Of a stretch of 64,000 nt of DNA, positions 1-64,000 are shown piece after piece. The stretch covers positions 376,952 to 440,951 of the forward strand of contig NMRA01000054.1 in NCBI GenBank assembly GCA_002633005.1, read 5' to 3'. Numbering within the stretch: the stretch's first letter is position 1; each line of letters opens with the position of its first letter. Position numbers and translations under genes: made by a program. The notes beneath the pieces are model-generated. The model was given only the letters and a program-made list of their open reading frames with translations, was not told the DNA's origin and ran no database searches. This DNA comes from Phoronis australis. Its lineage: Eukaryota; Animalia; Phoronida.

Positions 1-308
1 TAATCGTACGGTGCTTTGTCATTTGTTGGCCTAAGACTAGCCGTTATCCTGCAAGTTAATAATGTTGTTTGATGCATCTTTGGTCCCTCTTCATCATATT
101 TGGACACATTAACCATAGCTTCTACCAAAAATATTTGGAAAAATTGTGTACATTCACAACAATCGTAGAAACCAGTGAAATATAAAAAGGGCAATTTTAG
201 CAATTATTTTTGTGCGAAATTGGTGACATTTTACCTTGAATGCGATTCTAAAAATTGTGTTATCATGCCGATATGATCAAGGTTAATGCATGTCACCTTT
301 GTTCACAG

Positions 309-428
309 GATGCAATAAAGTTTTTGCGCAAGAACTGTAAAGAAATGGTGCCTACTATGGACAGTAACCTGTGCATGAGTCTGCTCAAGCTGCTCGACTG
401 TTTCTTTGCACCGTTCATTCCTAAAGAG
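309..428 (+). CDS. DNAH1: Axonemal dynein heavy chain internal exon (AAA2 C-terminal/lid region); gene starts upstream of the window
   Basis: ttcacag|GAT...GAG|gtacgt; 120 nt; DAIKFLRKNCKEMVPTMDSNLCMSLLKLLDCFFAPFIPKE; in frame with the following exons. Confidence 0.9.
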
Positions 429-2734
429 GTACGTCTGCTCTCCATGCTGCCTGTCATGTGACTCCTGTGTGAAATAACTGTGTGTGTTCGGTACGAGGCT
501 CAGCTGTTCTTTCTGGTAACGAAGTCTTGCTACATCCGTTTCATTGTATTCATTCAGGGTTTGGCTTTTCAAACTCCATAGGGGCAATGAAACAATTATC
601 TTCTAAGCCATGGCCATAGACCCTTTGTTAAGCTGTGTTTGTCTAATGCACAGGCCAACTGGGTCGGGGTTCACAAAGAACTACTTACACTGACCTTACA
701 TGTCAATTTCAGAACTAGGCCTATTTGGTGTGAACACCCCATGATTTGCAACCAGACCCAGAATTCTAAGCCTCTATATAGACTATTTACCACTCCAAGC
801 CCACAATAGTCTTGCATTATATGAGAAGTTCTATGTGAAATGACAAGTACTTGCTGAGGTTGGGTCACAGAGAATAATACCTTCTAGGTTACTTCATCAT
901 AACCATGTCAAAAAGAGTTTTTTATAGAAAAGTTTTTTCAGTTTCCTTTAATTTGGAGGCCATCAAGGGTCATTCAACCGTTATATTTACTTTCGTTGTT
1001 TAGAACATAGTAAGAAATATTTTTCCGTAAATAGTTGTATGCAGGTACATTGCCAATTCAAATAATTTTCTAAAGAAACCATTTTTAACTTAGTGGTTGC
1101 TAGATGTATCAACTAATTGGCCTTATGTTTATTTTTACGTTTCCCTCCATGACTTTGGAAAATTTCTTCAAGTTGATTAGAATTAGCCAGTTTTGTTGAA
1201 AACTCTGTGTGATGGTATTTGTCTCAACTTTCTTGTTGCCATCTTTCTTGCAAAATGATGTCAGGATCGCCTTGAATTTGATGCTAGAAACCTTCGAGCA
1301 TTTCTGTCGTCAGACATTGACGTGAGTGTCCGTCAGCAATAGTAATATCACCGTGGCATGAAACAAAGAAGAATGCAGTTAAATTGCATGGGCATGATCA
1401 CAGCTTTGTAGATACTCCCAAACCCACGACACTGAGAACTATAGGCAGTATTAGTTTGCTGTTACTTCATATGTTCATTGTTGGCAATGTTTAGTCTCAC
1501 GGTAATTATTATTTTCTGGAACAAACATTATCGTCTGCTCTAGTAGCAACAACTGTGTTAGTTGTGTACAGTTTGTTACTGTCACGTATACGAACTTAGG
1601 AAATGTTTGTGTGTCTTACCTCCTACATTATTCAGTTTTCAAGGTGTTTTTGCGGGTGTTTGAATTTGTTTGCTGTGTTTTACTAACTCATTTGATGGAG
1701 TGTGCTGTGTTGTAGTTGTATGAAGCTACTCATCATCTAAATCGGATATCACTGCAACTGCACCAGAATTTTCATTTGAAAGTTGCACGATTACGCTTTA
1801 CTGATTGCTGTCTGAGTTGATGACTTTGTGACATCCAAGTCACCTTCTCATTCATGTGCCAAAAATGAGTTGACCTCAGGTCACAGTTCAAGGCATGTCT
1901 CATTTGAACGAGCTCTTATCAAAAAAGTTCTTTATTACTGAGAAATGAAATTTCACAATAAATTTGAGAAAAGTAACTCTTGAAACTCATTGCATAAGCA
2001 ACATTCCACTGTCATGCGGAAAAGATATTTTGAGGGCTTCATTTTGCTAGCTATTCAATTTGTGTGGTTTGCTTTCACTTATGTTTGTTTTGTTTTGCAC
2101 TAACTCTACGCCCTTCTTATCTGGGCCACAGCGTGAGGTCAAAATTCTAAAGATAGCAGGAAGAGAGCAAGTGGTCACGCTCAACCAGGTACTCGGGATG
2201 GTGAACTTTCTTTTACTCAAGTCTTGGCATATAATTGAACTGATGTTTGCATTTCCTTCTTTTCCAGCTAAGTTAAATTTACATTGATTGTGTGACAGTG
2301 TAATAAAAAAATTTTCTGGCGATGCATCTGATACTTATTGAGTATTGTTTTCTATGTAATAAAATAACCTCCATTGCATCCATTTCATTACATTAACCAA
2401 TGTATTTTCATTGATTTGCCATATTTATGCTGTTTGACTGCAGAAGTTTCTTCAATCTGTCTTCATCGTCAACGATACAGGTTTTTGTACCAAATTTTGA
2501 GTATTTCCAATGGGTTAGTTCAGAGAGCTCAAAGAAACATTTTTATCGTGACAATCTTAATGATGATATTCAGCAATCATGTCACCTAGTGGACAAATTT
2601 TACAAAACTAAACAGCCCCGAGAGCTGTTTTAGAAGTAACACCAGTGATATGCATTTTTGACTCTGTGCGTAGTGTGAATAACATTCAGAATACTTTGGA
2701 CCAGGACAGTAATATGTTACCTTATTCACTTAAG

Positions 2735-2893
2735 GGAGACCCACCAATCTCCGAGGAACGCTTATCCAGGATACCAGAACTGATTGAGCCGTGGTTCCTG
2801 TTCTCACTGATATGGTCGGTAGGAGCGACGTGTGATAATGATGGCCGCGTCAAATTCAGTGACTGGGTGCGCGAGAAGTCAACTGAGTATGGG
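2735..2893 (+). CDS. DNAH1: Dynein heavy chain exon
   Basis: cttaag|GGA...GGG|gtgagt; GDPPISEERLSRIPELIEPWFLFSLIWSVGATCDNDGRVKFSDWVREKSTEYG (FLFSLIWSVG dynein motif). Confidence 0.92.
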
Positions 2894-3312
2894 GTGAGTC
2901 AAGAAGTTTACTGAAGCTGTATGTTTTATTGTATTAATTGCTTTTCCTGCAGCTTTTGTCACTGAACTTGATGAGAAAAGAGAAAAGGAGTGATTGAGAA
3001 GAAACATGATAAATTGGGAAGTAGGAGGCTGACTACCTTGTTCAGTTGTTTTCAAAACTTGTGCAATGTTGTAATATTTACGGGCACACTTTACGTTACT
3101 CTTGATCATGGTTTGAGTCCCACTGGAACACACTGCTAGAGCTTTGAGTCATGTATACTATTCTGTTTCGAGCTACGATACGATTTGTTGGCTTGTTGGT
3201 CAAATTTGGAAGATTGTATGCTGTCTTTTATAAGCTAGAGAAAGTGTTTTTTTTTTGTCTTTTAATTGTCTCTGAGAAGCCTTCATGGAAGTTTATTTTG
3301 TCTTACCAACAG

Positions 3313-3435
3313 GTGGAACTACCATTCCCTGATGCTGGTCTGGTGTATGACTATCGACTGGATGATGCTGGAATCAGCAAGACCAAACTGGATGATGATG
3401 AAGATGAGGAGGAAGAGGGCAAGGCACTGAAAAAG
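3313..3435 (+). CDS. DNAH1: Dynein heavy chain exon
   Basis: caacag|GTG...AAG|gtgagt; VELPFPDAGLVYDYRLDDAGISKTKLDDDEDEEEEGKALKK. Confidence 0.92.
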
Positions 3436-4686
3436 GTGAGTCAGCAAAAGGAACATGTTGAGGGACTGTGCTGCACTCTGGTGGATTTAGGTATCTGTGA
3501 CAGAAGGTAGTCAGTATAGTTCACAGAAGATATGAAGTTATCATAGGTGTCCGTGCTTGTGAATTGGAGATTTAAGGTAATTATGTTATACCTTATCTAC
3601 AGAACTATAGATTTTAACTTGGTAAAAGGGTATATTTTTTGAAAGTAGAAAACCTATGGTCTTTTAAAATTTAGCAAAAAAGAAAGGTACATTTGGTATC
3701 AATAACGTGATCAAATTTCATTTATTTGATACAAATATTCAAGATGATATAATTTCAAAAACGCTGCTTTCTTTTTCTGTATTATTTTGTTTAATTCATT
3801 TTACGCAACTTATGAGTTTTTCATAGAAATCATAAATGTTACATTCTATTTTCTGTTAACACTTCATACAAAAGTGAAGCACTTTAAAGTCAATTTCTAA
3901 CATCGCTTAGAACAGTGCATTAAGCACGGTACCTTCACGTTAGAGTTTCATAGGATTCCAATCAATTGATGTTCCAAAGTTAGCCAAATTTGGACATTTT
4001 TCTAGGAACCTAAATGACTTTAAAAACTATGAAAGACTATAGAGATGTTGTTTGCAGGAAGATGTCTGGTGATAGCCATAGTAACAGACTATGTGTTCTC
4101 ATGTTGTGTGGCATGGTTACCCCTAAGCCATGTTGTAAGGGATGAGTTTGGCAACATTGCTACAACATGCAGTCAGTGTCTCAGGAATTTAAGACTTCTA
4201 TTTACCCATCACTCTTGTTACTTTAGTTTGAAGACTGAAGTGGTTGAGTCTGATCCTGGCCACACATTGTTTAGTGTGAGGTTGTTGATACATAATACAT
4301 TATGTGCAGCTTTTATTGAATTTGTTAATTATAATTAACTAAGTAAGATGATTGACAGGTGAATATTAACTAGATGCGAAAAAAAAAATATAAATCACAA
4401 ATTTTGGAACTTACTGTAAAGAGATTTCGCAACGCTGGGAAAATTATTTTACAATAAGTTACAGAAGTTGTAATTTTTATTTTTTTTCACATCTAGAATT
4501 AAAATATATTTGAAATAAAAGACTTCTTGATATGAGAAATGTGTCCCTAAATTTCTAATTTTTGAAATACTATCTATGACATGTGCATTGTTACAGTATT
4601 ATTTTTCAAGAGCCATTTAGTCCCGAACTGTGTTGTGTCATTTGTCCGTCCAGTGAGTTATAAGGAGCATAACGTGTTATTTGCAG

Positions 4687-4827
4687 ATTTGCTGGCGTAA
4701 CTGGATGCACGGCCTGCCACAGTTCACCATCTCAGCGGACACCAGCTACTCTGACATCATTGTGCCCACGTTGGACACCGTGAGGAATGCCAAGATCCTG
4801 GAGATGTTACTCACTACAAACAAAACT
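4687..4827 (+). CDS. DNAH1: Dynein heavy chain exon (absent from ORF track)
   Basis: ttgcag|ATT...ACT|gtaagt; ICWRNWMHGLPQFTISADTSYSDIIVPTLDTVRNAKILEMLLTTNKT (IIVPTxDTVR motif). Confidence 0.92.
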
Positions 4828-5112
4828 GTAAGTGGACAAGTTCTATGAATAGTGTGCACCTAAAGTTCCCTATCCTGCTCTGATTAGGTCAAGCCAAAAT
4901 TTCAAACTTAAATAAATCACGTTAGTGGTGGTAAATTTAGCTAATGAAGCTATCGATGAGCTTCATTTGATTTTAATGTCGTCTGATATCAAAATGTATC
5001 GTTAACATGCCTTGGATAGTTGCCGCATTCAACGTGAGATCAGTGGTGTCTGAATATGCTGCAGTGAATGACAACATTGAACTTCATTGAAATACTTACC
5101 TTTTCTCGGCAG

Positions 5113-5273
5113 GCCTTGTGTATTGGTCCCACGGGTACCGGTAAAACACTGGCCGTGGCTGACAAGCTGCTGCGAGGCATGCCAAAGGAATACGTCCCAG
5201 AGTTCATGGTGTTCTCGGCCAAGACCAGTGCCAATCAAACACAGGACTTGATTGATGGCAAGCTGGACAAGAG
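5113..5273 (+). CDS. DNAH1: Dynein heavy chain exon, AAA3 Walker A
   Basis: cggcag|GCC...AG|gtatgt; ALCIGPTGTGKT...FSAKTSANQTQDLIDGKLDKR. Confidence 0.96.
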
Positions 5274-5880
5274 GTATGTGTTTTTAAATTATTGGACGGT
5301 ACTTCTGAGACACGACAAGACTGATCATCTCTCCTTAGTGTCTATAAATAAGTTGCAGCTCTTGGTATTTTTCTCGTCTGGAATTGCAAGTACAATGTTC
5401 TAAGTAATGGGTGTTTAGCTAATGAAAAGTTTTAGAATAGCTGGCAGGCACGTCACTTCTGAGCAATAACAAATTCCAGCACTTCTGAGGTGAGTCTTGT
5501 GACACTATAAGTAGAGCACTGTATTCATTTTGATACTTGCGTGAAGTTTATAGTGAAAGTTAATATTTCTTGCTTAAAGGTCAGTTTGAATTGTTGTTAA
5601 GATTCTGTTAAGGTCAGTTTTTCAGTGTTTTTAAGTTGGTCATAAATACAGAACACATGAAATGATAAATTTTCTCTGAGATTTTTTACATTCCAATGGG
5701 TAACACAAAGCACAGCTCATGCCTCATATTAGCTAAATCAAAGAGAACTTTGCAATGAAAATTGTATACCTGAAAGAATCATCAATTTTGCAACACTTAA
5801 TTATTCCTTCTGAAATTCTATCGATTTTTTGCACCATTTTGTATCTTGTCAGTTCTTCTCTCTCACTTCCTCGTTCACAG

Positions 5881-6038
5881 ACGTAAGGGTGTGTTTGGCC
5901 CGCCCCTTGGCAAGTACTTTGTGTTCTTTGTGGATGATCTCAACATGCCTGCGCTGGAGGTCTACGGTGCTCAGCCTCCTATTGAGCTGGTTCGTCAGTG
6001 GATGGACTTCAAGGGATGGTACGATCGCAAGGCCATCG
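5881..6038 (+). CDS. DNAH1: Dynein heavy chain exon, AAA3 Walker B
   Basis: tcacag|A CGT...ATC G|gtgagt; [52 protein letters not shown]. Confidence 0.96.
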
Positions 6039-6586
6039 GTGAGTTTTCACCGGGGAATTAGCTGTTGTTCTAGACGTTGCTTAGCAGATTATCTTATTGG
6101 CAATGTGTTTGGTCTTACACAGTTGTGATTATGAAAACCCTTAGCTGATGATATCGCAAACACTTTTAAGTGTGGTCATTACACCACGTCACACATCACG
6201 TGACCTAATGAATATAAGTCTGTAAAGATTTCTGCCCCACATTCCACGCCGGTTTTAGAATTACATATTACGTAATTATGTTTATATAGTTGATAATGTT
6301 TTGGGAAGCATTGACTGTCCAAGTGTCAGCATTGAAAGATAACTGTAGCATTTGCTCGGAGAATACGTTAACACAGCAACTTTCAACAGCTTATTGGTTT
6401 GTTTATGTTATGATGATGCTCTTCAAAATAATGTGAACATTATCCAGTTTTAGTGCGCGTGAACATTATTCAGTTTTAATGCATGTGAACATTAAGGTCT
6501 GTCCTCATTTTAGAACCTTTGTCATAAGTAAGTACTAGTGACATGTTTTCATTTTTGACATATTTAGTTTGTTAATTCTTTCTTAG

Positions 6587-6760
6587 GCGACTTTCGTAAC
6601 CTCGTTGACGTCAACTTCGTGTGTGCCATGGGCCCACCAGGTGGCGGTAGGAACCCTGTAACGCCACGTCTGCTACGTCATTTCAACTTCCTGTCTTTCA
6701 CTGAGTTGGAGGATTCCAGTAAATTCAAGATCTTCAGCTCTATCCTAAATTCATGGACTG
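6587..6760 (+). CDS. DNAH1: Dynein heavy chain exon, AAA3
   Basis: tcttag|GC...ACT G|gtgagt; DFRNLVDVNFVCAMGPPGGGRNPVTPRLLRHFNFLSFTELEDSSKFKIFSSILNSWT. Confidence 0.95.
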
Positions 6761-7208
6761 GTGAGTGACGACTTCTTGACTCCTCAGTAGGAAATCTTGC
6801 CACACAGATATTCTGTGATTTCTTAGTTCTATTTAAGGGGATAAGTATGTATGTGAAATACACTTGGCAAGGCTGTTTTGGACTGGCAGGTCGACCTATT
6901 TTGTTTATGCGATGTGTTAAGCAAGACGTTGTGCCTCATTCACAATATATTGGTCGTCTTTGTAGTCTTTGGTGAATACTGCAAAATTATGATTTGTGTA
7001 ATTTTTGTTAGCTGTATCATTTCAAATCAGTTTTATTGATGATTCATTTGCATATTAGCTGTTTTTATTCATAAGCTGGAACAGAACGATGACTGACTAA
7101 ATTCTTGTTAATTACATTGTGGGCGTCTGGTTTGAATCGCACAAGATAGTGCAGTGAACCTTGTATATCGTAACCCAGATATTGTCGATAAATGCTTTGT
7201 ATGGACAG

Positions 7209-7244
7209 ATCCTGAAGATTCGTATGGCACCCACTATAGAGATG
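7209..7244 (+). CDS. Candidate 36-nt alternative micro-exon of the dynein gene
   Basis: ggacag|AT CCT...GAT G|gtatgg; phase 1 at both ends, matching the flanking exons; open frame DPEDSYGTHYRD; weak polypyrimidine tract. Confidence 0.4.
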
Positions 7245-7390
7245 GTATGGATTTTTTTATTGTTGATTTGCTTATTTATAGATTGAATTTCAATTTTTGT
7301 TCAGCTTCATTATTGTCTTGATAAAGTACCAGGTGAAGTTGTTTCTTGTCTTGGTTTCCTTATAGTGTCAATTCATGACCTTCTTTTTAG

Positions 7391-7417
7391 GACGATTGCC
7401 AAACTTGGCAGAACACT
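7391..7417 (+). CDS. Candidate 27-nt alternative micro-exon derived from a duplicated exon 5' end
   Basis: ccttctttttag|GA CGA TTG CCA AAC TTG GCA GAA CAC T|gtaagt; strong acceptor and consensus donor; frame-preserving; RLPNLAEH(C) resembles DEIAQHC of exon 8504. Confidence 0.45.
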
Positions 7418-8039
7418 GTAAGTTGAATGTGAATGTATGACTGCTAACATTGTATGACACACTACAGTGCAGTGTCTGTGTGCAACCGCAATTTAATGTA
7501 TTAGTAAATGGAGATTGATGCATTGCTGTGATTGACATATCTTGATTTGTTCAATCCTGTGACATCGTACTTACAGGTACATATTATTAACAGTTGTTGG
7601 ATAATAACTCACGGCATGGCCTGTGGCCCACGAGTGATTTAATATAACTTCCGGGTGTTAATATTAAAAGCTTGTGTTAATCATAGCTGTTGCTTGTGAC
7701 ACCATGTTGGACAGGAGTGATGAGAAAAAGCTTTGATGCTGCATGGAGGATGACAATGCGAATAATGTTTTATGAGTGCTTTTGCTTACTAAAAAAATCT
7801 AACCTCGATTAAAAGTTGGTTGCAAGTTAAGCACCACTGTCTGTTTGGTTTGGAGCGAAATGGTCTAGCTGTTGTCGATTCACACAGAAATGTCTCTTAG
7901 GTGCTTGTTTGTTTATGTCGAAAGTTAAAATAGTGGTCGAAAGTGTACAGACCATATTCATAGTTGTGGATGTCGGAATTTTACTTGTATGTTCACTCAT
8001 CACAGCCCAGGAAATTATCATTCATATTACCACGGTCTC

Positions 8040-8445
8040 TTGAAGCAGTAAATGAATGTCATTCAAATATAGTATGTGATGTCATAATTGGTGCCTTGTC
8101 CAACTGCAAATGTCCCTTATATACTCAAGACCTTAGGCATTCTAAAACATTTTGCATGAGGTCATCGCCTTAAGAAATTACTGAAACATTTGGAATTTGT
8201 TGCTTTTAATACAATGGCAAATGCCAGATCGCCATACTGCGTGAACTACTGGTGAATACATGTGTCAACACATGCGACACTATAAACAACCAAGTTTTGT
8301 TTATCCAGGTCTATGATTTATGTATGATGTTCACTAAACGTTCTTTGTGTTACAGTTAACTGCGATCAAACCACTGTGAACAATTGTTCAGTGCAAGAAT
8401 CGGTCTGTGTAACATCTTCTACGCTTAAGTGTTTTCCATGCCGTC
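8040..8445 (+). pseudogene. Cluster of decayed tandem copies (pseudoexons) of the dynein exon at 8504
   Basis: About 8214-8300 reads QIAILRELLVNTCVNTCDTINNQVL and 8356-8445 reads NCDQ/HCEQLFSARIGLCNIFYA*, versus the real EIAQHCEQLINTCINVYNTITTQLL. About 8040-8155 ends YTQDLRHSKTF versus YTFNLRDLSKVF. Confidence 0.7.
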
Positions 8446-8503
8446 TATACTGTTTGGCTTTATATTTCTCACTGCATTACTAAAATTGTTGACCGTGTTA
8501 CAG

Positions 8504-8682
8504 TTGACAATGATGAGATCGCTCAACACTGTGAACAGCTGATCAACACATGTATCAATGTGTATAATACCATTACCACCCAACTGCTACCAACACCTGC
8601 CAAGAGTCACTACACGTTCAACTTGAGAGATCTGTCCAAGGTGTTCCAAGGAATGCTTATGGCTCCCATCGATACCCTAAAG
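8504..8682 (+). CDS. DNAH1: Dynein heavy chain exon, AAA3 lid (absent from ORF track)
   Basis: gttacag|TT GAC...AAG|gtattg; DNDEIAQHCEQLINTCINVYNTITTQLLPTPAKSHYTFNLRDLSKVFQGMLMAPIDTLK. Confidence 0.95.
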
Positions 8683-9068
8683 GTATTGAGAGTTTTGTTA
8701 GTTTTAAATAAATGAGTGTCACTTAGCTTACACAGGGCTCGATGCTTAGCATAACCTCAACTCGCCAAATGCAACCTGGCAAAATTCCCAGGTCGCCCAA
8801 TGAGAAGTAAGCTTCCCATAACACAAGAAACCTTGTTTGCGGGATAAGAGTGTACTGGCCTTCACAAACAACACTTAGTTGGCAACAGTTGAAAATGAAA
8901 ATATAAGATAACTGAATTGAAAACTGGGTCAACTGGGAGCTCAGGCGGCATTTTGATGATGATTAATTCCTACCTGGGGGCCCAATTTCACAACCTCATA
9001 CCCAGGAGAAGCAAACTATCACAAGACTGTGCATTTGATTGAAAAATACTCTCATTTTCGCTTGACAG

Positions 9069-9302
9069 AGCTTGGGTGATTTGCTGCGACTTTGGTACCA
9101 CGAGAGTTGTCGTGTGTTCCAAGACCGTCTGGTGAACGAGGAGGATCGCATGTGGTTTGACAACTTGACTCGGCAGAAGATGAAGGAGGACTTCCGTATG
9201 GAGTTCGATGAAGTTGTCACCCTGACTCCCGTGCTCTACGGTGACTTCATGGCTCCCAACATGGACAACAAGATTTATGCTGAGATACAGGATCATGCAA
9301 AG
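9069..9302 (+). CDS. DNAH1: Dynein heavy chain exon
   Basis: tgacag|AGC...AAG|gtaact; SLGDLLRLWYHESCRVFQDRLVNEEDRMWF...LYGDFM. Confidence 0.95.
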
Positions 9303-9899
9303 GTAACTGACTAGTTAGTCTGGGGTTGGTAGGATGATGTCATTCTGTATTACCAGTTATGTTCTGGTAATACTAGCGTCACAGTATGTGTTGTTTGGGT
9401 AGCACCTCATTCATGATATTAGACACTACAGTGTTGCATAGATTTTTTTGTTTCAAGCTAAATTTGCAAACAAGAACTGCTGCTCCTTTGTTACTAAATA
9501 CAACTCCGCTAATGATTATGCCCTGCCTGTGTCCTATTTTTCTTCTTGTTTATTTTTACTTTATGCCTATGCTAGAAGTATTTGATATCTTTTCAAGTCT
9601 TAGTTCCCGATTTTTGCTCTTCCTGTTCACGTTCCCTCTGAGATAAAATCCTTTCTAACACTTTCTGGGCATAACCCTGGTTATTGTACATTATATCTTT
9701 CATAATAAACTTTGAAAATTTTATGTTTGATATGTATAACATGGAGAGTTGTTTATGCCCAGATCAGATGAACAGTTCAATTTGTTTTATCATTACTACA
9801 CCCTGTCTTCTTATATTTTTATTTCGTATCTTTGTAATGACTGTCTTGGGCTGCACCTAGTCCTCAGGGTGATCCATTGACATTTTCCTTCTTTTGCAG

Positions 9900-10096
9900 A
9901 TGACCAAACAACTGGAGGAGTACTTGGAGGACTACAACCAGGTGAACACAGCACAGATGAGACTGGTGTTGTTCATGGATGCCATGAGACATGTCTGTCG
10001 TGTCACCCGGATTATACGCCAGCCATTGGGTAATGCCCTCCTGTTGGGTATGGGCGGCAGTGGACGTCAGAGTCTCACCAGACTATCTGCACACAT
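9900..10096 (+). CDS. DNAH1: Dynein heavy chain exon, AAA4 P-loop
   Basis: ttgcag|ATG...CAC AT|gtaggt; [41 protein letters not shown]. Confidence 0.96.
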
Positions 10097-10471
10097 GTAG
10101 GTGCCATTTGGAAGTATTGAGCGATAAATGGTCGATATGCAGTGTTACCAGTGCTTTCTCTATGCGTATATTAAGCAGTTTGTGTTCATGTGTTAGCGAA
10201 ATATTAGACAATATATACTCTCTAGTGTATGGACAATTTTGTACTAGAGGTCAGAATAAGCAGATCAGTGTGTGGTGTTTCTGTGTGCATTTTTGAACAA
10301 AGATGTATTTCTGTATTGGACCAGTTGTATGTATGGACATAGTGTGGTAAAGTTCATTTATCACCATTTAACTATTAGGTTGAAACAGTCTAGTAAACAA
10401 GGTTGATGCTGAGTCTTCTCACATTAAGCTCTGTTGACGGTTTGGTCATAACAAACTTTCTCATTTTTTAG

Positions 10472-10607
10472 AGCCGATTATGAGTGCTTCCAAATCGAGT
10501 TGTCCAAGAACTATGGGTTGACAGAATGGCGTGATGACTTGAAGAATGTGATGATGAAAGCAGGACTAGAGGCGCAGGCAACGGTCTTCTTGTTTAGTGA
10601 CACACAG
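10472..10607 (+). CDS. DNAH1: Dynein heavy chain exon, AAA4
   Basis: ttttag|A GCC...CAG|gtatgc; ADYECFQIELSKNYGLTEWRDDLKNVMMKAGLEAQATVFLFSDTQ. Confidence 0.95.
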
Positions 10608-11644
10608 GTATGCAGCACAGTTTGTGATTCTGGTCACCTGAACAAGGCCTTGTTTTGTGGAGTAATTGTCTCGGCACAATGGAATATATTGTGTTTGTGG
10701 TTTGTTGTTGAGTTTATAATAAAATAGCCGTAACGTATTAACAATAAGCACAAATTTCCTTTAATTCGTAATGCTGAAAGCAACTAAGTTTTGTTAGTAA
10801 TGTAACAATCACTGACAGACTATAAGTCACATTTGATATTTTTTCTTGTGTAGCATGTGTCAGTGTATAGTTTCCAACATGTTATCCAAGTCAGCTGTTA
10901 AAGACTATCTTCAACGATAACACCTGTAAATTTGGTTCCTACAGTATGTTAAGAGCATCGCTCTGAGCCCTCTAGTTCCATAAATTGCCATCTGTAACGA
11001 ACTGTTTGGTGTATTGGCTTGGTTTAGTCTATGTGGCCACGAGAATCACCTTTTAATTCAAACAGCTACAAATAACAACCGCACACTTTGATGTTTTATT
11101 CAGACCCCTATTCAATACAACCTTTTATTGTTTGTGCTGGGATCTTGCGGTGATGCAACATGGCATGAAAAGGCAGCTTCACTTATCATTTGACGGGCTT
11201 ATATTAAAGTGTTTTCTTATTTTACTTAGGCTTTGCTAGGACTATCTGGTTAGCCCAATACATCTAAAATAACAAAATTCCGTTCAAGTTAGGCCTTAAA
11301 CAGTAGCAGTGTGTAGAATTGATACGCAAAAATGTTCTGTACATGCAACAAGAGCAGTGTGCCCTGTGAGGCCATTTCTGTTGTCGCCTCTTTTCCATCA
11401 TTTTCAAAATGTCTTCCTTGATGGCTTTTCACAACGTTTTATTAACAGCCACTGACATGCATTGATTTTGTGATAGACCCCACTTTCATAATTTATTCCG
11501 TTATTATGGCATTGTCGTCTACGAGTTAGCCGTTAAATGTTAATACAGTTTTCTGTGTGGTGATAAACTCTCTTGCCAATACCTGTTTGCTGTTTCCCAC
11601 CAACAGTCACAGTCCAGTTAAATACAAGCTTTGACTAATTGCAG

Positions 11645-11853
11645 ATAAAGTCCGAGTCGTTTCTTGAGGACATCAACAACATTCTGAATGCTGGTGATGT
11701 GCCCAACATTTACAGCTTTGACGAGCTGGACCAGATCTACACGGCCATGAAACCCATCGTGCAGGACGCTGGTCAACAGCCAACTAAGACCAACTTGTTC
11801 TCAGCCTACACCAAGAGAGTCAAGTCGAATCTGCACACAGTCATAACAATGAG
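11645..11853 (+). CDS. DNAH1: Dynein heavy chain exon, AAA4
   Basis: ttgcag|ATA...AG|gtgaga; IKSESFLEDINNILNAGDVPNIY...NLHTVITM. Confidence 0.96.
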
Positions 11854-12055
11854 GTGAGAGTGATCTTGTGAAACTGGCCATTCACTAGTTTGTTGCTCTT
11901 GTTGAGCACAACAAATTCTTCAATTGTTTTGAGCAAAACTGACCATCAAAGTTGTGTTTTCTGTTGTTCAGAAGTATTTCATGTCTATTTCTATTTGCTT
12001 TTAATTTTCTTATGAAGTTCTGTTCTCTGTAAATCATAAGCTCTATAATCTAGGA

Positions 12056-12237
12056 ATTTGTTGATATTGTCCACTTAAAAGAGATTTGTTGATATTGTCC
12101 ACTTAAAAGAGAGATTTGTTGATATTGTCCACTTAAAAGAGAGATTTGTTGATACTGTCCACTTAAAAGAGAGATTTGTTGATACTGTCCACTTAAAAGA
12201 GAGATTTGTTGATATTGTCCACTTAAAAGAGAGATTT
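12056..12237. repeat. Intronic minisatellite, 30-bp unit, about 6 copies
   Basis: GAGATTTGTTGATAYTGTCCACTTAAAAGA repeated almost perfectly. Confidence 0.95.
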
Positions 12238-12416
12238 TGTAAAAGCAAAATGTAAATCGACACATAACTGATTATCAGATATTTCTTGAAAATTAATTGT
12301 CTCGCTGTGTATATGTGGGTAAGAAACAGCACTTGACTGCTCCCTGCTTTACCAAAGTAATGACATGCATGTAGCTTTTAATTGGTGGCTGAAAATAAGT
12401 GGATTTATCATTTCAG

Positions 12417-12588
12417 TCCCATCGGTGAGGTGTTTCGCGCCCGCCTACGTCAGTTCCCAGCTCTGGTCAACTGTTGCACCATCGATTGGTTCAGTGAGTG
12501 GCCACAGGATGCGCTGGAATCAGTGGCTCTGCGCTTCCTCAACGACATCCCCGACCTGGAATGTACAGATGATGTCATGAACGGCTTG
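12417..12588 (+). CDS. DNAH1: Dynein heavy chain exon, AAA4
   Basis: tttcag|T CCC...TTG|gttagt; PIGEVFRARLRQFPALVNCCTIDWFSEWPQDAL. Confidence 0.96.
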
Positions 12589-12810
12589 GTTAGTGGTTCT
12601 GATTGTTGTAATAAATTCGGTGTTTGATTTTTTCTTCCCGTGTGTTGTTTGGTAATTGAGCCATGGCTCATCTGATTAAAATTTGTGTGGAAATCTTTCG
12701 TAATTAAGTGAAATACTGTCAGCTGTTAGAATAAGTCATGGTAGGTTTTGTTGATATCAACTCGTCGTTCTTGCCTGTGTTTCACATTTCTAATTTTCAC
12801 CCTTTTTCAG

Positions 12811-13002
12811 GTGTCTATGTGCCAGATTATTCACCAGTCGGTGCACAAGAACTCAGCCATGTTCTTGGCCGAGCTGTCTCGCCACAACTACGTGACCCCG
12901 ACTAGTTACCTGGAGTTGCTTGGTATTTTCTCCAAGTTGATTAGTATGAAGAAAGATGAACTGTTCGGGGCACGTAACCGCACCAAGACTGGCCTTGATA
13001 AG
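12811..13002 (+). CDS. DNAH1: Dynein heavy chain exon, end of AAA4 and start of stalk
   Basis: tttcag|GTG...AAG|gtgggt; RHNYVTPTSYLELL...RTKTGLDK. Confidence 0.96.
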
Positions 13003-14058
13003 GTGGGTTGGAATGAGAGGAATGCCTCTTTAGCTATGTTGTAGATTGTAACCACAAACTTCAATTGAAACTTGTCTTGCAAGTTAACCAAATACATGGC
13101 ACACTTTGAGTAATCTTATGAGTTTCATGTCATGTGATTGGTTAATTGTCCAGTCAAGTCTTGCAGTAAAATTTGGTGGTCATAAGTCTTGGCCAGAATT
13201 TAATATGAAATGCATTTTATACTTGGGCTCATTTAGTGAGTGTGGTGGCATGTCTGTTCTTTAACACTGAAAGAGTTTAATTACCAAAATTACCTTTTGT
13301 CTTCTTTTGAATGCGACATGTAATCAATTCTTACCAACTCTTGTTTTGTGACAGTTAAAATAAAATGGTATTAAATATTAAAATATTCCCCGCGTTTTGA
13401 GCAATGCGCTCTTTATCAAGGGTATGACACAGATACAGAACGCATCGCTCGAACCGTGTTGAATATTTTGACATATTTTAGTACCGATGCTCGTTTTATT
13501 TTTAATATTTTTACTATTTTATATTCTTATTCGTTGGTAACTGCATGACATTTCAGCATCTATTTGATTTATTTATTCATAACAAAATAAAATTCCACTT
13601 GTCTAGGATATTTTATGCTAAACATGTGAGGAATTTACTGCAAAATAATCAAATTGAGGAATATTTTCAAACAGTGCACTCTTGACTTGTTCTTTTTGTA
13701 TGACTCCACAAGAATATATATACTTGTTTTGTCAACAAAGTAGGTAGCTGACGTCTTTCATGGCTCAGCTGTAGGTGAAGGTCACTGCTGTTGCTGGTTA
13801 ACTTCTCAGTTAGGTATTCAGAAATTCTGTTAAGGATCACGCTGTAAACTTGTGATTGGTTAGAAATTACACAAGTCCATTTCGTCTGAAGATAATATTA
13901 CATCCAAAATGTCTGTTACATCTGAAAGTCTGTTACATCTGAAGAGGTTCCACTTCAAATGCCATGTATTTATTATGTTTGATGCTAACGTAATCATTTG
14001 ATCAAAGCAAAAGTCGTGATGTTCTATTCCTGACTCGCATGTTCTGCTCCGTCTTTAG

Positions 14059-14178
14059 TTACTGTCAACGGCTGAAGATGTCGCCAAGCTACAGGAAGAG
14101 CTAGAGACGATGGCGCCTCTCTTGGAGGAAGCTGTCAAAGAATCTGTTGTCACCATGGACCAGATTGCTGTGGACTCT
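14059..14178 (+). CDS. DNAH1: Dynein heavy chain exon, stalk coiled coil CC1
   Basis: ctttag|TTA...TCT|gtatgt; LLSTAEDVAKLQEELETMAPLLEEAVKESVVTMDQIAVDS. Confidence 0.93.
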
Positions 14179-14317
14179 GTATGTATTTAAACAGTATTCT
14201 TTGTGTTACAAGTTAAACTTGCTATTATAGCTCAACAATGTGGTTTTGTTTTTTGATAAAAAAATGGTGTTTATTGGATTTTTTGTGGTGTTCTAATGAT
14301 AACGTCTTCCCCTGTAG

Positions 14318-14443
14318 GCGGTGGCGGAGGAAACAAAGACGGTGGTACAGAAAGAAGAAGCTCAAGCAGCACAGAAGGCACGTGAGACGCAGGCCATAGC
14401 AGACGATGCGCAGAGAGATCTCAACGAAGCTCTGCCAGCTCTG
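14318..14443 (+). CDS. DNAH1: Dynein heavy chain exon, stalk CC1
   Basis: ctgtag|GCG...CTG|gtgaga; AVAEETKTVVQKEEAQAAQKARETQAIADDAQRDLNEALPAL. Confidence 0.94.
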
Positions 14444-14972
14444 GTGAGACACGGCTATTAACTAACCCCTTTTGCAATCCCAGTTGCAATTTAGCTATGG
14501 ATATTTATAGTCGACAGCTGCAATAATTGTGTAGTAAAAATGAGCTTCATTTATTTTTATTGGTACATAATCATAACTGCATCTGAATAAAGTCATTAAT
14601 TGTCTTTGCATTATGAGCAGCCAGTTTCGAATGAATCTTGAAAGTGGCACCTTGCAATTGTTCTCAGTGTAATTTGATTGTTGAGCATCAGATGTCAATG
14701 AGAGAATCACTTTTGTATCAAGCCTATATCATGTGGAATTGTCCTCTACTGTCTAATTAGTAAATGAAGACAGCTAAGCGAGTAAATTGATTTATTTTAA
14801 GGATAAAAGTGTGAAAGGTGTCTTATGCCCTGCAAAGAGTGAACCTGTCTGCGTAATTATTGAATGGTGAAGAACTAAAGCATAATAATCCAAGCGGGAT
14901 GTGCCTTAAGTTACTGTGATTGTTAAAGCTCTGCTTTGAAATCCCCACTACCAAATGCATCTCTGTTTATAG

Positions 14973-15122
14973 GACGCTGCTCTGGCCAGCCTGAAGTCAC
15001 TGAACAAGAATGATGTGGTGGAGGTAAGGGCCATGCAGCGGCCACCAGATGGCGTTAGGATGGTCATTGAGGCTGTCTGCATCATGAAAGGGATCAAGGC
15101 AAAGAAAGTTGCTGGAGACAAG
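14973..15122 (+). CDS. DNAH1: Dynein heavy chain exon, microtubule-binding domain
   Basis: ttatag|GAC...AAG|gtatgt; DAALASLKSLNKNDVVEVRAMQRPPDGVRMVIEAVCIMKGIKAKKVAGDK. Confidence 0.95.
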
Positions 15123-15443
15123 GTATGTTGTCTGTGGTTTAGATTGAAATAAGCCAAGTTTTACTCAGGATTTATCAATGTTTTTATTTTTAAGTATTGA
15201 AAGTTTTTCTCTTAAAAGCTGAGCATTGCCCATTGTGAAATAATTATCATAATTTGTTTGACAGGTGTGAAAGCTTTGAAATGTCAGAGCCGGCTCTGCA
15301 CATCTACTTGATAGTTATTTAGTACAAAATTAAAATATAGTGCAGAGACAAACAGTTTTTGTTAGAGAAAAGTCAGTGGACATGACTGTACTCGACGAGA
15401 ATACTTTTAAGCTGATTAAGGAAAATAGATATAGAAAGAAGTG

Positions 15444-16227
15444 TGTACTTAAACGTCTAAGCAAATTTCTTAATGTCAGTACTCTTAAGACATTTTACCA
15501 TTCTATTGTTCAGCCTCATATTGATTATTGTTTACTGGTTTGGGGGCATACTAGTGACACACTTGTCAGCAAAGTACAAGTAATTCAAAATGGAGCCGCC
15601 AGGGCTATCCTGGGTACTAGAATTAGGTACACCAGGGTCGATGACTTGTATTCCAAGCTGGGATTTATGAAAATAAGACAAAGAAATAAATATCTCTCTG
15701 CCTGTTGTATGTACAGAATGTATCAATGGCTTGGCTCCAGCATATCTCAGCTGAAAATTCAATAGCAATCAAGCTGTATATTCTACACGCTCTTCTGTCG
15801 CTGGAATAGTTTCTCTTAAAAAAATTAAAACCGAGACCGGCAAGAGATCTTTTATCTGTGCTGCTACTACAATATGGAATTCTATTAGCCCAGAAATTAA
15901 ACAGTCCAATTCAATAAATACTTTTAAACTTAATATTAAAAAGTGGCTGTAAGTTACCTAACCTTTTTATACACTACCTGTTTTAATCATGTCATTTTTT
16001 TCTCATTGTCATAAATACTCTCACTGTTTAGAGTCATTTTATCTCTCTTAGTTAAATTTTCACCATTGTTTGTCATTTATTTATTGTCTTAATTCTCAAC
16101 CTAATTGTTATTTTATTACTTCATTGTATTATGGTACTGTTTTTGTTGTTGAGGGCCCTCTTGGAAAGCAGTGCTATCACTGAAGAGGTCACCCTCGTTT
16201 TAAATAACACAATAAATAAATAAATAA
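15444..16227 (+). mobile_element. 5'-truncated non-LTR retrotransposon (CR1/L2/Crack-like), 3' end of ORF2 plus 3' UTR and tail
   Basis: Peptide ...TLKTFYHSIVQPHIDYCLLVWG...VQVIQNGAARAIL..., then a frameshift to ...GKRSFICAATTIWNSI...FKLNIKKWL* (stop about 15950). A stem-loop-like GAGGG...CCCTC precedes a (TAAA)n tail. Possible 5-bp TSD AAGTG at 15439-15443 and 16226-16230. Confidence 0.85.
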
Positions 16228-16291
16228 GTGGCTGAAAGTCCACCTCACTTGACTGAAACTTGAGCACGTTCCACTCTTGTGTCCACCACAG

Positions 16292-16465
16292 CCGGGCCAG
16301 AAGATTGATGACTACTGGGAGCCTGGCAAGGCCTTGCTCACCGACCCTGGCAAGTTCCTGGAAGGCTTGTTCAAGTATGACAAAGACAACATCCCTGATG
16401 CTGCCATCAACAAGATTCAGCCATACATCGACAATGAGGCTTTCCAGCCAGCCAATATCGCCAAG
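16292..16465 (+). CDS. DNAH1: Dynein heavy chain exon, microtubule-binding domain
   Basis: ccacag|CCG...AAG|gtaaaa; PGQKIDDYWEPGKALLTDPGKFLEGLFKYDKDNIPDAAINKIQPYIDNEAFQPANIAK. Confidence 0.96.
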
Positions 16466-16772
16466 GTAAAATTACTAATCATTTCCTTTAGTTGGAATAT
16501 GCTCATTTTAGAAAAAAGTGAAAAGAATGTTACTAGTTATTTTTTCTTTGGAAGAATAGGAAATCAGATAGAAGCCTTCACAGAGAAAGCTTATTGTGCA
16601 CATCAGTTGTCTGTGCCCTTTCTAAGTTTGGTGACAAAAGTCAGAGAAACTCCTGCTGACCAGTCGCTGGATTGGAAATATTTCAAGTTGTCTTGGGTTG
16701 TCTGTACTCACATTTTCCTGTTTGTATTGGAGGCGACTTTTTCATTGATTTGTCTTCAACACTCCTTTTCAG

Positions 16773-16904
16773 GTGTCCAAGGCGTGTACATCTATCTGCC
16801 AGTGGGTCCGTGCTATGCACAAATACCACTTTGTTGCTAAGGGTGTGGCACCAAAGCGCGAGGCGCTCCGCTTAGCTTCACTGGAACTTCAGGAGACCCA
16901 AAAG
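16773..16904 (+). CDS. DNAH1: Dynein heavy chain exon, MTBD and CC2
   Basis: tttcag|GTG...AAG|gtgtgt; VSKACTSICQWVRAMHKYHFVAKGVAPKREALRLASLELQETQK. Confidence 0.95.
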
Positions 16905-17491
16905 GTGTGTGTGTTTTACTTGACTGTCCTCCGATGATTTTTCATACTGTATGTAAGCTTGCTGGACAGAACGGACCTTTGAGGCAACTACTGCACATTC
17001 TGTGTGACGTCACGAGAACGTCCTTACTCTACATCAAATTTTTTTAGATGAAGGTTTTCGAAGTAGACAATTTTTTGAGAAACTTTCAAGAGGTTAGTCA
17101 AGGCTTACACAGCAAATCTGTCTGTTTTTTTGTTTTTGTCTGATTTTTTGCACAATGCTGGATGTACGTCTTGTTAGATTAAACTGAAATTTGTGCATAA
17201 TGCCACGAGATACAATAGTTTGTAGATAGTTTCATGAATTCAAATTTCTTTGGAGTCTTGACGAGTTTTGATTACATGTTTGTTATATTTGTGTGTGGTG
17301 GGTCTCAAATTTTAGTTAGGCTTGGCTTGACCTTTTGTTCCAGTTTGTTTTATTATCTCTTCAGCTGCCCATTATTGATATTTTAGTCATCATCATCATT
17401 TTTGTTAATTAGTTGTGCAATGTTTCTAATATAATCATTTGAATTTCATACATAATTATTGATGAACTTGTGACATATTGACTTATGAGCA

Positions 17492-17654
17492 TTGGTGAGG
17501 GTATCCACTATTGTGAGGGTATCCACTATGGCGAGGGTATCCACTATGGCGAGGGTATCCACTATGGTGAGGGTATCCACTATGGTGAGGGTATCCACTA
17601 TGGTGAGGGTATCCACTATGGTGAGGGTATCCACTATGGTGAGGGTATCCACTA
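17492..17654. repeat. Intronic minisatellite, 18-bp unit, about 9 copies
   Basis: ATGGYGAGGGTATCCACT tandem copies. Confidence 0.95.
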
Positions 17655-17993
17655 GGATTAAGAATGAGGTGCTGGTTAGTGACACGTTTGGATTATGATC
17701 CGAGGATGGAAGGGGTGGTTATGTCAAAATCTTGTTTTTTATTACACACCCGTATGTACATATATCCTGGATCTGTCTCTTTATCTTCCAAATGGATAGA
17801 GCTTCGTGAAATTCTGCACACATGTTTGTATCAAAGAGAGGATGGTAAATGCTGGTGGATGTATGTAGTATTTTTTTTTTTTTGGAATTCTGCATCTTAG
17901 GAGTTCAATAAGTTATGAGCAAATCAAGCCTCAAACCGATACAACTGTGCTGCCACATTACAGAATGTTCAAACACTATGTTGCATTTTGTAG

Positions 17994-18272
17994 ATTCTAG
18001 ATGCGGCCAAGGCACGCCTCAATGAGGTGGAGGAGGGTATTCAAACCCTTCAGGCCAAGTACGATGACTGTGTGCGCAAGAAGGAAGAGCTGGAGTTCAA
18101 AACCAAAGAGTGCGAGGCTAGACTCGTCCGTGCAGACAAGCTGATTGGAGGACTGGCCGACGAAAAGGACAGGTGGAAAGAGTCAGTGGCCAGTCTGACC
18201 TACATGGTGGATAATGTGGTTGGAGACGTATTGGTGTCGTCTGGCTGTATTGCTTACCTTGGCCCATTCACT
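17994..18272 (+). CDS. DNAH1: Dynein heavy chain exon, stalk CC2
   Basis: ttgtag|ATT...ACT|gtgagt; ILDAAKARLNEVEEG...RADKLIGGLADEKDRW...GDVLVSSGCIAYLGPFT. Confidence 0.96.
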
Positions 18273-18838
18273 GTGAGTAGTTGTAAACTGTTCAGAATAT
18301 TAATAGCACAGCATTAGGAAGTTATGTTGAAATAAGAAATCCATGGTCAATCAACTTGAATCATGTGCTAGTAATGCCACCTTGTGGCAAAGTAAGAAAT
18401 CCATGGTCAATCAACTTGAATCAGCTGCTAACGCCAAATTTTGACAAGCTCAGAAAATAGAGGTATCGAGGTGCCAGGTTGTCATTTTAAGCTGTCAGTG
18501 AGCTTTATTTTCATTTTAATTTATTTTATGTTGCTGTAGGCTCACTTTTAAGTTGTATGATTTTAAGTCTACCCAATAGCTCAAATTAGTCCGACTTGTA
18601 TAATATATGTAGTCATATATACATTCATGCGTTTCATGGTCAATGTTTTTTAGACCTTTACTTGTAATGTCCATCAAGATAACGTTAAAAAGCATAGCAC
18701 ATTCTAATCAAAAAACATTTGATTTCCCATTTTATGGTCTTATTTGTGTTTATAGAGGCAGGCGATCAATGGCGTTATCCTTAAAATGTTTTGTTTAGAT
18801 TCCATGTGCCTAATCCTACTCTTCTTTCTTTTTACTAG

Positions 18839-19084
18839 GGTGAATATCGTATCAAGATGGTAACTGAGTGGATCAGCGAGCTCATCAACAAGAATGTGCC
18901 GCACACCAAAGACCCCAATCTGACATCCACCCTGAGCGACCCGGTCAAGATCCGTAGTTGGCAGATTGCTGGCCTGCCCAAGGACCAGCTGTCAGTGGAG
19001 AATGGGGTTATTGTCCAGTATTCAAGACGATGGCCGCTCTTCATTGATCCCCAGGGTCAAGCCAACAAATGGGTCAAGAATCTG
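18839..19084 (+). CDS. DNAH1: Dynein heavy chain exon, AAA5
   Basis: tactag|GGT...CTG|gtgggt; IRSWQIAGLPKDQLSVENGVIVQYSRRWPLFIDPQGQANKWVKNL. Confidence 0.96.
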
Positions 19085-19153
19085 GTGGGTTGAGATGAGG
19101 ATTTAATGCATTTGGATAAAACGCAATACCGGCACTTTGCTTAGAGACACCTT

Positions 19154-19436
19154 TGGAACCCGTTTTATGAAAAATGACATAGGACTTAAGACAGAAATTT
19201 GGTACTGTTTGGTACTTCACAATTGCTGAATAAAGGTTTGGTCAAACAATTACGAGTGCATCACATTCTAGAAATGATTTATAGAAATTATCTCTCTAAC
19301 TAACGATTATTTTTACATTCTCAGAGACTGTGTTTTTGCGCAAGCGAGATTTAATTATATTCAAAAATAGTTATGTGGAGCATAAGACCAAATTTGTGAC
19401 TTAAGTCTTAAATCACATTGCATGAAACAGATCCCA
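19154..19436. mobile_element. MITE with about 50-bp imperfect terminal inverted repeats (PIF/Harbinger-like ends, tentative)
   Basis: Left end TGGAACCCGTTTTATGAAAAATGACATAGGACTTAAGACAGAAATTTGGT; reverse complement of right end TGGGATCTGTTTCATGCAATGTGATTTAAGACTTAAGTCACAAATTTGGT. Confidence 0.7.
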
Positions 19437-19918
19437 GGCTCGCTTTTGTTCTCTCTTATGTGCTGTTGCTGATATTTTCACCGTTTTGGTAACAGCATCT
19501 GTTATTGGAGTAATGTATTTGTACAAAGAGATTATAAAAGATAGTGATGAAACTGATAAATAATTTTGCCATGGGAAGGATATACAGTATGCAGCACTCT
19601 AGTAAAGGTAGAAGAGCAAGTGTGGTTACCGTAATAGTCATTTACAGGAGTTTGGAATTTTTGAGAATCAGTTTTCTCTGCTAAATAATGTGCTTTCAAA
19701 CTAGTTCTCAAAATCTGGGTCCCCTGTAACTATTGTCCGATGATGTAACTTTGATTACTAATTTCACAGGCAATACTGCATCTCTTTGCAGAGGGATCTT
19801 AGTTTTAGGTCTCTTTCATGTTCTTGAACTTACAGTAATATATGAGTTTACACCTTGAATATTTAACAGTATTTTTAGCTTCATATTTCATTTTTGGTTG
19901 TGACATTTTGGTTTACAG

Positions 19919-20068
19919 GAGCGAGATAATGGCATTGATGTCATCAAGCTGTCTGACCGCGACTTCTTGAGAAGTCTGGAGAACGCTGTTCGTTTTGGTA
20001 AACCTTGCTTATTGGAGAACGTTGGTGAAGAGTTGGACCCTGCTTTAGAACCAATCTTGCTCAGACAG
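19919..20068 (+). CDS. DNAH1: Dynein heavy chain exon, AAA5 (absent from ORF track)
   Basis: ttacag|GAG...CAG|gtaagg; [50 protein letters not shown]. Confidence 0.96.
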
Positions 20069-20475
20069 GTAAGGGTTTGTACAAGTCTTTATAGGGATAG
20101 CAGTCACTGGTAGCGCATTCGAGAGGCATTAAAGATGTGCTAGACTTGTAGTTTACTGATGTATTATGATTAAATATTGCAAGATTTCTTGTCATTTTTC
20201 TAATAGTCTAATCATGACTTCAACTTCTGTCATTTCATAATTTAGTCTTTTCACACACAAGTGCTCAGTTCAATCTGAAAGCTTCCACAATTGACCTGTT
20301 CCTCTACATAATTTAAAATTTTCATTTTACAAAAATGGTCAGAGAGGAATGTTTCACTTTCTGCAGTGTGGGTTAGTGTTTGGTCAAACTAATTAGTCGG
20401 GCAGCCGCCATACTGGAAGAAAGACAAGTCATTGACAAATTGTTTGTCAACTACTGTTACTGTTACATTTTGTAG

Positions 20476-20636
20476 ACGTACAAGATGTCTGGCAGTATAG
20501 TGATTAAACTAGGGGATGCTGTGATCCCTTACCATGACGATTTCAAGTTCTACATCACCACCAAGCTACCCAACCCCCACTACACTCCTGAGGTGTCAAC
20601 TAAGGTCACTCTAGTCAACTTTACTCTTTCACCAAG
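20476..20636 (+). CDS. DNAH1: Dynein heavy chain exon, AAA5 (absent from ORF track)
   Basis: ttgtag|ACG...AG|gtaaga; TYKMSGSIVIKLGDAVIPYHDDFKFYITTKLPNPHYTPEVSTKVTLVNFTLSP. Confidence 0.96.
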
Positions 20637-21248
20637 GTAAGATTGGTTGCTTTTATTGTTTACTTAATGGATGCATTTTAAATATAATTTTTGTTATGTT
20701 TATTGAGTACCATAATCAGTTAGTTAAATAAATGTTGTTCTGATTGTTTTATTTATATATTAGATAATGGTTAAAATTTGGTATCATTTTGTGAACTATA
20801 ATCTTAATCCTGGCATTGTCCATTGCTTGGCAGCCGTAATTGCTGACTTGGATGTCCTTGTTCACTAAAAAATTGCTTATAGCCATTAAGTTTCTGTTTT
20901 AATCTGTCTTATGTTTGAAATGGTGCAGGATAGTGTATAAACGCTTGTCTGCTGGTGCCTTTGTTTTTTACAGAGTGTCATGTAATATGAAATACATTTT
21001 AAAGTGGTGAACACAATCAACTCTTTTCTTTGCGCCTCAATCTTACCGAGGTGCTGGTTGTTTGTGACTTAAAACTGGAAGTATAACACGCACATTTTGC
21101 ACAAAGCGAAGTTCTAACACAATCGCTTATCATTAAGAGAACTACAACATAATTGTTCTAGTCTATTGACTTATATTCTCGGGGCTGTACAAGGGTTCTC
21201 CTCTGTAGAACTTTTCACCACATCGCCTAGTGTTTTTCCTATTTGCAG

Positions 21249-21474
21249 TGGACTGGAAGATCAGTTGCTAGGCACTGTGGTTGCCGAGGAGCGACCCGAT
21301 CTTGAGGAGGCCAAGAACCAGCTGATTGTGAGCAATGCCAAGATGAAGGCGGAACTGAAGGAGATCGAGAACCAAATCCTGCACAGACTCAGCTCTTCAG
21401 AGGGCAGTCCAGTCGATGATATCGACCTAATCAACGTGTTGGAGGCTTCCAAGATCAAGTCTGTTGAGATCAGT
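21249..21474 (+). CDS. DNAH1: Dynein heavy chain exon, AAA5 and strut/buttress
   Basis: ttgcag|T GGA...AGT|gtacgg; GLEDQLLGTVVAEERPDLEEAKNQLIVSNAKMKAELKEIENQILHRLSSSEG. Confidence 0.95.
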
Positions 21475-21830
21475 GTACGGTGCACCATAGTTATAAACTA
21501 CTGTTACTGCTTAGTCTTGTTTCAAACTAGTTATGTTTGGATTTTGCCAGAACTACACATGTTGTTGCATTTTGACCAAATTCAAAATGATAGAAAAATA
21601 ATGTACAAATGTTGCAAACCCTTTATTTAAGAAGTATTATTATGTCCGATTGATTTTGATATATGCCATACATTTTTGTATGTACTTTCATTGGAACGTA
21701 ACGGTTAAGAATTATTGCGACACAGCATCCTGGTTGGGCAATGTTGTGGCTTAAAAAACAACAACTTGAAGAACCTATCCCAGTTGGGAGCATTTTTCAT
21801 ATTTACCTTAAGTTTCCTTCTCACTCTCAG

Positions 21831-22026
21831 TCTAAGGTCGCAATTGCTGAGCAGACGGAAAAGGACATTGATGAGACTCGGTCCAAGTACGTGCCCGTAG
21901 CAGTCAACACACAGATCCTGTTCTTCTGTGTGGCTGACCTGGCAACCATTGACCCCATGTACCAGTACTCACTGGAGTGGTTTATCAACATCTTCCTTAA
22001 TGGTATCGCCAATGCAGAGAGATCAG
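21831..22026 (+). CDS. DNAH1: Dynein heavy chain exon
   Basis: tctcag|TCT...TCA G|gtaggt; SKVAIAEQTEKDIDETRSKYVPVAVNTQILFFCVADLATIDPMYQYSLEWF. Confidence 0.96.
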
Positions 22027-24078
22027 GTAGGTTGACTGTGCTAGTGGGTGGTCTTTGTTGAACGTCTGCCAACAAATATCCGGTATTTGTATGATGTGTT
22101 CGAGTATTGGTCTGATTTAAGGTTATGTAGGGTCCTGGAAAAACGTCCAAATTTGGATAACTTGGGAGCATCGTATCTGGTTGTTGGTATCTGTATGAAA
22201 CTTTCGGATGCTGTTTTATGCACTGATCTTGAAAAAGCTTTGGCAATTGTATTAAATAGATCTGCTTTTGCATGAGAGGTTATCAAAAAGTTATAATTTT
22301 ATGATTTTTTTTGAAAAAATGAAAAATAGAAAATGAAATCATAAGACACCTGCAACAAATCTATGTCTGCGTGGAATTTTTTGTGTATCCTTTTTAATTT
22401 ATTGAAAAATTTACAATTTGCTGCGACAAAAGGTTGAAGGTTTATAACTCGTATGATGAAATTGTTAAAAGTTTGCACCATTTTGGAGACTAAGTGAAAG
22501 CCATTTGAAGTTTAGTCACTGCGCCAGTAGTTTCCACCCCGCAAAGATACGAGCTATAAGCAAGGTGGTTTCACATGTTTTGTGTTTGATAGAATTGTCT
22601 TATTGTAAGATTAAGTGGCTCCTGTTGGGCTTGCTTCATTAAACTTAAGTTTTCTTTCAAGTCTGTTTCACAGAGAAATGTCTCTCAGTGAAGCTGACGT
22701 AAAAACGTGGAGCACCACATGAATAGATGTGGGAGACAGTCTCTGGACCCCCTGGGATGTTTCAATTCACAGCATGCATTAGTGTTAGCTGTGTCTTTCG
22801 TCTTGTCTCGTTGTAATTTATTTTCCTGCCTTCGACATTTTTAAGGCCACTTGATAGATCGCGATTCAGAAAGTGAGTTACTGTTTCCTGCATTTAGGTT
22901 AATTACTGTATTCTGTCATGATTGGTTATTGTTGGCTTGTTGACATTCATTGTTGATTAAATGCTCACTAAACGTTGCTGTTTGATTTATGTTGTTTCAA
23001 TTGCTTGTCAATTCAACGATTTATGTTATTTCTGTAAATTCTCATATTAAGGCTCAAAGTCTGGGAGGTTGAAATACACAAATTAAGGTATACTTAGTAT
23101 GGTACCTTGAATTTCTTGCTGGTAAAGGGGACGGTATTGCAAGCAAGATGGCCCCACTCATGAGTATTTACCCTAACCAAATTTGTAAATTCTTTTTGAG
23201 ATGAATAATTTACGTAATTAAAGAAAATTATTGGAATTTTTTAGTAACCTATTAGCACTATTCAGAAACAATAGTTGAATTCTGTACTTCATGTTATGTT
23301 AAAGTTTGATTCAAGTTTTCGTTAGGTACTGAACATTTACTGGTTATCACTGGTACTGGCATGTCACAGTCCACGTGTAGAATGTCTCCCCAAGTAATGT
23401 TCCATGTTTATCAAGATTGAAGAAGTTCACATAATGTGTTATGATTGCTTTATAAAACAGTTATTGTTATGTTGTTCAGTGCTCTTAGTGGTTGTATGTG
23501 TGTGTAAAGTGTATCCGGTGATAAGCAAAACTTATTCTGTAAAACTGAGCTTTTCAGGCTACGAGTTTTGTTATTGTTAGTGCATGCCAGAAGCACTTCT
23601 TTAATATAGACAGTGATATTAACAGGATGCAACGAAAGTAGTTCTCAGACATGAAGTGGGAATAACCTTAGGCTGTTATAATGATTCTTGTTCAAACAAA
23701 TGAGATTGCTTAATGAGGCCATGGTCAGATGTACTTGAAGTCTCAGTGATTTATGTATGACTATTTAACCTGAGGAAAGAGTGAAAACCAAGAAATAGTA
23801 TGATTGAGATGCAGCCTCATTGACAAAAAAAATTTGTACTCAGTTTATGTATCCAATTTGTTTTCATGTGCCAACTTATGGGGGGTGCAGTTGTATCTGC
23901 TGCTTGATTGACTGTTGGGCAGAATTGCTTGGTCTAGGACCTGGTTCTGCTTCAGTATAAAATGTCAGGGGATTCTAAGTTTTGCTCGAATATCAGTTTA
24001 CACGTCTAATTATTTTAGTGGCTATTTTTTAATCTCCGTTCTTCGTGTATCATAATTTTAGCTGGGCTTTTATTTCAG

Positions 24079-24230
24079 ACAACCTGAACATCCGCATCAA
24101 AAATATCAATGACTACTTCACATTCAGCCTGTACAGCAACGTCTGCCGCAGTCTGTTTGAGAAACACAAGTTGTTGTTCGCCTTTCTCGTCTGCACACGT
24201 ATCTTGACATACGAGGGGAAGATTGATTTG
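24079..24230 (+). CDS. DNAH1: Last dynein heavy chain exon visible in the window (gene continues)
   Basis: tttcag|AC...TTG|gtaagt; NLNIRIKNINDYFTFSLYSNVCRSLFEKHKLLFAFLVCTRILTYEGKIDL; ends at a consensus donor, with AAA6 and the C-terminal domain still missing. Confidence 0.95.
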
Positions 24231-26250
24231 GTAAGTACGTGCCTGTGATATAGTGAGGCTACGAGGTGCTTGATGTTCACCACGTGTTGCTAGGGAAACA
24301 ATGAGCCAGCCTGTATGAATGCATCCAGCTAGCATGAGGCCGCAGCCTCCAATCTCTCACTCTGCTCAGAAAACAATACAGCATCACAACCTACAATAAA
24401 CAACAGTGCCGTCTCACACCATTACAGGTTGCAGCTGAAGACAGCATTGCAGCCTACAATAAACAAGAATGCTGTCTCACTTTGTCACTGGTTCCAGCTG
24501 AAGACAGCATCAATAAACAAGAGTGCTGTCTCCCACTGCCACACTCTGCTTGCTTCCATGACGTGACCATTACATGCCTTACTTTCCACGTTTGTCATGT
24601 CATGCTTACCATTTCCAATACCCACTCTCACTAAAGTGTTCTAACCATGTTAAATGTCGATCTGACTTGTGTAATGTTTGCATATCGTAGTCAGTGTCAG
24701 CAACATTTCCATCATTATAGCCAACAACAGCATTGTTGCTGGCAAGTCATGGATAACAGTAGCATTATATCATTGGTGCATTGCTGCCAGCCTCGCCGGT
24801 GGTTGCATCGTCGTTGCAGTTTCCATGACACACATACTGCATTTACACAAGTTGACCTTCCATTTCCTCCTGGCAGCCCGTCATCACATCCTCTGTGTTC
24901 TCAAGAATAGGAGATACTTAAATATGGACTTTGGAAATGCAGTTTATGTAGTAAAAATGATGATTACAACCTAGTTCATAAAGCTCGATTATTACAGTCA
25001 GTATGTGCCCATGAGCGATAATCAGGTTTAAAGCTGACGGGTAAAATCTCCGCGTCTGGATATAATAATGATTGAGATTCCTGTGTAAACACGATTCATG
25101 TAATGGCATTGTCCTTTTTTCATTCATTTTCACTACATGTTGGCCATTTATTTAACAACTTAATATCTATTATTGTGCTATGTCTAGTTATTTTCTGAAT
25201 GTACGTACATACGTGTTATCATGTCGGCAACACATCTTTATGTTAAAGGAGAATGCCACCCAAAAAACAACGTATTTTGTATTAATTTAGATCTAGTACT
25301 TCTACTCGATAACGGCACGTTCGGTTGCGTTACCTGACACCTGACGGCAGACAGAGGTGTTGAAATTATCCAATGACGTAATTGGTTTCACACCCAGTCT
25401 GTTCAGCACTTCACAACACGGGTTAGTGATGTCAGCTTATCGCTTGAATTCAATGTTTAACACCAATAAATTATCAAACTTCGATGTAAAACCCTTAAAA
25501 ATAAATCGAGTTCTTGTAAAAACGTGTCGTTTTATTTCGCTGTTATGGATTTACTGGTATTTGGACACACCGTAGCCTACAAAGTTCGGCAGGCCAATTT
25601 ACCAAGGTTTGGGAGTGTTCGGAGATAAATTTGAAGTATTCTTCCATGAAATACAGACAGGAGAACCTAGATCTGTGTTCTAAACACAAAATGCTTGTTA
25701 TCCCAGCCAGTGGCTCGGAACCCGATCAGGCCCGCCGCGGTCTGGCGGGACTGACACGAACATAAACCAGCTTCAGTTGGAAACTAAACCTTTAGTGACG
25801 AAAAGACTAATAGTGAGCCAAAGAAATAATGTGCACATAATAATTTATGTGAATTAGCCACGAAACTGAAAATTTGTAGGGGGCCGTGAAGTCGGGTTCC
25901 CCTTCCACAGATCGTCAGGGCAAAGGTTGTACAGTAACAATGATTTGAATTATGTATTTGTATTTCTAAGTAAAGATTCCCCTAACATGTGACCATGCCA
26001 TATAAAATCGTGTAATTGTTTCACAACAGCTTTCTGTCAGCAAACACTGAATTAGTATGCGCTCACACGGCGTTGGTGCCCACGTAGTGTTTTATTCATA
26101 GCTGGCTTCTCAAAATATTTGTACTCACGAGCACTCCAAGGCATTACAAATTGTATCTAATGAGACAGACTTTGTTTCAGTTTCATATAAGCACTGGTTA
26201 TGATGAGAATAATTCGTTTTGAAATAGAACGCAGAATAATAAACGTCAAC

Positions 26251-26430
26251 ATGGCAACTCGCCTGGCGTCAATCCCAACTTAGTCAAGAGCTCATCCGAC
26301 GAAGACTTCACGCAAGGTCGGATCGTTAGGTTTCACAGGCTATCAGTTCGAACCGGAATACACAGATCAAGAAATACTAGAGAGGCGCCGTGAACATGCA
26401 CAGGCAACGAAACGTATGGATAGTTATTTG
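26251..26430 (+). pseudogene. Disrupted 5' end of the second (accessory) ORF of the Kolobok-like element
   Basis: ATG at 26251, in-frame TAG, then GYQFEPEYTDQEILERRRE; an acidic SSSDEDF in another frame suggests frameshifts. Confidence 0.5.
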
Positions 26431-26663
26431 GTAAGCTGTAATTCATCAGAGAAATCGTTGTCGACGAAATGCCGGCCACAGACACGGAGATGTTTCACAT
26501 CCTCATACTTGCTATTAACAGCGTACCTTTCATTCCTCACTACCGCGAGCCACTTCCTAAGCATTTCGGACTCTCGAGGAAGTCGAAAAAAACGATATAC
26601 CCGCTTCCTTCGCAGCTTCATAGTACAGACAAGCGGGAACCATGCACCGCAATATAACGGCAT
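26424..26663 (-). pseudogene. THAP zinc-finger domain, truncated N-terminus of a transposase
   Basis: MPLYCGAWFPLVC...FFRLP...RKWL...VCGRHF matches the THAP C2CH signature with conserved P, W and F; ORF stops right after the domain. Confidence 0.8.
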
Positions 26664-27654
26664 TCACTCTGCAGACGAACCACTGACGTCGCTGCGTTGT
26701 TTCTCACCTTCCTCACATGTTAACGTGACACCTCTCGGCAAGGTGAGCTCGACCGTATAAGAGACGACGTGGATACAGACTGATTAAGACGGTAAAAAAG
26801 ACTAATTCAATCGGGTGGCATCCTCCTTTAACTCTCAGCATGGCCACACTCCTATGAAATGTGAGAGGTGAAGTGTAAGATGTGAACATGTGGGTGTGAA
26901 AAGGAACGCCTAAGGAGCTTTTATGGTATTAGTTGATTGTTGATTCTAACTCATCAAGGTTGTTAATACTCTGTGGACTGAGTCGAGTGAAATAACCGGA
27001 AAACATTTCCTGATACTGCTTTTAACTGCGTACTGAACTGAATGACTGAATAACATCTAGATGTTATTATGAAGATGCAATTTGTGTTAACCTCATATAC
27101 CAAATAATCTGTTATAGTTATAAGTCGTGAGTTTTTAAGTTTGAAAGTATATGCAAGCCATACATCTGTAACAAATGGTATTTTTTTAAAACAAGTTTTC
27201 CTTGTGGTTTCCTTAAAGCAGGCTGTCTGCCTGGCCAGTGTCAACTTGAGTTTTTGTTAACATATTGTTTCAAAAACTGTTATCGTCTTTGTCATTGTAA
27301 TTATGATTACTATTTCTTAGTCTTTACTTGCTGTCCAACACACGCTTTTAAAAAAACATTTAACTCATGAATTTAATGTACTAATAAATTATTATTCTGT
27401 TTTGTTTGCCTGTATGGTTGTTAGGCAATGAGTCATCACCTCTATAGAGTGCATCTTGTGTATTTGCTTGTCTGTGATTTTTTCACTTTCTTTCTCAGTA
27501 AATGTTTGCTTTGTACTTTTAACCAAGTTAAACAGGAATCCATAGGAAGTCCCCACTTAGCATGTCAGTAATCTAATTATTGTTTATCTCATCAGGCTTT
27601 ACTCAGGCTTGACACTGCCACCACCCACAAAGATTTTGGAATACGTGGCGTGCA

Positions 27655-27740
27655 ATCTCTCTCCGTCTCTCTCCTTCCCTCCCTGCCTCCCTCCCTCCCT
27701 NNNNNNNNNNNNNNTCCCCTCGCTCCCTCCCTCCCTCTCT
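27655..27740. repeat. (CCCT)n/CT-rich microsatellite interrupted by a 14-N assembly gap
   Basis: Pyrimidine-rich repeats on both sides of Ns at 27701-27714. Confidence 0.9.
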
Positions 27741-29837
27741 ACATTTATTACAATGTCTTTCTTGCACCACTGGTTGATGTTGCTATGTTAATGCCACTGT
27801 GCTCATTAATGGGAGTATTGGACAAATATCCTCATGTCTCTGATGCTCACCATTCTATTTCAATTTGCAACACTAAAAATCCTGAACGCTGATGGATAAA
27901 TTAAATTTCCTGGAAAAGTAGGTCATATGGGTACAATTTAAGACATGTAAAATACGGAAATGCTTCTGAGATTTCCTTCTCTTTTAAAGAATAGTGAAAT
28001 GTAACCGCTGTGGAGGGTGACCCTTGGCAAAATTACTTTAAAAGAACGAAAAAGGATAATTATGGATGACGGCGAATGATGAAAATGATTAAGAAACATA
28101 GCCTTGAAAAATTAATGTTATTTTTGTGAAAAAAATCTCCTTTTTTATGCTTTGAGGTACTCAAAATGAATTAGACAATCCACAAGTTTGGTTTCACTGT
28201 AGATTTTTATTTTGTTGTGTGAAGGTAGAAATTTACCTGCTTATCTTTTTTACCACCATATCTTTTGCTGTCAGCTGATCAATTACAGATGAAGTAATCA
28301 GTGTAGATTGATTCATACAAGACGCAATTGTACTCCCATGAGAACTGTCAATTTCATATTCCATAGCTTGATTATGCCATTTAGTGTAATTTCCAAACTT
28401 TTTTGTTTCCGTACCTTCTGTACTTGTGTAATACTGGACTTGTATAACTTCTTTAGCGCCATGACATGACTAATGAAAGGGAGCAAATGAAAAGGATTCT
28501 TTTAATTGCATTTCCCTGGTTCAATTTTTATTTAACGAAGCCATGTCTTGGTTTAAGTGTTTTTGATGGTGAGGAGACTGACGTCATGGATTGTGCGTTG
28601 TTAAATATATGACTTCCTTGAACAGAGCCAAAGTAACTCTTCTTTCTGTTGGAAAGGGAAATCATTCCCTTGCATGTTACATTCAATTTATATTGACAGA
28701 CAACTCAGCTAGAATAGTACATGATTGCCTTGAAGTGTCACGCGATTAGAAATCTCGAGACTGTCATTTGCCTGTCTCAAAGTCAAAGGCATTTGATGGC
28801 CATTTCTGCATTTCCTAGAAAACTTGACACTATTAAAACTTCTTTTGATACTCAACCTTTTTTGCACAGGTGATGATAATAAAACCTGGTGATGTTATAA
28901 TCCGGGCAGCATTTTAGTGTTTTTGTTTTCTTTACAACAACAATCTCATTAAACATTTAGCCTAATTTTTGCACACAGTTCAGTTAAAGAAAAATAATCA
29001 TTGTCAATGGATTCTTCTCATTCAAAACCAGGTTCTAAATATTCTTAGAACTGTAACAAGTGTGACATCTTTTGGAATTTGAATGTTTTCTGTAAATATG
29101 GCTCTATTAATGCTTATTAGTGCAGTCGACTGGCACTCACGTGATAATTTTGGACAGAAGTTTTAATATTGACTAAACTCAAGCAGTAAACAGATTTTAA
29201 ATGAATGTAACTCTACGTGCAGCACTAGTTTTTATTCAAACTGCACGGACCATAGTTGAAATTACAAACTCATGACCAAGTGATCTGACCATACTTAATT
29301 ACAAACTCATCATCAGGTGATCTGATGGTCTTTTTTGATAACCAGTGCTCCGCTTTGTCTTGAAGCTCTTAATTCTTTCTTTGTTGACATTTCGAAATCA
29401 GTACATGTACACCGTTAGACTTTTTATATGCCCATACCTATATGTTGGTACTTTATGAAATCATCCCTGTCCATCCTTCAGGGAAGAGATTCGGTAGTAT
29501 GCAGTGAGGGGATTCTCAGCAACTATGCTATTCTCATAATTAGTGAAACTTGTCTCTAACCCTGTCTTCACTTCATTGTTGAACCTAAAACTAGCTCTAT
29601 CAAGTTTGTTACATTTTCAGCTGTCTTAGCTCCACCCTCAGCTCTTTTAGCTCTGCCTTGAGCTTTCATAACTCCACCCTGAGCTTTCACAGCTCCGCCC
29701 TGAGCTTTCAATAGCTCCATCCTTGGCTTCCATTCCCTGAAGTTCCATGTCTGCCTTAACTAGTGAGGCAGTCTCTGTTTGAAGTTCCCATTTGTTGCTG
29801 TTTGATTGTCTGGAGATCTGTTGGGAAATGTGACTAT

Positions 29838-31412
29838 TTTAGGGGGCGTATACACTGGTCAAATCCTATCTATAATAAGTATAAAGGGGGTTTTAACTTG
29901 TTAGAAATGACTCGGAAAGTGACAAAAATTGAAAAAGAAGTTACTGTACTTTGTTTTTTTTTAAATATTGTATTTTTTAATTTTCAAAAACTCCAATTTT
30001 ACCTCGATTTTTTTTTCAAAATGCACAGGGATTATCATCAACAGCCTTAAAAATTGTTTGTTCGCACTCTACAGGTCACAATTTTCGTCCAATTCGCACG
30101 CAATTCGCACACAACTTCTAGACCTGGAAGTCCTGGTAGCTTATTGTTGGTCTTGATCGGATTCAAAATGGCGGATCTGGTGGCCATTTTGTTTCTGACT
30201 TCAGATTCAAATACTCATAGAGGCCGCAATTTTTGACGTACAGGGCTGAAAATTACTACGGCTATTATAACCGACAGGTACTACAATTGTGCCGTAAATC
30301 CCCAACTTCCGTTGAAAGAAGGTGGATATATCGGCAATGGCGCATGCACACCTGGATTTCTGCCTGAAAACGTTTTCCCCTGTAGAGGGCGCATTGGCAA
30401 ACCAATCACTTTCAAACTTGTCACGTGCTCGTTTCTTGTAGTTGGCTATTATTAAATTATGATTAATCGGAAGTTGCTTTCAAGATGGCGGCTCTGGCGC
30501 ATTTTTACCCATTTTCGATCGTTCTGCAGTCGCATTTTGAATGGGAAGACAAATGACGTGAATTTTTGCATGTGGATTCCTTAAAGTATGCTCTTTCGAA
30601 AGTTCTGCGACAATGTTTTTCTTAGTCTTAACGTTTTTGAGTTATTTCACTTTGAATTTCAAAAAATGCAAGATTTCAGTTTTTTGAAAATTTTACATAT
30701 TTTTGTGCAACTATTTATATAGAGAGAGTTTTGAACAAACTTTCAGAGATGTTTTCCATTTTTCAATACAACATCTACTTTTCGAATTATTTGAGGTTTT
30801 CTGAAAACGCTGTTCCTTTGTTGACTGATTTTGCTGCGCTGTTGTTAGTTTACTGGCAACTGAACAAGACTGTAGCCTATTTGTTACTGATTTCTGGCAT
30901 TCTCACTAGTCATATGAAAGTTACCATGTTGCTCTTCATCCTAATCGTCTCTGTCGTCGTCATCTTCACCGTCGTCTTTTCGGTTGATTTCGCCAACTAA
31001 GTGTTGCTCCTCTGAGCGCTCTCGTTTTATTTTTCTTCACTATACTGTGCATCAAGAAGTAAAGATTAGGATGACATAAAAATATTATCGTAGAAAATAT
31101 ATCTGAAACTAAATAAGGCGATCCAGATCCTCCCAAGGATACTATTGTTTCATGAAATGAAGAATATGAATCTTTAAATAAAACAACAAGAATGGATCAA
31201 CTGAAATTTGAAATTTTTGGATGTAATAACTGATATGTCAATTGTCATTTTGTGTTCGATTTTACTTTATTTCTGTTTTTGTTGACAAAGGAAGTTATTA
31301 CATCCAAAAATTTCAAATTTCAGTTGATCCATTCTTGTTGTTTTATTTACCGATTTATATAATAATATTAAAAACAGTCAAAATTAATTTTTTGTGTATC
31401 CACCTGCCTTAA
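29838..31412. mobile_element. Putative non-autonomous DNA transposon, boundaries uncertain
   Basis: CpG-richer block with repeated CAA(A/G)ATGGCGG motifs; imperfect terminal inverted similarity TTTAGGGGGCGTATACAC / GTGTATCCACCTGCCTTAA; no coding capacity recognised. Confidence 0.4.
31175..31349. repeat. 57-bp inverted repeat with 61-bp spacer
   Basis: TAAATAAAACAACAAGAATGGATCAACTGAAATTTGAAATTTTTGGATGTAATAACT (31175-31231) is the reverse complement of 31293-31349. Confidence 0.9.
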
Positions 31413-31512
31413 GTACTGCATTCTTTTTCACTCACTTTGCCCGATAATCGAAGAACGAGGTCCAGGTGCTTAAATGTTCTACCTGTTGTTCAGTGAGCTC
31501 CTGACACTCACA

Positions 31513-31560
31513 TGTGCTCTCCAGTGTGCTCTCCAGTGTGCTCTCCAGTGTGCTCTCCAG
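31513..31560. repeat. 12-bp tandem repeat, 4 copies
   Basis: TGTGCTCTCCAG x4. Confidence 0.9.
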
Positions 31561-34500
31561 ATTATCGCGCCCTGACCTAAGCACATGCGAACAAACACTG
31601 TTGAGTTCCCTAACACCTCTGCATGAGTGGCAATGTTGCATCACTAAGACACTGTTAGCTATGATGTGTATTTTCATTTGATACTCTAAACTCTAAAATG
31701 TCAGTTTGCAAGATCTTTGTGTTCTGGTCCTTTGCTCACCTCTAGCCTGTTACACCATCAACCTTTAGGATCACCATTACACTCGTCGCTGTTACGACCT
31801 GCCAATTTAGATTCACCTCTTACGACTGCTGAAGTCATCGCAGACTTGGACCTTTGTGGTGGAGACTTCAGTTGTTAGGTCTTGGTACAAATTATCTACT
31901 GAATGGAACACAGACTATGTTCGTGATATACTACATTGCACTACACTAAACGTATCACTCTGTCACATGAGATGGAACACTGAGTGTCACTGTCCAAGTC
32001 CTGATAATTTTCCCCCTTGTGTTGAGCAACATCAAAATCCTAAATGGTATGACATCAAAGGGTATTGTTGTTGTAGTTGTTGCTGTAGTTACTGTTGTGC
32101 TAAGTTCTGAGTTTGAAATGTTTTCAATTTTGAAACGGCCATGTTGGCTCATAGGTCGCCTTTATTATTTTTCTTGAAACTTGCGTGTTTGAGGGTCACC
32201 CGCGGTTTACAAGCGCATGAATGACAATTAAGTAACCAACAAAACATGACCACCCTAGTTGTAAATTGTCTGGTTCTTTGATACACTGACAGATCTGCTG
32301 AAATGGAGAAGGTTTAATCTTACCAAGTTTAAACATGACAAAAATAGCCAGACAAGCTGATGGCCTGTGATTCTCACCATATAAATTAAGTCTCAACATT
32401 TTGGCTTTAGTCCATAACCAATATAACTGACAGCCGAAGCGTATTCATGAGCATTAATAATTGTCTCAAGACCTGGGGCTCCTATCAGTGTTCATAACTG
32501 CAAGAGCTTAAGGTTCATATAAACATTAATAACTGCATGCACTGGAGGATTGAAGCTCAACAGTCCAAGCTTTGAAACCAATATTAACAAGTTACCTAGG
32601 CGTTGGATTCAGTGCACCAATAACCAATTGTCTGTTGGCATTATACACAAGAATAATAACACTAGATTTCTGCAAGGGGTAATGTATGTCCTATCCATTA
32701 TTGGTAATTTTGTGTTCACTGCGGGTCCTCACTCCCCGAGTTCACTCGGTGCTAATTACATGAAGTAGCAATTGTTTTTAAGTGAATGGTCCATCACTAG
32801 CAGTTACAATTTCCATATCGAGCATTTGGTCTAAGTCATTGGACTATCGAGTGCTAAATTTCCCAGTGTTAACTTTCAGCATCCAAAAGGAGTTTCACCA
32901 TTACAGCTAGTTGCAGCAGTTATTGGTGAACTTCATTAATATATACCCTCCATCCCCGAATTTTCCAAATTTTCTCTTTTAAGTACCAATTGGTCAGCTT
33001 TAACTGCCACAGTCTTTGTGATCGTGTTGTGTATGTAATACACGAGATCATTCGTAGAACATATGTTTATTATATCGCTAACACCAAACTACTGCAACAG
33101 TTCCCGTGTACAGGCTAATAGTATATAAAATGTCAGATAGTCGCCAGGTGGCATTGTCACTGCTCTACTGTAAACATAACATAACAGATCATCAGTCTCA
33201 TCAAACTTTTTGCTCCCAAGAAGTACGCAACTTGCTAACCTTTGAATAAAGATTCATCACTTTCAGCAGAGGCTTGCTTCATTCAGGCGGGAAAATACCC
33301 ATACTCCCCTGAGCTGAAGGAGACGTGAAATGATTGTGAGTGACCCTTGTGCATTCTGATATTATCTTGTGCAAAAACCAATGAAAGCTTTCGCATGTGC
33401 AATGCGTGGCCAGCTCCTTTCATGAACAATATGTACTTCGGAAGATAGTACGCTGCTTAAAAATTGGGTCGCGCTAGTGATCTACCACGACTGTGTGCAG
33501 TCACTCTGTTTTGATGGTATTAAGCTCTTAATGTGACTAACATTGTCTACGATCTGCCATTGTATTACTTGACTCTTGCACATTAAGTCCAACATCATTA
33601 TAACTCCTTGGGTGATTACTCGACCATTCGTATGAGCAAACCCGGACTTATCAAAAATTTTGTTTTTAAATGATGCCCATGCTCAAGCTTAAGGCACAAC
33701 CCCCAATTTTTAATTCCCCGATTTAATTGCCCTGTGTAGTAACCCCAGCGAATATGGTACCTTCACGAGTTTCGGTCAACAAGGAAATGCCAACTTTTAT
33801 GACAGTTAATTACAAACACCTGAGCTACATGATCGTGGTCTCATTTAATACCAGCCTTATCCACCTGTCTCGAATTCTTCTCTCTTCATTGATTGAGATT
33901 ACTACATTACGAAACTTTTTGAGACTGTTTTCGTTAATATTTTAGTCAAACATCATGTAGATCAAATGTCATATGAAACTATAGCTACATCAATGCAAAG
34001 AAACACAACAGCCTCTAGCATCCTCAGAAAGACTTTTTACAGACGTTGCCCACACAAATAATGGAAAACTGTCTGCTTCTGCATATGACTAATTAATTAT
34101 TGTTCTAGAACAACTAATTCATATTTTGCACCGGAAAACAGGTCAGATATGTCTAATTGAAAATGTCTACCCTTGATAAAATTCAGTTCCTGTTTGGTAT
34201 AGCTTGCCCAACCATATCAAGCTAACAGTCAATTTAAGATCATCAATCATCAATGGTCTTGTGTTGGACATCTCCATTTACTAATTACAACAACTTGGGG
34301 CTTATTTAATCAGTGGTCCATTGACAATTTAAAGTTGTTTATATCACTGTGGAGGACATTTTACCAAACAAGCACTTTGTAACTGATGTCTTTCTGGTAA
34401 TTCCATTTAAATGAGATTTTAACTGCATGACAATTGAGTATCAGCAGTGCATTGAAGCTGAATGTTCTGAATCATGAGCTACTGGCAAACATGTTACAGA

Positions 34501-35567
34501 CTGTGTCTTGCATACATAAGAAACAATTTGCCAGAAGATGTTGGCAGCAATCTCATCACCAACATTGCAGCCCAGAGACAAGTTTCTGGCTTGGATTGTT
34601 TTGTTTTTCTCTGTTCTCATCTGACACATGAGCATCTTCTGTATTAGCGTCATGTAAGCTTTATTTAGGACCCTAGAAAAATGTCCAAATGTGGCTGACT
34701 TCAGAGCATCATATCTAAGAAACAGCAGATTGGATTCATCAATCTTACAGATACTATGCTTTTTTCACTGTTCTCCATAACGCTGAGGGGCTATAATTTT
34801 CATGAAAAAATTACAGTTGCATGAAACAAAAACTAAATGTCATTTTAGAAAACTGTAAAAGCCCTTTCAAGATCTCACCTGGAAACATTAATCAAAATAA
34901 AATTTGATCATGTTATTGATACTATTGTTTTTCTATTCTTTTTTGTGTGTTTTAGTAAAACATGGTCATGTGACCCAGTTAATAATATATTCATATGGTA
35001 AAAAATCACAAATCAAATTCTAAAGGCTTCTTACTTTCACAAAATATATACTTTTATTGTAAAAATCTATAATCTTATAAATAAGGTCCTTCTTACCCCA
35101 ACCTTAACTGCTTGTGGATGGATACCAATGTCATAATGGCTGTTGACTACCTGGTAATACACCCAGTAACCATGATAGTCATATCAATTTTGATCAGCAC
35201 CTCACTTTACAAAAAAGGCTCAAAGCAATAATTGCACATATTTCAAGCTGTATTTCACCTTGTTTTGAGTTTGTTACAAAACAAACATGGAGTAGGGGCT
35301 TTTACTCCCATATTAAACTACAATATCAAAACCATCGTCGACTTGAGGAAATATGAATTGGCTTGGAATTGAAATCCTATCACAGTAAGGAATGAGACTG
35401 ATTTTGACAGTTAAAAGTGTAATTCAATTTTCATTTTTAGCCAGCTAAAACAAGGTAGAATGCTGCTTTAACTAATTCTGTTATTGAGTTTGTGTTTCCT
35501 GCTGACTGGCCTGTCCTAAAACTAATTAGCATAACCTCAGTGTTTCAATTGAAACAACACAATTTTT

Positions 35568-35972
35568 TATTTTGAAATCTGAAGACATTTTGACGCGTTT
35601 TTTCATTTGTGAATAAAAAATACAACCTTGTAACTTTTAGATTTTTTTCATTTTTAGCACAATTTAATTGTGCAAAAGAATTCAGTGTATGTCACGGAGG
35701 TAGATCAGACATTACGCAGCACGTGAAAACAGTTGCCCATCAGAATCGAGTTTCAAGCCATGGCAAGAGTGACATTTCGAAGTTTTTCAAGTCGTCAACT
35801 CAAGAAAGTGATAACTTGTCGACATCGGTGATTAAGGCAGAGGTTTTGATGACTCATTTCATAAATGAGCACAANTATTTTGAAATCTGAAGACATTTTG
35901 ACGCGTTTTTTCATTTGTGAATAAAAAATACAACCTTGTAACTTTTAGATTTTTTTCATTTTTAGCACAATT
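35568..35972. repeat. 97-bp identical direct repeat (35568-35664 and 35876-35972) flanking a transposase fragment
   Basis: Identical copies; a single N at 35875 sits directly before the second copy. Confidence 0.85.
35665..35874 (+). mobile_element. hAT-type transposase N-terminal zinc-finger fragment
   Basis: CAKEFSVCHGGRSDITQHVKTVAHQ...ISKFF...VIKAEVLMTHFINEH resembles the C..FS..HGG..D...H....H and AE......EH motifs of hAT transposases. Confidence 0.65.
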
Positions 35973-37464
35973 ATATTTAATGGGAAAGTTGTTGCAAGCT
36001 CTTTAATTACTCATCTCAAGTTAGCAGAAACCAACTTACTCTGTCCGGATAAGTTGAACATAGCCTAACTATAGCTTATGGCTCTCTTATCAGCTGATGC
36101 TGCCCTAGTCGGTCAATAAACCCTTAAAACAAGGTTGGAAGTCCACACAGTGAAAGTGTAGAATGTAGTCATACATATCACACTCAAATTGCATTAACTC
36201 GCACGTGCTGAAATGGCGATTGCGCGAGCACATTTTGTCTTAGGAAATAATACAACATATATAACTGCACAGAAATCAAGGTCTTCGAAAGAAGTGAATT
36301 CACTTGAAGATTTGACTTTACACTTTTCACTTGTCAATCCGCATGTTGCATTTTTTAACCTACTGGTGAACTCGAGAACTAAAGCATTCAAGGGGCTCAG
36401 GCTAGAATTTGTGTCATTACATGATGTCATTAGGTCAAAAACGATGGGTAGAAGATGGTAGACGATTTGATTGGCTGTTGTTTGAGGAAGGTAAAAAGAG
36501 GCGAACTATATCCAGTATGACCGTTTGCGGTTTTCTAATAGTGTCAAGAGAATTTGATTTCCTTAGTACAAACAAACTGAACAAAAATTTTCATCCCTTT
36601 CTTTTGGTTAATATCCAAGTGGTGAAGATCCCTCAGGTGGATCTGCAGCTTTGTGTATTGGCTAATGCTACCCATGTCAAACACCATGCATAATGAAGTG
36701 TGCAAATTTTGGTCTGAAATTCTGAAATTTACTTGCAATGTGTGTGGATGAGCTCCATTTGCTGAAACTTGTCATACACCCATGTATTCCCAACAAAAAA
36801 TGTAGGCCTCGTCTTAAGTCACTGCATTATAAAGATATGTCAGGCATAAATACAGGTGTATTGATATCTAAACATGTGTTGTTGTTTCATAATTCTTCAT
36901 TTTTATTGTAATAAGATAGATCATAAAGTTGTGCCTGATATATTGGAAGAATATCTTGGAATCAATTGAGATTGACAGCAGTAATGAGTCTTCCAATAGC
37001 TCTACAGTATGTATTCAATCTTTTTAGTCTCAAGAGCACATTTAAGACTCCTGCATTGATACTGACATCCGAATATCAGAAAAAGTGTCAATCACAAAGT
37101 TTGAAAGAACGATGTTACAGTGTCCAGAAATTGGCAGTTTTATAACAAAAACACAAGTTGACTGTATATATTAACTTTTTCTCAAGCTCATTTGTGTGCC
37201 CTAAGGCATGTTGGTACATGTATGGTAGTGTGGTATTAGGCCCAACATTACTTATGCTAGAGCTGTTGAATGAGCAGTCAGGTGCAAATGAACATGGTAC
37301 TGAAATTAATTACTTTCAATGATGAGTTTATGATTAAATTTTCCCTTGAATGAATGTAAAACTTACTTGCAAAAATGGATAATGTTTGATTTCGCTGCTG
37401 GAAACAAAATGCACTGTCTCAGCAACTGTCAGTTAAAGCCAGATTCACTATGGTAGAACAAGTA

Positions 37465-37470
37465 TTTATT
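37465..37470 (-). terminator. Candidate poly(A) signal for the nested GPCR
   Basis: AATAAA on the minus strand about 1.1 kb after the stop codon; hexamer evidence only. Confidence 0.25.
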
Positions 37471-38608
37471 GACAAAAATACAACCAGAACAGATAGTCTT
37501 GATTAAACTGTCATATTCTCCATTCAGCAATGCCCATTGTTGCATTCAATGATGTGTCGTCTGCTATATGTTTGGAAAATATCATGGCGTTACTTAACAT
37601 TTGCTTCTTGTGCTGTTAAAGTCCACCAGGTATATACTCCAACTAAGGTTTGGGCAGAAAAGATTAGCATGCTACTCAATTAGTGTGTTGATGCTGGGTG
37701 TCCGTAACACAAGACTCTTGTCAGACACTTAAGTGTGACTCTTGCGATTTTCTGTTATCAGAATGGAAAGCACAAAGGCTCCCATAGTTCCACATTTCAG
37801 CCGTGCTGACCAATCTCTTCAGTGGCGGGACCACTTTACTTTCATCACTAGTAAAATCTCCAGCACATTGTAGTCTTTTACTAGCATGGTTTTGTGCGTT
37901 CTTTTTGTGACACAAAACTTGCTCTGTTGGAATGCACTCCGTTTTCATTGCAAGTATATGCTCCACAAAAATTTTGTTGGAGGCATCTCCGTAGCAGCTC
38001 ATTTTCAAATTCAGAGAGCTTCAGTTAGATGCCTATTTTTACTTCACGGGAAGGATCTTGGCCATGTGAAACATTTATGTTGTGTTCAATTGATTTCAAA
38101 CTTGAAGGCCAAAAGCACAGAAGACCTTAATATCCAGCTCCAAGAGCCATAATAGGCTGCTTTGTTCCAGATAAAAATGTTGCCTCATCCTTCAGACAAT
38201 CTTGTAATACTGTGGTCAGAGACTTCCCAAGATTACAACTTAGTGTATTGTATTCCAAAGCCTCCAAATCAAATACCTTAGAAAGGAACTAGGATTTTCA
38301 GACAATTAAGTCTTGTCTCTGAAACTAATTAAAAAGTAGTTGAAAGATGGTGTCAAGTTAACACAGTTAGCCTATAGTTGTGGAGATACTGAGTCAGATG
38401 TTGATTGATTTATCAGATTGAGAACTTGCAGTTGTTTTAGTGAATAGGTTCATCAGATATTGACAGTTCAAAATGTGCATTTTTATCACAGAAATGATTA
38501 GACACAGGCATGTTAGGCAATCAATTGAAAATGATAAGTTATGTACATCGCATGGTGATTTACATGACGTTGGCATCAGTTTCCATGGCTATTCAGTTTT
38601 AAGCCAGT

Positions 38609-39904
38609 TTAGCATTGCTCAGTACAACAGCCATTCTGGTTTGTCCCGTCCTTTGCTTCATTCACACCTCCACATGGTGGTGAGGTGGCGGTATACTCAT
38701 CCTCAGTAAGATTAAATGTTTCATCTACGTTACTTGATAGGACATCGAGTGAGAAGCGCTCTGTATTTTGTTGGTCAGCAGACTGATTATCAGAGACGTT
38801 CCCATTTAGTGCACAGCAATTACCGTTGCTTGTCAAATGCCTGGTACTCTCTAAAGTATCATCAAATGGGCCATTTTCTTCTGCCAATCTACGAACAAAT
38901 ATCTTGACAAGATATGCCTTGAGAATGCTTCGAAATTTTTTGTTGTATATACAATAAACAACAAAGTTGAGTGAGTGTTCAAGGACAACAAGTAGTGTAG
39001 CAATGATCAGCACAATCTGATACGACAGTTCGTGGACAGTGTCCTCACCCAGCAAAGGCACAATGATGGCTCGACTGACGAATGCGGACGGTATCTCTCC
39101 AATTATGTAGACACCAATGACTGCCACCAACATCATGGTTAGACGGTTGTTGTCCCGTATTCTCTTCAAGTTACTCATACTTTGCACTGCTCGTCTCTTC
39201 TTGTTCGACTTATTCACATACCTGATCAACAGTACATTGAGAATGGTCAAGAGTACGCATGAACCCAACAAGACAACGATTAACCGGAAATAGGTCAGAG
39301 CCTGGTAGAACTCCCCTTGCCCAAAGTCTGTGTAGCCTAGACTTATGTCTGCCTTTATCTTAAATACGAAGAATCGAGGCATGTCAAAAAGCACAGTGAA
39401 TACCAACACCCCGAATATGACCTTCCGCGCATTCTGTGCTGTGCATATTGTACGCGCCTTCATCGGATATGAGACAAAGATGTAGCGCTCAATGGTCAGT
39501 ACAACAGTCAAGAGGGCGCTGACGTTGGTAGACATGCTACCTAGTGTGAAGTAGATGAAGCATTCGTAGAACTTCCAATCATAGCTCTTCGGATAGTGTG
39601 CTCGTGGGAATCCACTCAAGAAGAATATGACCAGGGTCACGAGGTCTGAGATTGCCAGCCCCGTAAGATAGACATAGGGCGATTCACTTAACTTTTTATG
39701 CAGTAATACAAATAGGTTTAGAATGTTACAGAACACTCCCAATAAACAGATGGACTGCATAACATAGCCATAGCTGATCTTGTTGACCAGTTTAAACATG
39801 GCTTCTCTCGATGCGTTATTGGACGAAAAGTCGTCAGTCAAGTCGGTGCTGTTGATGAGTTCAGTAGTGTTCAGTAAATAGGCCGTCTCGACAGGTGTTG
39901 TCAT
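38609..39904 (-). CDS. Class A (rhodopsin-like) GPCR, FMRFamide/sex-peptide-receptor-like, intronless ORF of 431 aa
   Basis: Seven hydrophobic segments; GxxxNxLN (TM1), LAISD (TM2), LTIERY (TM3), P in TM4, GEIP (TM6), SLNFVVYC (TM7) and NKKFR helix 8; N-terminal sequons NTT, NST, NAS. Confidence 0.95.
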   Translation of the reverse strand: MTTPVETAYLLNTTELINSTDLTDDFSSNNASREAMFKLVNKISYGYVMQSICLLGVFCNILNLFVLLHKKLSESPYVYLTGLAISDLVTLVIFFLSGFPRAHYPKSYDWKFYECFIYFTLGSMSTNVSALLTVVLTIERYIFVSYPMKARTICTAQNARKVIFGVLVFTVLFDMPRFFVFKIKADISLGYTDFGQGEFYQALTYFRLIVVLLGSCVLLTILNVLLIRYVNKSNKKRRAVQSMSNLKRIRDNNRLTMMLVAVIGVYIIGEIPSAFVSRAIIVPLLGEDTVHELSYQIVLIIATLLVVLEHSLNFVVYCIYNKKFRSILKAYLVKIFVRRLAEENGPFDDTLESTRHLTSNGNCCALNGNVSDNQSADQQNTERFSLDVLSSNVDETFNLTEDEYTATSPPCGGVNEAKDGTNQNGCCTEQC

Positions 39905-39987
39905 TGTTGTTGCCTGTGAAATACCACTTCTCTATATCACTGTGTATCACCACATGTTGGGATATGTACTGTGTCTTGTACCGTGTT

Positions 39988-40006
39988 CTGAAAAATAGAA
40001 AAAAGG
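39988..40006 (-). promoter_or_regulatory. Splice acceptor in the GPCR 5' UTR (non-coding exon(s) and promoter lie further right)
   Basis: Minus strand reads CCTTTTTTCTATTTTTCAG|AACACGG, 83 nt upstream of the ATG. Confidence 0.7.
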
Positions 40007-43000
40007 TAGATTGATGCTGATTTTAAACGATAGAAATTGATGAAAATGAAAATTTATACCTGACTTCTGCGAGAGCATGTCTTCTGCTGAACATATTTTT
40101 ACTGTAAAATCACATCAATTTCATACAAAAATAATTCCCAAATTACTCTTGTCTGGTGATAGCTGTGGTACAGAATGTGAATACGGGAAAAGTGTTAATT
40201 TGATTTTACATACCTTTTGTGGAAACAAAGAGAAAATAAAACTTGTTCAGCCATTACGCCCTTAATTGGTGAGATTTTCCTGTACAACTGGTGATGAAAA
40301 TGTTCTGTCCATTTTATACTGAGGACGCATGCCGACAATATGCTGGTCTATACCTAGTCTTAAATGAATAAAATTTCAATGAGTCTTAAAGAAATCTGAA
40401 TTGATTTTTTAAAATATCAACGAAAGACGCCAGAATTGAATTTAAACTTTGATTGACAGATGTGCTGGCACCAACCCCTGCTTATCTCTATCTTCATTTG
40501 ATTCCTGAGCTAAGTTAAAAAACATGTTTTTAGATCCCATTAAACTAATACATGTCTTACAGATTAACATGTTGTCTGAGTACTTCTGTAACCTTATCGC
40601 CTGGAATGAGTGACAGAAAGTTAATTTGCGCCATACCGTGATTCCGACAATGCTGGCCTGGAGGGGGGGGCAGTCTCTGTTATTTGGGACACCGAAATTC
40701 CAGTGGAAATTTATTTTCTTTCATTCTGAAAACTCAAACACATGGGCGATTTTGGGATTCATTATATTTCAAATATTGGGCATTGTTGTGTATCAACTGT
40801 GTCTGAAAATTGACTTGGCAATTCATAAATTCATCTAAAATAGTCACAGTCACAATGTTTTCATGCACTCCCTTAGTGAGTAAATCATTTGCCCAATTAA
40901 ATTGCCTATTTCTGAAATTTGGCAAAAAACTTTGACCTTGTTCAAAGTAACTGTTTTTCCCTGTACCTAACTGGAGAATTTTTACCCTACTTAGTGGTTT
41001 ACCTGGGACATCAATGCAGCAATACAAGAAGTGGCCAAGTGGAGGTCTCGGCACTCCTAGACTCACTGGCCAGGGTCCCCACCTAAGCTGTGGTGACCAG
41101 TTATTACGGTTGCATACAAGACTTTTTAGTTTGAATATGATGGCTTTCAATACTAACCACAGAATTTCAAGATAGCATCAAAAATGTCGATACTAAGGAA
41201 TGGGCTTTGAGTTGCTGTGTTTTGTGGAATTCAAACAACTGCAAGTATTGACAAGACATTAGTTCTGCAAACCTGGCAGCAAAGTGAGTTTTAACCGTAT
41301 TCCAATGCTCTGTAACCTCCCTAAGTGTGCAACATTTATTTGATCATTAATTATATGTTAGGTATAATATTGCAGTTGCTTGTGAAATTACCCAACACAC
41401 TTGTCGAGCTAATCAATCAGTTTGCCCATTAATTAGTCAGGCATTTTTTTATTTTTGATTCCTATTGGATATAATATGACTTCACATGACTTTATTTTGA
41501 CATTGTAGAAACGATGTGGGTGGTCAGTGACGTTAAGTCGAGTGGAGAACTCATGAAATATTAATTAGTCGCTTGAGGTTTTATATGACTGAGAAAGTTC
41601 AGAATGGCCCTCATTACATTAGACTGTTTAACATTCTCTTCAAATAGAATCTCTGTTTTAGAACTCCAGCATTTCACCACTAATACAAAATGTATTGAGT
41701 GAAAAGACTTTCTTCGTAAATGAGTGTGATTTGTGTTCAATGAATGATGACTTTTTTGCAATTTCCAATCAGCGGTATAGATTTCTGTCAATAATTCATT
41801 AGTATCGCAAACATACGGTGGCGTGCTCACCTTCTTAAAGAGATGGAAAATCTATGAATGCTGACTTAAAGCAAATATTCTGATAGATTATAGCTTTTCT
41901 GGCTCATCAATGGATGCAAATTTTCACCTTGCTGAGAGTGTATGACATTGGTTTGTAGTCTGCCTGTGGCTTTGCAAATGAAATGTTTCATTAGGAATTT
42001 CAAGTAGCTCAGTTGTCATTATTAGTTCTGGCAGGTTACCTGTTCTTTGTGTAAAAAAAATTAGAAACAGGTGTTCACACACTCAATAATCTCGACAACC
42101 AATTACCTGGCACATGGTGTTTTCAATTTTGAACTGACTTGGAATAATTATTGAGCTTAATGGTAGTTTTCCCATATTTGATCAAAAATAATTTCCAAAA
42201 TTGTAGTTTTTTCAAGTTTACAAAAGCTCCCTATGCTGTTAAAAACTGCTTAAATTCCATCACATGTTCGTTATTAACAGCTGCACAATGTTTGCTGCAA
42301 ATAGTGAAGTAAAAATTTCTCCCTCTTTTGTTTGAAAATTTTGGTAAAATGAAATTCGGTGTTCCACGATATTGTGTTAATTGAAGAAACTTTACTGCAC
42401 TTGAGGTCTGTTGACAGACATTTTTATTTGAGGAAATGAGTGTCAGAAAAATGACATGGAAATTTGATGTTATGAACTCTCATGGTAAAAAAAATGTTAA
42501 TTTCAGACATGACTATGGAGTTGTTTCCATCGTGTCTTGGATAATTTATCAAAACAAAAATTGTTATGAAATTACCGCACTTTTTTGTCAGCTTTGCATT
42601 TTCTTCAAGCAAGGTTGCTTGAAGGAAAGAAAAATAGCTTATCCAGCCATCAATGGGTGATGCTGAGCGGTATACACACAGAAATCTTTGTTTTTGTCTG
42701 ATATTCATTTAGGAAATTGTTTAAAAACTCATGTTAGCATTAGAAGATTGTGACTACTGCAATAACAGTACAAGCAGGACAGCGACAGCTTTATATTGTT
42801 TAATTGATATGAAGAAATGTTTGATTGATTTCCACAGAAATAGGAGTTCTATATATAGAACACCATTTCCGATTTAGTTTCTGCTTGCAGATCTAGAACT
42901 AGGTGATAAAATCACTCGTGGCTAAACATTAGCCATGGTTTCCTCGAAGTGGCCAAGTTGACTGCTTTGATTTCATTAAGTTCATCTGAAGGGTCATTAC

Positions 43001-44754
43001 AAGCATCAAACCATAGCCACCCCAGCACACACAAGTAGTTAATGTAACAATAATGTTCAGTAATACAGATGACTTAACACCAGCCAGTACAAACACATCT
43101 GATGATAACTTCTAGCACACCCATTACAGGATTGGAGTAGTCTTATCCATGAGATCGGTTTTTGGCTGAATTCATGATCGTATCTTCACTGCTCTTTGAT
43201 GTTTGTTATCTATATAAATTATGACTAAATAATAAAATCCCCTGTTTTAACATCAAAGTAAGATATGATATCTTACTAGATTGGATTTAGGGCACTAGAG
43301 AAAATTTTGCGACTGTAGTTTTTCTCACGGATTAGAAAAATGAGGAACGAGGTTCTTTGATTCCTAGAGACACCGTAATACTACGGTGCGTAGTAGGAGT
43401 TGTTGTAGTTAAACATTATTAAGGACTTGGGGGATCATACCTCTGAAGACTGAACTACAATAAAACCCTCCAATCAAATCTCAGCAGGCATTTTAATTCC
43501 TTGTGGATTTCCAATAGGGAACTTGTTTCAGACTCTACATCAGAGCCATTAATCGTTTGATTAGAAGATAATTCCAAATGCTTCACTGATGCATTACAAA
43601 AAGTCTGTCGCCAATGTCTCTCCAAACTCGGTGTAGTTGAAGAACTTAGCTTGATATAAGTATAGAACACTTTTGTAGGTGGAATACCATTAATATATTA
43701 TCTCAGCAGGTCTGTCTGTTCCAGACCTGCTGGAGGACATTTTAATTATTTCAAAAGATGGGCTTATTGATATTTTTTTTAAAGATACTGTAAATTTATT
43801 TCAGAAAATGTGTCTTTAATACTGAAACGCTAGTTATTTACTACAAGTGGTGAGTCCCCTTTACACAGATCAGCTGACATGGAATGAGATGCAAGTGTTA
43901 GTTAGCCTTAAGTGTTCTGAATGGCAGTAGAAACATGTTCTGGTGCATAGAAAACACAGGTTTTGGGCGCAGCCTTCCAATAATCAGAGAGAGGCTAGAC
44001 TGAAGTTGTAGTTCCCTGGAAATTCTAAAACATGTGCTTCCCGACCTGTCAGCAAATTGATGATAGGGAATTTATGGGGCGATAATTGTGGACTCTTTGA
44101 TGATATGAACATTTTGCTCAGTCTTTATAACACTTTCGCCTTCTTAAAGCTATTGCTTATTCATGGACACTATAGACACTCCATCACTCTGATGACATTA
44201 ATGGTGTACTAGCCACTAGATGTTGTGGAGGATTAGAGGTTTGGTTCTTCCCAGATAAGTGAACACAGGAAGTTTCCAGCAGTTATCATGTGGTCCAGTT
44301 CTGACCTTCAATTGGAAAATGGGATGTTTTAATGACCTTGCTGTTGTATGCAACATTATCAGTTCGGTTGCATTCTAGCTTTATGGTGTCTAACCTTCAT
44401 AAGCTTCACAACTGCATGCAGCCATAACTATAGCTTATATTAGGTAACAGTCTCCTGAAATGGCACAGCACCTCTCTCATTGTAAGGGCTTTTACCCACA
44501 ATGCAACACATGTGTACCATTTGCCCTTCTTCACATGAAAATGTACGTGACTATATGATATCTTAATTATTAAGTAATTCATTGTTGTAATTCAGACTAA
44601 CTTGCATTAGTGCATGTGGAGTTGAAATGCTATATCCAGAAGGAGTGTTCAGTTGAGGATGGGCTGGAATATTGGATTTGTTTTCAGAAAGAAGTGCCAC
44701 TCCAAACTGTAATTGTTAAACTTATGTAGGTAATGTATGCTAGATATATGTGCG

Positions 44755-44845
44755 AATTTGTCTAACTTCAGGACATCATAACTCACATAAATGGGTGATA
44801 AATTTGTCTAACTTCAGGACATCATAACTCACATAAATGGGTGAT
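44755..44845. repeat. 46-bp tandem duplication
   Basis: AATTTGTCTAACTTCAGGACATCATAACTCACATAAATGGGTGAT occurs twice. Confidence 0.9.
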
Positions 44846-47800
44846 TTGATTCAAATGAAGCTTTCAGATACTGTGCTGTCTGTATTGTTTTGCAAAATAC
44901 TGTTCTTAATTATTTTTAAATGATCCACTTTTGCAAGAGGTGCTATCAAAAATATCCTACACAACCAGTGAAGTATTTATCAGAGAAACTTGCATGTAGG
45001 CCATAAAGTGGACATGGACAGCCTTTTGACTTTGTTTTTTGGTCATATTCGCCCTTTTCTAATTGTCTATGGGTAGTAAGGGGAAAAACCCGAGCCAAAG
45101 AGAAAATAAGTTACACTCGGAAATCATCAATTGATGTTTGTTGTCATTCTGCTTGTTGTGCAAGAAAGGACATTCTTGACAGGGTTGATTTAGCTTTCTA
45201 GAGTCAACTTTCAAACTAGACTAAAGAGCTTAGAAAACATATGGCACTAGATTTCCATGAAGGTCAATATTTGTCTACACCTTGACTTTCTCTCATGCAG
45301 TGCTGTGTCTTCAAAGCATAATATTCAGGGATGTTTGCTGACTGTTGTATGGCTGCTGAAAAAAATCTGATGCTTTAAACCAACTTTGTTTACTGTGATG
45401 ACGGTGAATGAAGTGATATGGTTGTAAAAATTGTTATGTTCTTTATCCAGTCTTCTCTTGTGTTCTCTGAGTACTTCATTTACCTGTCAGGTTAGCTAAG
45501 CGTATTTTCTTTGGCAAGCGTTTACTTTGACATGAAAGTATGTACAGGCATGACTGGCTATACTTAAACATTAAGTTTAATATCATGTGCGCATTATATC
45601 ACACGATAGTGCTGCAACATTGATGATCCATTTTAAATATTTTATTCTCCACGTTATTACTTGATTAAAACTTGAAAGGTGACAGTAATGTACAGTAGAA
45701 TCTCACCAATGTAAGACGCAAGATGGCCGACACTAGTTAAATAGAGTTCTGAAACAAAATGATGTTTTGCCATATCCAAATTTTTACGATATCTACCAAA
45801 TCACAATATTTTGAAAACAATATGAAATTTTTGGTTATGTTAGAAGAAAAAATCCTTTTTTGCCAACTATATTTGTCCAAAACAATGGAACTACCCATAA
45901 ATTTCTCTAATTTTCAGTCCTTGAAACACAATAACCAAAAACAAACTCTTGTATTAACGTCTATTTGCAACTTTTCTCCTAGAACTCTTGGTTTTGGTAA
46001 TTTGAAAACTGAAAGTATATGCGCCAGTGTTTTCATGGTCATTATTGTGGGAAATGTTAATGTCTAGCTGGTTTCATAAAAATCTTGTATTAGAAATATT
46101 AATGTCTGGGTTCGTTAAACTCTTGTATTAGAAATTCCAGTATTGGTGCATGCATAATGCACAGCTATTCAGTAATGACATTTACTGGTTCACCCTTTGT
46201 GAATGAAAAATAGGATGTCTTAGCACAGTTGAATCGTGCTGTAAATAAACTTTTTTTATCTAGGGAAATCTGCCGCTTGTAATTATTAATGACGTCAAGT
46301 TTCCAACAAAATGCATCTTAATGAACTGATTTGGATCAGTTTTCGTTTGTTAAACTTCTGAAGCTATGTAAACATTAATGATGGCTCCATGCTTCTAGAT
46401 CCGTCTGCTGTTAACATGACATGAATATTTCATAACCAGTTAGTAGTCTGGGCATAAAGTTTAAGTTAGGTGTCTAAAATGGACAGTATTTTTGTAATAG
46501 AACAGAAGAACTGTCGCCTCCTTCTCTCAGGTGATCATTCACCTGTGTTATCTATCTTGATATTACTTCACATACCTTGCCTGAAATCCCAGTTTCACGG
46601 TACAGCAACAAACAGGAAATTGTCGCCTGCTGCAGCTTTTATTGCTAAGAAAGAATAACAGTTCATCTTTACATACTGTCACACATATCAGCCAAACACA
46701 TGACACAGTACTAACAATGTGCAAGTTGAATGAGTGTCAAGTCAAAGCACAGTATCCCCTTTGTTCATCCTTTTGGAGATTTGAAGATATGGGGCACTCT
46801 CACTGTTCCACCTGACTTAAACTGGAGGTTCTTGACATTTATATAATGTTGGTTTTTGTTGTAAAATTTATACATAAGGATGGGATTGCATAATTTGGAA
46901 ATGAGTGTAATGATCCAGAATCACTGGAGAAAAGCCATTGATGACATCGCAGCCAGACGACTGCACTGACATTGTGAACAAGTTATGTTCAGTACTGATA
47001 CATGCCATTGATAAAGATATTAACAAGACCATCCTCAGAAATGATGATCTAACAAGAGAAATCTTGACTTTTTCTATAAAAAGGTAAATGGTACTGCTGT
47101 ATATTTAAGTAACGTTTTGCTAAACAGCCTTGGGATATACTGCTGTTGTTTTGCTAGCCCACTAATGCTTTAGAGTTTTATAAGAAATTTTAATCTTTAA
47201 CCTATACTACCTGGGAGTGCTATAACATTGTTGACTACTGGTTTGTATGCCTAGTCACTGGAGGTCAATGTTGAACTAGGGGCTGATGAGTTATGTCAAA
47301 ATTTGTTCGTTTCCATCAAAGTTGAGGAGGAATCTCAGCATGATAACAGATGTAAATAACACTAAATTGTTTGAACATTATCCAGATACTTTTTCTTAGA
47401 AGTTGCACCATTTGTATTCAACAAGAACAATTTCGTAATCTTTTATTGAAAATTACTGTTATAATACGGCATTAATGAGGGCTATTGTAAAAATTGCAAA
47501 ACCTGCTCTGCATGCTTCAGCACTTACGTGAATATGACTTGTGTTGGTTAATGACAAAATGTCAATTTGGGATGGAGAAACTCAGTAAAACTAGAATGTA
47601 ATGCAGCAAACACACACACAGACTGGTGATGTTGAGATGGCTAACAATGAAAATTCGTGAACAAGTCATGACCTTGCACTGATTCAAATTATTTGGCATC
47701 TTGGGGTTGTTTGGCAAAGAGTCTGTTGTTTTTGTGTCTTTTGACAACTCAAAGTCAAATGTCAGAAATCCGTAGCTTCTCAGAAGCAGACTAAAAGCCT

Positions 47801-50800
47801 AGGTTAAAAGACAAAAAATCAACTTTTGATTATAAGCTCTTTGATAAACCACAGAGAGTTACTTAGCTGAAAACACTTTGGCCGACTAAGTTCGTGTCTT
47901 ATTATTACAGCTAAATAGTTAAATGTAAAACATGAATTTAAAAGTCATTCTTAAATGTCATTTGTACAAATGAAGGGCAGCTGTTTTACGTGATTAGGAT
48001 TGTTTTTCCTGCAAAAAAGTTACGCTACTTTCACATTTTCACAAATAAGCGATGTTGAAGGTGCAATGTACACACATAGGTTCTGTTTCCATGAGATAAA
48101 GTAGTTCCTGAAATAATCTCAGTAATTTTTTCAGGCAATTTTTTGTAGGAATTTTTTTGTATCGAGATACAAATTTGCTTGAAATCCAAGTTGCTCCAGT
48201 TTCGCAGGGTTAACCCCAGGGAAAAGTCTATTCACCAGGTAACCTTTGTTTACTGAAATTTCCAAGTCAGTATTGCTCTGACTAAGGACATTATTGCAGT
48301 CTGTATTTGGACATTTATTTCATGCTATTTAACTCAACTGATTTTATCAGTCTCACAGATGTGTTTCAAGGCCTGCCATGGGGACTACAGAATTTGCTGG
48401 GATTTTCTGTTGCATGGGGCCACAACGGATTGGTGGAAATAATTCCTGTTAAAAGGTTACTACGAAATTTCTTGAATCTAAAATACCCGGGAATACCACT
48501 GTAGACTGATCAGTTTGCATCTGTCTGTAACTCAGCCTACATACACTGCATTATAAAAATTGCGTGACTGTCTCAGATTGGAGGAAGTGCCGGCTTTGAT
48601 CACCTAGGACAATTTGAGGCTTCATAAACATGATGATAAACATGCGTGTGTATTGCAGTTTGCTGTAGCAGGTACCCTCCATTGTGTGCTCAACTGATCA
48701 GTTTGTCTCGTGATATGATATTCTATTTGGTCAGCGTCACATTATGTTCCGTTCATATTTTGTTCCTCTCAACTACCAACACTATGACTGGACAAAGAGC
48801 TTAGTGAACCAGTGCTGGTTCCTGAATGAAAAGTTTGCACATATTCTCATGACACTAAAACTTCAAATGCAAAGAGCCATTATTGTGCACAAGTGGGCAT
48901 ATCTAATTTAAATTGTTCTTTGAATTCAGGGTGTTTCTTCTACAGCAAAACTTCTTATTATTGGCACTGATGGTCACTTTTCAAACGCTTTGTTGGATGA
49001 TTGCCATCTCGTGAACACTCTATGTTCATCACTGAAAGTTAATAACTTGATGGCTTGTAAACAATATGACAGAAAACTATACATGTCCCCATAATTGAAG
49101 TCGGTGAATGTCAAAATGCATTAAATTAATATAATTATTAGACTTTTAGCAAATCTATTATGGGCAAGATTCTCGAGGCATGCACGTGCTGTCCAATCAC
49201 ACTGAAGTAAATTTCACCACCTAAAATACCAGGCCTAGACCCAAGAAAAATGAAAGAACACAAGATTGAGTGAGATTTCATGAGACAGTGCTGTGCATTA
49301 TTACTAGTAAGGCATGTGATCACGTGAGTTTAACTTGCATGTATGGAATGCACGTCTCCCAATTTTTCAGTGATATCGACGAAGAAGCTGACATACCATC
49401 CTAAAATTCTTGTGAAAAACAACATCAGATCCGTAGATGAAATCTCTGAATTCATCTGACACTCATTCGTGTAGTTGTAGATGTTTAATATGGCTCTCAA
49501 GATTAATTACTGATACCATTAAGCTTAAATAATAATAATTTCTGTCAATGGGCATGTATATAAGCCCATGTATCTGTATGTGAACCTGAAATTAGTTGTT
49601 GTAATCCTGAATTTAAGTTGCAACACTTAAGTAAAGTGAGGATCATATTTTTAATAAATTATGTCATTGAAACTTAACCATTAGAAAGTGTTGATAAGTA
49701 TTCAATTTAACATTTGACTATTAAAATTAAAAATATTAACCATCATTCCGTTAATGCATGAAAAAGCCGCAGCAACCCGGTTAAGTAGGTACACAACATA
49801 GGATTTCACTCGTCAGCCATATTGCGTGCTAAATAAGTAAAGAATTACCATTAAGTTCAAGTCTGAGTGTCATAGTCATAGTTACTCTACCTTAGTCATT
49901 TCTAATTTGTTTATCTCCACATAGTTGTCTCCTGTACACCTTTGCTTCAAGGATGACCAGCATAAGTCGCAACAACTTCTAGATTGGAGGCTTGTTGGCA
50001 GTATGTTTTACCTTCCAACATATTCTTTGTGTTCTTTAGAATACTAATTTGCAGCTACTCTCTGTGTGGGTAGGGTCTAGCTACAATAACGTCATCAATT
50101 GATTAATGTAATTACTGATAAGGATCAATGCTGGCTCGTTAACCAAACTGTTGCACTTATGCCAGTGTCCCTATTGACTATCAACTCGATGCATTGACCT
50201 ATCAATGTCAGCATTTGTTCTTCCGTCTCTCATTAGGGTGATTTCCCCCTTGATCCCAACTTGTTCCATTCTATAGCCCAACAACAAGTTGGGAAGATGA
50301 CCCCTATAGCCAATATCTTCCGCAACTGATTAAATCCATTCTGGCATTTATGGTTGGAGGGCCAGCTCTCTTTAGTTGGATAATTGCTCTAATCTCCAAT
50401 AAGATCATTTCTAGCCTGACTAGGCTGTGCTGTTAAAAACAAAAGTTAAGTTATAACATATTTGAACATAAACCAATAGTATTGCTGAATTCAACATCAA
50501 ACCTTATCATGTTTAATTTTTGAATCACCAAAATCGCCTAACTACAACCGAAGTTACGACAATCTATGCTTTCTGAATGTACCAACTCTCTCTGGGTTTG
50601 ACTGAGTTTACAAATGGTCTGTAATAAGCCTGGCAGATAATTGGCCTGCTTGTTGTCATACCAGACAAAAGACTGTGCTTGGCAGTTAACAAAGGAGCTA
50701 GATGTTATCTCACCCTCACAACTCTCTATGGCTGGTAAAGTCACTGAATGGAAGAACACCGTCATGTTACATGAAATGCAGACGTCCGCAGTCCCCGCAT

Positions 50801-51619
50801 CAAATAGAATTAGATCTAGATAGCTTTTATTGGTAAATGATATTTCATCATTCTATGCCGATGTTGTTCTAATATTGAAGTTTCTTGTGACATTTCATCA
50901 TGTTTGTACTTTTGATCACTATTATTGGAATGTCTCAAAACAAACAACGGGGACTCTGGCCATCGTATCAAATGCATGGTGTTCTTTTCTCAATAAGGCA
51001 GTGGAAAACCCATGACATTAGCTCTCATAGGACATGTGTTCGTAGTGATCGTTGGTGTTTCATTTAAGGTCAATGTCCGCAAGTGACCTAAGGTCATCAG
51101 GGAATCCTTACTGATTTTTAGGTGATTAGAGCTTTTAATAGGAATCCTGTTGTAGCCCTTTCCCCGATTCTTTTATCTGACTCTGGAAACAATAGAAGTT
51201 GTTTGTTTACCCCTGCAAAATGCCTATCCCAGCATGTCTGTCAGTGTTACCTTCTACATGGGGCTGAGTTGAGTCACATAGAGAAATGAAGGTATCATTA
51301 CAATTAAATAACACTGTCACATTTTACATTAAACTAATTGAAACCTCAGATGTTTCAAGTATTTTAATCCTCTTGTAGGCTTGCAGTCATAGGATTATTT
51401 TGTAGAATTAAATGATGCTAAATATCTTTTATGTTGGTGAAGTGTTTTTAAGTAATCATTATTTGTAAAAAATTACAAATTCAAACTTCTAGAAACTCAT
51501 TGAAATATTTCTCTTGGTGTTCTGGAGCTGATTGGCTCCTTCTACTGAAGATTAGTGACTGAGCGATGCATGTGAGAATCTGATCTTTTTTTAACCAAAG
51601 AACCGTACCTTGATGTGGT

Positions 51620-51900
51620 AAGCATACAGCCATTTCGTCCACATCTCACGGACTTGATTCACCACCAGGTATGCCCTCTGTGGTTTTAGAATAAAATGAT
51701 AAAAACAGAACCGGGGATTCCCTAATGTCGTGGGGAACCCCGTAACAGATCTAAATACAATGCAGGTAGATCAAGTCCAGGATCTCTGTTAAGACTAGGT
51801 CTGTGGACTTGAATCTCAATTGCTTCTTGTACCTGCGCTTCCACTTCTCTGGGTGTCAGACTTAATATACTGAAGTGCTCATCAGAGATCTGGTGATGGA
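51620..51900 (-). mobile_element. Penelope-like retroelement 3' fragment (GIY-YIG endonuclease C-terminus and pseudo-LTR remnant)
   Basis: HFSIL...EAIEIQVHRPSLNRDPGLDLPALYLDLL matches the EAI.I....P.LNRD.G..L...Y..LL end of Penelope ORFs. Confidence 0.75.
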
Positions 51901-54900
51901 GATCACCAGAGGTCTCCATCATTGGATCTCTGATTAGCACTTCAGTAGGTGTCGGAAAGCCAAGCGAAGTTTTAGCAAAGCTTCCATGCATTGAAGTTTC
52001 CCTAAATGGGAAAGCAGCATGTTAATTAAACAAACCTTAAAAAGGGTTTGTGGTCCAGGCTAAGAAGATAATTGTTTGTTACTCAGTGTGGATCCATGAA
52101 TAGATGAGCCCAGAATGATGGAGTGAGGTTGCATAAGAATACATGGTCAGAGGGCAACACAACTTTTCGCAGGAATCAGTCACCTGTGCCATGAGGCAAC
52201 TCCTACGCTAACATTTGGATTTTGTTACCCCCAACTCCTAAATGAGCCTAAGTGAGCCTAAGTGAGCCTAAGCCAGACTAGTGTGACTAACCCGTCCTAA
52301 TCGATACACAAATTAATGCTTAGGGCTTAGTCGCGATGTTGAAAAATACCTATTCGCTAATTGTTCTTACAGTGCATCGATTTTAAAAATTCAAAGATGG
52401 CTACTATATACTTTTCAATTTTAAAAACAGTTATATTGATTGTTTGCCTAACTTAATGTTCATTTTTTTACTTTAAAACGCATATGCTTAACAGGCGTGT
52501 TGGTTTACAACCGCACTTATCTTATCCAGTACGTTCAGCCAACCCCATGAATAGCGACTAGCTCACTTCAATCTGTGACAACGCCATCAAGCTTTTGATG
52601 TGCCAAGGAACTCGCGCAGAATACTCTAGGGTAAGCAGCACGCTTTCTCGTCCCCTCGCATGCAAATCCTGTTAGCGTAAGATTTGCCTAATGGTCAGTA
52701 GAAGGAGCTGGGCAGCTTCTCAACTTAGGCAGATTATATTTCAGGAAGTTTCTTGACATTTGGATTTATTCTTTACTCATTAGCATGTGTATGTAATATT
52801 TTTGTTAATTTGAATGTGCTCACTTACATGGGAATATCTTGTACAGTTAGATATTTAAAGCTGCCAAAAAACATTCAGTACCTCTGCATTTGCACTACCA
52901 GCATGTCTCCACATGAAGGCACATCAAAATTTAGGTATTATTTATTCCTACTGTTTTAGTAACCAAAATTCTCATTTGTTATCTAGTTATGCACAAGACT
53001 CAGTTTTCTATTTTTCATACCACATACAGTTGAGCGCTATCGTAGGACGTTATATACATGGAAATTGGGTTACAGAATTTTGTTTGTTACGTAGCTTTCC
53101 AAACAGTATTGCATTTATTTTCCTCAAAAATTTCATGTTGCTTTTTCTTTTTCTAAATTATTTTATTTTATGTCTCAATTGTCCCATTTCGACACCCAAT
53201 TATTCCAGCTCTCCAAGTGTTTCCAGGATTCTGATAACATTTTTCAGAACCATGGCAGAAATTTAAGAATCAAACTAAAGCTTTGACTTCACAAAAAATT
53301 TGTTGCACTTTTTGAAAAGATGTTAGGTCTACTTTTGTTGATTTTACAAGCTTCTTGTTCAGTTTTAAAACAAAACTGGAGCCAGTTAGTATCTCTTTGA
53401 ATTCTTTATCAACATTTTGCCATTTCAATTGCATTGGAAATTAATTAATGTCTGGACTTTTACACTATGAAATAATGGCTTAGGAGGTCTGGTATTTAAA
53501 TCTTTCTGTTGAATGAGATTGACAGTGAAACAGTTTTTCTGGAATGCCCTATCTGACAGAACAGAATGTTATAATTAAAATGTGAATGCCCAACATTGCT
53601 GGCAGTTCTGCAAATCTCGTTCATAGTAAGCCAAACTGTTGAACCATGTTCAATTCACACTACAATTTCATTGGACCACTGAACCATTTTCAATTCATAG
53701 GACAATTTTATTGGACCACTGAACATTAACTGTACTAACTAAGGGACAGTATGTAGTTCTTTGTAAAGGTGAGGAAAATGAAAAGTGTGTTATGGAAGAA
53801 AACACCCATCACCTACTGTGGTGTATAATAATCAGTAATCTACTTTCATAAGTCTCTAGAGTCCCCATGTATTATATTATGTCTTCTTTGAACTTGGGTC
53901 AAAAGCTTTTAATCGTGAACAAATGGTTCTCAACTTTGTTGATTTGGATGTCAGTGATTTAGATCTTTATCTTTTGTTTCCAAATTGTTTTCCAGCTAGG
54001 GTGTAGAACTACAGAAATCAGTTCTAAGTAAAAGGATATCTGACTTTTCCAATATTCTTACTTTTGCCATAGCTCCAAATACATTTGAATAATTGTAAAC
54101 AGCTCTCTTTTGCAATTCTTATACCTGTCTCTGATATATGGGCAGGGAAAGACAATTGTGTCTTATAACTCTTCATTGTTAATGCGAAATGCTTTATTTG
54201 AGCAAAGAATTATTTTTTATTGAATTCACCTAGAACTGCTCATGAACTCATAAAGACAGTAAATCAAAAGTGTTTTCTTTAGACTCATCAGTCACTTATC
54301 TTGTCCGATCTCAGCCGGTTTTACTTAAGAGGTGCACAGCCACTATGATATGAGAAAACCTCACAGAATCAATTTTCTCATTTTGTTATTGGAATGAAAA
54401 TACCATGTAATTTGTTTCCGCATTATCCCCACTTTCTGCATGGATTAGTTGCAGGGGACATCATGCTTGCTTGCTTGGTTACTGCCAGTAAGGTTTGAAT
54501 CAAAACATGTTGACGTATACTGTTCTTATTTTTATTAAAAAATAACAAAACGTGAAAACAACCCAACACTTGATTGCACTTGTACATTAAATAGTGCTTC
54601 AGTTTGAAATAAAACAATGTGAGCTTACCTCAGGTAGGCCTTGTCTCAAATCATCGTCAATGAAAATGAGGCAGATCATTCTTACATGACTTTGCTTCAC
54701 GGTGTTTATCCAGTCGCATTACATCCCAGATATACGACTGTGACACCACCTTCATTAGTAAAAATGAATCCAGGAAATAATCGTCAGATCTGAGTCCATG
54801 GAGGCTCTCTGTTCATTCCATTTAGGAGGACTGTCACTAATCAGGTTATCTTGGTAAAAATAACCTGCTAAGTACTGCCCATGTGTTGGTGTATATATTC

Positions 54901-55956
54901 ATATACACATTTGATATGCCTCAAGAGGAGGATATGAATTTGTGGGCAAATAACCACTCACAGCTCTGTTTGTTATGTGCTAGCCAACATATGCGCAGAG
55001 CCCAATGAGCGCTGTTTAAATGTTTCATGCAGTAAACCCATCAGCCAATCAGACAACAGGCTGAAGTCTTATCTGTGGTGCAGGATTGAATTTTAAGTGA
55101 TGTGCTAAATAGTGTTGCCTGTAATACCCTCAATCAGGATCAAGGCATTAAAAACAACAGGACATGACTGTTTTGTTGGGCAACTGTTTTGCTTGCATTT
55201 GTGGCAATTAGGGTTTCAGGCTCTGCAATTTGTCTGTGGCATTAGCCAGTTTTCTTTGATATGGGGAGAGAGGCCTCATGCCTCCTGATTCAATATAAAT
55301 ATTACTCTGAGTTTGTTTATTAACATTGAAGTGACCATAACACTGTTAGGTCCACTCAGCAGCTCAGTTGCTAATTTATTGCCATTGTAAAGCAGTGATG
55401 TTATTTGCCTTGTAATTCAGGAGTTATGACTTACTTAAACTGTGATAGTCTCTAAGTAAATAATTGGTGGTCTTTAAATGAAACATGTCACTGGTAAGTA
55501 TATAAACTAGCATGTTTTTGTGGATGAAAAGATTCTCACAGAAACAAGATTTAGTTTGCTTGTACGTTTTTGCAAAGTCAACACACTGTGGGTAATTTTA
55601 CTTTTCACTTATTTTGCGTGAACATAATTGCCAAAATTGTTTTGTATTTGTGAAATGCTGATTACCTTGGTGCTCAAAATAGAAAATTATCCAAATAATG
55701 TTATTTTTTGACATGTTTATGTTAACTGTTATTTTCTTAATCTTTATTTTAGTTGAGAATTTTGATGAAATAAAATTTCTCTTGTCTGCCATCCAACTCC
55801 GAAAAAGTAATGGTTTTCAAAGCACTGAATGTTGAAGTCATATAACCATAATGGTCTAATGCGCTGATATTTTTATAGCATTTAGAATAATTAGGGTTTT
55901 AGCTGCATCTTTGTTGTTGCTTTTATTTATGTGTGCTGACAGAGAAATAAGAAAAT

Positions 55957-56362
55957 TGTTGATTTACTGTCACCCCAAAACAATGTGTTGATTTAGTGTC
56001 ACCCCAAAACAATGTGTTGATTTACTGTCACCCAAAACAATGAGTTGATTTACTGTCACCTCAAAACAGTGTGTTGATTTACTGTCACCCCAAAACAATG
56101 TGTTGATTTACCATCACCCCAAAACAGTGTGTTGATTTACCGTCACCCCAAAACAGTGTGTTGATTTACCGTCACCCCAAAACCATGTGTTGATTTACTG
56201 TCACCCCAAAACTGTGTTGATTTACCGTCACCCCAAAACAGTGTGTTTATTTACCGTCACCCCAAAACAGTGTGTTCATTTACCGTCACCCCAAAACAGT
56301 GCGTTGATTTTCTGTCACCCAAAACAGTGTGTTGATTTACTGTCACCCCAAAACAATGTGTT
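55957..56362. repeat. Minisatellite, about 29-bp unit, about 14 copies
   Basis: TGTGTTGATTTACYGTCACCCCAAAACAR in head-to-tail copies with no spacers. Confidence 0.95.
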
Positions 56363-58473
56363 ATTCTTAAGCTGATCAAACAACCAGGACTCTGTTTAAA
56401 ATTTTCTCGAGATATTTATGAAGATTTTCAGCTCCTACAATTCTGTTGTTTCAGAGGTTTACAAGGTCAGGATTTGACTCTTAAAATAGCAAGAAACTTA
56501 TGGTTCTCTTAAAAATAAATTTGTTGAAGCACAGAATGAGAAACTGACTATAATCTTTAGGCCCTTTCCCATTCAGTTAACTTTGCTACTACCAAAGTTT
56601 CGATGTTATCTGTAGTTAATTGAGAAGTTAGGCGTAAGTTTTCCCATCAGCTTCGGAGTTATAGTTCAGCAAAGTTATGGCAAGGCAGCACCAACATGAC
56701 CTTGGGTCACATGGTCTTGCTGTTTTTGACAGTGCTTGCCATCACAAATGGCAAGGACCTCTCCCTCTCCTCAGATGGAAAGTAAAACATCAACTTGACA
56801 AGGCAGCCAACAATTGCCATGTTGGGATGATGATGAAGTTATAGAAATTGACAAATTAAAAAATCTGACCCTTGACCAAGCGAACACTAAAGATTAAGTG
56901 ATTTTTTAATGTAAAGAGTCCTGCAAATATGTGGATTAATTGAAACAGAATGCTTATACCCCCAAAATAAAAATTATTAGAACAAAATATTAATATGTAG
57001 TAACCAGTCACTGTCCGCTGTTGGCAAAGGCAGGCAGTGACCCCTGCCGATAATTTTTGTGGCATCGTAGTTATAAATGTTCCCATTGTAGTGTCAACGC
57101 TTTACTGTTAAATCCATCTCTTTCCTGCGGAGTTAACTTGTGCTGTTAACTTCGATTTAAGACTGAAGTCAAGCGTGCCCAACCAAGGCTTCGACAACAC
57201 TGAAGCATCAGAGCCAGTAGCAAAGATCTTTTAGTTTGTGTCAATTTCAGTTTGTGATAAATGTTTTGTTTTGGGTTTTACTGTTAGTTATTAATGTAGT
57301 CTGCTTAATAATTCAAATAACACTCTCTTGGGATGGATAGCAGCTGTTCTATAACCAATGGCTTTTTAATTGAGTTCATCAAGACTTTCAGGATGGGGTC
57401 CTCTTGCATGGATTTTGGTCAGCCAGGCATCATCAATTGACATTTATTGTTGGGTTTGACTTGCATGAAGGGACAATACCAATAGGACGGGTTGAAATGT
57501 CGGAGAACAAATTATGGTATATGTTGAGAACCGTGCTTGGTTGTGACATACAAATGCAGCCTGGCTTGTGTTGAGTGCCACTGACGAGGGTAATACACCG
57601 TCACAAAGATCAGTGTTTAATTCTTCCCAAAAGTTAGAGGAAGCTGGTGAACAGCATTTTGCAACAGTTATAATCTTGTAAATCAAAGAATCTTTGAAAT
57701 ACTTCTGTGATCGTTGCAGAATTACCATATTTATGAATGTTCAAACCATTATGTGACCCATTTTTTGCTAAATGCTTTTTTGATTCTGCAGTTGTTTTTG
57801 TTGCTTGTATTAATTAAGGGTTGATGGAATAACTAGTGTTTTCTCAGAAGCAACACTTCAATGGTAAAACAAGTAGCATCCTGTTATATGTTTACGTATT
57901 GATGGCATTGTTTTGCTTTGCTAAAAGAGTTGGCCTTTTTATCACTTTCTGTGATTCTGCAAAGTACTGTTGGGTTTCTTTTGCAAAATTATTTTAATTC
58001 TTGTAACAAACACTTTTTGTTTCATCCAGTGATTAATTTTATGATCTGTTACTTGAAAAGCTCACATTCTACAAAAATTAAGTTGCGTTGGTAAATGTTT
58101 TCCACAACCAAGTCTTTGTTAGTCTGCCTGGGTAAAGTGAAAGCTTATTATGTCGTTTTACATCACTGATAATTCAGTTTAGCCGCTTTTACAGGAGAGA
58201 GTTGTCACCGTGTCAGTTGTCACGGCGCGACTTGCTCTAGTGTAGTCGCATTTACTCAGCATTAGATCGCAAAGTGGATCAGCATGCGCATGCTGGCATG
58301 AAAAATAGCAAACGTCCAAACCATGTGGAGTGCCAGTGGATCACGCTACTGTACAAGTGCATTAAAAGATGATCCCTTTCTGCCCTGCGCTAGTTGTATT
58401 AAGACGTGTAGCTGAAACTGGAGCAACTGATCGAGTGCGACTCTCTCTATCTCTCAAACCGGTGTCGAAAATG

Positions 58474-58474
<1 letters not shown>

Positions 58475-58555
<81 letters not shown>
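58475..58555. repeat. (CA)n microsatellite, about 40 units
   Basis: Perfect CA run. Confidence 0.99.
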
Positions 58556-58557
<2 letters not shown>

Positions 58558-61222
58558 TTCTAAGTCAGCTGTCTTTCGTGTTAAGGCAACTATGGAGGGG
58601 TCAAACAATGCAGCACCTGGACTGTTTACTATGTTTAGCTGAATGGCTGTCATAATAGATGCCGCTTGCATTTTGCAAGTTTATTAATTAGCTAATTTTT
58701 TAGGTTTTAATATTTAGTCTAATGAAGTTATGTACAAGGACAAAACTAAAGTAGACCGGAAACAGGTCGAAGCATTCGTTCAAGATATTAAAAAATTTGG
58801 GAGTCTGAATGCATTGCCCTCTCCCTGTCTGACTGTGAATTGCACAACCATTGGTGGTACGTTACAATTTAATGTTTAAAGGATTTTTATTATCAGGTAA
58901 TCGCATTGAAAATACAGCTATTTGTAGATGATGCTTTCTGGAAGTTTTACTTCAGAAGTTGAGCCTAGTACATGTTAATGGCGTTAATTCTTGTTTCATT
59001 TGTATTTAAGGTATATATGTATAAATATGTGTACTCATCTGTAATAATAAATGTATACATGTAAGAGTTTTATGACCCAGGTATTATGCTTTCTGTTGCT
59101 TTCTGGGCCTAAATCCAATTACTGTGCCATGTATTTTTCATTATTAACATTAAAAAGCACTGATAAGAGAAACTTCATCATGACAAACTGTTTTAATATC
59201 TTAAAATTTAAACGACTGAAATTGTTTGTGTTTTAGAACCATTTTACTTATGTGGCGCTTTAACATCAAAACACTGAAAATCAAGAAGACATACCATATC
59301 TCCCCTTTTACCCATGATTGACTGAGCTAATTGCGCGTCACAAAAACATGCCGGATGAATAAGACTGACTCAAGTAAGAATATTTTGAAGGAATATGCCC
59401 AGTACATTGCATACCAGTCCCCTGAACTGTTAAAACCAAGACATTTCCAACATCGCCATCTGATCCAGAGTCACTTGGATAAACTTGACAAACAAGCCTA
59501 TTGTGTTGGTACACCATGCTGTGGTAGTGAAGGGGTTAGACCTTTCAGTCACACAAAGGAATCAGCAGTTGAAAGTTGGTTTTTCTCTGTTAGAAGTTTT
59601 TTGGTGCAAAATACATGATATTTGTTGAACATCGTTCGGAAATAGTATTTTTTAAATAACAGGTAGCGTCAGGCTCACTGTTTATAACATAATTGCTGAA
59701 TTACGTGGGCATGTATCAGATGAATGCAGACAATGAGAAAACTGGACTATTAGTTTGCAAACTTTCTCCCCTTGCTATCACTGTCACACTGATAACGACA
59801 AGTCCCGAGTAACCTGATCGGCGAAATCGTGTACTTTAATCAGAGTTAGCTACTAAAAGTCATAATACTGTCTGCATATTTTTAAATAGTAATCTTCAAC
59901 ATTTCTTTACCTCAAAGTGACATCAAGGAGAGTGCAATTACCCGTTTAATGTATTATGGGTAAAGATATATAGATAATATAATGCAGATTAAAGTAACGT
60001 TTGCTGTTGTATGATGGGATTGTCACCAGGAACAATTGTTATTAGGTTAGTCACCACGCCCTGGCTGTGTTAACTGTCATGGTGATTATTGATTTCCCAA
60101 ACTCGCATGAAATCACCACCTAAAGTCTATTCTACTGATTAATTTCATCTTTATAATCTCGACAAGTTAACACCACTGGATCATGGTTGATCCGTAGCAG
60201 AAATCAATGACTGGACACGCGTCATTGTTAGTTTTTTAATTTACACAAACGTAATGTGTTGGCTCGAAGCTAATTTCAATGCTGAGTGTGAAATAAATTA
60301 TCGGCTATTGGGATGGCGTCTGCTCAGCGGTACCGTTTAATTAAAAGACAAATTTGACAACAATATTAACAAGAGATTTGGAGCCAAAATTTTTGCAAAT
60401 TATCATGGCAGCCAAATCAAAACTTCATTTCACCCTCTAAAGCTAACTAAAAATCAAGAATTGAATAAGATATTTTACTCTCAGGTAATCGGTATCTATT
60501 CCTTATTGTAATAAGATTACACATGAGTAGTTATGCACCAACAGATGTAGTAAGAGGTGACCAAGTGCATGATTACATTACGGTTAAATCTGCATGAATT
60601 TGTATTGGTCATGTCATGACAAGTGACATGGACCCTTAAGAGCCTCCCAAATCCACCCCCAAGTCTTGTCATTGATGTTATTGATAAGTTAGGACCACTT
60701 TTAGCTTGCATGTGTTTGTAGTCACTATGTAAATTACCAAACGAAATACATACTGAAATGCATACTTTAATCAAAAAAATTACATTTTGGCAATGCATCA
60801 TTTCAACTTGTCTGGCCTTCAAAATTTGAGTCAGTTTCAAGTTCAGTTATCAGCTAGAGTTAATGTTTTGATTACTGATTGGTAAATTTGTGGAACTTTT
60901 TGTTTTCACTTAGTAATTGTATCTCTCAGGATAACCTTATCCCCTGACAATGTCTGTATAGTCTTCATGGTAGTTCTTTTTCTGCCAAAAAGTAAAAATA
61001 AAACAGACCCTGTGGTTTGTTTATATCTATCACTACTATGTATGAACAAAACCGACTGCTGTCTTTCTTCAGAGCTGTATGCAGAGCTGGGTTTAGGCAT
61101 GCAGGACATTTATAAATGATCTTAAAAATGAGAAACTGAAAAATCTATGGGTTAGACATTGTATTCAATGCAGCAAGTCAGGTCTTCAATAGGTGCGCTG
61201 AAATTAATAACTACTGGGTACA

Positions 61223-61350
61223 TATAGGTTAATTTATTGAATGGTTCTGCTGTTATTAGAAAAAATATCACTCTCTGGTTTCATCCTCAGGTGATATTTT
61301 TTCTAAAAACCATCTAGTTCTTAATACCCGGAACCAGTCAATAACCTATT
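61223..61350. repeat. Short palindromic element
   Basis: TTAGAAAAAATATCAC (61256-61271) / GTGATATTTTTTCTAA (61291-61306) perfect stem, plus outer arms TAGGTT...ATTGAATGGTTC / GAACCAGTCAAT...AACCTA. Confidence 0.7.
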
Positions 61351-61738
61351 AATCCCTAATTTTTCTGTGATATAAATAACACTTGCCATCTGGTAGAAAC
61401 CTTCAGTTCCTTCATGTTGATGCTTTTGGAACTACTTGTATGATGTCATAGGTAATCAGGTCAACACTAAGGACAACAAAAATATAGGAATATTTGTTGT
61501 GTGCTCTGTCCAAATGGTTAATAAATTCAGTGAAGTTAAGTTTACCAAGATTTGATGTTTTAAGGGAGGAGCCAGGCAAAAGATTGAAGTTTTGCCTATA
61601 TTGAAAAATAAATGTTTGAATGTTCCCTTTTTACGTCGAGTAATATTACACTCAAGTAATATGTCTCAGATGTTGAGTATCCTTGCGCATAACTTGTTTA
61701 TATACATGTTTTCATCTCTGGTTGTAGTGCACATGTCA

Positions 61739-61789
61739 TGGCTTAGCGGTAACGTGTGCGCTTGCAAATTCAGAGACCCAAGCTCAAAT
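61739..61789 (+). mobile_element. tRNA-derived SINE-like head, split by a DNA transposon insertion
   Basis: A-box-like TGGCTTAGCGG; about 30 nt later a B-box-like GCTCAAAT|AC interrupted at the insertion site. Confidence 0.45.
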
Positions 61790-62381
61790 CAGGGCTTGGA
61801 ATTTTCCGCGGAAACGCGGATTTCCGCTTTTTTGAAATGTGCTTTCTGCTTTTTTTATAATATTTCCGCGTAAAAAAAATCGGATTTGATATGAAATTTC
61901 CGCGGCAAATTCCTTTCTTACCGCGGCGTTGCAGACGACGTTCACCTCGGAAAGCGGAAGTCTTTATGTTTCGGAGGAACGTAAATTGTCAACATTGCCG
62001 GGGCANNNNNNNNNNNNNNNNNNNNNNNNNNNNNNNNNNNNNNNNNNNNNNNNNNNNNNNNNNNNNNNNNNNNNNNNNNNNNNNNNNNNNNNNNNNNNNN
62101 NNNNNNNNNNNNNNNNNNNNNNNNNNNNNNNNNNNNNNNNNNNNNNNNNNNNNNNNNNNNNNNNNNNNNNNNNNNNNNNNNNNNNNNNNNNNNNNNNNNN
62201 NNNNNNNNNNNNNNNNNNNNNNNNNNNNNNNNNNNNNNNNNNNNNNNNNNNNNNNNTTTTTTAGTCCTTCCGATTTTTGTCGCGGAAAGGTTCACATTGA
62301 CCATTTCAAAGGCTGGTTATCGGGCATGATTTGGGCCGTAAAAGTTTCCGCGTTTTTTGTCATTGGTCATTCCAAGCCCTG
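61790..62381. mobile_element. hAT-like non-autonomous DNA transposon spanning an assembly gap
   Basis: Perfect 13-bp TIR CAGGGCTTGGAAT / ATTCCAAGCCCTG; 6-bp flanking duplication TCAAAT; repeated TTCCGCGG subterminal motifs; Ns at 62006-62256. Confidence 0.85.
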
Positions 62382-64000
62382 TCAAATACCTTGCAAGCCA
62401 ACTTTTGAATTTCCTGCCAAATCGATATGTCACTCTGTGACTGAAATGGTTATTAAATGGTCATATGTCTAGAAAAATCATAAGTGAGGGATAAATAACA
62501 TTATTCTCTGTAGTTATCCAGGAAAGCTCATCATTGTATCAGCTCTATTGGGCAGATGCTTAACAAATGAAGAATGATTATTTGTTTGTCCTTGTGAAGT
62601 CATGGCATTTACAATGGCACTTCTGGTGAGAGGCCTTTGTTGTCACAGCTGTGAAAAATGGTCTCAGTTCACCAGGGCAGATCGGACAAAATTATGTTAA
62701 AATCTCACCCATTTCGGACAAAACTGATTGCCAAAATTGATTTTTTAATTTTTCAAAGACATCTGTGAATTTACATATTTTTTTTTTAAATATTGTCCAT
62801 TAGTAGCTATGGTTACAGAGTTTGAACATGGGAACATGTTGTATATTTGTTATGATAAAAGTAAGAATATAAGATTTCACTTGTCTTACAGTAGTGGTTA
62901 TCCGAGTAATTAAGCCCTTGGGGAGTTTTGGGTATAATATTGTGTTACCTCCGTTTTATTTGGCACTGAAATAACTCCTGTGAATGATTGTGACTATAAA
63001 AGGTTCAAAAAAAGCTTACTTTTCTATATTTGAATGTACCCTTAGATTTAAATTGTTAAATGCAATTTTACATTTTATAAAATATTGTGCATAGAGCCAT
63101 CACGATTAACACCTGGTCTGATGATGTGTCCAGTGCTGCAATATGTTCACTGCGGAGTCCTTAGTGTCAGGCTTGAAGTAACGTTTTAAAATGGCAATAT
63201 AACTGGTTAATTGAACTACATGTTTTTACTAAGTGATCCATGATAGTTTATACCTAGCTATTGCAGCTTTGGTTGTTTCATTTAATTCATGTCATTATTG
63301 GAATTGATTGTCAGACTGAGTTAGGACCTGTGAAATATCATTTAATCGGACTCTTTACTTTGTTTCATTAACAAATCAAACCAACTTTATGTTAGGGCAA
63401 CAGGTATACCTGCATTGTGTCAATAAATTATTTAGCTATTACATAATGAAAAACACCAACATAAACAATTACTATATGGTTGCATAAGCAGATGCAGTTC
63501 TGGAAAAATTTGGTTGGTGAGTTGGTTTTATATTGACAAGGTTCACTGTTCTGTAGAGAAAGTTGGCATCAGCTGACTAGGAAATAATTGATTAACATCA
63601 ATAAGTTTTGAGAACGAAATATTAATCATTTTTGTTTGTCAGTCTGCCAAGAATTAACATTTGTTTTGTTCTTTATATTGTAAACAGCCTCTAGGATACA
63701 GAACAATCAATATGGGCATCACTGTTGATAGGCAATTGTCAGTCACTGGATGGTATGAGGAAGTTCTGCCTGATGTAGCAGCAATACACCTTGTTGGCAC
63801 ATGGTGACTGAGTAGTTACGTGGAAGTTTGATGCAAAAAGATTTCACGCTTTTTATAATTTTTTGCAACCATGATGTCATCAAATCGCCATTGTTGGGAT
63901 GATTGAAGTGATTCACATAAAAATGTTCAATGACTCAAAGTGTTGGTGAATGAAAGAAATTATGTTTTATCCATGTCCACCTACTAGTGGCCATCTTGGA

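Follow-up and report, generated by a model that had tools for sequence, protein, structure and literature searches.

An optional microexon, two broken exon copies and a candidate second microexon in one DNAH1 intron of Phoronis australis

Introduction

Avian ANP32A carries an in-frame, skippable insert of 29-33 residues that arose as a partial duplicate of a neighbouring exon and whose function was tested, as set out in the available text of bioRxiv 10.1101/274613. In the Fgfr IgIII region of Bilateria, alternative exons were gained independently in several phyla at one conserved intron position, some of them by duplication and others unlike their neighbours, according to the consulted sections of PMC5703972. 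For the dynein heavy chain genes, the portion consulted of PMC3228551 describes mutually exclusive exons that arose by tandem exon duplication in the cytoplasmic dynein DHC1 of Schistosoma mansoni, and convergent tandem-exon events are covered by the review PMC9741552, of which excerpts were available.

Here we present an intron of the axonemal dynein heavy chain gene DNAH1 of Phoronis australis, located at 6761-8503 of the window, i.e. of the 64,000-nt stretch of DNA that was analysed (contig NMRA01000054.1, positions 376,952 to 440,951, forward strand). The intron contains an optional 36-nt microexon (M1) and two broken tandem copies (A and B) of the start of the next exon, and an older third copy at 7391-7417 (M2) probably serves as a rarely used 27-nt microexon by way of a gained in-frame donor; to this reading as a whole we assign a probability of about 0.6. 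As in ANP32A, a partial duplicate of a neighbouring exon would have become a skippable in-frame insert, but DNAH1 holds several stubs at different stages, with inserts of 9-12 residues, and the use of M2 is inferred. With Fgfr the locus shares the gain of unlike alternative exons at one conserved position in several phyla, whereas the DNAH1 site is a motor-domain turn of an inner-arm dynein and the evidence from other species consists of protein gene models, not genomic exon maps. As in DHC1, a dynein heavy chain gene has exon-derived sequence in the intron next to the exon; unlike there, the DNAH1 copies are incomplete and without paired splice sites or frame, and the spliced piece is added to the exon instead of being swapped for it. 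The mechanism is already known; the DNAH1 instance was not found in the literature searched, which yielded nothing on splicing at this junction, and whose supplementary alignments and exon tables could already contain the inserts.

Gene and protein features

DNAH1, which is important for the motility of sperm and cilia, is the gene encoded by the exons around the intron. All named entries among the 120 long proteins listed bear this name, and the best PDB matches of an orthologous fragment are three DNAH1 chains. Top scores for 4600-14500 came from limpet, abalone, other gastropod and nemertean proteins with 75-77% identity, which makes a lophotrochozoan origin of the DNA probable. The gene model over 312-24230 comprises 26 exons and 25 introns, all GT-AG. 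Homology to DNAH1 ends at residue ~3490 of ~4220 though 40 kb of the window remain (24230-64000), and a run of N lies near 27700; an assembly gap, a misjoin or a truncated gene is possible.

The exon upstream of the junction (6587-6760, + strand) encodes the end of the AAA3 large domain and the first lid helix and closes with a phase-1 donor (RNA joints, Pfam AAA_7). The constitutive exon downstream (8504-8682, + strand; RNA joints, site scoring, Pfam) carries the AAA3 lid helices and the PTPAKSHY motif, is the template of the copies, and is where the AAA3 lid begins according to Pfam AAA_lid_1 and DYN_lid. Both the exon at 8504-8682 and the donor at 6760 had been placed correctly by an earlier sequence-only reading of this DNA, as exon modelling and RNA joints agree. 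The acceptor at 8504 is fairly weak (4.0 bits, in the lowest quarter of 25). In the AlphaFold model of an orthologue (P0012), the junction is predicted to be a 3-residue turn between the helices 190-205 and 209-232; the mean pLDDT of the model is 61, with local values of 74-92 at the junction.

RNA reads and the cassette microexon M1

Four RNA runs with the same species label were used, two of which (X1 and X2) express DNAH1 on the + strand, whereas X3 and X4 have no reads over 6540-8735. Reads at least 99% alike made up 80 of 88 and 79 of 83 in the two expressing runs. Joints were called from 3 reads up and 18-19% of each run was read, so that a joint would have to occur in about one tenth to one fifth of transcripts to be called.

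M1 (7209-7244, + strand) is a frame-preserving cassette microexon of 36 nt in phase 1-1 that adds 12 residues (DPEDSYGTHYRD), with both inclusion and skipping junctions in X1 and X2. Inclusion is supported by 8 and 10 reads for the joint 6760 to 7209 and by 8 and 18 for 7244 to 8504, the skipping joint 6760 to 8504 by 2 and 3 reads, so that inclusion amounts to about 80% of junction reads and is seen in both expressing runs. The region 6761-8503, previously taken as a single intron, is thus interrupted by a spliced exon in most transcripts. Some authors set a strict microexon limit of 27 nt, which M1 exceeds. On matrices built from the splice sites of the gene itself the M1 acceptor scores low (-1.9), and the site score is not a complete detector because this true acceptor ranks low. 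A TGC stands upstream of the M1 acceptor. The neural Srrm/eMIC microexon programme is characterized by neural-specific, regulator-dependent inclusion.

The intron is selectively retained. Outside the exons, sense-strand depth in 6761-8503 is 1.6 and 0.9 in the two runs, on both sides of M1, unlike in the three flanking introns, where the non-repeat bins have a depth of 0 against an expectation of about 14 and 8 reads.

Broken copies A and B of the exon start

With lenient gap costs, DNA alignment yielded no usable signal (best p 0.017), so stricter scoring was adopted. A local comparison of the DNA of 8474-8700 with the intron then gave two matches beyond chance, neither of whose scores was reached by any of 2000 dinucleotide shuffles (shuffle maximum 37.5). 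Copy A (8194-8293, + strand, score 46.5) is identical to the region of exon 8504 at 63 of 100 aligned bases and duplicates the acceptor region and the first ~80 nt of the exon; its acceptor is lost, with no in-frame AG between the upstream stop and the start of the copy. Copy B (8331-8416, + strand, score 45.5, 59 of 86 bases identical) retains an intact acceptor (8354-8355) with the same sequence as that of exon 8504, GTGTTACAG followed by TT at the start of the exon, but has a 7-nt deletion and no usable donor. Both copies are dead.

The sequence-only reading had claimed five decayed copies. Those at 8356 (same acceptor, 7-nt deletion, stop) and at 8214 (acceptor lost) correspond to B and A and are borne out, while those at 6966-7035 (global p 0.105, local p 0.95) and 8040-8155 (global p 0.218, local p 0.83) are at chance level and the one at 7391 is of a different kind. 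Its remark that the other introns hold nothing similar holds, since among 50 comparisons of the 25 introns with their flanking exons only that of this intron with exon 8504 was significant.

The offsets of the copies to the exon (148-155 and 289-290 nt) fit a head-to-tail unit of ~145 nt. On their own, the intron-derived halves of these postulated ~145-nt units gave no significant alignment (p 0.93 and 0.46), nor did copy A against copy B (p 0.61). A frameshift-tolerant profile of 131 other dyneins found no significant copy in the intron (best p 0.09), and none of the copies reaches the conserved PTPAKSHY core. The repeated local tandem duplication of acceptor and exon start that had been proposed is upheld for A and B, and an older third case is probable; the splice products attached to it are not upheld.

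An assembly artefact is excluded, since the identity of the copies to the exon is just 63-69% and RNA reads extend over 8094-8389. At 8252, inside copy A, 4 of 4 and 1 of 1 RNA reads have C for G, probably a polymorphism. Rfam gave 0 matches over 5500-10500.

Alternative 3' splice sites and mutually exclusive exons were the products expected by the sequence-only reading. A related explanation is that the acceptor at 8356 functions as an alternative 3' splice site, diverts some transcripts to decay and so tunes the DNAH1 level, the retained-intron reads being its trace. The 11-mer GTGTTACAGTT is exact in copy B, the remainder of which is about 69% identical, and sense-strand intron reads occur in this intron while its neighbours are empty, both as that explanation would have it. 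Retention is, however, also expected around an alternative microexon, and the acceptor scores 2.8, below 8504. No joint of at least 3 reads in X1 or X2 leads from an upstream donor to 8356, nor to 6966, 7391 or 8214, every listed joint into the exon entering at 8504, and depth at 8390-8463 is zero in both runs, against read-through from 8356. Use of that acceptor would give a frameshift and then a stop, and rare or decay-sensitive use would escape reads at this depth. We consider this explanation very improbable. Alternative splicing does occur at the motor-ring loop, as had been foreseen, in the mode of cassette microexon inclusion that had been overlooked.

A second explanation takes the copies as relics of an array of full-length, mutually exclusive exons, with 8504-8682 as the sole survivor. 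Such exons are found in the Schistosoma dynein mentioned above, copy A has 25 codons free of indels and stops, and a donor-like GT lies 186 nt past 7391 (7576, 6.0 bits). The mismatches of copy A by codon position (9/7/13), on the other hand, follow the pattern expected of a neutral copy beside a constrained exon, and purifying selection on the copy is unnecessary to explain them; the full-length copy 7391-7576 that the distant GT would delimit is ruled out by comparison with the whole exon (p 0.24). The copies cannot be mutually exclusive exons because they cover at most about half of the exon (~80 of 179 nt); A is without an in-frame AG, B is frameshifted with a donor (8408) of -0.3, and the spacing of A, B and exon (about 145 nt) is less than the 179-nt exon. 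The near-invariant core PTPAKSHYTFNLRD, which should be the last part to decay, is in no copy, and no substituted form of exon 8504 was seen among the isoform sets examined. This explanation is largely refuted, and we give it hardly any credence.

Candidate microexon M2

The stretch 7391-7465, described earlier as a decayed long copy, is not one: against the exon it gives a local DNA p of 0.77, a protein p of 0.06 and a borderline global DNA p of 0.046 (top 0.7% of 818 AG-anchored windows). Its first 27 nt (M2, 7391-7417, + strand) constitute a candidate microexon in phase 1-1 whose peptide, GRLPNLAEH, lines up in register with the first residues of exon 8504 and resembles orthologous exon starts. 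A pyrimidine-rich TAG precedes it and GTAAGT follows after 27 nt, the donor T/GTAAGT sitting where exon 8504 has T/GTGAAC. On the same matrices the acceptor scores 7.1 bits (3rd of 76 AG) and the donor 8.2 bits (1st of 137 GT in the intron), and M2 is the top in-frame candidate microexon of all 25 introns (19,455 intron bases).

Against a profile of 120 orthologous exon starts, the first 10 codons of M2 rank top among 7319 AG sites in the window, a score matched by 3 of 5000 shuffled introns. With an orthologue-only profile the peptide RLPNLAEHC scores 12.5, close to the orthologue median of 12.3 (real exon start 8.4). At a position where exon 8504 encodes Asp, M2 has retained the Pro that 79 of 120 orthologues share, which suggests that M2 is an older duplicate of the exon start. 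Identity to the exon start is 10 of 27 bases (per-site p 0.15) and the in-register permutation p is 0.013, with the best score at shift 0 of 25; M2 was chosen by eye ahead of testing. M2 thus appears to be homologous in register with exon 8504 from the acceptor on, as for an exon born by partial duplication.

In X2 exactly 28 bases are covered in 7384-7427, with empty neighbouring bins. From this depth arithmetic, under a leftmost-joint convention, we infer a single read that was spliced across 7391-7417; among the joints listed for X1 and X2, none enters or leaves M2. Two further AG sites (6838 and 8309) have CACT 24 nt downstream, 2 of 73 new sites with a post hoc p of 0.03. The site at 8309 opens on a stop, and that at 6838, in register with M1, M2 and exon 8504 and with the open frame GDKYVCEIHL, is possibly a still older stub (likewise post hoc).

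For M1 the corresponding in-register comparison gave a BLOSUM permutation p of 0.014 and a profile p of 0.078, and M1 is possibly a much older stub. At the DNA level there is no local similarity of M1 to exon 8504 (p 0.15; in register 11 of 27 bases, p 0.075). That result speaks for two unrelated things in one intron, namely an ordinary microexon M1 made from intron sequence and neutral duplication debris (A, B, and M2 as a dead stub or a chance likeness with cryptic sites), and the lack of an M2 joint among the listed joints points the same way. Debris under neutral decay should not have kept together what M2 joins, namely the best donor of the intron, an acceptor of high rank, a frame open over 27 nt and a significant match to the orthologues.

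Inserts at the same junction in other animals

Protein gene models have inserts of 6-17 residues at this junction in mussels, a limpet, a hemichordate, a tunicate, percomorph fish and tetrapods. Isoform models with and without the insert exist for Mytilus (10 residues), Patella caerulea (6), Ptychodera (17) and Styela (10), and a 13-residue insert is present in the models of one swan and absent from those of another. Among 50 vertebrate sequences 19 are off the standard spacing: the insert has 13 residues in frogs, birds and a bat, as it does in the three DNAH1 chains of the PDB, and 10 residues in tunas and bass. In the 120 listed long proteins, a list biased against inserts because the query lacked one, the spacing is that of the insert-free form in 93 and is extended by 7 or more residues in 6.

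Recurrent insert positions in DNAH1 are 2033 (11 of 18 isoform groups), 2125 (5), 2336 (5), which is this junction, and 3749 (4); the 5 of 18 groups at 2336 are additional to frogs and percomorph fish, and the waterfowl case is a comparison between species. From these models the junction appears to be a recurrent hotspot of alternative splicing, with unlike inserts in several lineages and forms with and without the insert in one species; it is a hotspot but not unique, being one of four recurrent DNAH1 sites. In P. australis the introns 429-2734 and 3436-4686 correspond to the sites 2033 and 2125, and the in-frame candidates at 1445-1501 and 4234-4275 could be this species' versions of the inserts there.

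The tetrapod 13-residue insert ([DA]GLLG[ED][KR]SY...V) lies at the same junction as M1 and M2, 29 residues before PTP, and is found in some isoform models of one frog species and missing from others. It is not demonstrably homologous to M1 or M2 and, on protein models, is a putative exon. Vertebrate read-through ORFs depart from the consensus 29 residues before PTP; judged by these and by the insert position, the inserts of the other lineages would be separate exons.

Compared in register with its own downstream exon start, the tetrapod insert gives p values of 0.0002-0.02 (mammal and bird 0.003-0.007, frog about 0.02), and M1, M2 and the tetrapod insert are each best at shift 0 of 25. Combined in-register p values are 0.02-0.04 for seven inserts without M2; of 13 inserts located elsewhere in DNAH1, none has p<0.02. 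Derivation of inserts from the start of the next exon is suggestive only, because the likeness was noticed by eye before testing. Several of these comparisons fit duplication debris beside an unrelated M1. Five of six other-lineage inserts have no in-register BLOSUM likeness to the downstream exon (permutation p 0.10-0.97 for Mytilus, Patella, Ptychodera and Styela, 0.64 for percomorph fish), the other species alone combine to p 0.11-0.18, and the other recurrent insert sites, including 2033 with its 11 of 18 groups, are without such likeness. The best score at shift 0 for both M1 and the tetrapod insert stands against that explanation, which we judge unlikely although it deserves serious consideration.

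Other features of the window

Short repeat fragments at 6192-6238 and about 8756-8800 draw reads from elsewhere on both strands, and loose read ends near 6238 carry GGACTCGAACCC, which we take to resemble a tRNA-derived SINE. Within the intron 15123-16291 two open stretches (15334-15949) may represent the end of a non-LTR reverse transcriptase. Young tandem arrays occur at 12056-12237 (30 nt), 17493-17654 (18 nt) and 55957-56362 (29 nt); local tandem duplication is common in the region.

Proposed mechanism and implications

Under the reading preferred here, with two broken copies, the optional M1 and a third copy turned microexon, head-to-tail duplications of ~145 nt across the weak acceptor 8504 would each have produced a spare 3' splice site with an exon stub lacking a donor. 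Such donorless stubs would decay, as A and B did, because they can yield only frameshifted and probably degraded message. A stub that gained a GT donor at a distance divisible by three would become a symmetric phase-1 cassette, as proposed for M2 and, possibly long ago, M1. The AAA3 lid would accommodate the M2 cassette, since the added residues fall in a short turn that links two of the lid helices. The predicted effect is a long-loop and a short-loop form of the inner-arm motor, probably differing by cell type.

A wider and more doubtful proposal is that the intron is a microexon nursery, in which repeated duplications spanning one weak acceptor left A and B dead, M2 young and rare and M1 old and dominant, and that the 13-residue insert of tetrapods, mammals included, was born independently in the same way at the same turn, for cell-type-specific tuning of inner-arm dynein. 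It draws support from the best scores at shift 0 of M1, M2 and the tetrapod insert, from the combined p of 0.02-0.04 and from the 0 of 13 inserts at other sites; we rate it as rather improbable in its entirety.

Microexons are too short for homology to be retained, so that where they came from is difficult to trace. The DNAH1 intron combines dead stubs, a candidate with measurable likeness to the exon start and an established microexon, so that birth by partial exon duplication becomes testable here through close relatives. It also draws attention to a junction in the motor domain of DNAH1 at which several animal lineages have optional inserts.
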